From: a virus
Lineage: Duplodnaviria; Heunggongvirae; Uroviricota; Caudoviricetes
Length of the DNA stretch: 11,683 bases
Virus record (IMG/VR): IMGVR_UViG_2663762839_000001
Coordinates: 1 to 11,683 of that record
Reading direction: 5' to 3' (one strand)
Part shown: positions 1 through 11,683 of the stretch, one piece after another
How the letters are laid out: every line of letters starts with the position of its first letter
Position numbering within the stretch: position 1 is the first letter of the stretch
Program-made: the position numbers and the translations under genes
The notes under the pieces: generated by a model
Database searches by the model: none
The model's input: the letters and a program-made list of their open reading frames with translations, nothing else
Told to the model about the DNA's origin: nothing

Positions 1-80
1 CCCCCATATCTTTTTCCGCCCCTGAAATTTGGTTGTTATTCATACAGCATATCAGGCGGTAACGCTCTCCCTTTAACCCA

Positions 81-112
81 CTTATTGTATGATAGTGCTA
101 TCCCACAATAAG
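81..112 (+). promoter_or_regulatory. Putative operator/promoter: perfect 8-bp inverted repeat CTTATTGT (81-88) / ACAATAAG (105-112) with a TATGAT -10-like hexamer (88-93) between the arms, upstream of CDS 126..485
   Basis: Inverted repeat and hexamer read directly from sequence; AGGAAT Shine-Dalgarno-like at 111-116, 9 nt before ATG 126. No -35 element is convincing. Confidence 0.35.
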
Positions 113-125
113 GAATCAGCCAGCC

Positions 126-485
126 ATGAGAATGACCAGCCGCAAAAAAGAGATACTTAGCTACTTTGAACCGGATAACCTCGAATGGGTGACTGGTGAG
201 ATTGGTGCGCCGCCGTTCGATGTGTCGGGTGTGGCCTACCTGCTTCATGGCATGGTGTCGTTCGATAAGCGTCACCAGCTCGAATCAACCCGGCGCACAC
301 TGGAAAGCATGGTTGCTGGTGGACTGCTTGAGCGGGTGACAGTGTATGAATCGCGCCAGATACGGCGCGGCGGTGAGACTAACGCAACGGTCGTGCGTTA
401 CGGTTTACCCGGTCATTGTGCTGTTATGCGCGATACTGGCGGCGCTGATAACGCAATATCAGGTGAATACATGCGGGTCAGTTAA
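126..485 (+). CDS. Hypothetical protein, 119 aa, possible small DNA-binding protein
   Basis: ATG start preceded by AGGAAT; uninterrupted ORF with E. coli-like codon usage; TAA stop at 483-485. Its 3' end overlaps the convergent minus-strand gene by 8 nt. No family recognised. Confidence 0.55.
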   Translation: MRMTSRKKEILSYFEPDNLEWVTGEIGAPPFDVSGVAYLLHGMVSFDKRHQLESTRRTLESMVAGGLLERVTVYESRQIRRGGETNATVVRYGLPGHCAVMRDTGGADNAISGEYMRVS

Positions 486-1020
486 TAGCCTGCAATCTGT
501 CGTTGATGCGGCTCAGGTCGTAAACCCGGCGTTCAATATCCAGCATCAGGAAATTGTGGATCTCGGCCTGCTCAGGATTATCAGACTCTCTGGCCTGTAA
601 TAGCAATTCATTGTAACCATGCAAGCCGCCTGAGTTTTCCGCCGGGGTGGTGCCTTTCCCACGCAGGCAGCTAATGGGCTGATTACTCGTATCGTGTGTT
701 TGCTTCTCCAGCACAATGACGCAATCCCACCAGTCGCCAAAGTCATACGTGTAAACCAGCTTGTCACCCTCATTCTGGAGCGCCGCCCATAGTGGCGTGA
801 TTGCCGCGTTACCCATGCTTTCATCCTCACCCCATACGCGATACTCGCTACCTGGATCACCTTTACGCCCTTTCTCGAACATATACAGGTGTTCGTCATT
901 CCAGCCAAAAGCTAACTGGATCACGGCATGAAGTTTACTAAAGGGGATTTGCTCTGGAACCAGCACACGCCGCCATATAGGTGGTTTGCTGTCTCGGATG
1001 GTTATCTTTAGCTGGTACAT
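478..1020 (-). CDS. PRiA4b ORF-3-like family protein, 180 aa
   Basis: ATG at 1020-1018 with AGGAT 5 nt upstream. Translation contains YTYDFGDWWDCVIVLEK, which I recall as the signature of the plasmid pRiA4b ORF-3-like family (PF07929). Recollection only, not a search result. Confidence 0.6.
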   Translation of the reverse strand: MYQLKITIRDSKPPIWRRVLVPEQIPFSKLHAVIQLAFGWNDEHLYMFEKGRKGDPGSEYRVWGEDESMGNAAITPLWAALQNEGDKLVYTYDFGDWWDCVIVLEKQTHDTSNQPISCLRGKGTTPAENSGGLHGYNELLLQARESDNPEQAEIHNFLMLDIERRVYDLSRINDRLQAIN

Positions 1021-1140
1021 GCAAATCCTGAATAAATGCGAATCGGAAGGATAACGATACTGACGTACTCACAATTCTGTAAAGGTGAATAAAGGAAATT
1101 TGCTTAATACGCATAAGTTACATGTGGAATAATCCCATAT

Positions 1141-1326
1141 CTACCTGCGCGGCGCTGGCTTCTTCCACTGGTAGGCAGGTGCTCGCATCATTTCGCGGAA
1201 CCTGTCGCGCCGGGCTATATCGGCATTAACTGAGCGTTCTATCTCCCGTTGATCTGCCTGTGTAAGCTGGTGGCCTCCGTGCTCAAGTTTGGCGATGGTC
1301 AATAAGGCTATTTCGCGTGGTGTCAT
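1141..1326 (-). CDS. Small hypothetical protein, 61 aa, basic C-terminus
   Basis: ATG at 1326-1324 with AGAGGG Shine-Dalgarno upstream; uninterrupted ORF; basic tail KKPAPRR. Function unknown. Confidence 0.5.
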   Translation of the reverse strand: MTPREIALLTIAKLEHGGHQLTQADQREIERSVNADIARRDRFREMMRAPAYQWKKPAPRR

Positions 1327-1604
1327 ACGTCATACCCTCTGGAAGGATGAAACACGCCCGGATTAAATTTCATTTTTCGCGGGTATGAAAAAACGATGGG
1401 GCGGGCAGTCCCGGACAGTCAGGGCTGTAGAGATTTGACTACCCCCTCCCGGTGATAGTTTATTGCTTGATGTGGACGGCTTGCTATATTGGCGGCGAAT
1501 GCAAATTGTCGCAGAAGTCTATCCCGTTCTATGACGCCCTGTGTGGTTGTGGTGCGAATCGCCCGCGTCACGCCGTTGATTTTAGGCTGCGCTCGGAACG
1601 AACA

Positions 1605-1955
1605 TCACGGCGCAGAAGTGTACCAACCGAATCTTGTTAACCCGGCATCGCAGCGCTCACGATTAAGCACACGTGGCGGGTTTTCTCTGGTCATCAACTC
1701 AAGCAAGGCATTGCCTCCCTGCATCTCCAGTCGGTATTGCCTATCGGTAGTGGTAATGGCATCCGGCAATAACTTTATGGCGGCCTGGCTAAAGTCTCGC
1801 GGTGCGCCGTAAAATTGCGCATCAACAATATGAACCACATCGCCGTTAATCGTTGTCCGATAACGGTCTGGCTGTATGGTAAAGCCCCCACAATGGATAG
1901 CAGATAGTGCCGGTGCCGATGAGATCAGGACGGCTGCCAGAATGTATGGCTTCAT
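1605..1955 (-). CDS. Exported (periplasmic) hypothetical protein, 116 aa, N-terminal signal peptide
   Basis: N-terminus MKPYILAAVLISSAPALSA has a hydrophobic core and an AxA-type cleavage site; two Cys residues in the mature part. Its ATG overlaps the stop of the upstream metallopeptidase gene (ATGA at 1952-1955). Confidence 0.65.
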   Translation of the reverse strand: MKPYILAAVLISSAPALSAIHCGGFTIQPDRYRTTINGDVVHIVDAQFYGAPRDFSQAAIKLLPDAITTTDRQYRLEMQGGNALLELMTRENPPRVLNRERCDAGLTRFGWYTSAP

Positions 1956-2596
1956 TCTTCACCCACCAATTCATCCAGTTCAGCCAGCGTCATAGGCTTT
2001 GGTACAGGCTTGTCAATATCACCCATAATGCGCTGGAAGTTTCTGGCAGGCATATGGTTACGGTTCTCCAGTATTTTCGCCAGCGCGATAACATCCCACC
2101 ATTTCAGGGCAATCAGCGCCTCAGCACGGGAAAGGGATATTCTCTGTATATCAGCATCCTCTCCACCAGCCACCCGGTATACCTCTGATAAATCACGAAC
2201 ATTTTTCATGTCTGCTTTCCCGGACGTTTCCATCAGTGCGTTAATATCATCCCCCGTATAGCGTGATTGCGCGACGATACCAGCCAGAGAGATAACCATA
2301 TCCCGGCATACCTGGTCTATCAGACGTAACCTGGTGTCATCATTCGAGAGGGTGTAAGACTTAACCTCAGCCACATTCCGTGGATAGTTGCCGTGCTGCC
2401 ATACCGCTACAGCTCCACATTCATCAACATCTCCGCTAAGGTAGGTTTTTGCCACTCGGTTATTACCCGATAACGCAATTTCTACCTCCTGTATGCCGAA
2501 AAACCATGCGGCTATCGCATGACCTGCTTCATGTATTGCAAGATGTCTGGGCCAGCGATAGCTGCCGAACTCAATAATGATGGGTTGCGTACTCAT
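1952..2596 (-). CDS. Putative zinc metallopeptidase (HExxH; HEAGH motif near the N-terminus), about 214 aa
   Basis: HEAGHAIAAW motif read from the translation. Start placed at ATG 2596-2594 with GAGGGAAG Shine-Dalgarno upstream, which avoids overlapping the ssb stop; the ORF track's longer version starts at 2653. No signal peptide. Confidence 0.6.
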   Translation of the reverse strand: MSTQPIIIEFGSYRWPRHLAIHEAGHAIAAWFFGIQEVEIALSGNNRVAKTYLSGDVDECGAVAVWQHGNYPRNVAEVKSYTLSNDDTRLRLIDQVCRDMVISLAGIVAQSRYTGDDINALMETSGKADMKNVRDLSEVYRVAGGEDADIQRISLSRAEALIALKWWDVIALAKILENRNHMPARNFQRIMGDIDKPVPKPMTLAELDELVGEE

Positions 2597-2606
2597 ATCT
2601 TCCCTC

Positions 2607-3068
2607 TCAGAATGGCGTTTCATCGTCGAATGGTGGGCGTTGGTCAAAATCATCAGGGGTATTATATAACTCCCATCCCGGCGCGGATTGTGTTGTGTGG
2701 CCCCTGCTGGCTCCGCTTGCTTTGACTGATTCGGCCCGCTTCCCGCCGGGGCGTACCGTTCTGGCGCTGATCACGCTGTCGGCTACTACCTGATAACCTT
2801 GCTGTGTACCGCCATCCTTGCCCGTCCACTGATTGATCTGCATCGCTCCGGCAACACTGACTAAATCGCCTTTAACGTGTCCTGCCAGTGCGTCGGCCTG
2901 TTTGCCGAATGCCACCACGCCCAGCCAGAAAGTAACCTCTCCGCCCTCTGCTGCATGGCAGGGCAGTGCCACCGCTAACCGTCCCATTGCCATGCTTGTA
3001 CCGTTTGCTGTGGTACGGGTCTGGGGATCTGCCACCAGCCGCCCGTATGCTGAAATTTGTGCTGTCAT
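2607..3068 (-). CDS. ssb: Single-stranded DNA-binding protein (SSB), 153 aa
   Basis: OB-fold SSB pattern (LVADPQTRTT..NG..MAMGRLAV...FWLGVVAFGKQAD...GDLVSVAGAMQINQWTGKDGG) and acidic C-terminal tip ending DDETPF, comparable to E. coli SSB DDDIPF. GAGGAA Shine-Dalgarno; ATGA overlap with the upstream gene at 3065-3068. Confidence 0.85.
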   Translation of the reverse strand: MTAQISAYGRLVADPQTRTTANGTSMAMGRLAVALPCHAAEGGEVTFWLGVVAFGKQADALAGHVKGDLVSVAGAMQINQWTGKDGGTQQGYQVVADSVISARTVRPGGKRAESVKASGASRGHTTQSAPGWELYNTPDDFDQRPPFDDETPF

Positions 3069-3367
3069 AGATATTTCCTCATGTAGTCACTACCTCCGGG
3101 GATAATTTTCATTTCTTCCCTTAAAGGCCACTGCTCCGCCATTGCTGCGGTCGAGTGATTCCCGTCATCACGTCCGGCCTGTGCTGCCGTCCAGTGTGTT
3201 GCATATTCTGTAAATCCAATTTCTGCTGGCTGCCTCATCCAGTGGGCGATCATCCTCAAGGTCATTTGCAGGCTTTGGGTGTCGCCCTGTAATGCGCGTT
3301 TGTCAGTAAACCCCTTCAATGCTTCACGCTCCTGATAGGTCATTTTCTGGCTGGTTTCTGTATTCAT
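3065..3367 (-). CDS. Hypothetical protein, 100 aa, first gene of the ssb operon
   Basis: ATG at 3367-3365 with AAGGTGG upstream; uninterrupted ORF; stop overlaps the ssb start. No recognisable family. Confidence 0.5.
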   Translation of the reverse strand: MNTETSQKMTYQEREALKGFTDKRALQGDTQSLQMTLRMIAHWMRQPAEIGFTEYATHWTAAQAGRDDGNHSTAAMAEQWPLREEMKIIPGGSDYMRKYL

Positions 3368-3420
3368 TGCCCACCTTCGTTATAAGCTACCCCCCCCATA
3401 GAATCTTTTTGGGGGTGTAA

Positions 3421-3582
3421 TATCCCTACCAATCCCTACTAACTGTCTCAGGCCACGAATGGCAAGGCTTTCAGACTGGTAGGCATTCAATTTTGTTGCC
3501 CTACATAACCCTACTTATCCCTACTAAATCACTTCAACGGCATTTTGCTGCCTGTTTTATTTGGTAGGGATATGTAGGGATA
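3421..3582. repeat. Iteron cluster: seven copies of the core CCCTAC (TATCCCTAC in the best copies), five direct and two inverted, phased at 10 bp; candidate operator array or replication origin
   Basis: Direct cores at 3424-3429, 3434-3439, 3499-3504, 3509-3514, 3519-3524; inverted GTAGGG at 3564-3569 and 3574-3579. Within each group the spacing is exactly 10 bp. CTTATCCCTAC (3514-3524) and GTAGGGATAAG (3574-3584) form an 11-bp perfect inverted repeat. Confidence 0.6.
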
Positions 3583-4142
3583 AGTGCCGCCGTAAAAGTT
3601 TCAATCACATCACTCTGCCCGCTCTCCACACCGTAAGCACGGGGCATGAACTCCTCAGCCTTCTCGTTATAGCCAACGTTGGTCTGCGCTCTGCCGTTAA
3701 TGCTTCTCGTCAGGTAGCTGGCTCGGTACTCTTTTGCTGCTGATTTTATGGCGCGTGAAAACTTATTGACGGAAAGCGGTTTACCCAAACCGTGATACTC
3801 CATAAACGCCAGATAAAGATGATAAAGATATGTCCTCGGCTCTGGCTGGCCTGCCCATGTACCTCCGCCCATCATCATGCCTTTGGGTTCGTTCATGAAA
3901 AAAAGCGCCGCACACATATCGACAACCGGATCCGTGCCGCGTTTAACCTCTAGCGCCTCCTGCGAATCGCGCTGCTCTAGTAATAGTGCTTTTGCTTTGT
4001 TCTGGTCGGCAAAGGTGGTTAGCAGGTGGCGGATAATCACCGGGATTTCTCGCCTGATTTTTGCTGTTAAATCCGGGTCTTTGTCTGCGTCTGATACCGG
4101 GTTATTAAACGGGAATACCCGTAGCGTGACATTGTCGTTCAT
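3534..4142 (-). CDS. P4-family primase/helicase C-terminal-region-like protein, 202 aa; either a stand-alone domain protein or a 5'-truncated remnant
   Basis: Motifs LRVFPF..DPDLTAKIRREIPVIIRHLL and RTYLYHLYLAFMEYHGLGKPLSVNKFSRAI resemble, from memory, the conserved C-terminal region of phage/plasmid P4-type primases. ATG overlaps the upstream stop (ATGA at 4139-4142) with GAAGGTG upstream. The 3' end runs through two inverted iteron copies. Confidence 0.45.
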   Translation of the reverse strand: MNDNVTLRVFPFNNPVSDADKDPDLTAKIRREIPVIIRHLLTTFADQNKAKALLLEQRDSQEALEVKRGTDPVVDMCAALFFMNEPKGMMMGGGTWAGQPEPRTYLYHLYLAFMEYHGLGKPLSVNKFSRAIKSAAKEYRASYLTRSINGRAQTNVGYNEKAEEFMPRAYGVESGQSDVIETFTAALIPTYPYQIKQAAKCR

Positions 4143-5263
4143 TGCACTGGCACCTTCAGAGGGATCACCGGCACAAAGCCGGGATGCGTAATGGCATTAC
4201 GCCGGATAATGTCCGCGTCACGCGCCGCGTTATCAAACCAGGTCGCCGCCAGCACCAGCGCGGGTAAAACCTCATCCGGTGTGCGCTGAATGATCCGTGC
4301 AGACTGTTCAAGGCGCGTGTTGATATCCGCATTCAGATCTGCTTTCACCCGGCGCAGCGCCAGAAACAGCGCATCGCTGGTTGTACGGGACAACTCCTTA
4401 TCAATTGCCGTATTCAGTGTGTCGCGAATGTCAGTCAGTTCTTCCCACGTCGGCAGGTCAACCGTGTTTTTCACCGCCGGTGCATTGTTCAGTGCCGGAT
4501 GCGTGACGGAAGGCCAGCAAGTGCTCTGCGCAGGTGTTGTTGCCTGCCCCACTGCGGCATTCTGCATCACCGCGGAAGTTGTTAGCGCAGGCACCCGCAT
4601 CCCGGGAGGCGCATCCTTAAACGAGACCGTAATCTCGCCTTCAGCCTTCTTCGGCGCAGCCTGAACTATCTGATACGGATTGTATCCCTGAGCAGAAACG
4701 CCTGTACCGTACGCCCCATAGCCACCGCCCCCCCACTGAGTCGCATTGGCTGCAACCACCGTGTCGCTGGCACCATCAGTAAACCATTCAATAATCGGCT
4801 TCAGCTTGTCCCACATATCCTGAAACCACTTAACAACCGGCCCCCAGTTATTGATCACCATCCCCAGCGGCGACCAGGCAAAAACTTTCTTAAGGAGTTC
4901 CCAGCCAGCCTCAAAATAAGGACCAATGGTTTCCCAGAGTTTCTTAAAATAAGGTCCGACAACATCCCAGTTAGTGATAATTAATCCCGCAGCCAGGGCT
5001 ATCGCCGTCGCAATCATGCCAATCGGCGTCATCGACATGATCCTGCTGACAATACTGATGGCACCGCCAACGCCCATCAATCCCAGTTTCAGAATCGCAA
5101 GACCGGCAGCAAGCCCGACGACGCCGCGAATAACCCGGGGATTTTCATCCGCAAACTTCGTGAATTTTTCCCCCAACTCCCCCAGCCATTGCGTGATATT
5201 TTTGGCGTCACCAGAAAATGCGCCGCCAATAGCCGCAAGGCCGTTAGTTGCGGTCCCCGTCAT
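4139..5263 (-). CDS. Tail tape-measure-like protein (paralog or fragment), 374 aa
   Basis: Hydrophobic, Trp-rich segments (MTPIGMIATAIALAAGLIITNWD, WELLKKVFAWSPLGMVINNWGPVVKWFQDMW) parallel the central region of the 7937..9925 tape measure (MSPVGLITALAAGIALLWEDY). Start sits about 40 nt downstream of an intrinsic terminator; Shine-Dalgarno spacing is short. Confidence 0.5.
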   Translation of the reverse strand: MTGTATNGLAAIGGAFSGDAKNITQWLGELGEKFTKFADENPRVIRGVVGLAAGLAILKLGLMGVGGAISIVSRIMSMTPIGMIATAIALAAGLIITNWDVVGPYFKKLWETIGPYFEAGWELLKKVFAWSPLGMVINNWGPVVKWFQDMWDKLKPIIEWFTDGASDTVVAANATQWGGGGYGAYGTGVSAQGYNPYQIVQAAPKKAEGEITVSFKDAPPGMRVPALTTSAVMQNAAVGQATTPAQSTCWPSVTHPALNNAPAVKNTVDLPTWEELTDIRDTLNTAIDKELSRTTSDALFLALRRVKADLNADINTRLEQSARIIQRTPDEVLPALVLAATWFDNAARDADIIRRNAITHPGFVPVIPLKVPVQ

Positions 5264-5304
5264 TGCCTCTGGTCAGATACTGCCATTTAGTAGGCTCCAG
5301 AAAG

Positions 5305-5329
5305 CAAAAAACCCGCCGGGTGGCGGGTT
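5305..5329 (-). terminator. Rho-independent terminator (minus strand) downstream of the 79-aa membrane protein gene
   Basis: Minus-strand RNA reads AACCCGCC-ACCC-GGCGGGTT followed by TTTTGCTTT: an 8-bp GC-rich stem, 4-nt loop and U-tract, read directly from sequence. Confidence 0.7.
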
Positions 5330-5345
5330 CATTATTGAAGTTTCA

Positions 5346-5585
5346 TTACTGCTTGTTTGCTTCTAACGCTTCAGCTATTCGGCGAAGATACTCATTGTTT
5401 TTAAATGAAACCATGATGCACTCAAAGAATATTCGGCAAAATACAGCACATAACAAAAGCACTAAAGCGCCAGCAGCCTTCCCATTAACAAACGTTATAA
5501 TGGCGGCAACAACCAGAAGTAACATTGTGATGCCATACAGAACGTTGATGATTTTTGGAGTTATTAATTTATCAAATCCGAACAT
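5346..5585 (-). CDS. Small integral membrane protein, 79 aa, two predicted TM helices (moron gene)
   Basis: ATG with AAGGAA upstream; two hydrophobic stretches (IINVLYGITMLLLVVAAIITFV and AAGALVLLLCAVFCRIFFECIMVSF); about 38% GC by hand count over 5341-5590 versus about 55% in a flanking tail gene; own -10 element and terminator. N-terminal FDKLITPKIINVLY is tentatively reminiscent of DUF4282-type small membrane proteins. Confidence 0.65.
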   Translation of the reverse strand: MFGFDKLITPKIINVLYGITMLLLVVAAIITFVNGKAAGALVLLLCAVFCRIFFECIMVSFKNNEYLRRIAEALEANKQ

Positions 5586-5614
5586 GCGACAAATTCCTTA
5601 TCGTGAAAGTAGAA

Positions 5615-5650
5615 GTATCACATTATAATTACGAGTGATTAATCAACAAT
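5615..5650 (-). promoter_or_regulatory. Putative sigma70 promoter for the 79-aa membrane protein gene
   Basis: Minus-strand perfect TATAAT (plus 5627-5622) with a TTGTTG -35-like hexamer (5649-5644) 16 nt upstream; sits at the 3' end of the upstream gene and the intergenic spacer. Confidence 0.4.
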
Positions 5651-5980
5651 CTTTTTGCATGGAAAGGAACCGATGATTTTCGGCGCATCCATGCTGTTCT
5701 GCAGCAGTTGGACATTCAGGAATCGCGTTTCGGTACCAGGGCGACGAATGTATTCAAAGCCGTAGTTGTTACCGTCTTTGGCAGGCATAAGCCCCATGTC
5801 TACTTTCAAACCATTGGTACCCAGTTCGGTGATTTTTTGAGAGGTAACTTTTTCACCGTTGATTGTCGATAACTCGCCCTGGTTTGCAACCATAGTGTAG
5901 CCACCGCATTTAACCGTGAAGCCATCCGCCCACGCGCTGCACGCAGAAAAGACAGCTAACAGAAAAATAATACCCCTCAT
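5639..5980 (-). CDS. Exported protein, 113 aa, signal peptide with possible lipobox (FSAC) or signal peptidase I site (AWA-D)
   Basis: N-terminus MRGIIFLLAVFSACSAWADG; two further Cys (VKCGG, FPCKK). ATG with AAGGGGA upstream, only 3 nt after the stop of the 353-aa tail gene. Confidence 0.65.
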   Translation of the reverse strand: MRGIIFLLAVFSACSAWADGFTVKCGGYTMVANQGELSTINGEKVTSQKITELGTNGLKVDMGLMPAKDGNNYGFEYIRRPGTETRFLNVQLLQNSMDAPKIIGSFPCKKIVD

Positions 5981-5983
5981 TGC

Positions 5984-7045
5984 TCATCCCCTTTGCAAAG
6001 CCGATTGCGTATACAGATCCGCCGCGCCACGCGCTTCGCACATCATATCCATGTACCACGCCTGGCCCCTTGTATCGCCAGTGTACATAATCCCGCGCAC
6101 AATATAAACGCCATCTGTTGCGATGCTGGCAGGTTGTGCTGTTGTGCCGCTGAGCGTGATATTACCGTCCGTGTTCTGGTCGGTGATCTTCCCACCAGCC
6201 ATCGCAATATCGTTGTTCGACAACGCGGTGCGATATACGGAAGCCTGATCCAGTTGAATGAGCCCATTAACCCGGATGTTCGGATTAATAAGCGCGCGGA
6301 CGTTTACGCCGTTGCCGATAGTCTGCTGCGGCATGCCGATAAGCCCGGTGGCGCTGTTGAGCACAATCGCTTCATGAACATATTCGTTATTCGCCACCAT
6401 CTGGCGTTGACCGTCCACAAATTGCCATGTTGCGCCACATTGTCCGGCCACGTTATCCATAAGATGCCGTGTCATGCCGAACAGCACCCGCCCTCGAGGG
6501 TATACGGTAGCAGGCATTTCAGGCGTCAGTCCTTCGGTCGCGCCTTTGGCCTCAAAGTCTTTCATCAGCGCACGGTTCACATCAGCGACCGTGTAACCGG
6601 CAGCCAGCGTCTGTGAGGTTATACTGGTGGCAAATGCCAGATCCGTATCTGCTGCCTGAATCAGGACATAGGAATCAATAGGGCTGTCTTTTCCTGTGAC
6701 CGAGTAGCGAATTTCTCCGCTGAAAATCAGCCCGTAGTTGCGGCCATCACTCTGGCCCACATCTGCCGCGTCGACTTCGCGCACGGTCCCGACGTCGCTT
6801 GCCGCCACCTCCGGCGCGATACCGTCGTAACCGGCAATCAGCCGCACTTTCGAAAATTCCTTCCCGGTGATTCGGTTCACAGTATCTGCCAAGAGGTTAT
6901 AAATTTTGATAGTCCCTACCCGGGACGCGCTGCTGATGTTGAACCAGTCGATCGTAAAGGTGACTTTGAAATCACTTAGCCCAATTCCCTGACCGTTCCC
7001 GTCCACAAGCTGCACCTCTAAATGTCTCATCCAGTTCTGTGACAT
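5984..7045 (-). CDS. Phage tail-tip/baseplate-associated structural protein, 353 aa (family not assigned)
   Basis: Long ORF with GGAG Shine-Dalgarno, coupled (2-nt gap) to the upstream 100-aa gene, third gene after the tape measure; beta-rich, Gly/Asn/Thr-rich composition typical of tail proteins. Function inferred from position only. Confidence 0.55.
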   Translation of the reverse strand: MSQNWMRHLEVQLVDGNGQGIGLSDFKVTFTIDWFNISSASRVGTIKIYNLLADTVNRITGKEFSKVRLIAGYDGIAPEVAASDVGTVREVDAADVGQSDGRNYGLIFSGEIRYSVTGKDSPIDSYVLIQAADTDLAFATSITSQTLAAGYTVADVNRALMKDFEAKGATEGLTPEMPATVYPRGRVLFGMTRHLMDNVAGQCGATWQFVDGQRQMVANNEYVHEAIVLNSATGLIGMPQQTIGNGVNVRALINPNIRVNGLIQLDQASVYRTALSNNDIAMAGGKITDQNTDGNITLSGTTAQPASIATDGVYIVRGIMYTGDTRGQAWYMDMMCEARGAADLYTQSALQRG

Positions 7046-7047
7046 GC

Positions 7048-11683: not shown

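What the first reader, a model, noticed from the sequence alone, without database searches (positions are those of the whole stretch)
81..1020. PRiA4b-ORF3-like gene convergent with a 119-aa gene that has a palindromic operator
The 180-aa protein carries a YTYDFGDWW motif typical of the poorly characterised pRiA4b ORF-3-like family. It converges on a 119-aa plus-strand gene with 8 nt of 3' overlap, and that gene's promoter region contains a perfect 8-bp inverted repeat flanking a -10-like hexamer and the ribosome-binding site. The layout suggests a repressor-controlled accessory pair of unknown function at the edge of the element.
Basis: partly seen in the sequence, partly recalled or inferred. 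Interest (0 to 1): 0.5.

Follow-up and report, generated by a model that had tools for sequence, protein, structure and literature searches.

The report
Satellite-island end: regulator gene plus cargo gene
The two converging genes sit at the far end of a phage-parasitic island of E. coli: one is a conserved small DNA-binding-type protein with its own strongly conserved palindromic site, the other (the pRiA4b ORF-3-like gene) is optional cargo dropped in next to it, so they are neighbours rather than a dedicated pair.

Summary
The 180-aa protein is a clear PF07929 member. The two genes overlap by 8 nt. The inverted repeat is larger than reported: two 15-nt arms at 81-95 and 98-112.

The "repressor-controlled pair" reading holds only in part. 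Window 1-4117 is the att-proximal end of an EcCIMP1-type phage-inducible chromosomal island (PICI) inserted at tRNA-Thr.

The 119-aa gene and the 61-aa gene (1141-1326) are convergent backbone genes. The space between them is a variable slot:
- empty in several species;
- filled by the PRiA4 gene in some;
- filled elsewhere by unrelated cargo, including a Panacea-domain protein, an M78 peptidase, CHAD and an IS.

A close PRiA4 homologue also occurs without the 119-aa gene.

The palindrome belongs to the 119-aa gene. In 24 loci, homology begins exactly at its left arm. The arms are conserved and the centre varies. There is no base-pair covariation and no -35 element.

The 119-aa protein models as a winged helix, at low confidence. 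The most likely reading is an autoregulated island regulator next to an independent cargo gene whose biochemical function remains unknown (beta-grasp-like fold).

This is ordinary architecture, with a modestly interesting undescribed regulator-site module.

The parts
81..112 (.). 32-bp dyad: two half-sites of consensus CTTAWTGTAKGATA (81-94, and 99-112 on the bottom strand) around a variable 3-4 nt centre. Predicted operator of the 119-aa gene.
   Evidence: unique, 0.07 expected by chance. (arms conserved in 24 loci, centre variable, homology starts at C81). (no covariation, so not supported as a hairpin).
87..92 (+). -10-like hexamer TATGAT inside the left half-site.
   Evidence: TAKGAT is kept in 21 of 22 loci; the O157 allele has TATGAG. 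No -35 partner in any locus and not called by the promoter scan. Promoter function is inferred only.
110..114 (+). Shine-Dalgarno-like AAGGA, overlapping the end of the right half-site, 11 nt before the ATG.
   Evidence: conserved in the alignment.
126..485 (+). 119-aa backbone gene: predicted winged-helix protein, and the terminal, inward-reading gene of the island.
478..1020 (-). 180-aa PRiA4_ORF3 (MM3350-like) protein: optional cargo gene.
486..1077 (-). Extent of the inserted PRiA4 cassette relative to loci that lack it. The right boundary is about 1077 against E. coli ET479 and about 1133 against Shimwellia L009.
   Evidence: Alignment; sequences.
1054..1083 (-). Promoter-like site TTTACA-18-TATCGT upstream of the PRiA4 start. 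AGGA lies 7 nt before the ATG at 1020.
   Evidence: 9/12 match, not more frequent than in shuffles, so weak evidence. No terminator-like site between the 61-aa gene and the PRiA4 gene, so read-through from the island operon is equally possible.
1141..1326 (-). 61-aa backbone gene, last conserved gene of the island's long leftward operon. It is the convergent partner of the 119-aa gene where the slot is empty.
   Evidence: phrog_7271, function unknown.
1353..1450 (.). Context: non-coding stretch 80-86% identical to the unannotated genome termini of phages SfII and ST64B. Probable cos-type packaging site of the island.
   Evidence: matches at SfII 23-119 and at ST64B 40062-40149 of 40149.

Best explanation
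Window 1-4117 is the att-proximal end of an EcCIMP1-type phage-inducible chromosomal island (PICI, a phage satellite) that inserts at tRNA-Thr. In intact relatives the order is int, AlpA-like HTH, AntA/B, Icd-like, P4-type primase, SSB, 61-aa gene, PRiA4 gene, 119-aa gene, att.

(1) The 119-aa gene is a backbone gene that reads inward from the island end. Its product is predicted to be a small winged-helix DNA-binding protein. As a dimer it would bind the conserved 32-bp dyad at 81-112. That dyad covers the -10-like hexamer and the likely transcription start, and touches the ribosome-binding site, so the protein would repress its own synthesis.

(2) The PRiA4_ORF3 gene is a cassette of about 600-650 bp. 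It lies in the short gap between the converging stop codons of the 119-aa and 61-aa genes. The 8-nt overlap is the insertion junction. The gene is expressed either from its own weak promoter-like site or as the last gene of the island's helper-induced operon.

(3) The slot is a cargo site. Other islands carry a Panacea-domain protein, an M78 peptidase module, CHAD, an IS, or nothing there. The PRiA4 protein is therefore most likely an accessory factor that benefits the mobile element or its host in conflicts with phages or other elements. Its fold, a beta-grasp core plus a helical bundle with no enzyme relatives, suggests it works by binding a partner rather than by catalysis.

Shown: gene content, family membership, slot variability, conservation of the dyad, island position.
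Inferred: DNA binding by the 119-aa protein, autorepression, and any role of the PRiA4 protein.
For: Island identity and position: same module in HeN100, YZ22MPE6 and MP1/EcCIMP1; att core copy 201 nt upstream of the ATG. The literature treats int + AlpA + PerC + primase as the Gram-negative PICI gene set, and shows EcCIMP1 to be mobilised by phage Kapi1 (PMC11773190, PMC6092414).

Slot variability:
- (empty, PRiA4, or other cargo);
- (Panacea domain, M78/CapP-like peptidase, CHAD);
- (E. coli ET479 without PRiA4);
- (Serratia PRiA4 without the 119-aa gene);
- (about 150 E. coli genomes with divergent 119-aa alleles and no PRiA4).

Dyad.
Winged-helix fold.
Both genes under purifying selection.
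PRiA4 fold. The family recurs as a passenger on transposons (PMC3942029).
Against: - The 119-aa model has only pLDDT 57, so the winged-helix assignment is tentative. There is no sequence match to any DNA-binding family.
- No -35 element exists in any locus, and the O157 allele lacks the -7 T. The promoter part of the operator-promoter picture is therefore unproven.
- Nothing links the protein to the dyad except constant co-inheritance.
- In E. coli the close 119-aa allele and the PRiA4 gene co-occur in about 371-376 of 378 genomes. In Klebsiella sp. L013 both have diverged in parallel (72% and 74%) while keeping the same 8-nt overlap. Long-term linkage therefore exists in one lineage.
- No PADLOC hit for the PRiA4 protein. 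It is rare in phages: 4 of 50,697 records.
Confidence: 0.6

Rival explanations
1. One reading: the two genes form a dedicated two-component accessory system (regulator plus effector, or toxin-antitoxin-like), controlled through the palindrome.
For: - Near-complete co-occurrence within E. coli for the close allele.
- The same overlapping arrangement is kept in Klebsiella sp. L013 at 72-74% protein identity.
- No terminator lies between the converging genes, so each transcript could interfere with the other.
Against: - Fourteen species-level loci and E. coli ET479 carry the 119-aa gene and palindrome without PRiA4.
- PRiA4 occurs without the 119-aa gene in Serratia and in all distant contexts examined.
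- The 119-aa family has 77 representatives at 50% identity, whereas PF07929 homologues turn up in unrelated phyla and contexts.
- The palindrome is single-copy and lies only at the 119-aa start.
- The genes are convergent, not an operon.
- The E. coli co-occurrence can be explained by inheritance of one island variant.
Confidence: 0.15
2. The palindrome is not a transcriptional operator. It would instead be part of the island's recombination or packaging machinery, for example an arm-type or accessory-protein site of attP, given that it lies about 100 bp from the att core at the module boundary.
For: - Homology among loci starts exactly at the left arm. The region between it and the att core differs among islands.
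- No -35 element.
- A cos-like site lies nearby at 1353-1450.
Against: - The dyad travels with the 119-aa gene across at least ten different flank types, and therefore different att arms. It does not travel with the arm.
- Its fixed distance to the ATG and its overlap with the ribosome-binding site fit gene control.
- Arm-type sites of tyrosine integrases are usually direct repeats (general knowledge).
Confidence: 0.12
3. The palindrome acts as an RNA hairpin in the 119-aa leader that hides the ribosome-binding site.
For: A 13/15 stem would include AAGG of the Shine-Dalgarno sequence.
Against: - No covariation: score 0.071 against 0.064 in shuffles, with 170 of 500 shuffles as high.
- The pair of columns 5-28 is broken in 7 of 17 distinct sequences, and pairs 9-24 and 10-23 are mostly unpaired.
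- The changes swap CTTATTGT and CTTAATGT independently on either arm, as expected for a protein half-site.
- No Rfam match.
- If transcription starts after the -10-like hexamer, the left arm is not in the RNA at all.
Confidence: 0.08

Closest known systems
EcCIMP1, the PICI of E. coli MP1 (Pick, Stadel and Raivio 2025, PMC11773190)
   Same: It carries this very module at the same place. The PRiA4 and 61-aa proteins are identical, the 119-aa protein is 98% identical, and the att core copy lies 201 nt upstream. The insertion site is tRNA-Thr next to proA.
   Different: - The paper does not discuss these three genes.
- The window's island differs between the 61-aa gene and the primase.
- In the window the primase gene is cut at about 4117-4142 and joined to phage tail genes.
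Pfam PF07929 PRiA4_ORF3 / MM3350-like proteins (PDB 2I1S)
   Different: No member has a demonstrated function. Known contexts are plasmid pRiA4b, IS1096, and ISAzba1-group transposons (PMC3942029); here the carrier is a phage satellite.
Accessory and defence gene hotspots of phage satellites (P4-like hotspots, Rousset et al. 2022, PMC9122126; accessory genes at the 3' end of PICIs, PMC6092414)
   Same: A fixed site between conserved backbone genes holds interchangeable cargo, including toxin-antitoxin-type and peptidase modules.
   Different: - The slot here is small (0-2 kb).
- None of its cargo scored as a complete known defence system.
- The PRiA4 protein has no PADLOC hit.
- The island is a PICI type, not P4.
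Small autoregulated winged-helix repressors (ArsR, MarR, PadR types)
   Same: The predicted fold matches these families, and a two-half-site palindrome overlaps the gene's own start region.
   Different: - No sequence membership in any such family.
- No ligand-sensing features identified.
- Binding is untested.
Rpp proteins of E. coli PICIs (PMC6739421) and RgdR (PMC3378721)
   Same: Small PICI-encoded proteins. Rpp has a winged-helix DNA-binding domain, and RgdR is a regulator.
   Different: - Rpp is 144-153 aa, mostly helical, with a MerR-type N-terminal domain. The 119-aa profile finds no PDB chain at all, so it does not find RppC 6HLK.
- RgdR is 99 aa, pI 10, with RGD at residues 20-22. 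The 119-aa protein has none of these features.
- EcCICFT073, which encodes RppA, lacks all three genes of this module.

Membership tests
Pfam PF07929 PRiA4_ORF3 (MM3350-like) | Score above the family's gathering threshold over the full domain | tested here: met
   146.2 bits against 26.6; residues 2-170 on profile positions 3-167 of 173.
Pfam PF07929 PRiA4_ORF3 (MM3350-like) | Fold of the solved member 2I1S | tested here: met
Gram-negative PICI (phage-inducible chromosomal island) | Integrase at one end next to a specific att site; AlpA-type regulator; primase/replication module; genes mostly in one direction | tested here: inconclusive
   Met in the intact relatives L037 and L038: tRNA-Thr, int, HTH, P4 primase, all leftward. 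The window itself keeps only the last 202 residues of the primase and has no int.
Gram-negative PICI (phage-inducible chromosomal island) | Helper-phage-dependent excision and transfer | not testable with these tools
   Shown experimentally for EcCIMP1, which holds the same module (PMC11773190). Not known for the window's truncated copy.
Two-gene system (toxin-antitoxin or regulator-effector pair) | Partners co-occur across independent lineages | tested here: not met
   8 species-level loci have PRiA4 and 14 with readable downstream sequence lack it. Both genes are also found alone.
Two-gene system (toxin-antitoxin or regulator-effector pair) | Co-transcription or a shared control region | tested here: not met
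   The genes are convergent. The dyad lies only upstream of the 119-aa gene and is single-copy.
Known anti-phage defence systems (PADLOC-DB 2.0) | HMM match to a component of a catalogued system | tested here: not met
   No hit at E up to 0.1 for the 180-aa, 119-aa or 61-aa proteins.
Winged-helix transcription factors (ArsR/MarR/PadR-type) | Sequence membership in a curated family | tested here: not met
   No Pfam or NCBIfam hit, and no PDB hit with single sequence or profile.
Winged-helix transcription factors (ArsR/MarR/PadR-type) | H1-S1-H2-H3-S2-S3 winged-helix fold | tested here: inconclusive
Winged-helix transcription factors (ArsR/MarR/PadR-type) | Sequence-specific binding to a dyad operator | not testable with these tools
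   Only indirect evidence: the dyad is conserved and always co-inherited with the gene.
Rpp (PICI packaging-redirection proteins) | Homology to RppA/B/C (PDB 6HLK); MerR-type N-terminal domain plus coiled-coil helix | tested here: not met
   No PDB sequence hit at E up to 10. The predicted secondary structure differs (against the description).

The most novel reading that the evidence does not exclude
The PRiA4_ORF3 protein would be a single-gene phage-interference determinant carried as satellite cargo. One candidate role is the unexplained EcCIMP1-dependent superinfection immunity against helper phage Kapi1, since EcCIMP1 encodes the identical protein. This would give PF07929 its first function. 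Separately, the 119-aa protein and its dyad would be a new regulator-operator module conserved across this group of enterobacterial satellites.
Probability: 0.13. Interest if true: 0.6.

Novelty: new member of a known kind. Interest (0 to 1): 0.3.

Why it matters
PF07929 is a family with a solved structure and no known function, found across several phyla, and it keeps turning up as a passenger on mobile elements. This work places an identical copy in a defined cargo slot of an experimentally tractable satellite, EcCIMP1 in E. coli MP1. That satellite has an unexplained superinfection-immunity phenotype, so a direct knockout test is available.

The 119-aa gene with its sharply bounded, strongly conserved dyad is an undescribed backbone module of these islands. 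It also gives a practical anchor for cataloguing satellite cargo. Beyond that, the locus is ordinary: an accessory gene next to a small regulator at the end of a known kind of island.

Tried and rejected
- **Rpp.** I tested whether the 119-aa protein is Rpp, the packaging-redirection protein of E. coli PICIs. Rejected: no sequence match to any PDB chain, which includes 6HLK, and a different predicted architecture.
- **RgdR.** I tested whether it is RgdR, said to be encoded by all analysed E. coli PICIs. Rejected on size, pI and the absent RGD motif. EcCICFT073 lacks this module altogether.
- **Divergent PRiA4 allele in L030.** An apparent 61%-identical PRiA4 allele next to a 97%-identical 119-aa gene first looked like cassette exchange. 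The alignment showed it is the same allele with two compensating frameshifts, so it was not used.
- **RNA hairpin.** No covariation and no Rfam family.
- **LexA, CRP or P2/P4 late-promoter-type sites.** By inspection the TGT-N16-ACA spacing fits none of them. This rests on my own knowledge and was not tested with a tool.
- **Sigma-70 promoter.** No -35 in any locus.
- **Defence-system and phage-family libraries.** PADLOC, PHROGs and NCBIfam gave nothing for the 180-aa and 119-aa proteins; the 61-aa protein matched only phrog_7271, of unknown function.
- **Viral structure library.** Nothing meaningful for the PRiA4 fold.
- **Conserved partner among distant PRiA4 homologues.** None found.
- **Literature.** Searches for PRiA4_ORF3, PF07929 and MM3350 found only passing mentions.

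Full report
**1. The observation**

The coordinates and features are correct.
- ORF 126-485 (+) encodes 119 aa.
- ORF 478-1020 (-) encodes 180 aa with the motif LVYTYDFGDWWD.
- The two ORFs share 478-485.

The 180-aa protein is a full-length member of Pfam PF07929: E 1.1e-42, 146 bits against a cut-off of 26.6. It matches the one solved member, 2I1S, at E 3e-21.

The 8-bp repeat at 81-88 / 105-112 is the outer part of a larger dyad. Its arms are 81-95 and 98-112, 13/15 complementary. No other inverted repeat of that quality exists in the window, and 0.07 are expected per dinucleotide-preserving shuffle. The half-site pattern occurs nowhere else in the window or in a 31-kb relative.

**2. Where the region sits**

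Window 1-1400 is 100% identical to the chromosome of E. coli HeN100 and occurs in 384 of 5426 complete E. coli genomes. Window 1400-4117 continues at 99.6% identity in E. coli YZ22MPE6.

In YZ22MPE6 the gene order is: tRNA-Thr, integrase, HTH regulator, AntA/B, DUF4222, Icd-like, P4-family primase, a 100-aa gene, SSB, two further genes, the 61-aa gene, the PRiA4 gene, the 119-aa gene. After that come chromosomal genes.

A copy of the tRNA 3' end, AATGGTGCGATAATAGGA, lies 201 nt upstream of the 119-aa ATG. That is about 76 nt before window base 1. The 119-aa gene is therefore the terminal gene of the island and reads inward.

The same module is found in E. coli MP1 at the same site: identical PRiA4 and 61-aa proteins, and a 98%-identical 119-aa protein. 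That island is EcCIMP1. It is described as a functional PICI, excised and transferred with helper phage Kapi1. It contributes to superinfection immunity by an unidentified mechanism (PMC11773190). The paper does not discuss these three genes. The set int + AlpA + PerC + primase is what the literature treats as the Gram-negative PICI pattern (PMC6092414).

**3. Are the two genes a pair?**

I scanned one genome per species for relatives of the 119-aa protein. This gave 27 loci. I then searched each for the PRiA4 and 61-aa proteins.

The 119-aa and 61-aa genes recur as convergent neighbours. What lies between them varies.

| Slot content | Loci |
|---|---|
| Empty (6-30 bp) | L009, L018, L020, L023 |
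| PRiA4 gene only (662 bp) | L002, L003, L005-L008, plus the E. coli locus L001 |
| PRiA4 plus a Panacea-domain protein and a partner gene | L004 |
| PRiA4 plus an IS256-type transposase | L013 |
| M78 peptidase (CapP/ImmA-like) with a small membrane protein | L011 |
| CHAD-domain protein | L025 |
| Other genes | L014, L017, L019, L021, L024 |

A YafO-type toxin lies downstream of the 119-aa gene in L016, where no 61-aa gene was detected.

Further points against an obligate pair:
- The alignment of filled and empty loci shows the cassette begins right at the 119-aa stop codon.
- E. coli ET479 has a 95%-identical 119-aa gene with the palindrome and a 61-aa gene, but no PRiA4 gene.
- About 150 further E. 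coli genomes, including O157:H7, carry divergent 119-aa alleles and no PRiA4.
- A 77%-identical PRiA4 gene in Serratia is followed by Phd/Fic and has no 119-aa gene.
- Four distant homologues sit alone in unrelated contexts.

The one piece of evidence for lasting linkage is Klebsiella sp. L013. There both genes have diverged to 72-74% and keep the same 8-nt overlap. The near-perfect co-occurrence of the close alleles within E. coli (about 371-376 of 378) can be explained by inheritance of one island variant.

**4. The palindrome**

Aligning the 125 nt upstream of the ATG from 24 loci shows that similarity begins exactly at C81, the first base of the left arm. Upstream of it there are at least ten unrelated flank types. 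This fits that stretch being the variable att arm.

Within the block:
- the two arms are nearly invariant (consensus CTTAWTGTAKGATA);
- the central 3-4 nt vary freely;
- the spacing is constant.

A formal pair count finds no covariation. The score is 0.071 against 0.064 in shuffles. The pair of columns 5-28 is broken in 7 of 17 distinct sequences, because either arm can read CTTATTGT or CTTAATGT. This pattern fits two protein half-sites better than a hairpin. No Rfam family matches.

The -10-like hexamer keeps T, A and the final T in 21 of 22 loci. No locus has a -35-like hexamer, and the scan called no promoter. "Operator" is therefore better supported than "promoter".

**5. The 119-aa protein**

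It belongs to a narrow family: 539 clusters at 90% identity, 77 representatives at 50%, essentially all in Enterobacterales. It is under purifying selection, with dN/dS 0.06-0.19. It has no hit in Pfam, NCBIfam, PADLOC, PHROGs or PDB sequences.

It is not Rpp or RgdR, the two small PICI proteins with known roles.

**6. The PRiA4 protein**

It is under purifying selection, with dN/dS 0.04-0.12. It is rare in phage genomes, at 4 of 50,697 records, and absent from PADLOC. The literature holds only passing mentions. One paper notes it as a passenger on ISAzba1-group transposons (PMC3942029).

**7. Conclusion**

The locus is best read as two independent units placed side by side at the end of a phage satellite.
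- The first is a backbone regulator gene with its own dyad site, probably autorepressed.
- The second is an optional cargo gene of unknown biochemical function, sitting in a small cargo slot.

The architecture is well supported. DNA binding and autoregulation by the 119-aa protein are plausible but untested. A role for the PRiA4 protein in phage or mobile-element conflict rests only on its location.

Noticed in passing
window 1353-1450: This non-coding stretch between the 61-aa gene and the next gene is 80-86% identical to unannotated DNA at the very ends of phage genomes: SfII positions 23-119, and ST64B positions 40062-40149 of 40149. It is probably the island's cos-type packaging site, copied from an SfII/ST64B-like helper.
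   Followed up: partly
window 3534-4142 and 4139-5263: Only the last 202 residues of the P4-type primase remain. Identity to intact islands stops at about 4117. The next ORF (374 aa) runs into a phage tail/baseplate module at 5268-10930. No complete E. coli genome has this junction, so the island copy in the window is truncated or the contig is chimeric.
   Followed up: partly
window 1605-1955 and 1952-2653: A 116-aa protein with a signal-peptide-like N-terminus overlaps the end of a 233-aa protein carrying an HEAGH zinc-protease-type motif (LAIHEAGHAIAAW). Neither has a Pfam or PADLOC hit. The pair recurs in L026. It may be another accessory module.
   Followed up: no
L001 10960-14444 (E. coli HeN100): Just beyond the island end lies an AAA ATPase + S8 peptidase operon, followed by HigA, IS elements and a TrbJ fragment. 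In MP1 the neighbour is a Vat/MarR island with an integrase remnant. Different elements therefore lie next to this island end in different strains.
   Followed up: no
L030 5001-5540: The PRiA4 gene on this metagenome contig carries two compensating frameshifts. The middle third is read in another frame. It is either a pseudogene or a sequencing error.
   Followed up: yes
L011, L012, L014, L015, L019, L024 (downstream of the 119-aa gene): A conserved 143-170-aa plus-strand gene (MSKSLSVTFRVPAEL...) follows the 119-aa gene in one sub-branch of these islands. It has no Pfam hit.
   Followed up: no
L039 3364-3566 (E. coli ET479): The slot holds about 200 bp of non-coding DNA with an inverted repeat (GAGGCCC...GGGCCTC). 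This is followed by sequence matching window 1078-1140, so part of the PRiA4 upstream region, including its -35-like TTTACA, is backbone rather than cassette.
   Followed up: partly
L038 10940-11122 (EcCIMP1): EcCIMP1 carries a second, 62%-identical copy of the 61-aa gene about 0.8 kb from the first.
   Followed up: no
window 11464-11670: A minus-strand ORF resembles the C-terminal part of an IS3-family transposase (...WVDWYNNRRLLGRLGHTPPAEAE...), at the far end of the window (identification from my own knowledge).
   Followed up: no

What the first reader, a model, noticed from the sequence alone, without database searches (positions are those of the whole stretch)
1605..3367. Translationally coupled operon: hypothetical protein, SSB, HExxH metallopeptidase and exported protein
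Four genes are chained by ATGA overlaps or a 10-nt gap: a 100-aa unknown, a clear SSB with acidic tail, a cytoplasmic-looking protein with an N-terminal HEAGH zincin motif, and a signal-peptide protein. SSB next to an HExxH protease recalls plasmid leading-region and anti-restriction modules (ArdC combines ssDNA binding with a metalloprotease) and ImmA/IrrE-type regulatory proteases. A cytoplasmic protease coupled to an exported partner is unusual. The operon sits directly downstream of the iteron cluster, so it may be a replication or anti-defence module, or a protease-based switch.
Basis: partly seen in the sequence, partly recalled or inferred. Interest (0 to 1): 0.65.

Follow-up and report, generated by a model that had tools for sequence, protein, structure and literature searches.

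The report
Phage-satellite SSB plus FtsH-like protease cassette
This is the far end of a phage-satellite (PICI-type) island: a replication-helper SSB gene, then a rare, swappable and uncharacterised pair of genes (a free-standing relative of the FtsH zinc protease and a small exported beta-barrel protein) that may be a new phage-conflict module, though no function has been tested.

Summary
Four minus-strand genes (3367-1605) are joined by two ATGA overlaps and a 10-nt gap, directly downstream of an iteron cluster.

The context is a PICI/P4-type phage satellite, not a plasmid leading region. Intact E. coli copies read int, AlpA-type HTH, AntA/B, Icd-like, P4-family primase, iterons, these four genes, PRiA4_ORF3, inserted at tRNA-Thr.

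The cluster is two modules:
- **orfA-SSB** travels with the primase and origin. orfA has no detectable relatives of known function.
- **The HEAGH protein plus the exported protein** is a swappable cassette, found in 28 of 5,426 complete E. coli genomes. Sibling islands carry PerC in that slot.

The HEAGH protein is a free-standing homologue of the FtsH protease domain (M41 superfamily). Its HExxH and third-ligand Asp are invariant, and it has no AAA+ or membrane part. It is not ArdC, SprT or ImmA-like.

The exported protein is a periplasmic eight-strand beta-barrel. Its fold is closest to PliC/MliC lysozyme inhibitors, and it is distantly related to a phage tail-module family (phrog_3443).

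Protease homologues recur downstream of satellite primases, often followed by this barrel or by a lipoprotein, but not always. The cassette matches no known defence model. Its function is untested; a phage-conflict cassette is my best guess.

The parts
3534..4142 (-). Remnant of the satellite primase-helicase. Only the C-terminal ~194 residues remain, fused in frame after 8 codons that come from a prophage tail gene.
   Evidence: Pfam Pox_D5 at 8.8e-7 and PHROG DNA-primase families down to 2e-23. It is 85% identical to the C-terminus of the 813-aa P4-family primase in L001, starting from residue 9. The tail-derived similarity begins at about 4116.
3420..3585 (.). Iteron cluster, the presumed satellite replication origin. 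GTAGGG(A/T)T repeats occur at 10-nt spacing in both orientations and straddle the primase stop codon.
   Evidence: the repeat finder families D1 and D3 and inverted pairs I1-I6. In Gram-negative PICIs the origin, with two iteron sets, lies immediately 3' of pri-rep (PMC6092414).
3065..3367 (-). orfA, 100 aa, function unknown. It is the first gene after the origin and overlaps the SSB start (ATGA).
   Evidence: Only 10 homologue clusters, all unnamed. Weak sub-threshold hits to DUF5551 (0.012) and phrog_4935 (2.6e-4). No PDB relative. It stays with this SSB and the P4-family primase in sibling islands that lack the protease cassette.
2607..3068 (-). Satellite-encoded single-stranded DNA-binding protein, 153 aa: an OB fold plus the acidic C-terminal tip DDETPF.
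   Evidence: Pfam SSB 1.1e-14, 54.7 bits; phrog_44 5.9e-30; TIGR00621 at 50.8 bits, just under its 53.95 cut-off. RefSeq names it SSB. SSB is counted among PICI replication genes (PMC10111431).
1952..2596 (-). Free-standing FtsH-protease-domain homologue (M41-like zinc peptidase), 214 aa, soluble, with no AAA+ module and no membrane segment.
   Evidence: A family profile hits 12 FtsH/AFG3L2/YME1 chains at E 8e-10 to 8e-6. hhalign against E. coli FtsH 383-607 gives probability 95%, E 2.6e-8, over 172 columns, pairing H22/E23/H26 with HEAGH and D129 with the Asp of TGASND. Ten of 29 relatives hit Pfam M41, and two exceed the gathering score. Invariant residues: E23, A24, H26, G106, A109, D129, A173. 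Maximum hydrophobicity is 1.33.
1605..1955 (-). Sec-exported 116-aa protein, predicted to be a periplasmic eight-strand beta-barrel with a conserved Cys22/Cys102 pair.
126..1326 (.). Shared 3' block of the island: a 61-aa ORF (1326..1141, minus), a PRiA4_ORF3 protein (1020..478, minus) and a 119-aa ORF (126..485, plus). It flanks the variable slot on the far side.
   Evidence: Pfam PRiA4_ORF3 at 1.1e-42. The same block follows either the protease cassette (L001) or PerC plus a 125-aa gene (L047).

Best explanation
The four genes are the promoter-distal part of the single-direction early operon of a PICI/P4-type phage satellite. They form two modules.

(1) orfA-SSB belongs with the primase-helicase and its iteron origin. 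The inferred role of the SSB is to coat the DNA unwound at the origin and, through its DDETPF tip, to recruit host replisome proteins. The role of orfA is unknown.

(2) The 214-aa and 116-aa genes are a swappable accessory cassette in the accessory region next to pri.
- The 214-aa protein is a soluble homologue of the FtsH protease domain. Its full zinc site is present (H22, E23, H26, D129), so it is probably catalytically competent. It has no unfoldase of its own, so it should cut unstructured or already unfolded substrates, or borrow a host ATPase.
- The 116-aa protein is exported by Sec and folds into a disulfide-bonded periplasmic beta-barrel of PliC/MliC-like shape.

My best guess is that the cassette serves phage conflict: helper interference, superinfection exclusion or defence. 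The barrel would bind a phage or host envelope component, and the protease would act on a cytoplasmic phage protein or on the unfolded precursor of its partner.

Shown here: gene structure, family assignments, satellite context, modularity, and recurrent pairing.
Inferred: catalytic activity, export, any role in conflict, and any physical or functional cooperation between the two proteins.

My probabilities: identities and context about 0.9; cassette modularity about 0.85; conflict role about 0.4; true two-protein cooperation about 0.3.
For: **Context.** The identical cluster in E. coli YZ22MPE6 sits in a ~12-kb island at tRNA-Thr beside proA. The order is int, HTH, AntA/B, DUF4222, Icd-like, P4-family primase, the four genes, 61 aa, PRiA4_ORF3. 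The layout matches Gram-negative PICIs, where the iteron origin lies 3' of pri-rep and interference or accessory genes follow (PMC6092414). An accessory and immune region adjacent to pri has been shown experimentally in Pectobacterium PICIs (PMC11364771).

**Modularity.**
- Sibling islands carry primase-orfA-SSB-PerC, or primase-SSB-PerC-125aa-61aa-PRiA4.
- orfA+SSB occurs in at least 52 complete genomes, the cassette in 28 of 5,426.
- The cassette occurs without SSB or primase beside it in L005, L011-13 and the Salmonella loci L035-37.
- GC content differs: SSB 0.578, protease 0.490.

**Protease identity.**

**Recurrence.** M41-like homologues at only 21-30% identity to the window protein still sit downstream of satellite primases: L040, L041, L043, and L054 inside a helper-embedded PICI that splits a major capsid gene.

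**Pairing.**
- exp116 follows two protease clades that are 31-39% identical to each other, while exp116 itself stays 47-59% identical.
- A ~360-aa lipoprotein (39-52% identical) follows proteases that are only 22-29% identical to each other.
- It also follows the Dickeya protease, which is 67% identical to the window protein. The two partner types are therefore interleaved on the protease tree.

**Exported protein.**

**Not a known system.** No PADLOC hit. No relevant paper found.
Against: - There are no functional data of any kind.
- The window protein alone fails Pfam M41. It gave no Pfam hit at E<=0.01 and no PDB hit by phmmer.
- The fold search is only suggestive: FtsH and FtsHi are the top hits but at E 0.015-0.07 and TM about 0.47, from a model with pLDDT 74.
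- FtsH's Glu in GGRLAEE is Gln110 here.
- The protease also occurs with non-exported neighbours or none: L040, L044, L050 (PerC-like), L053-57.
- Most copies of the lipoprotein family have no M41-like gene within 4 kb.
- Relatives of exp116 (phrog_3443) sit in phage tail modules without any protease.
- In sibling islands the slot holds PerC, a regulator, not a defence gene.
- In this window the island is truncated: there is no int, no alpA and no N-terminal primase. This copy may be a non-mobile remnant with uncertain expression.
Confidence: 0.55

Rival explanations
1. The protease and the exported protein are functionally independent. The M41-like gene is a semi-core satellite gene. The position just downstream of it is a moron slot that happens to collect exported phage-type genes (the barrel, the lipoprotein), so adjacency reflects descent and local recombination.
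For: The protease occurs with PerC-like, cytoplasmic or no downstream neighbours. The lipoprotein family is mostly found without an adjacent M41-like gene; in four viral contigs it lies about 8 kb away in the same element, next to int. phrog_3443 relatives of the barrel live in phage tail modules without a protease.
Against: Every exp116-family gene examined is adjacent to an M41-like gene, usually with a 4-nt overlap: about 10 lineages and two protease clades. The same two exported families recur next to deeply divergent proteases. Seven of nine M41-positive viral contigs also carry one of the two partners.
Confidence: 0.3
2. A protease-based regulatory switch in the manner of ImmA/ImmR. The M41-like protease would cleave a small regulator encoded just upstream (the ~55-aa protein in other lineages, orfA here) to control the satellite cycle or cargo expression.
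For: A conserved ~55-aa protein directly precedes the protease, overlapping it by 1-8 nt, in L005, L011-13, L035-37, L053/54 and L058/59/61. In L004 it precedes SSB. orfA holds the same first-after-origin position here.
Against: The 55-aa protein is absent from the window and is not homologous to orfA. It has no DNA-binding family or PDB match. The protease is M41-like, not M78. Gram-negative PICI induction is already explained by AlpA. This model leaves the exported partner unexplained.
Confidence: 0.12
3. All four genes form one replication module, with the protease processing or clearing replication proteins on ssDNA, analogous to SprT/Spartan or ArdC next to an SSB.
For: SSB lies immediately or closely upstream of the protease in L001-4, L007, L008, L010, L038, L040 and L043. 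The cluster abuts the origin.
Against: The cassette is replaced by PerC in sibling islands that keep the same SSB. It occurs far from any SSB or primase in L005, L013 and L035. There is no SprT or ArdC similarity. An exported partner has no place in replication.
Confidence: 0.07
4. An anti-restriction or anti-defence module like those of plasmid leading regions.
For: Only the general co-occurrence of an SSB and an HExxH protein.
Against: No homologue on 72,556 plasmids. No ArdC, SprT or M78 signal. The element is an integrase-borne chromosomal satellite with no conjugative transfer genes in view.
Confidence: 0.04

Closest known systems
FtsH / peptidase family M41 (protease domain of the AAA+ membrane protease)
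   Same: HEAGHA zinc helix, the GxxA(E/Q) helix, the third-ligand Asp in the (S/T)Gxx(x)D motif and the C-terminal helical bundle all align over about 172 columns. Some family members pass Pfam M41.
   Different: There are no transmembrane helices and no AAA+ ATPase. It is about 35 residues shorter inside the domain. Only 19% of aligned positions are identical. The window protein itself is below Pfam's threshold. It is encoded only on satellites, not as a housekeeping gene.
Gram-negative PICIs (e.g. EcCICFT073) and their pri-adjacent accessory/immune region (Tai systems)
   Same: int, AlpA-type regulator, primase, iteron origin 3' of the primase, transcription in one direction, then accessory genes. 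The cassette sits in the region where Tai immunity genes were found.
   Different: No packaging or capsid-redirection gene was recognised. The cassette is unrelated to Tai: phi80 carries Tai, yet neither protein shows phage hits apart from phrog_3443. Helper dependence is unknown. The window copy is truncated.
Lit protease of prophage e14 (an HExxH abortive-infection protease; from my own knowledge, not tested here)
   Same: A mobile-element-encoded cytoplasmic HExxH zinc protease that could act in phage conflict.
   Different: Different family (U49), a single gene with no exported partner. PADLOC, which carries abortive-infection models, gave no hit.
ImmA/IrrE (M78) and CapP-type regulator-cleaving metalloproteases
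   Same: A small HExxH protease on a mobile element, sometimes preceded by a small conserved protein.
   Different: No M78 similarity. There is no HTH partner, and the upstream small protein is absent from the window.
PliC/MliC/PhiA periplasmic lysozyme inhibitors (functional analogue from memory: T4 Spackle, a periplasmic inhibitor of the incoming tail lysozyme)
   Different: No Pfam MliC hit. The signature inhibitory motifs are not seen by eye. Sequence identity is 5-10%. Inhibition is untested.
phrog_3443 (exported protein of unknown function in tail modules of temperate myophages)
   Same: Signal peptide, the CGG(F/Y)T...TING motif and the two-Cys spacing. tblastn gives 28% identity over residues 1-102, E 2e-4. 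A true member lies in this same window at 5639-5980.
   Different: The relationship is very distant (hhalign probability 77%, N-terminal third only). The phage copies have no protease neighbour.

Membership tests
SSB (PF00436) | OB-fold ssDNA-binding domain above the family threshold | tested here: met
   54.7 bits against a cut-off of 26, covering residues 4-99; phrog_44 at 5.9e-30.
SSB (PF00436) | Acidic C-terminal tip (D-D-D-I-P-F type) that binds partner proteins | tested here: met
   The sequence ends ...PPFDDETPF. Comparison with the E. coli DDDIPF tip is from my own knowledge.
SSB (PF00436) | ssDNA binding and tetramer formation | not testable with these tools
   Needs biochemistry.
Peptidase M41 (FtsH protease domain) | HExxH zinc motif, conserved across the family | tested here: met
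   H22-E23-A-G-H26. E23 and H26 are invariant and H22 is present in at least 90% of 29 sequences. It aligns to FtsH HEAGH.
Peptidase M41 (FtsH protease domain) | Third zinc ligand: the Asp in the TGAxxD-type motif | tested here: met
   D129 is invariant and aligns with the Asp of FtsH TGASND. That this Asp is the zinc ligand in FtsH structures is from my own knowledge.
Peptidase M41 (FtsH protease domain) | Score above Pfam PF01434 gathering threshold | tested here: not met
   The window protein gave no M41 hit at E<=0.1 for the 233-aa form or at E<=0.01 for the 214-aa form. Distant relatives P0060 (46.6 bits) and P0081 (52 bits) pass the 29.9 cut-off. The link is by profile: E 8e-10 to FtsH chains.
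Peptidase M41 (FtsH protease domain) | M41 fold | tested here: inconclusive
   Foldseek's top hits are FtsHi 8xks and FtsH 3kds, but at E 0.015-0.07 and TM about 0.47; the model has pLDDT 74.
FtsH proper (AAA+ membrane protease) | N-terminal transmembrane helices plus an AAA+ ATPase module | tested here: not met
   The protein is 214 aa and starts 21 residues before HEAGH. It has no hydrophobic segment (maximum KD 1.33) and no AAA hit.
ArdC / SprT-like / ImmA-IrrE (M78) | Family HMM match | tested here: not met
   No hit at E<=0.1 in Pfam or NCBIfam. No homologue on plasmids.
PICI (Gram-negative phage-inducible chromosomal island) | int + alpA-type regulator + pri(-rep) in one direction, with no phage structural genes, integrated at a specific att site | tested here: met
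   Met in the intact copy L001, a ~12-kb island at tRNA-Thr, and in related loci. In the window itself only the 3' half survives.
PICI (Gram-negative phage-inducible chromosomal island) | Iteron origin immediately 3' of the replication gene | tested here: met
   Iterons at 3420-3585, at the primase stop codon, as described in PMC6092414. Origin function is not tested.
PICI (Gram-negative phage-inducible chromosomal island) | Helper-phage-dependent induction and packaging | not testable with these tools
   Needs induction and transfer experiments. No packaging gene was recognised.
MliC/PliC lysozyme inhibitors | Family HMM (PF09864) and conserved inhibitory loop motifs | tested here: not met
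   No Pfam hit at E<=0.1. The motifs were not seen on reading the sequence.
MliC/PliC lysozyme inhibitors | Exported eight-strand beta-barrel fold | tested here: inconclusive
Known anti-phage defence systems (PADLOC-DB v2) | Match to any system protein model | tested here: not met
   No hit for any of seven island proteins at E<=0.1.

The most novel reading that the evidence does not exclude
The M41-like protease and its exported neighbour make up a previously undescribed two-part conflict system carried by phage satellites. An ATP-independent FtsH-like protease in the cytoplasm would work with interchangeable envelope effectors: the PliC-like barrel or the ~360-aa lipoprotein. Together they would exclude or abort superinfecting or helper phages, for example by blocking a tail muralytic or injection step from the periplasm while degrading ejected or early phage proteins, or by having the protease gate the amount of exported effector.
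Probability: 0.2. Interest if true: 0.72.

Novelty: new variant of a known kind. Interest (0 to 1): 0.5.

Why it matters
Phage satellites are a rich and still poorly charted source of immune and interference genes. The region next to the PICI primase was only recently shown to hold such systems.

This work defines a satellite-restricted family of free-standing FtsH-protease-domain proteins with an intact zinc site. It has 68 representative proteins (50%-identity clusters) at E<=1e-3 among 1.84 billion. None was found in the plasmid collection or among deposited phage genomes. Several members sit inside prophage contigs, as helper-embedded satellites.

It also shows that these proteases repeatedly sit in front of one of two exported proteins whose relatives are phage genes. 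If the pair acts together, it would be an unusual cytoplasm-to-envelope logic for phage conflict and a new job for the M41 fold without its ATPase.

If not, the result is still a clean re-annotation of four 'hypothetical/SSB' genes. It also corrects the plasmid and anti-restriction reading.

Tried and rejected
- **Single-sequence searches for the protease found nothing:** phmmer against PDB, Pfam, PHROG, NCBIfam and PADLOC. The close-family profile A1 gave only E~2 to FtsH. The link appeared only after distant representatives were added.
- **ArdC, SprT, M78:** no signal, rejected. The Peptidase_M50B-like hits cover only the HExxH helix and were set aside in favour of M41, which matches both ends of the protein.
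- **The ~55-aa upstream protein:** I read it as ribbon-helix-helix-like. Profiles against Pfam and PDB gave no support, so I dropped that label. It is not related to orfA.
- **orfA:** no PDB or family relative.
- **C5/G8 inverted repeat** between the iterons and orfA (3390-3416): the fold is no better than shuffles, z -0.33.
- **Promoter and terminator scan:** nothing inside the operon, and counts are at or below shuffle expectation.
- **Rfam and tRNA scans of the window:** nothing.
- **Tai immunity:** considered because of the shared location. Neither cassette protein matched phage records, apart from exp116's weak hits to phrog_3443-type genes, although phi80 encodes Tai.
- **Lipoprotein partner, the 435-aa and 261-aa neighbours, and the 125-aa basic protein:** no family found.
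Full report
**1.

The window carries four co-directional minus-strand ORFs at exactly the stated limits:
- orfA, 3367..3065, 100 aa
- SSB, 3068..2607, 153 aa
- the HEAGH protein, 2596..1952, 214 aa
- the exported protein, 1955..1605, 116 aa

The junctions are an ATGA overlap, a 10-nt gap holding a GAGGGAAG ribosome-binding site, and a second ATGA overlap. RefSeq annotates the same four CDS in identical E. coli copies. The protease/exported-gene overlap is kept in five divergent lineages.

Directly upstream, GTAGGG(A/T)T repeats at 10-nt spacing occupy 3420-3442 and 3495-3527 and, inverted, 3559-3585. They straddle the stop codon of a primase remnant.

**2. The element is a phage satellite, not a plasmid**

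A 2.2-kb query (window 1400-3600) spanning the cluster matches chromosomes only. Twenty-five complete E. coli genomes carry at least 80% of it.

In strain YZ22MPE6 it lies in a ~12-kb island at tRNA-Thr beside proA. The gene order is integrase, HTH regulator, AntA/AntB, DUF4222, Icd-like, small ORFs, P4-family primase, the four genes, a 61-aa ORF, PRiA4_ORF3 and a 119-aa ORF. Relatives in Dickeya, Buttiauxella, Salmonella, Citrobacter, Rouxiella and metagenomes show the same int-AlpA-AntA-primase architecture.

This is the layout described for Gram-negative PICIs: one transcription direction, pri-rep followed at once by an iteron origin, then interference and accessory genes (PMC6092414). SSB is listed among PICI replication genes (PMC10111431). 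An accessory and immune region next to pri has been shown experimentally (PMC11364771).

The protease has no homologue in 72,556 plasmids or 50,697 deposited phage genomes. That removes the plasmid leading-region analogy.

**3. The cluster is two modules**

- Sibling E. coli islands keep primase-orfA-SSB but continue with PerC (L046). Others read primase-SSB-PerC-125aa and then the same 61aa-PRiA4-119aa block (L047).
- orfA+SSB is in at least 52 complete genomes. The protease+exported pair is in 28 of 5,426, always as a single chromosomal copy.
- The pair occurs without SSB or primase beside it in L005, L011-L013 and the Salmonella islands, where it lies near the integrase.
- GC content also steps from 0.578 in SSB to 0.490 in the protease gene.

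So orfA-SSB belongs with the replication module, and the other two genes are a cassette in a variable slot.

**4. SSB and orfA**

SSB passes Pfam (54.7 bits) and phrog_44 (6e-30) and ends in PPFDDETPF. This resembles the partner-binding tip of E. coli SSB (my own knowledge). I infer that it supports replication from the adjacent origin.

orfA has ten unnamed homologue clusters and no family or PDB relative. Its function stays unknown.

**5. The HEAGH protein is a free-standing FtsH-protease-domain homologue**

Single-sequence searches are blank. The close family is small: 25 clusters, nearly all labelled Enterobacterales.

A profile search of 1.84 billion representatives found 68 proteins at E<=1e-3. 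In an alignment with 28 relatives, 24 of them from that search (down to 19% identity), E23, A24, H26, G106, A109, D129 and A173 are invariant, and H22 and W166 nearly so.

That profile hits 12 FtsH, AFG3L2 and YME1 chains at E 8e-10 to 8e-6, through both the N-terminal zinc helix and the C-terminal helices. Ten of the 29 members hit Pfam Peptidase_M41, and two exceed the gathering score.

Against it, hhalign gives 95% probability and E 2.6e-8 over 172 columns. It pairs HEAGH with HEAGH, LAGIVAQ with YGGRLAEE, and D129 with the Asp of TGASND, which is the third zinc ligand in FtsH structures (my own knowledge).

The AF2 model (pLDDT 74, pTM 0.77) finds FtsHi and FtsH first, but weakly. The protein has no AAA+ module and no hydrophobic segment.

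It is therefore M41-like, not an FtsH, and not ArdC, SprT or ImmA.

**6. The exported protein**

It has a conserved signal peptide with an A-x-A site and nearly invariant Cys22 and Cys102. The AF2 model (pLDDT 75.6) is an eight-strand barrel.

By sequence it is a distant relative of phrog_3443 (0.0038 by HMM; tblastn 28% identity over residues 1-102, E 2e-4). That family is an exported protein found in tail modules of temperate myophages. A true phrog_3443 member (1e-47) lies in this very window at 5639-5980.

**7. Is the protease tied to an exported partner?**

*Evidence for:*
- Every exp116-family gene I examined sits directly after an M41-like gene.
- Two protease clades only 31-39% identical to each other both carry exp116, which stays 47-59% identical.
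- In Dickeya/Pectobacterium, L041 and L043, the protease is instead followed by a homologous ~360-aa lipoprotein with a lipobox (LGAC, ITGC, ISGC). The lipoproteins are 39-52% identical while their proteases are only 22-29% identical.
- The Dickeya protease is 67% identical to the window protein. The two partner types are therefore interleaved on the protease tree.
- Seven of nine M41-positive viral contigs carry one of the two partners.

*Evidence against:*
- The protease also occurs with PerC-like, cytoplasmic or no neighbours (L040, L044, L050, L053-57).
- In a partner-side search, most lipoprotein genes have no M41-like gene within 4 kb.
- In one fully resolved case the lipoprotein sits next to int and the protease about 8 kb away in the same element. 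That element is a satellite inserted in a major capsid gene, whose halves match PF09950 positions 4-64 and 61-251.

Coupling is therefore suggestive but not shown.

**8. Mechanism, with its limits**

Shown: anatomy, families, context, modularity and recurrence.

Inferred: the SSB aids origin-dependent replication, and the protease is an active zinc endopeptidase. Lacking an unfoldase, it must act on unstructured substrates or borrow a host ATPase. The barrel works in the periplasm.

I consider a conflict role (interference, exclusion or defence) the most likely, at about 0.4, for four reasons:
- its location in the PICI accessory region;
- its rarity and swappability;
- its restriction to satellites;
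- the phage ancestry of both exported partners.

No known defence model matches, and I found no paper on such proteins.

Rival readings are independent morons (0.3), a regulator-cleaving switch involving the upstream ~55-aa protein or orfA (0.12), a single replication module (0.07) and anti-restriction (0.04).

**9. State of this copy**

In the window the island is truncated. Only the last ~194 residues of the primase remain. They are fused in frame after eight codons of a tail gene, next to a chimeric tape-measure/DNA-circularization ORF. No complete E. coli genome has this junction. The four genes are intact and 99-100% identical to those of intact islands, but their native upstream promoter region is gone.

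**10. Verdict**

The feature is real and the anatomy was described correctly, but the interpretation needs redirecting. This is the origin-distal end of a PICI-type satellite: a replication SSB followed by an uncharacterised cassette of an FtsH-like protease and an exported barrel. It is a new variant of known kinds (the M41 fold without its ATPase, and PICI accessory cargo). Interest is moderate, and would be higher if the pair proves to be a working two-compartment system.

Noticed in passing
window 3534-5263: Mosaic junction. The primase is cut to its C-terminal ~194 residues and fused in frame after 8 codons that come from a tail gene; the breakpoint is at about 4116-4119. The ORF upstream (4139-5263, 374 aa) is itself a chimera of a tape-measure N-terminus and a DNA-circularization C-terminus, with about 1 kb deleted. 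No complete E. coli genome contains this junction. The satellite remnant points the same way as the tail genes. That recalls helper-embedded PICIs, but the junction is not at an att/int end.
   Followed up: partly
window 5639-5980 (minus strand): A 113-aa exported protein in a low-GC patch (0.42) of the tail module is a clear phrog_3443 member (1e-47). It is a distant relative of the 116-aa exported protein in the finding: both share the CGG(F/Y)T...TING motif and the two-Cys spacing. So two relatives of one obscure family lie in one window, on two different mobile elements.
   Followed up: partly
L004:9370-9537, L005:9820-10008, L012:9825-9992, L035:9268-9444, L054:7759-8001, L058:3005-3274: A conserved ~55-aa protein (KPVLLSxxQIxAIRxIQEQERxxSxLGVAPTIHVIARQLMDKAL) directly precedes the M41-like gene, or SSB in L004, in many lineages. 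It often overlaps the next gene by 1-8 nt. It is absent from the window, where orfA holds that position. No family or PDB relative was found.
   Followed up: partly
L002:10718-11788, L041:7746-8870, L043:1968-2726, L052:8722-9792; L058-L098: A ~360-aa lipoprotein family of unknown function (conserved DYK(E/K)RPGW, YAAYHEYG, DRWSMGL, SISDRAW, ILFSHWAGMARVY). It follows the M41-like gene in several satellites but is more often found elsewhere in 27-57-kb viral contigs. No Pfam or PHROG family matches.
   Followed up: partly
L079:1525-2010 and L054:9860-10432 (contig IMGVR_UViG_2806310749_000003): A major capsid gene (PF09950) is split into an N-terminal piece (model positions 4-64) and a C-terminal piece (61-251). 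About 12 kb lies between them, encoding integrase, the lipoprotein, a DUF927 primase, the 55-aa protein, an M41-like protease and a DUF5681-like protein. This looks like a helper-embedded PICI of the kind described in PMC10111431.
   Followed up: partly
L047:3901-4278 (minus), L002:12059-12451, L053:9286-9609: A 125-130-aa protein with a basic, glycine-rich N-terminus (GGRRKGAGAPxGNTNAVKHGERSR) recurs downstream of the variable slot in sibling islands. It is missing from the window and from L001. It might be a small-terminase-like or packaging-redirection protein. No family hit was found, so this remains untested.
   Followed up: no
L007 (record titled Chryseobacterium sp.) and L004 (Pseudomonas graminis): These records carry islands whose proteins are 72-93% identical to the E. 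coli ones, including typical enterobacterial satellite genes. Contamination or mislabelling of the assemblies seems more likely than such a host range.
   Followed up: no
window 11464-11670 (minus strand): A 68-aa ORF that looks like the C-terminal end of an IS3-family transposase (integrase core). This fits the rearranged, IS-rich character of the region.
   Followed up: no
L046:8918-9181: In RefSeq record NZ_CP073958 an 87-aa satellite ORF is annotated as 'nicotinic acetylcholine receptor subunit beta'. This is an evident annotation error.
   Followed up: no

Follow-up and report, generated by a model that had tools for sequence, protein, structure and literature searches.

Short repeats that lie between a primase-like ORF and an SSB gene could mark a replication origin or a regulatory site, and on a viral contig one may also ask to which element they belong. 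The locus considered here is an array of CCCTAC repeats in an 11,683-bp stretch of DNA (the window), which is IMG/VR virus record IMGVR_UViG_2663762839_000001 and the entire contig of a draft assembly (CDRI01000217.1). The initial annotation, made from the sequence alone, proposed either an origin bound by the adjacent primase-like protein, as in P4-type replicons, or a multi-site operator for the ssb operon. With a probability of roughly 0.85, we conclude that the array is the remnant of a vegetative replication origin, which belonged to an enterobacterial phage-inducible chromosomal island (PICI), a phage satellite, that occupies thrW and encodes a primase-helicase of the P4 alpha type.

The array spans positions 3424–3579 and consists of seven exact CCCTAC cores and one degenerate GTAGGC, set in 10-bp units. 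Five cores are on the + strand (3424, 3434, 3499, 3509 and 3519) and two on the − strand (3564 and 3574), with a start-to-start distance of exactly 10 bp inside each group. In first-order Markov simulations modelled on the window (n = 300), no hexamer occurred more than six times in a 162-bp span, a count that was reached once, compared with seven in the window. The cluster of five direct and two inverted copies first reported is thus confirmed by coordinates and simulations, with some corrections of detail. Seven is the right number of exact copies, but the degenerate, inverted eighth (GTAGGC, 3479–3484) had been overlooked; its position is conserved in relatives. The 10-bp register is exact, although it is simply that of head-to-tail 10-bp repeat units. 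The 9-mer proposed as the unit, TATCCCTAC, is found in four of the seven CCCTAC copies, whereas the remaining three share the core alone. The inverted repeat is perfect but is 12 nt long rather than 11 (ACTTATCCCTAC at 3513–3524 and GTAGGGATAAGT at 3574–3585). A single further CCCTAC is present in the window, at 6914. All genes around the array lie on the − strand: a 202-aa ORF upstream and, downstream, a 100-aa hypothetical gene (3065–3367) followed by the element-encoded SSB (2607–3068; Pfam SSB, 1e-14). The array is 57–160 bp upstream of the first of these. Two other identities were considered and rejected: Rfam yielded no match to a known structured RNA anywhere in the window, and a DnaA-box reading of TTATCCCTA is two core positions off TTATCCACA, with the TTAT prefix in some copies only.

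Genome comparisons revealed that the window has two sources. Positions 3000–4116 match at 99% identity a segment carried by approximately 70 of 5,426 complete E. coli genomes, and the same array DNA is present in other Enterobacteriaceae too. In the E. coli matches, the array is directly 3′ of a gene for an 813-aa ‘phage/plasmid primase, P4 family’ protein. The reference used here, from E. coli strain YZ22MPE6 (L001), is an island of approximately 12 kb between tRNA-Thr (thrW, next to proA) and the yagU side. From thrW, it encodes an integrase, HTH regulator, antA/B, DUF4222, Icd-like protein and primase, followed by the array, the 100-aa gene, SSB and cargo, with all genes on one strand and a pRiA4b-ORF3 protein among the cargo. 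The window holds just the right-hand 4.1 kb of such an island. Its own cargo includes, downstream of SSB on the − strand (1952–2653), a 214/233-aa protein that has an HEAGH motif but no match in Pfam, as well as a pRiA4b ORF-3 family protein (478–1020, − strand) whose L001 counterpart has the same accession as a protein of EcCIMP1, an island discussed below. From 4117 on, the window matches tail genes of SfV/SfI-type Shigella phages, beginning where the ‘DNA circulation’ gene meets a baseplate gene. Within the phage part, the top E. coli matches take in 5268–10930 as a single block, while 4117–5267 separately matches SfV-type phages; content shifts again past 10930, with a Lambda_Kil-family ORF at approximately 11025–11177.

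SfV/SfI-type phages integrate at tRNA-thrW, the site used by the island (PMC3636060), and because both elements use this site, tandem insertion followed by deletion would be the simplest history. The junction at 4116/4117 is in frame, joining nine codons of the SfV-like baseplate gene (4116–4142) to primase residues 644–812. The start ATG of this chimera overlaps the stop codon of the upstream 374-aa ‘DNA circulation’ ORF (ATGA), so that it could be translated with the phage tail operon. A 39-mer across 4116/4117 had no exact match in GTDB species-representative genomes, and the phage/primase junction was absent from all 5,426 complete E. coli genomes examined. The only carriers of the chimeric protein were the source contig and one Logan assembly; the junction and the 86-bp deletion described below rest on these two assemblies, possibly of the same sample. 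Rather than a single replicon that encodes a small primase-like protein, the window is a composite of two tRNA-Thr-site elements, of which the prophage part is itself mosaic or rearranged. The main value of the analysis lies in this corrected annotation.

The intact initiator is informative about what the 202-aa ORF once was. The 813-aa protein contains Zn_Ribbon_Prim, Toprim_3, D5_N and DUF5906 (the SF3-helicase region) domains and a C-terminal Pox_D5 domain, and aligns from end to end with phage P4 alpha at 39% identity (E = 3e-174). Pox_D5 is the only domain detected in the window ORF, residues 70–162 of which match PDB 1KA8, the C-terminal winged-helix domain of P4 alpha (E = 5e-9). The primase remnant comprises the last 169 residues of the parent (644–812), corresponding to a linker and the winged-helix origin-binding domain, which is intact except for the last residue and the tail. 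The ORF is therefore primase-derived, as first proposed, but it is no stand-alone protein: it is a chimeric, frameshifted stump of the 813-aa primase-helicase.

In L001, the origin is complete. It covers approximately 240 bp and has 12 iterons in two mirror-image units, ‘2-1-3 / 3-1-2’, in each of which the triple set and the single opposed iteron are separated by an A/T-rich stretch. In the orientation of the window, these iterons read + + - + + + - - - + - -, with centre-to-centre distances of 10, 45, 20, 10, 10, 45, 10, 10, 20, 48 and 8 bp. The mirror symmetry extends to an 80-nt imperfect inverted repeat, with arms at 12451–12530 and 12560–12639 and 29 nt between them. A check of repeat density bore out the clustering: against the one CCCTAC outside the array in the window, 11 of the 13 copies in 25 kb of L001 fall inside the origin, leaving two strays. 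The plan is common to Klebsiella elements L002 and L003. Among 23 loci whose positions were mapped, most have one layout, while L024–L026 and L030 are shifted or permuted. Nearly all of approximately 90 related loci, drawn from IMG/VR and GTDB genomes with the comparative weight mostly on IMG/VR contigs, carry 8–13 NNCTAC copies within approximately 300 bp 3′ of the primase stop; a search of genome contigs with a primase-alignment profile gave six loci. The iterons are all intergenic in every intact relative, the first following the primase stop by 16–21 bp, and the window array abuts the primase remnant. The order primase–ori–hypothetical gene–SSB is identical in the window island, EcCICFT073 (a PICI discussed below) and the Klebsiella relatives, while the product of the first downstream gene varies in length, from 69 aa in L003 and 85 aa in EcCICFT073 to 100 aa in both the window and L001 and 126 aa in L002.

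One relative was assembled as a separate circle. The 22.9-kb ‘plasmid’ of K. pneumoniae (NZ_CP033626, L002) is a whole island encoding an integrase, HTH, antA/B, Icd-like protein, primase, array, SSB, PerC, a tape-measure-like gene and pRiA4b-ORF3. The antA/B and HTH genes are present twice, approximately 18.2 kb apart, probably through assembly overlap. The circle suggests that the culture contained the island in an excised form that was replicating, and so lends weak, indirect support to autonomous replication driven by pri-rep and ori.

When the window is placed on this plan, its left unit can be followed site by site. Iterons 1–2 (ATATCCCTAC and CAATCCCTAC; 3420–3439, + strand) are direct 10-bp units that make up the outer ‘2’ set, and their position and orientation recur in all intact relatives. 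The degenerate GTAGGC (3479–3484, − strand) is the single opposed ‘1’ site, conserved in position in L001, L002, L003 and EcCICFT073. It is followed by the A/T-rich spacer ATTCAATTTTGTTG (3485–3498), the mirror counterpart of ATAAAAATATATAT, an A/T-only segment in the right unit of L001, and by three direct iterons with 10-bp spacing, the ‘3’ set (iterons 3–5, 3499–3524, + strand). The spacer at 3525–3563 holds the dyad centre of the ancestral palindromic origin, the counterpart of the 80-nt repeat of L001. Beyond it, the inverted iterons 6–7 (3564–3585, − strand) are the sole remainder of the right unit. The window thus reads + + - + + + - -, with distances of 10, 45, 20, 10, 10, 45 and 10 bp. 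Opposed iteron sets with an A/T-rich region are seen in L001, L002, L003 and EcCICFT073 and partly in the window, where the left unit and its moderately A/T-rich spacer survive. On the ssb side, the array is flanked by a conserved C8-N13-G5 box (CCCCCCCCATAGAATCTTTTTGGGGG, 3390–3415), which sits between the array and the ribosome-binding site of the 100-aa gene. The box is kept in L001–L004 even where the iteron sequence differs, and is not recognizable in EcCICFT073; its potential RNA hairpin is unexceptional (folding z = -1.3).

The iteron sequence varies together with the initiator. All 14 intact loci of the CCCTAC class encode a winged-helix region with ‘RAIKS..EYR.. YLTR[SQN]INGRAQTN’, whereas loci of the NTCTAC class have ‘AM[KRN]’ (once ‘AVK’) and ‘TR[KRGTE][VIF][KRN]G..QTN’ in the same region. 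L002 is particularly informative: its primase shares 85% identity with the L001 protein, but its iterons are GTCTAC/CTCTAC and the residues in its helix and wing are similar to those of the distantly related protein of EcCICFT073. To judge from the homology with 1KA8 and Rfx (PMC2777425), the co-varying residues probably fall in the recognition helix and wing. The pattern is the one expected from initiator–iteron recognition, and we take it as support rather than proof because the close relatedness of all CCCTAC loci leaves few independent switches. The iteron specificities, of which there are at least two (CCCTAC and NTCTAC), follow a small number of winged-helix residues, which suggests orthogonal replicons and a recognition code.

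Alignment with L001 showed that 86 bp are missing from the array between window positions 3573 and 3574. In L001, these 86 bp hold four iterons and 14 bp of pure A/T (GTAGGGATAA-AAATATAT-ATCCCTAC ... GTAGGGCA), so that the A/T-only core ATAAAAATATATAT is lost from the window with them. The deletion end points in L001 are identical 12-mers, GTAGGGATAAGT, at 12575 and 12661, 86 bp apart; because these bound the deletion, it has the signature of slippage or iteron–iteron recombination. The copy of the 12-mer at 3574–3585 (− strand) is the scar. The primase gene is also damaged at its 3′ end. The ancestral stop codon (TGA; TCA on the + strand) at 3601–3603 has been put out of frame by a CA insertion (2 bp) at approximately 3606–3609 (− strand), identified by alignment with relatives, and the ORF consequently runs on for 24 codons through two iterons. 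The 24-aa tail is found in the window and in none of the relatives. The two copies first noted inside the 3′ end of the ORF are indeed there, but they owe that location to the insertion that abolished the ancestral stop. As it stands, the chimeric ORF (3534–4142, − strand) comprises baseplate codons, primase residues 644–812 and this tail.

Drawing on the repeats, the homology, the conserved layout, the co-variation, the deletions and the published replication data for EcCICFT073, we propose the following sequence of events. In the intact element, the winged-helix domain would read the 10-bp-spaced iterons, and initiator oligomers would assemble on the two opposed units. The A/T stretches would then melt, allowing the SF3 helicase to load and the TOPRIM domain to prime, and the SSB of the island, encoded two genes downstream, would coat the unwound strands. 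In the lineage of the window, the tail gene of an SfV-like prophage was joined by a deletion to codon 644 of the primase gene, with loss of the primase and helicase domains; slippage between iteron 12-mers deleted the 86 bp with four iterons and the A/T-only core; and a 2-bp insertion shifted the stop codon. For the window element itself, we infer binding, melting and loading, as we do the loss of function in this copy.

The array in the window is probably unable to initiate replication on its own, and the origin module appears to be dead or crippled. Since the chimera is so rare, we regard the array as a recent relic. Between seven and eight iterons and an intact origin-binding domain survive, and residual binding of a cognate initiator supplied in trans is possible. 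A comparable state was observed on the Salmonella plasmid pLG26p2 (L004), where the primase is cut to a 186-aa ORF with the binding domain only (6457–7017). The array there (6290–6460) has been shortened by iteron-to-iteron deletion, several iterons are mutated and there is no SSB gene downstream. The parallel is an independent one, and is more simply explained by the usual route of decay than by selection: iteron arrays decay by iteron-to-iteron deletion after loss of the initiator.

The same survivals raise the alternative that the shortened array is still cis-acting, either firing or titrating the initiator (incompatibility or interference) when a related island in the same cell supplies a cognate full-length primase in trans, with the remaining origin-binding-domain ORF as a possible competitor. 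One full ‘2-1-3’ unit is left, equivalent to a single ori1 unit of P4, the winged-helix domain of the 202-aa ORF is undamaged but for its last residue and tail, and a binding-domain-only ORF with a shortened array arose independently on pLG26p2. We nevertheless consider this unlikely. The A/T-only core and four iterons are gone, the short form occurs in no relative with an intact primase, and the presence of the chimera in just two assemblies suggests recent decay over maintained function. The iterons of pLG26p2 are themselves degenerating, and P4, according to its annotation, needs a second cis site, crr.

An extension of this idea would cast the chimeric ORF and iterons as a decoy: by titrating or blocking the initiators of CCCTAC-type satellites that enter the cell, they would allow one satellite to exclude another. 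The origin-binding domain would then be produced from the translation start of a phage late (baseplate) gene, and pLG26p2 would be a case of convergence. We rate such a role as very improbable.

The second function first offered for the array, a multi-site operator for the ssb operon, fared worse than the first. The array would in this case serve mainly as a transcriptional operator or roadblock for the hypothetical, ssb and cargo genes, acting on read-through or on a local promoter. Its location 57–160 bp upstream of the first downstream gene and the conserved C8/G5 box between it and the ribosome-binding site are compatible with such a role, and initiators that bind beside their own operon often autoregulate. 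However, a crude consensus scan of both strands found no sigma-70-like promoter in or next to the array, either in the window (3250–3750) or in L001 (12250–12800), leaving the operator claim unsupported. The array layout is also constant while the first downstream gene varies in length, the same layout in P4 ori1 is annotated as a replication origin, and published data tie the homologous region of EcCICFT073 to replication (PMC6092414). A scan for terminators gave one weak hairpin (3538–3550) on the + (non-coding) strand, at chance frequency. The operator reading is accordingly a very poor candidate for the main function of the array; a secondary roadblock or read-through role is possible, and nothing points there. 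That the array is a chance or slippage-made short repeat with no sequence-specific function is hardly credible, since only the small unit size speaks for it, while none of 300 simulations reached the observed clustering, the repeats keep their number, order, orientation and spacing across primases of approximately 50% identity and in P4, and the core sequence changes together with the binding domain.

The vegetative-origin reading draws its strongest outside support from EcCICFT073. The origin of a PICI is located directly 3′ of the gene for its replication initiator and has two sets of iterons around an AT-rich region (Fillol-Salom et al. 2018, ISME J, PMC6092414). The pri-ori segment of EcCICFT073 maintains a temperature-sensitive plasmid at 44 °C, and the delta-pri and delta-ori versions perform significantly worse (PMC6092414). 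The iteron sequences are not printed in the main text or supplements of that paper, and our match to its Fig. 2a rests on the EcCICFT073 sequence itself (CFT073 1,383,996–1,384,283). The island is of the same type as EcCICFT073, with an integrase, AlpA-type HTH, Icd-like protein, DUF4222 and primase transcribed in one direction. In EcCICFT073, the array is likewise 3′ of pri-rep and is followed by a small unnamed gene, SSB and PerC, the last of which is found in relatives of the window element. The two arrays have a common CTAC core and an A/T-rich stretch between opposed sets, and the primases are approximately 52% identical in their shared C-terminal part. Because layout and gene order match in this way, the window array is homologous, in position and in architecture, to an origin that has experimental support. 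There are differences too: the iterons of EcCICFT073 are (G/A/C)TCTACC rather than CCCTAC; we found 11 sites, its left ‘triple’ set having just two, against 12 in the intact relatives of the window; and the initiator has 584 aa, compared with the 813-aa long form with Zn-ribbon and TOPRIM in the island of the window. The window copy, unlike EcCICFT073, is truncated and has lost its A/T core. By analogy, origin function may be carried over to the CCCTAC type from EcCICFT073 and P4.

L001 has the features of a PICI: a length of approximately 12 kb, an integrase, HTH regulator and pri-rep, genes on one strand and its own site. That attachment site is shared with EcCIMP1 of E. coli MP1 (L093), a characterized PICI at the proA-yagU/thrW site. 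EcCIMP1 and L001 have identical accessions for the HTH regulator and the terminal cargo proteins and the same int–HTH–antA/B order, but their primases are unrelated, that of EcCIMP1 being of the TOPRIM+DUF927 type and that of L001 of the P4-alpha type. It appears that the replication module has been exchanged as a cassette between thrW islands.

The comparison with P4 was made from its RefSeq annotation and sequence (L096), in which crr (4291–4590) is directly 3′ of alpha and ori1 is at 9086–9809. P4 alpha is a homologue of the full-length initiator, and the 1KA8-type winged-helix domain is common to both. The type-1 repeats of ori1 (9310–9413) have the same orientation as the right half of the L001 origin (12565–12666), - - - + - - in each, and near-identical spacing (10, 11, 22, 43 and 10 bp in P4; 10, 10, 20, 48 and 8 bp in L001), the left half of L001 being the mirror image. 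The repeat sequence itself differs, TGTTCACC in P4 against CCCTAC or NTCTAC in the island and its relatives, and so does the arrangement: P4 has two cis sites approximately 4.7 kb apart, whereas the island has one, directly 3′ of the initiator in the position held by crr in P4. No second iteron cluster was found in the 25 kb of L001 scanned beyond the two stray CCCTAC copies, and sid, psu, delta and epsilon were absent from the annotated genes of L001, L002 and L003. On this comparison, the intact PICI origin resembles a head-to-head fusion of two units of the P4 ori1 type, placed where crr lies in P4. The proposal of an origin bound by the adjacent P4-type primase is supported by the EcCICFT073 homologue, the homology with P4 alpha, the 1KA8-like domain and the ori1 layout. 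The label of P4-type replicon holds for the initiator, but the element is a PICI-type island. The island probably operates in the manner of the P4 replicon, to which it is related by descent. It is nevertheless distinct from P4 in its repeat sequence, single cluster and gene content, and its genes and attachment site place it among the PICIs. The 2018 description called the organization of the PICI ori unique among bacterial replicons and did not draw the link to P4 (PMC6092414). The correspondence of each origin half with the ‘3-1-2’ unit of ori1 would imply that the replicons of P4 and of alpha-type PICIs descend from a common ancestor.

The arrangement also has a more distant counterpart. 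The origins bound by papillomavirus E1 and SV40 large T antigen have short, opposed initiator sites around A/T-rich DNA, and such an arrangement at origins of SF3 initiators suits the head-to-head loading of two helicase rings; the likeness to the island origin is an analogy of mechanism only. As far as they are described in PMC6092414 (from Ubeda et al. 2007), the origins of SaPIs and other Gram-positive PICIs differ from the island origin in host lineage, iteron sequences and Rep proteins. An origin of the kind found here has been described already, and the window adds a new, defective member without overturning current understanding. What the comparison contributes is modest: a fixed 12-iteron plan for alpha-type PICI origins, built from two inverted units like P4 ori1, the match of that unit with P4 ori1 itself, and the two iteron specificities.

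Follow-up and report, generated by a model that had tools for sequence, protein, structure and literature searches.

Two fused open reading frames from one Escherichia coli isolate, within a very probable deletion scar of two tailed prophages and a P4-type island

Escherichia coli K-12 carries the cryptic prophages e14, CP4-6, Rac, and Qin. In the P4 system, the alpha protein binds iterons in ori and crr through its C-terminal domain. In phage SfV, orf14 encodes the tape measure protein, orf15 a Mu-N-like DNA circularization protein, and orf16 a Mu-P-like baseplate hub protein. SfI, SfV, and e14 share homology (PMC3636060), and phages of the SfV type integrate at thrW, where tandem integration is possible (PMC3636060, PMC3306764).

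Here we analyzed positions 3534–5300 of one contig from an E. coli isolate (the window, meaning the whole stretch of 11,683 bp). Successive illegitimate deletions among the mobile elements of that isolate very probably left this region behind as a scar. The composition of the scar and its breakpoints were observed directly: three illegitimate junctions (J1, J2, and J3) lie inside 1.2 kb, and the sequence holds parts of four genes, which derive from three mobile elements, namely two tailed prophages (SEN34-type and SfV-type) and a P4-type island. The two long open reading frames (ORFs), the mini-ORF, the terminator, and both ATGA overlaps are all present on the minus strand where the original prediction had placed them. 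In the order of the minus strand, the features are as follows.

5309–5330, minus strand: terminator-like hairpin (9-pair stem, 6 G-C; T tract to ~5299)
5260–5286, minus strand: mini-ORF MAVSDQRQ plus stop (ATG GCA GTA TCT GAC CAG AGG CAA TGA)
5268–5269: J1, joining spike codon 6 to codon ~345 of the SfV-type tape measure gene (overlapping ends of BLAST pieces; three-way alignment)
4592–5269, minus strand: SfV-type tape measure fragment, aa ~345–571 of 593 (DNA identity, alignments)
4139–5263, minus strand: 374-aa ORF, an in-frame fusion of a tape measure fragment and a Mu-N-like C-terminus
4592–4593: J2, an in-frame link between the tape measure gene and codon ~294 of the Mu-N-like DNA circularization gene
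4139–4591, minus strand: last ~150 codons of the DNA circularization gene (Mu N / SfV orf15), with its native stop
3534–4142, minus strand: 202-aa ORF (hub start, primase fragment, and read-through tail)
4116–4142, minus strand: first nine codons (MNDNVTLRV) of an SfV-type baseplate hub gene (Mu P / SfV orf16); the matching DNA runs as far as 4116
4116–4117: J3, an in-frame link between hub codon 9 and codon 643/644 of a P4-family primase gene (microhomology TA; BLASTP)
3609–4115, minus strand: C-terminal fragment of a P4-family primase-helicase, aa 644–812 of 813
3534–3608, minus strand: read-through tail of 24 codons (VIETFTAALIPTYPYQIKQAAKCR), defined by alignment with two intact islands (L005 and L011)
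3420–3585: iteron array (ATCCCTAC / GTAGGGAT, 10-nt spacing) downstream of the primase gene

The upstream end belongs to a SEN34-type tail module. Its hairpin (5330–5309) lies ~40 nt before the ATG at 5263, as predicted, and in such modules it stands between a DUF4282 moron and the baseplate spike gene; the region contains three terminator-like sites against 2.4 expected, a count that alone is not above chance. Positions 5268–5329 are 98.4% identical to the same intergenic position of phage SEN34, and positions 5268–10927 are ~98% identical to SEN34-type E. coli prophages. Codons 1–6 of the mini-ORF (5269–5286), together with the Shine-Dalgarno (SD) sequence ahead of them, represent the beginning of the spike gene, whose product begins with MAVSDQTRSG in both SEN34_22 and the spike protein of E. 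coli TST3. The last two codons of the mini-ORF and its stop are tape measure DNA read out of frame, and the TGA overlaps the ATG of the 374-aa ORF, which agrees with the overlap originally described. This tail module is truncated at both ends, the second truncation being at position 10930.

The 374-aa ORF is itself a chimera. Its residues 1–222 match tape measure phrogs and its residues 223–374 match DNA-circularization phrogs (phrog_17109, E 4e-76). The description of this ORF as tape-measure-like thus applies to residues 1–222 and not to the last ~150 residues, a Mu-N-like C-terminus that the first reading had missed. The 678 nt at 4592–5269 are 100% identical to the tape measure gene of the plasmid prophage pHNAH212872-2 (L003, positions 5001–5678), and the fragment shares 95–97% identity with SfV and an E. 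coli prophage. The start codon of the ORF, the ATG at 5263, corresponds to a Met codon inside the parent gene (...LWEAMTGTATNG...), and the ORF begins at parent residue ~347. At J2, 1,758 nt are lost relative to the plasmid prophage and about 1.2 kb relative to SfV. Beyond this junction, window positions 4116–4593 are 98.5–99.2% identical to three intact relatives (L001, L003, and L004). No match was returned by a Pfam scan of the 374-aa ORF, and TIGR01760 scored 17.9 bits, below its cut-off of 28.8. The PhageMin_Tail domain (PF10145; aa 88–296 of the intact 593-aa parent) is missing, as is DNA_circ_N (PF07157; aa 7–93 of the intact 442-aa Mu N / gp43-like protein), of which residues ~294–442 are retained. 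Nor does the ORF occupy the position of a tape measure gene in its own module, between the genes for the tail assembly chaperone and for the N-like and hub proteins: upstream is a six-codon spike stub from another phage type, and downstream the ORF is fused into the N-like gene.

The 202-aa ORF was likewise assembled from unrelated parents. Its ATG overlaps the stop of the 374-aa ORF (ATGA, 4139–4142), and its start is supplied by the hub gene, with the native ATGA overlap and an SD-like GAAGGTG upstream; the SD attributed to this ORF therefore exists and was inherited from the hub gene. The hub protein of the plasmid prophage begins with MNDNVTLRVNGREW, and only nine of its codons are found here, without GpP-like domains 1–4 (aa 5–340 of the intact 359-aa Mu P / gp44-like protein). 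Residues 10–178 are identical at 169/170 positions to residues 643–812 of the 813-aa primase WP_089078847.1 (BLASTP), which is present intact in many E. coli genomes, and window positions 3560–4117 are 98.6% identical to an intact P4-family island (L005). As predicted, the matches cover the C-terminal part of primases alone (phrog_2249, 639–794 of 802; phrog_864, 483–626 of 1064). Pox_D5 was detected with an E-value of 9e-7 (29.7 bits, cut-off 21.4), and the winged-helix origin-binding domain, encoded at about 3657–3935, is present: residues 70–162 match positions 2–93 of the 100 in PDB 1KA8 (E 5e-9). The Zn ribbon, Toprim, D5_N, and DUF5906 (P-loop) regions that the intact parent carries at aa 34–639 are missing from the 202-aa ORF, and TIGR01613 scored 15.7 bits, below its cut-off of 108.7. 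At the other end, a 2-nt insertion (CA on the plus strand, at about 3606–3609) abolishes the native primase stop, and the tail runs into the iterons; both reference islands end natively in ...SGQSDD and a stop. The predicted peptides across the junctions in the two chimeras are ...GMRVPALTT... and MNDNVTLRVFPFNN....

In the intact island, short iterons in both orientations surround an AT-rich center; here the 202-aa ORF lies just upstream of such iterons. Seven iteron copies remain, compared to 11 in intact islands, and an 86-nt deletion between 3573 and 3574 has taken out the AT-rich center of the array. The iteron ATCCCTAC is distinct from the P4 type I iteron.

From these observations we infer a history of deletions. 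Read along the minus strand, a first piece comprises the terminator, the SD, and the six opening codons of the SEN34-type spike gene. It is followed by an internal fragment of the SfV-type tape measure gene, by the 3' third of the SfV-type Mu-N-like gene with the nine opening codons of the Mu-P-like hub gene, and by the final 169 codons of the P4-family primase-helicase gene with the iterons downstream. In three-way alignments each junction showed 2 nt of microhomology. The parents of all segments were found intact, at 97–100% DNA identity, in many E. coli genomes, phages, and plasmids, including SfV, SfI, and SfII, prophages of E. coli and of plasmids, SEN34-type prophages, and the P4-family island, whereas the search for conserved full-length homologs of either ORF, which would have spoken for genuine genes, found none at these sizes. 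The suggestion that modules were fused by deletion, leaving translatable remnants, is thus supported, with three junctions instead of one and with further decay in the same stretch, namely the +2 frameshift at the primase stop and the loss in the iteron array.

Because the joins at J2 and J3 happen to keep the reading frame and the tape measure fragment contains an internal in-frame ATG, an ORF finder calls a 374-aa and a 202-aa ORF. The SD sequences and ATGA overlaps are inherited from the parents rather than evolved for these products. Neither ORF is a genuine gene, and the locus represents ordinary prophage decay, not a new gene pair. The domains that define the parents are missing from each, and both products are most likely non-functional pseudogene remnants. 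A weak counterpoint is that the frame is kept at two of the three junctions and that the third creates an ATGA-coupled start, two in-frame joins having a chance of about 1 in 9; this coincidence is biased, however, as it was the long ORFs that drew attention to the region. In RefSeq, the 202-aa product is named “primase-like DNA-binding domain-containing protein” (WP_045177225.1). A gene call also exists for the 374-aa ORF.

Apart from this contig, the chimeras were seen in a single further assembly (ERR738831). The exact 374-aa and 202-aa proteins occur on two contigs only, the latter on one NCBI contig and one Logan contig, and among about 15 billion proteins the 374-aa protein clusters with no other. 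Of 5,426 complete E. coli genomes, none covers at least 80% of positions 3300–5400 (megablast), and the phages and plasmids that were also searched yielded no other carrier of the junctions. Exact searches for junction 26-mers had no match in viral (J1–J3), metagenome (J2 and J3), or genome (J2 and J3) collections. Such a unique configuration, on a short contig that ends in an IS fragment and belongs to a fragmented draft assembly, could point to a chimeric contig and thus to junctions that are artefacts of assembly. We regard this as exceedingly improbable: the separate Logan assembly of ERR738831 contains a contig of 4,630 bp, which matches window positions 1350–5979 at 100% identity and spans all three junctions (the two assemblies are possibly independent in software only), and false joins by graph assemblers arise where repeats of k-mer length are shared, whereas the junctions here share just 2 nt. 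As for the 374-aa ORF, the chance that it encodes a true second tape-measure-like tail protein, a short one that works with the neighboring tail module, is practically negligible. Its Trp-rich hydrophobic central segment is typical of tape measure proteins, and there are weak matches to the family that includes the window's own tape measure (669 aa from a TTG, 662 aa as annotated; phrog_2276, E 0.0017). The ORF had been proposed as a paralog of that protein, a relationship we rejected, given that BLASTP found just 30% identity over 89 hydrophobic residues (E 0.003). Its DNA is instead 100% identical to an internal part of the 593-aa tape measure of another phage type, it lacks the N-terminal PhageMin_Tail domain, its C-terminal 150 aa derive from another gene, the protein is a singleton, and the tail module beside it is itself truncated at both ends.

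The primase remnant deserves separate consideration, since it keeps a whole P4-alpha-type origin-binding domain beside iterons that look cognate, and a residual iteron-binding role may therefore be conceived, although we consider this unlikely. In its stronger form, the 202-aa product would be a working stand-alone origin-binding protein on the ATCCCTAC iterons, translated through a coupled chain from the mini-ORF via the 374-aa ORF, and, as a dominant-negative or incompatibility factor, would regulate or block replication in related P4-family islands. The complete winged-helix domain, its in-frame fusion to a start codon with an SD, the seven iterons directly downstream, and the existence of phage proteins of ~289 aa that carry this region alone (phrog_7601, E 5e-9) are consistent with this proposal. 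Yet the chimera is private to one isolate, its start and SD are an accidental loan from the hub gene, the native primase C-terminus is destroyed and the ori-like array damaged, and nothing indicates selection on the ORF; the promoter scan detected no promoter-like site on the minus strand between the terminator (5330–5309) and the ORFs, which is weak evidence either way. We thus consider such a protein very unlikely, and the recruitment of a stand-alone primase-C-like gene, offered originally as the alternative to fusion, lacks support as an evolved gene, given the 169/170 match to an intact primase, the borrowed start and SD, and the restriction of the chimera to a single isolate. We also considered a stand-alone primase-C family and rejected it; the 90% cluster of the 202-aa protein is a mixture of contig-end fragments, some named GST, and not of 202-aa proteins. 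A still slimmer prospect is that the accidental fusion might be expressed as a free origin-binding domain that occupies ATCCCTAC iterons and hinders incoming related islands or satellites; if so, a product of decay would act as an incompatibility or immunity factor.

Returning to the deletion scar, in what order the events took place, and whether its three source elements were once tandem neighbors, we can approach by inference; the contig stops short of any chromosomal flank. In strain YZ22MPE6 the intact island is located at the tRNA-Thr beside proA, and in two other strains the same island adjoins dinD. Tandem ancestry at thrW was considered and set aside, given the island's location beside dinD in those two strains and the missing flank.

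The locus is a caution for annotation, in that chimeric pseudogene remnants were called and named as genes. It is also a compact and clear case in which illegitimate deletions between co-resident mobile elements, with 2-nt microhomology, lead to in-frame fusion ORFs, and such ORFs inherit both their ribosome-binding sites and their translational coupling. No open question in biology hinges on the locus.

Compared to its closest relatives, the window is collinear with Salmonella phage SEN34 (Brunovirus) over 5268–10927, from the tube gene to the spike start, at ~82% identity overall (88.7% in the short piece at 5639–5797, and higher still in the intergenic piece given above), and the terminator and spike start are conserved. 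Unlike in SEN34, the spike gene retains codons 1–6 only, the 5' end of the tube gene is absent, and the sheath, baseplate wedge, and fiber genes are missing. With SfV orf14/orf15/orf16 the window shares 97–99% DNA identity over 4116–4593 and 4752–5269, as well as the native orf15/orf16 ATGA overlap; in contrast to SfV, only tape measure aa ~345–571, ~150 C-terminal aa of the N-like protein, and nine hub codons are present, the intervening ~1.2 kb and the remaining phage being absent. Like P4 alpha, the 202-aa ORF holds the whole winged-helix origin-binding domain (1KA8), but it has no Zn ribbon, Toprim primase, D5_N, or SF3 helicase core, its N-terminus is foreign, and its C-terminus is frameshifted. 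Cryptic prophages are similarly patchworks of phage genes truncated by deletions, in which residual ORFs keep parental translation signals, and e14-like prophages have SfV-type tail genes in common with this locus (ymfQ and stfP beside the same module). Unlike those fixed, species-wide remnants, the scar described here is private to one isolate and combines three junctions, two of them in frame, among three element types within 1.2 kb.

The window corresponds end to end to contig CDRI01000217.1 (11,683 bp) of the draft assembly GCA_000946855.1, in reverse orientation, and the RefSeq name of its 202-aa product gives Escherichia coli as the organism. All of the genes under discussion lie on the minus strand. 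The ORFs, mini-ORF, terminator and both overlaps of the original prediction are all present where they had been described, with the stop of the 374-aa ORF overlapping the ATG of the 202-aa ORF:

3534..4142, minus strand, 202-aa ORF
4139..5263, minus strand, 374-aa ORF
5260..5286, minus strand, mini-ORF MAVSDQRQ*, its TGA overlapping the ATG at 5263
5330-5309, minus strand, terminator-like hairpin (9 pairs, 6 G-C, T tract)

The 374-aa ORF is a fusion of two gene fragments. Against PHROG profiles, residues 1-222 align with internal stretches of tape measure families, and residues 223-374 with the C-terminal end of families annotated as "DNA circularization" and baseplate hub (phrog_17109, E 4e-76; phrog_184, E 4e-39). 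In megablast searches, 4592-5269 matches at 100% identity a segment inside the 593-aa tape measure gene of pHNAH212872-2, a prophage-like plasmid; against the tape measure genes of SfV and of a chromosomal prophage, its identity is 95-97%. Positions 4116-4593 share 98.5-99.2% identity with DNA comprising the 3' end of a Mu-N-like DNA circularization gene and the opening 27 nt of the Mu-P-like hub gene. The Mu-N-like gene adjoins the tape measure gene in the parents, and the two pieces, collinear in the window and in intact relatives, are 1.2-1.8 kb apart in the latter. In the window itself, 4592-4593 (junction J2) joins them directly, in frame and with 2 nt shared (...KDAPPGMRV/PALTTSAVMQN..., slash at the join). 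The ATG at 5263 encodes a Met from within the parental tape measure protein (...LSNLWEAMTGTATNG...), and the product has neither the PhageMin_Tail domain of this parent nor the DNA_circ_N domain of the N-like parent. The ORF had been proposed to be a paralog of the window's own tape measure gene; it is not, because the similarity between the two proteins is marginal (E 0.003, 30% over 89 residues).

Positions 5268-5329 are 98.4% identical to phage SEN34 over a stretch that covers intergenic DNA and 19 nt from the start of the baseplate spike gene, and MAVSDQTRSG opens the spike protein both in SEN34 and in an E. coli prophage of SEN34 type. Thus, the mini-ORF is spike codons 1-6, cut at 5268-5269 (junction J1, 2-nt microhomology) and continued by two codons out of frame in tape measure DNA. 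The adjoining 5270-10930 shares ~98% identity with the tail modules of SEN34-type prophages in 119 complete E. coli genomes, where a DUF4282 gene is followed by the 5330-5309 terminator and then by an intact spike gene. The window's tail module lacks sheath, spike, wedge and fibre genes. Homology to E. coli prophages ends within the tube gene at 10930, a fourth junction (10930/10931), beyond which lies a lambdoid early-region fragment (kil region, Kil-like ORF 11025..11177). Given this junction and the truncated tube gene, the "intact" tail module is itself a remnant. The IS3-family-like fragment at the contig end probably accounts for the draft assembly break there:

10559..10900, minus strand, SEN34-type tail tube gene (DUF3277), 146 aa when intact, 5' ~70 nt lost
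11464..11670, minus strand, IS3-family-like transposase C-terminal fragment (…HRKSWKNRAEVELATLTWVDWYNNRRLL…)

The predicted resemblance of the 202-aa ORF to the C-terminal end of primases was borne out, with profile matches confined to C-terminal portions of long primases (phrog_2249, positions 639-794 of 802; phrog_864, 483-626 of 1064; phrog_1156, 681-835 of 855; also Pfam Pox_D5); the NCBIfam P4-primase model scores 15.7 bits, far under its threshold of 108.7. The suggestion of a recruited stand-alone DNA-binding protein is not supported; the ORF is the start of a hub gene fused to a piece of primase. Codons 1-9 (MNDNVTLRV), with the ATG, ATGA overlap and SD-like GAAGGTG, come from an SfV-type hub gene. 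An in-frame join at 4116-4117 (junction J3, 2-nt microhomology) links them to part of a P4-family primase gene, and in the alignment of residues 9-178 with residues 643-812 of WP_089078847.1 (813 aa), 169/170 positions are identical. The intact primase comprises a Zn ribbon (34-69), Toprim (222-319), D5_N (380-499), DUF5906 NTPase (532-639) and Pox_D5 (736-796). The J3 breakpoint lies directly after the NTPase core, so the last domain alone survives, as a complete P4 alpha origin-binding winged helix (PDB 1KA8, E 5e-9, 93 aligned residues). Relative to two intact islands, a 2-nt insertion just 5' of the native stop (...SGQSDD* to ...SGQSDVIETF...) adds a 24-residue tail translated from iteron DNA. 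Besides fragments of primases, the 90%-identity cluster of this protein contains partial glutathione S-transferase sequences, an artefact of clustering short contig-end fragments, and its size is therefore no measure of conservation.

Across 1-3585, the window shares 99.7% identity with the distal end of an integrative island of ~12 kb (integrase, HTH, AntA/AntB, Icd-like, P4-family primase, 100-aa ORF, SSB ... pRiA4b-ORF3). This island occupies tRNA-Thr (thrW), beside proA, in strain YZ22MPE6 (L005) and lies beside dinD in two other strains (L010, L011). The replication and cargo halves of L005 and L010/L011 are near-identical at chromosomal sites that differ among E. coli strains, implying exchange of the integrase module. 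Just 3' of the primase gene, intact islands carry an AT-rich AAAAATATATAT centre surrounded by 11 ATCCCTAC/GTAGGGAT repeats, which occur in both orientations, an arrangement that looks like a replication origin 3' of its own initiator gene. An 86-nt deletion, apparently between directly repeated GTAGGGATA copies, has left seven of the 11 copies in the window and removed the AT-rich centre. Between the iterons and the 100-aa ORF, the poly-C tract at 3392-3399 varies in homopolymer length (8 C in the window and L005, 7 C in L011) and faces a GGGGG run 16 nt off. A conserved gene after SSB, whose product has no match in Pfam, PHROG or NCBIfam, may be metalloprotease-like cargo. A weak N-terminal motif (CGGFT/CGGYT…TING; BLASTP E 6e-4, 29% identity over 45 aa) is common to two small proteins whose N-termini resemble signal peptides; it may reflect distant homology or chance:

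3573/3574, iteron deletion site, 86 nt missing relative to L005 12987-13072
1952..2653, minus strand, island gene after SSB, annotated 214 aa, HEAGH (HExxH-like) motif
1605..1955, minus strand, small protein of the P4-family island
5639..5980, minus strand, small protein, SEN34-type tail moron

The exact 374-aa and 202-aa proteins are recorded on two contigs only: the window and one from the Logan assembly of run ERR738831. Among ~15 billion proteins, the 374-aa protein forms a singleton cluster. None of 5,426 complete E. coli genomes, and no phage or plasmid record, covers at least 80% of 3300-5400; no 26-mer spanning J1, J2 or J3 occurs in 2.9 million viral contigs, and the J2 and J3 26-mers are also missing from metagenome and species-representative genome collections. 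An assembly artefact is unlikely, because k-mer graph mis-assembly does not yield joins with 2-nt microhomology and the second assembler gives the same joins (the Logan contig is 100% identical over 1350-5979, with J1, J2 and J3 inside).

The composition, breakpoints, reading frames, lost domains and extra lesions are direct observations; the joins would have arisen through successive illegitimate deletions among co-resident elements. The deletion alternative of the original prediction was right as to fusion, which involves three junctions and four parent genes rather than one junction between two modules. J3 could stem from a deletion inside a tandem array, a plausible origin given that SfV-type phages integrate at thrW, where tandem integration can occur (PMC3636060, PMC3306764); since the contig has no chromosomal flank, this origin stays inferential. 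The translation signals are inherited (spike SD and ATG, native N/P ATGA coupling, hub SD), and the minus strand has no promoter-like site from the terminator to the ORFs. Frame preservation is no sign of selection, because the chance of two in-frame joins is about 1 in 9 and attention goes to long ORFs to begin with. We infer that the products of both fused ORFs are non-functional. The primase remnant retains an intact origin-binding domain beside seven iterons, and a trans-acting, replication-interfering role for it, conceivable from this arrangement, is very improbable. The locus is ordinary patchwork debris of prophage and satellite, confined to one isolate, and the process behind it, prophage decay, is already known.

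Follow-up and report, generated by a model that had tools for sequence, protein, structure and literature searches.

Two separate accessory genes proposed at the hub-spike junction of a decayed SEN34-like prophage

Do two small genes that lie side by side in a phage tail module form one cassette, or are they two different things? The question is raised by a window of 11,683 nucleotides (the whole stretch of DNA analysed, positions 1 to 11,683 of IMG/VR record IMGVR_UViG_2663762839_000001), in which genes for a 113-aa exported protein and a 79-aa membrane protein follow a 353-aa tail gene. A preliminary description had read the pair as a single two-gene moron. The sequence features that it listed are mostly real, but it had merged two different things. 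We read the region as the hub-spike junction of a decayed SEN34-like prophage, lambdoid-regulated and contractile-tailed, with two independent accessory genes whose proposed products are an envelope-acting barrel and an entry-blocking DUF4282 protein. To this reading as a whole we assign a probability of about one half.

Organisation of the locus and its truncated edge

The features of the locus, listed from the hub gene onwards, are as follows.

5984..7045, minus strand: baseplate hub gene (353 aa) of a SEN34-like temperate myovirus tail module (phrog_196 'baseplate hub', 5.9e-87)
5639..5980, minus strand: gene for the 113-aa exported protein (phrog_3443 match, 1e-47)
5924-5980, minus strand: predicted signal peptide, residues 1-19 of the 113-aa protein, from conserved signal-peptide features
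5642-5923, minus strand: mature 94 aa of the 113-aa protein, the region after the signal peptide
5622..5649, minus strand: candidate sigma-70 promoter of the 79-aa gene (TTGTTG 5649-5644, 16-nt spacer, TATAAT 5627-5622)
5594..5599, minus strand: ribosome-binding site AAGGAA, 8 nt 5′ of the DUF4282 start, read from the sequence
5346..5585, minus strand: gene for the 79-aa DUF4282 protein, a predicted inner-membrane protein and moron cargo (Pfam PF14110, 1.2e-10; phrog_12129, 8e-48)
5299..5330, minus strand: intrinsic terminator (stem-loop 5330-5309, T-rich tail), detected by scan and folding
5268..5286, minus strand: stub of the spike gene (ATG 5286-5284 plus 16 nt, 19 nt in all); homology to intact SEN34-like prophages stops at 5268
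4139..5263, minus strand: foreign 374-aa ORF, an in-frame fusion of a tape-measure fragment and the C-terminal part of a DNA-circularization (Mu N-like) protein, by PHROG matches

Both small ORFs of the preliminary description are indeed present on the minus strand, and the 3-nt gap that it gave between the 353-aa tail gene and the 113-aa gene was confirmed from the coordinates, as the hub stop codon occupies 5984-5986 and the 113-aa gene begins at 5980. The low GC content claimed for the 79-aa gene was also borne out by measurement (37.5%, where the hub gene has 54.3% and the tail module 53.2%); a value of 46.8% places the 113-aa gene in between. The hub gene, which has a weak match to E217_GP41 in Pfam, was found in 304 of 5426 complete E. 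coli genomes, and the 113-aa barrel holds this position in most of the approximately 6% of complete E. coli genomes with this tail module. Scans of the region for tRNAs and against Rfam and NCBIfam gave no match.

On its 3′ side the module is cut short. Matches to E. coli genomes end at window position 5268 (query position 69), and blastn aligned window 5268-10930 with positions 12001-17661 of locus L001 at 97.9% identity. In intact relatives the next gene in the 3′ direction is the spike gene, of which only the stub is left here. In the 374-aa ORF, residues 1-222 match phrog_17727 and phrog_28 (tape measure) and residues 223-374 match phrog_17109 (DNA circularization); the two pieces that match it span 2914 bp in intact E. 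coli prophages vs 1154 bp here. The same mosaic, a SEN34-like remnant joined to this foreign ORF, was found in no complete E. coli genome. By the PHROG matches and the comparison with E. coli prophages, the 'tape-measure-like gene' reported next door does contain a tape-measure part, but it is a foreign fusion fragment rather than an ordinary neighbour, and the ORF lies outside the SEN34-like module. Both small genes persist at the edge of the remnant because the prophage was truncated directly after the cargo slot.

The 113-aa gene, its distribution and its product

In YP3, SEN34, Mulock and E. coli prophages the 113-aa gene comes immediately after the hub, and it does so in about 32 of the 38 surveyed loci. 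Six loci among these are compact: intervals of about 10 nt separate hub, 113-aa gene and spike, and neither cargo nor terminator is present. The divergence of the gene roughly parallels that of the hub and the spike, its neighbours include at least 14 other types of cargo, in some loci it has no cargo beside it, and no promoter or terminator of its own was detected. In APEC37, L022 and Hafnia phage yong1 (an isolated phage), an unrelated exported protein stands in its place and a 3′ remnant of the 113-aa gene is left; a lipoprotein is encoded at its position in L031 and L032, and the gene is absent from L032, L033 and L054. The hubs of prophages in which unrelated exported proteins replace it are 92-95% identical. 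Judged by this distribution, the 113-aa gene is a long-resident gene of the junction and not a moron.

These data bear on the view that lipoprotein and membrane protein together make up a single moron cassette acting in receptor blocking or exclusion like Cor or Llp. The genes lie side by side on one strand, both products are envelope-targeted, and both genes co-occur in a distant Erwinia prophage, as a cassette would have it. Against this, their distributions are independent, for the 113-aa gene occurs with the other cargo types or with none, and phages of Klebsiella, Pantoea and Edwardsiella have DUF4282 but not the 113-aa gene; moreover, the GC contents of the two genes differ (46.8% vs 37.5%) and the lipobox cysteine is not conserved. 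We consider a single cassette very unlikely. The moron layout claimed for the pair holds for the 79-aa gene, which is AT-rich, terminator-capped and variable in presence, but not for the 113-aa gene, and the comparison of related prophages at this exact position, which had been suggested as a check, found the former variable and the latter conserved.

The 113-aa protein has a single hydrophobic segment by hydropathy, at its N-terminus. Among homologues of 25-97% identity the signal sequence varies while signal-peptide features and an A-x-A cleavage motif are kept, most homologues having SFGA-x-A followed by the mature N-terminus. These alignments show a predicted signal peptide of the cleavable type-I class. 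The signal peptide of the preliminary description is thereby upheld, but its possible lipobox is not: Cys14 is present in the E. coli/YP3 allele only, with Phe at -3, and is unconserved in two alignments, so that the lipoprotein reading was rejected. With type-I A-x-A signal peptides and Cys14 unconserved, the analogy drawn to the Cor and Llp lipoproteins is unsupported at the family level. Cys25 and Cys108 are invariant among the homologues, and we infer that the protein is Sec-exported and periplasmic, with a Cys25-Cys108 disulfide.

Neither protein had been given a nameable family, yet the 113-aa protein matches phrog_3443 and the 79-aa protein matches DUF4282 and phrog_12129. The 113-aa protein had no match to named families in Pfam, PHROGs and NCBIfam, including Cor/Llp, and profile searches of PDB sequences revealed no link to solved structures. 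Its AlphaFold2 model (pLDDT 90.2, pTM 0.78) predicts, with high confidence, an eight-stranded up-and-down beta-barrel for the mature part, and structure comparison of this predicted model points to an avidin/calycin-like fold. A search of a viral structure library returned nothing at E <= 0.001, the best match being a Serratia phage Scapp "lipoprotein" (E = 0.17). [quoted passage not shown] A lead to PliC/PhiA lysozyme inhibitors, obtained with a first model (pLDDT 69), was weakened by this result and by the better model, and by sequence and profile, fold and hydrolase target the protein does not qualify for the MliC/PliC family.

Some further candidates were set aside. The ORF at 1605-1955 resembles the 113-aa gene in the signal peptide and first hairpin only (hhalign 70%, 42 columns) and was rejected as a paralogue. 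Matches to giant repeat proteins in an exhaustive profile search (P0212, P0230, P0235, P0246 and P0247) were treated as spurious low-complexity matches; a Pfam scan of three of them (P0230, P0246 and P0247) found Ig-like, Listeria-Bacteroides repeat or C1q domains. The non-virion ORF between hub and tip in E217 (gp42) and Pa193 (gp43) is unrelated to the 113-aa gene and has no signal peptide, so the parallel is positional only.

Could the 113-aa protein belong to the baseplate, in the virion or during assembly, as a tip cap, as cargo of the lumen or as an ejection protein whose N-terminal helix is hydrophobic? Its fixed place between hub and spike with tight operon spacing, its divergence in step with both, and the very strong conservation of its C-terminal two-thirds would fit such a component. 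This is nevertheless quite improbable in our view, given a canonical signal peptide of which the features and not the sequence are conserved, a cysteine pair that suits the periplasm, the substitution by unrelated exported proteins in yong1 and in prophages with nearly identical hubs, the loci that lack the gene, and the lack of any match to a structural PHROG or Pfam family. Homology to a known structural tail component, which the preliminary description had named as evidence against its own reading, was searched for and found for neither protein. The 113-aa gene is not essential for virions, since in some relatives, yong1 among them, other exported proteins take its place. We favour a product that would be made together with the late tail genes and would act in the cell envelope and not in the virion, most likely by binding a component of the envelope or of an incoming phage. 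Since the gene lacks a dedicated promoter, it is doubtful that it plays a part during lysogeny.

The DUF4282 gene and its cargo slot

The PF14110 match of the 79-aa protein scores 42.2 bits over residues 2-71 (gathering cut-off 27), and 86 of its 87 close homologues have a precomputed Pfam match, PF14110 in all 86. Among other Pfam families only YbhQ was detected, below threshold, and no holin or toxin family. Hydropathy peaks at residues 15-33 and 41-59 confirm the two hydrophobic segments of the 2-TM protein described earlier. The termini are conserved in DUF4282 (M[F/I]GFDKLITPKI and FKNNEYLRRIAE), and R51 and E55, both inside the second hydrophobic segment, are invariant.

The candidate promoter of the gene lies partly within the final codons of the 113-aa ORF. 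The TATAAT reported earlier is a perfect one, but the -35 element, TTGTTG, which is the sole one at a usable spacing, agrees with the consensus at just 3 of 6 positions, and the promoter scan scored the site below its threshold. The Erwinia DUF4282 copy has no clear equivalent. A promoter is therefore plausible here but not established.

The canonical intrinsic terminator that had been noted is real, with a 9-bp stem (6 GC pairs) followed by a T-run (-16.4 kcal/mol, z = -2.98), but it is not specific to the 79-aa gene. More than 30 loci in different genera, with unrelated cargo, share this terminator, and its stem carries compensatory changes in Mulock and in Hafnia phage yong1; it is a backbone element common to all cargo types. 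Behind it come a GGAG ribosome-binding site and the start codon of the spike gene. The terminator is the conserved 3′ boundary of a cargo slot, directly upstream of the spike gene, and the slot extends from it to the 113-aa gene. In sister prophages the slot holds a YafO toxin pair, a T5orf172 protein or other cargo, or is empty. Its cargo, with a GC content of 0.35-0.46 vs 0.48-0.58 for the hub genes, comprises 58 proteins in 33 clusters, among them YafO with its partner, T5orf172, a ClpP-like protein, and weak HEPN-like and PycTM-like matches. Most of the cargo is uncharacterised, and it is often membrane-bound or exported.

Among complete E. coli genomes, 83 contain the DUF4282 region and 304 the hub gene. 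The Erwinia prophage has DUF4282 in the same slot with a hub that is just 58% identical. Three other backbones have it without the 113-aa gene, always AT-rich and with its own terminator: two of them, Klebsiella siphovirus-type prophages and Edwardsiella phage GF-2, place it directly behind the tape-measure gene, and the third, in Pantoea, immediately behind the lysis genes. In the four backbones, the GC content of DUF4282 genes is 38-42% vs 45-56% for their flanks. The gene was kept in decayed remnants, both here and in Pantoea (L006 and L007). On these comparative grounds the DUF4282 gene appears to be a true moron in a swap-prone slot, and such an add-on makes an ordinary but clean candidate for phage exclusion.

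A membrane-damaging DUF4282 protein, whether holin- or antiholin-like, a small toxin or an abortive-infection effector, would have to be weighed against an entry blocker. Two hydrophobic segments and a charged C-terminus resemble class II holins, the invariant R51 and E55 lie within the second of these segments, the Pantoea copy comes right after lysis genes, and neighbouring slots carry toxin-like cargo (YafO and the weak PycTM-like match). However, the gene stands alone, with no partner, its retention in decayed remnants fits a non-toxic product, it lies in tail modules in three of the four backbones, and no holin or toxin family was matched. We regard membrane damage as doubtful.

One or both genes might instead serve host physiology unrelated to phage, such as envelope stress, colonisation or, for the barrel, ligand binding. 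Barrels of the avidin/calycin type commonly bind small ligands, roles outside defence are known for many morons (PMC3594210), and DUF4282 is a domain of unknown function in Pfam and so gives no hint of a phage-related role. Set against this, close relatives of both proteins were found only in prophages or their remnants, and the position beside tail-tip or tape-measure genes recurs; we think a host role unlikely.

Proposed mechanism and comparison with known systems

By analogy with exclusion proteins we infer a role for DUF4282 in superinfection exclusion. In the lysogen, the weak constitutive promoter (TTGTTG, 16 nt, TATAAT) would drive the DUF4282 gene, and the terminator would end this transcript ahead of the spike gene. 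Late transcription under Q-type antitermination would pass through the terminator; this readthrough is suggested just by the lambdoid character of SEN34, in which lambda-like regulation has been described (PMC5261728). The protein would form a hairpin in the inner membrane with both conserved termini in the cytoplasm, a topology proposed from hydropathy and charge counts only. It would block the entry of superinfecting genomes where the tape-measure protein or the tail tip forms a channel, like HK97 gp15 or T4 Imm. Sequence, profile and structure searches linked neither protein by homology to any exclusion or defence protein, the PADLOC-DB v2 defence models matched neither at E <= 0.01, and our literature search found no biology paper on either family.

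More tentatively, the hub-spike junction as such may be a two-tier envelope-defence locus, in which a post-hub exported protein binds the tail tip or the receptor and the slot holds a DUF4282 family that blocks entry; this is possible, if far from probable. In this reading the place directly after the hub would always be held by an exported protein, with at least three unrelated families (the 113-aa barrel, a secreted family of 154-182 aa and a lipoprotein) swapping there, and DUF4282 would be a new and widespread family of blockers in the inner membrane that recurs beside tape-measure genes because it targets their channel.

The closest parallel is the HK97 gp15 moron (Cumby et al. 2012, summarised in PMC3594210), whose product, a small protein of the inner membrane, prevents entry of the genome and is encoded in the tail operon beside the tape-measure gene. 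It is an AT-rich tail-operon insert with its own transcription signals, expressed from the prophage. DUF4282, here with a candidate promoter, resembles it in layout alone, and directly follows the tape-measure gene in two other backbones. However, gp15 belongs to the YebO family, to which a Pfam scan found no match for the DUF4282 protein; the latter has two hydrophobic segments, is encoded here between hub and spike and not beside the tape-measure gene, and has a function proposed by analogy. T4 Imm is similar in size to the DUF4282 protein, has two membrane segments and blocks DNA injection. P22 SieA, covered in PMC10883804, is an inner-membrane blocker of DNA injection. Both are small proteins of the membrane and prevent genome entry while the receptor stays untouched, as proposed for DUF4282, but no sequence similarity between them and DUF4282 was found, and Imm is expressed early by a lytic phage. 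If the proposed role holds, the first function of DUF4282 would be that of a portable phage-entry blocker in at least four phage lineages of Enterobacterales.

For the 113-aa protein the conceptual model is T4 Spackle, a periplasmic inhibitor of the tail-spike lysozyme (PMC7677548). Both are small proteins with a signal peptide, and Spackle acts in the periplasm against the incoming tail tip. Spackle is helical and early, whereas the 113-aa protein is predicted to be an all-beta barrel, belongs to the late operon and does not co-vary with a tail hydrolase-like domain. Cor (phi80/N15/T1) and Llp (T5) are receptor-blocking lipoproteins (PMC9586334); like the 113-aa protein they are small, envelope-targeted and encoded near tail genes, but the 113-aa family as a whole is not a lipoprotein family, has no sequence match to them, and is encoded beside hub and spike and not beside a receptor-binding protein gene. 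The periplasmic peptidoglycan-hydrolase inhibitors MliC/PliC/PhiA were also compared, with the negative outcome given above. If the proposal is true, the barrel would be a second uncharacterised envelope-acting phage family. Morons, prophage hotspots and exclusion proteins are already well known, so current concepts are unchanged.

The slot itself resembles the hotspots of accessory or antiviral genes in P2/P4 prophages and satellites (Rousset et al. 2022, cited in PMC10884400): a fixed site between conserved phage genes holds alternative cargo, some of it with toxin- or defence-type domains. In contrast to those hotspots, the slot lies inside a baseplate operon, between the gene for an exported protein and a terminator plus spike gene. 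Bounded in this way, it offers a precisely delimited place to mine for accessory and defence genes, and a landing pad for engineering.

A tail-module remnant among other debris

All relevant genes of the window lie on the minus strand. Positions 5268-10930 match an intact E. coli RM8082 prophage at 97.9% identity, and the gene order of that prophage is that of Salmonella phage SEN34, which is temperate, contractile-tailed and regulated in a lambda-like way (PMC5261728).

Features of the window
11464-11670 (-), IS3-type transposase, C-terminal fragment only (rve_3/rve_2), at the window's right edge
10559-10900 (-), tail-tube gene, 5'-truncated
10103-10555 (-), tail assembly chaperone gene
7937-9946 (-), tape-measure gene with a transglycosylase-like C-terminus
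7350-7937 (-), Dit-like baseplate gene
7048-7350 (-), baseplate plug gene
5984-7045 (-), baseplate hub gene
5639-5980 (-), 113-aa ORF, phrog_3443
5346-5585 (-), 79-aa ORF, clear member of Pfam DUF4282 and phrog_12129
4139-5263 (-), chimeric 374-aa ORF, foreign, left of the tail block
3534-4142 (-), C-terminal fragment of a P4-type primase (Pox_D5)
2607-3068 (-), SSB-family protein
478-1020 (-), PRiA4_ORF3-family protein (PRiA4_ORF3, E = 1.1e-42)

A membrane-puncturing spike gene comes after the 79-aa ORF in intact relatives, and homology to it ends in the window at 5268, 19 nt into the gene. The right end of the SEN34-like block, at 10930, falls within the tail-tube gene, whose 5' end is missing, and with the IS3 fragment at the edge this identifies the tail module as a 5.7-kb remnant amid other debris. 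The 374-aa ORF, taken in the preliminary description for a tape-measure-like gene of the tail module, is foreign to it: residues 1-222 are a tape-measure fragment, joined in frame to the C-terminal portion of a Mu N-like DNA-circularization protein, with about 1.76 kb between the two parts missing relative to intact E. coli prophages. It is followed by the primase fragment, and the left half of the window contains remnants of another mobile element. This mosaic was found in none of 5426 complete E. coli genomes.

The left half also encodes a 116-aa ORF with a signal peptide (1605-1955, -). Over its first ~42 residues it is similar to the 113-aa protein (CGG[FY]T...TING; BLASTP E = 6e-4; hhalign 70% over 42 columns), and it shares 4 nt with the end of a 233-aa ORF (1952-2653, -) that has a HEAGH (HExxH-type) motif. 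Searches against Pfam, PHROG and PADLOC gave no family for either ORF.

The 113-aa gene and the post-hub position

The 113-aa gene indeed starts 3 nt after the hub gene, as it does in SEN34, where the full ORF with its signal peptide occupies 3501-3842 and GenBank annotates a 78-aa protein (SEN34_20) from 3609. Some homologues are labeled "STY1065/STY2022 family phage-derived protein" in RefSeq. We found 394 homologous proteins, confined to Enterobacterales prophages, and an exhaustive search of 1.84 billion representatives yielded only 40 clusters at 50% identity. In two alignments of homologues at 25-97% identity the features of the signal peptide are kept while its sequence drifts, its end is A-x-A, and Cys25 and Cys108 are invariant; these properties suggest Sec export, cleavage by signal peptidase I and a periplasmic disulfide. 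The protein does have an N-terminal hydrophobic segment, but Cys14, the candidate lipobox cysteine, occurs in a single allele, and given also the A-x-A end we rejected the lipoprotein assignment. A separate protein, the 292-aa lipoprotein P0232, carries in its C-terminal 95 residues a barrel domain of the 113-aa type.

The gene lies directly after the hub gene in YP3, SEN34, Mulock and E. coli prophages. Of 44 hub-encoding loci taken from different species, 38 also yielded the spike gene, and about 32 of these 38 carry the 113-aa gene. Six of the ~32, from Serratia, Rahnella, Pantoea and Acerihabitans, are compact, with hub, 113-aa gene and spike ~10 nt apart and neither cargo nor terminator. 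The 113-aa gene has diverged broadly in step with hub and spike. The N-terminal hairpin of its product is mosaic, for example in the allele of E. coli IAI1, and many E. coli alleles match only in the 3' half. A conserved hub neighbor that is present also in cargo-free loci is not a moron, as the gene had been proposed to be.

Other genes at the post-hub position
APEC37, 2243-2770, 154-182-aa secreted family
Hafnia phage yong1, 3572-4032, 154-182-aa secreted family
Serratia/Rouxiella prophage L031, 6071-6811, lipoprotein family (LSGC lipobox)
Serratia/Rouxiella prophage L032, 6068-7207, same lipoprotein family

An unrelated secreted family of 154-182 aa has overwritten the 113-aa gene in APEC37, locus L022 and the isolated phage yong1, and in all three the last codons of the 113-aa gene remain (in APEC37, ...SMDAPKIIGSFPCKKVSG). 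Locus L033 carries the same family, with no 113-aa remnant detected. The position encodes an envelope-targeted protein, not always the same one, and holds nothing in locus L054. Replacement by other exported proteins, even in an isolated phage, together with the signal peptide, contradicts a structural role of the 113-aa protein and argues for an accessory function in the envelope, not the virion.

The annotated secreted-family CDS of yong1 starts at an internal Met and so lacks the signal peptide. In Pseudomonas phage E217, gp42 (9595-10128; 177 aa, no signal peptide) lies between the hub (gp41) and the tail tip (gp43); it has no sequence relationship to the 113-aa protein and was not modelled in the virion cryo-EM structures of E217 or Pa193.

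The DUF4282 gene and its cargo slot

The 79-aa protein has the two hydrophobic segments expected, and its gene is AT-rich (GC 37.5% vs 53-54% in tail genes). The N-terminus M[F/I]GFDKLITPKI, the C-terminal helix FKNNEYLRRIAE, and R51 and E55 (second hydrophobic segment) are nearly invariant. In complete E. coli genomes, 304 have the hub gene and 83 the DUF4282 region. An Erwinia prophage with a hub of only 58% identity has the gene in the same slot, and close homologues lie directly after the tape-measure gene in Klebsiella siphovirus-type prophages and Edwardsiella phage GF-2, and after the lysis genes in a Pantoea lambdoid prophage and its decayed remnants. The copies in these three backbones are AT-rich and followed by a strong terminator of their own. 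The DUF4282 gene is therefore a genuine moron, variable and mobile, in a cargo hotspot. Its distribution is independent of that of the 113-aa gene, which contradicts a joint two-gene cassette.

In two Pantoea ananatis remnants (6001-6237 in both), one flanked by IS3-type transposases, the DUF4282 gene persists with a convergent 122-aa ORF; the window, with the gene at a remnant edge, looks similar.

The slot diverges completely from the 113-aa stop codon to a terminator element (ACCCGC-loop-GCGGG-T(5-7), then GGAG, then the spike ATG). The divergent part spans 58 nt (terminator only) to ~1800 nt, at a GC of 0.35-0.46 vs 0.48-0.58 in hub genes. The terminator recurs in over 30 loci of various genera, with variable loops and, in Mulock and yong1, compensatory stem changes. 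Since prophages with unrelated cargo share it, it belongs to the phage backbone. The terminator attributed earlier to the 79-aa gene does exist (9-bp GC-rich hairpin and T-run, 5330-5309, folding energy -16.4 kcal/mol, z = -2.98), but it is this backbone element. The proposed promoter has a perfect TATAAT (5627-5622), but TTGTTG is the only -35 at workable spacing, so it fails a standard consensus scan.

Clustering of 58 cargo proteins gave 33 families. Among them are YafO, a toxin encoded together with a partner upstream of it; a pair made up of a TPR protein and one with weak HEPN similarity; a protein of the T5orf172 type; a protease resembling ClpP; a tRNA_anti-like exported protein; the membrane protein of IAI1 with weak similarity to PycTM; and many families without assignment. 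A cargo slot inside the baseplate operon, bounded by a conserved terminator, is a tidy structural feature. In IAI1 (NC_011741.1, 2904-3610, -) the 113-aa homologue and the spike gene are separated by 770 nt for which RefSeq gives no annotation; this gap holds a 176-aa membrane-protein ORF (phrog_18554, 5e-60; weakly PycTM-like by PADLOC) and a second ORF of 59 aa.

Proposed roles and precedents

The gene layout, DUF4282 mobility, the hotspot, the conserved terminator, and the hydrophobic and signal-peptide features are directly supported, and we put the anatomical and evolutionary reading of the two genes at roughly 85%. The preliminary description, which could name a family for neither protein with confidence, was partly confirmed in its observations. 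Its interpretation is partly supported: it holds for DUF4282 but neither for the 113-aa gene nor for the two genes as a pair.

In lysogens, DUF4282 may be transcribed on its own up to the slot terminator, through which late antiterminated transcription would read. Its product would sit in the inner membrane as a hairpin and stop the genomes of incoming phages from entering; we regard such exclusion as a tentative proposal. A holin, toxin or abortive-infection protein is also possible, given the two hydrophobic segments, the charged tail and the toxin-like neighbors in sister slots, and so is a role in host physiology. The 113-aa barrel (an AlphaFold2 prediction) would be an envelope-acting accessory protein made with the late tail genes. 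That it binds an incoming tail tip or a receptor is a guess by analogy, and any specific target is less likely still than exclusion by DUF4282. The more specific idea that it inhibits a tail peptidoglycan hydrolase of the kind its own phage carries is not supported: the 113-aa gene also occurs in loci whose tape-measure protein has no such domain.

Morons, prophage cargo hotspots and exclusion proteins are established concepts; in the papers searched we found no literature on DUF4282 or the 113-aa family, and both families are worth testing. The nearest precedent for DUF4282 is the HK97 gp15 moron, whose product is a small inner-membrane protein, encoded in the tail operon beside the tape-measure gene, that blocks DNA entry in a tail-dependent manner (PMC3594210). 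Tab, another small moron protein from a late operon, acts on a tape-measure protein (PMC10884400). For the 113-aa barrel, T4 Spackle and T5 Llp serve as conceptual models (PMC7677548, PMC9586334).
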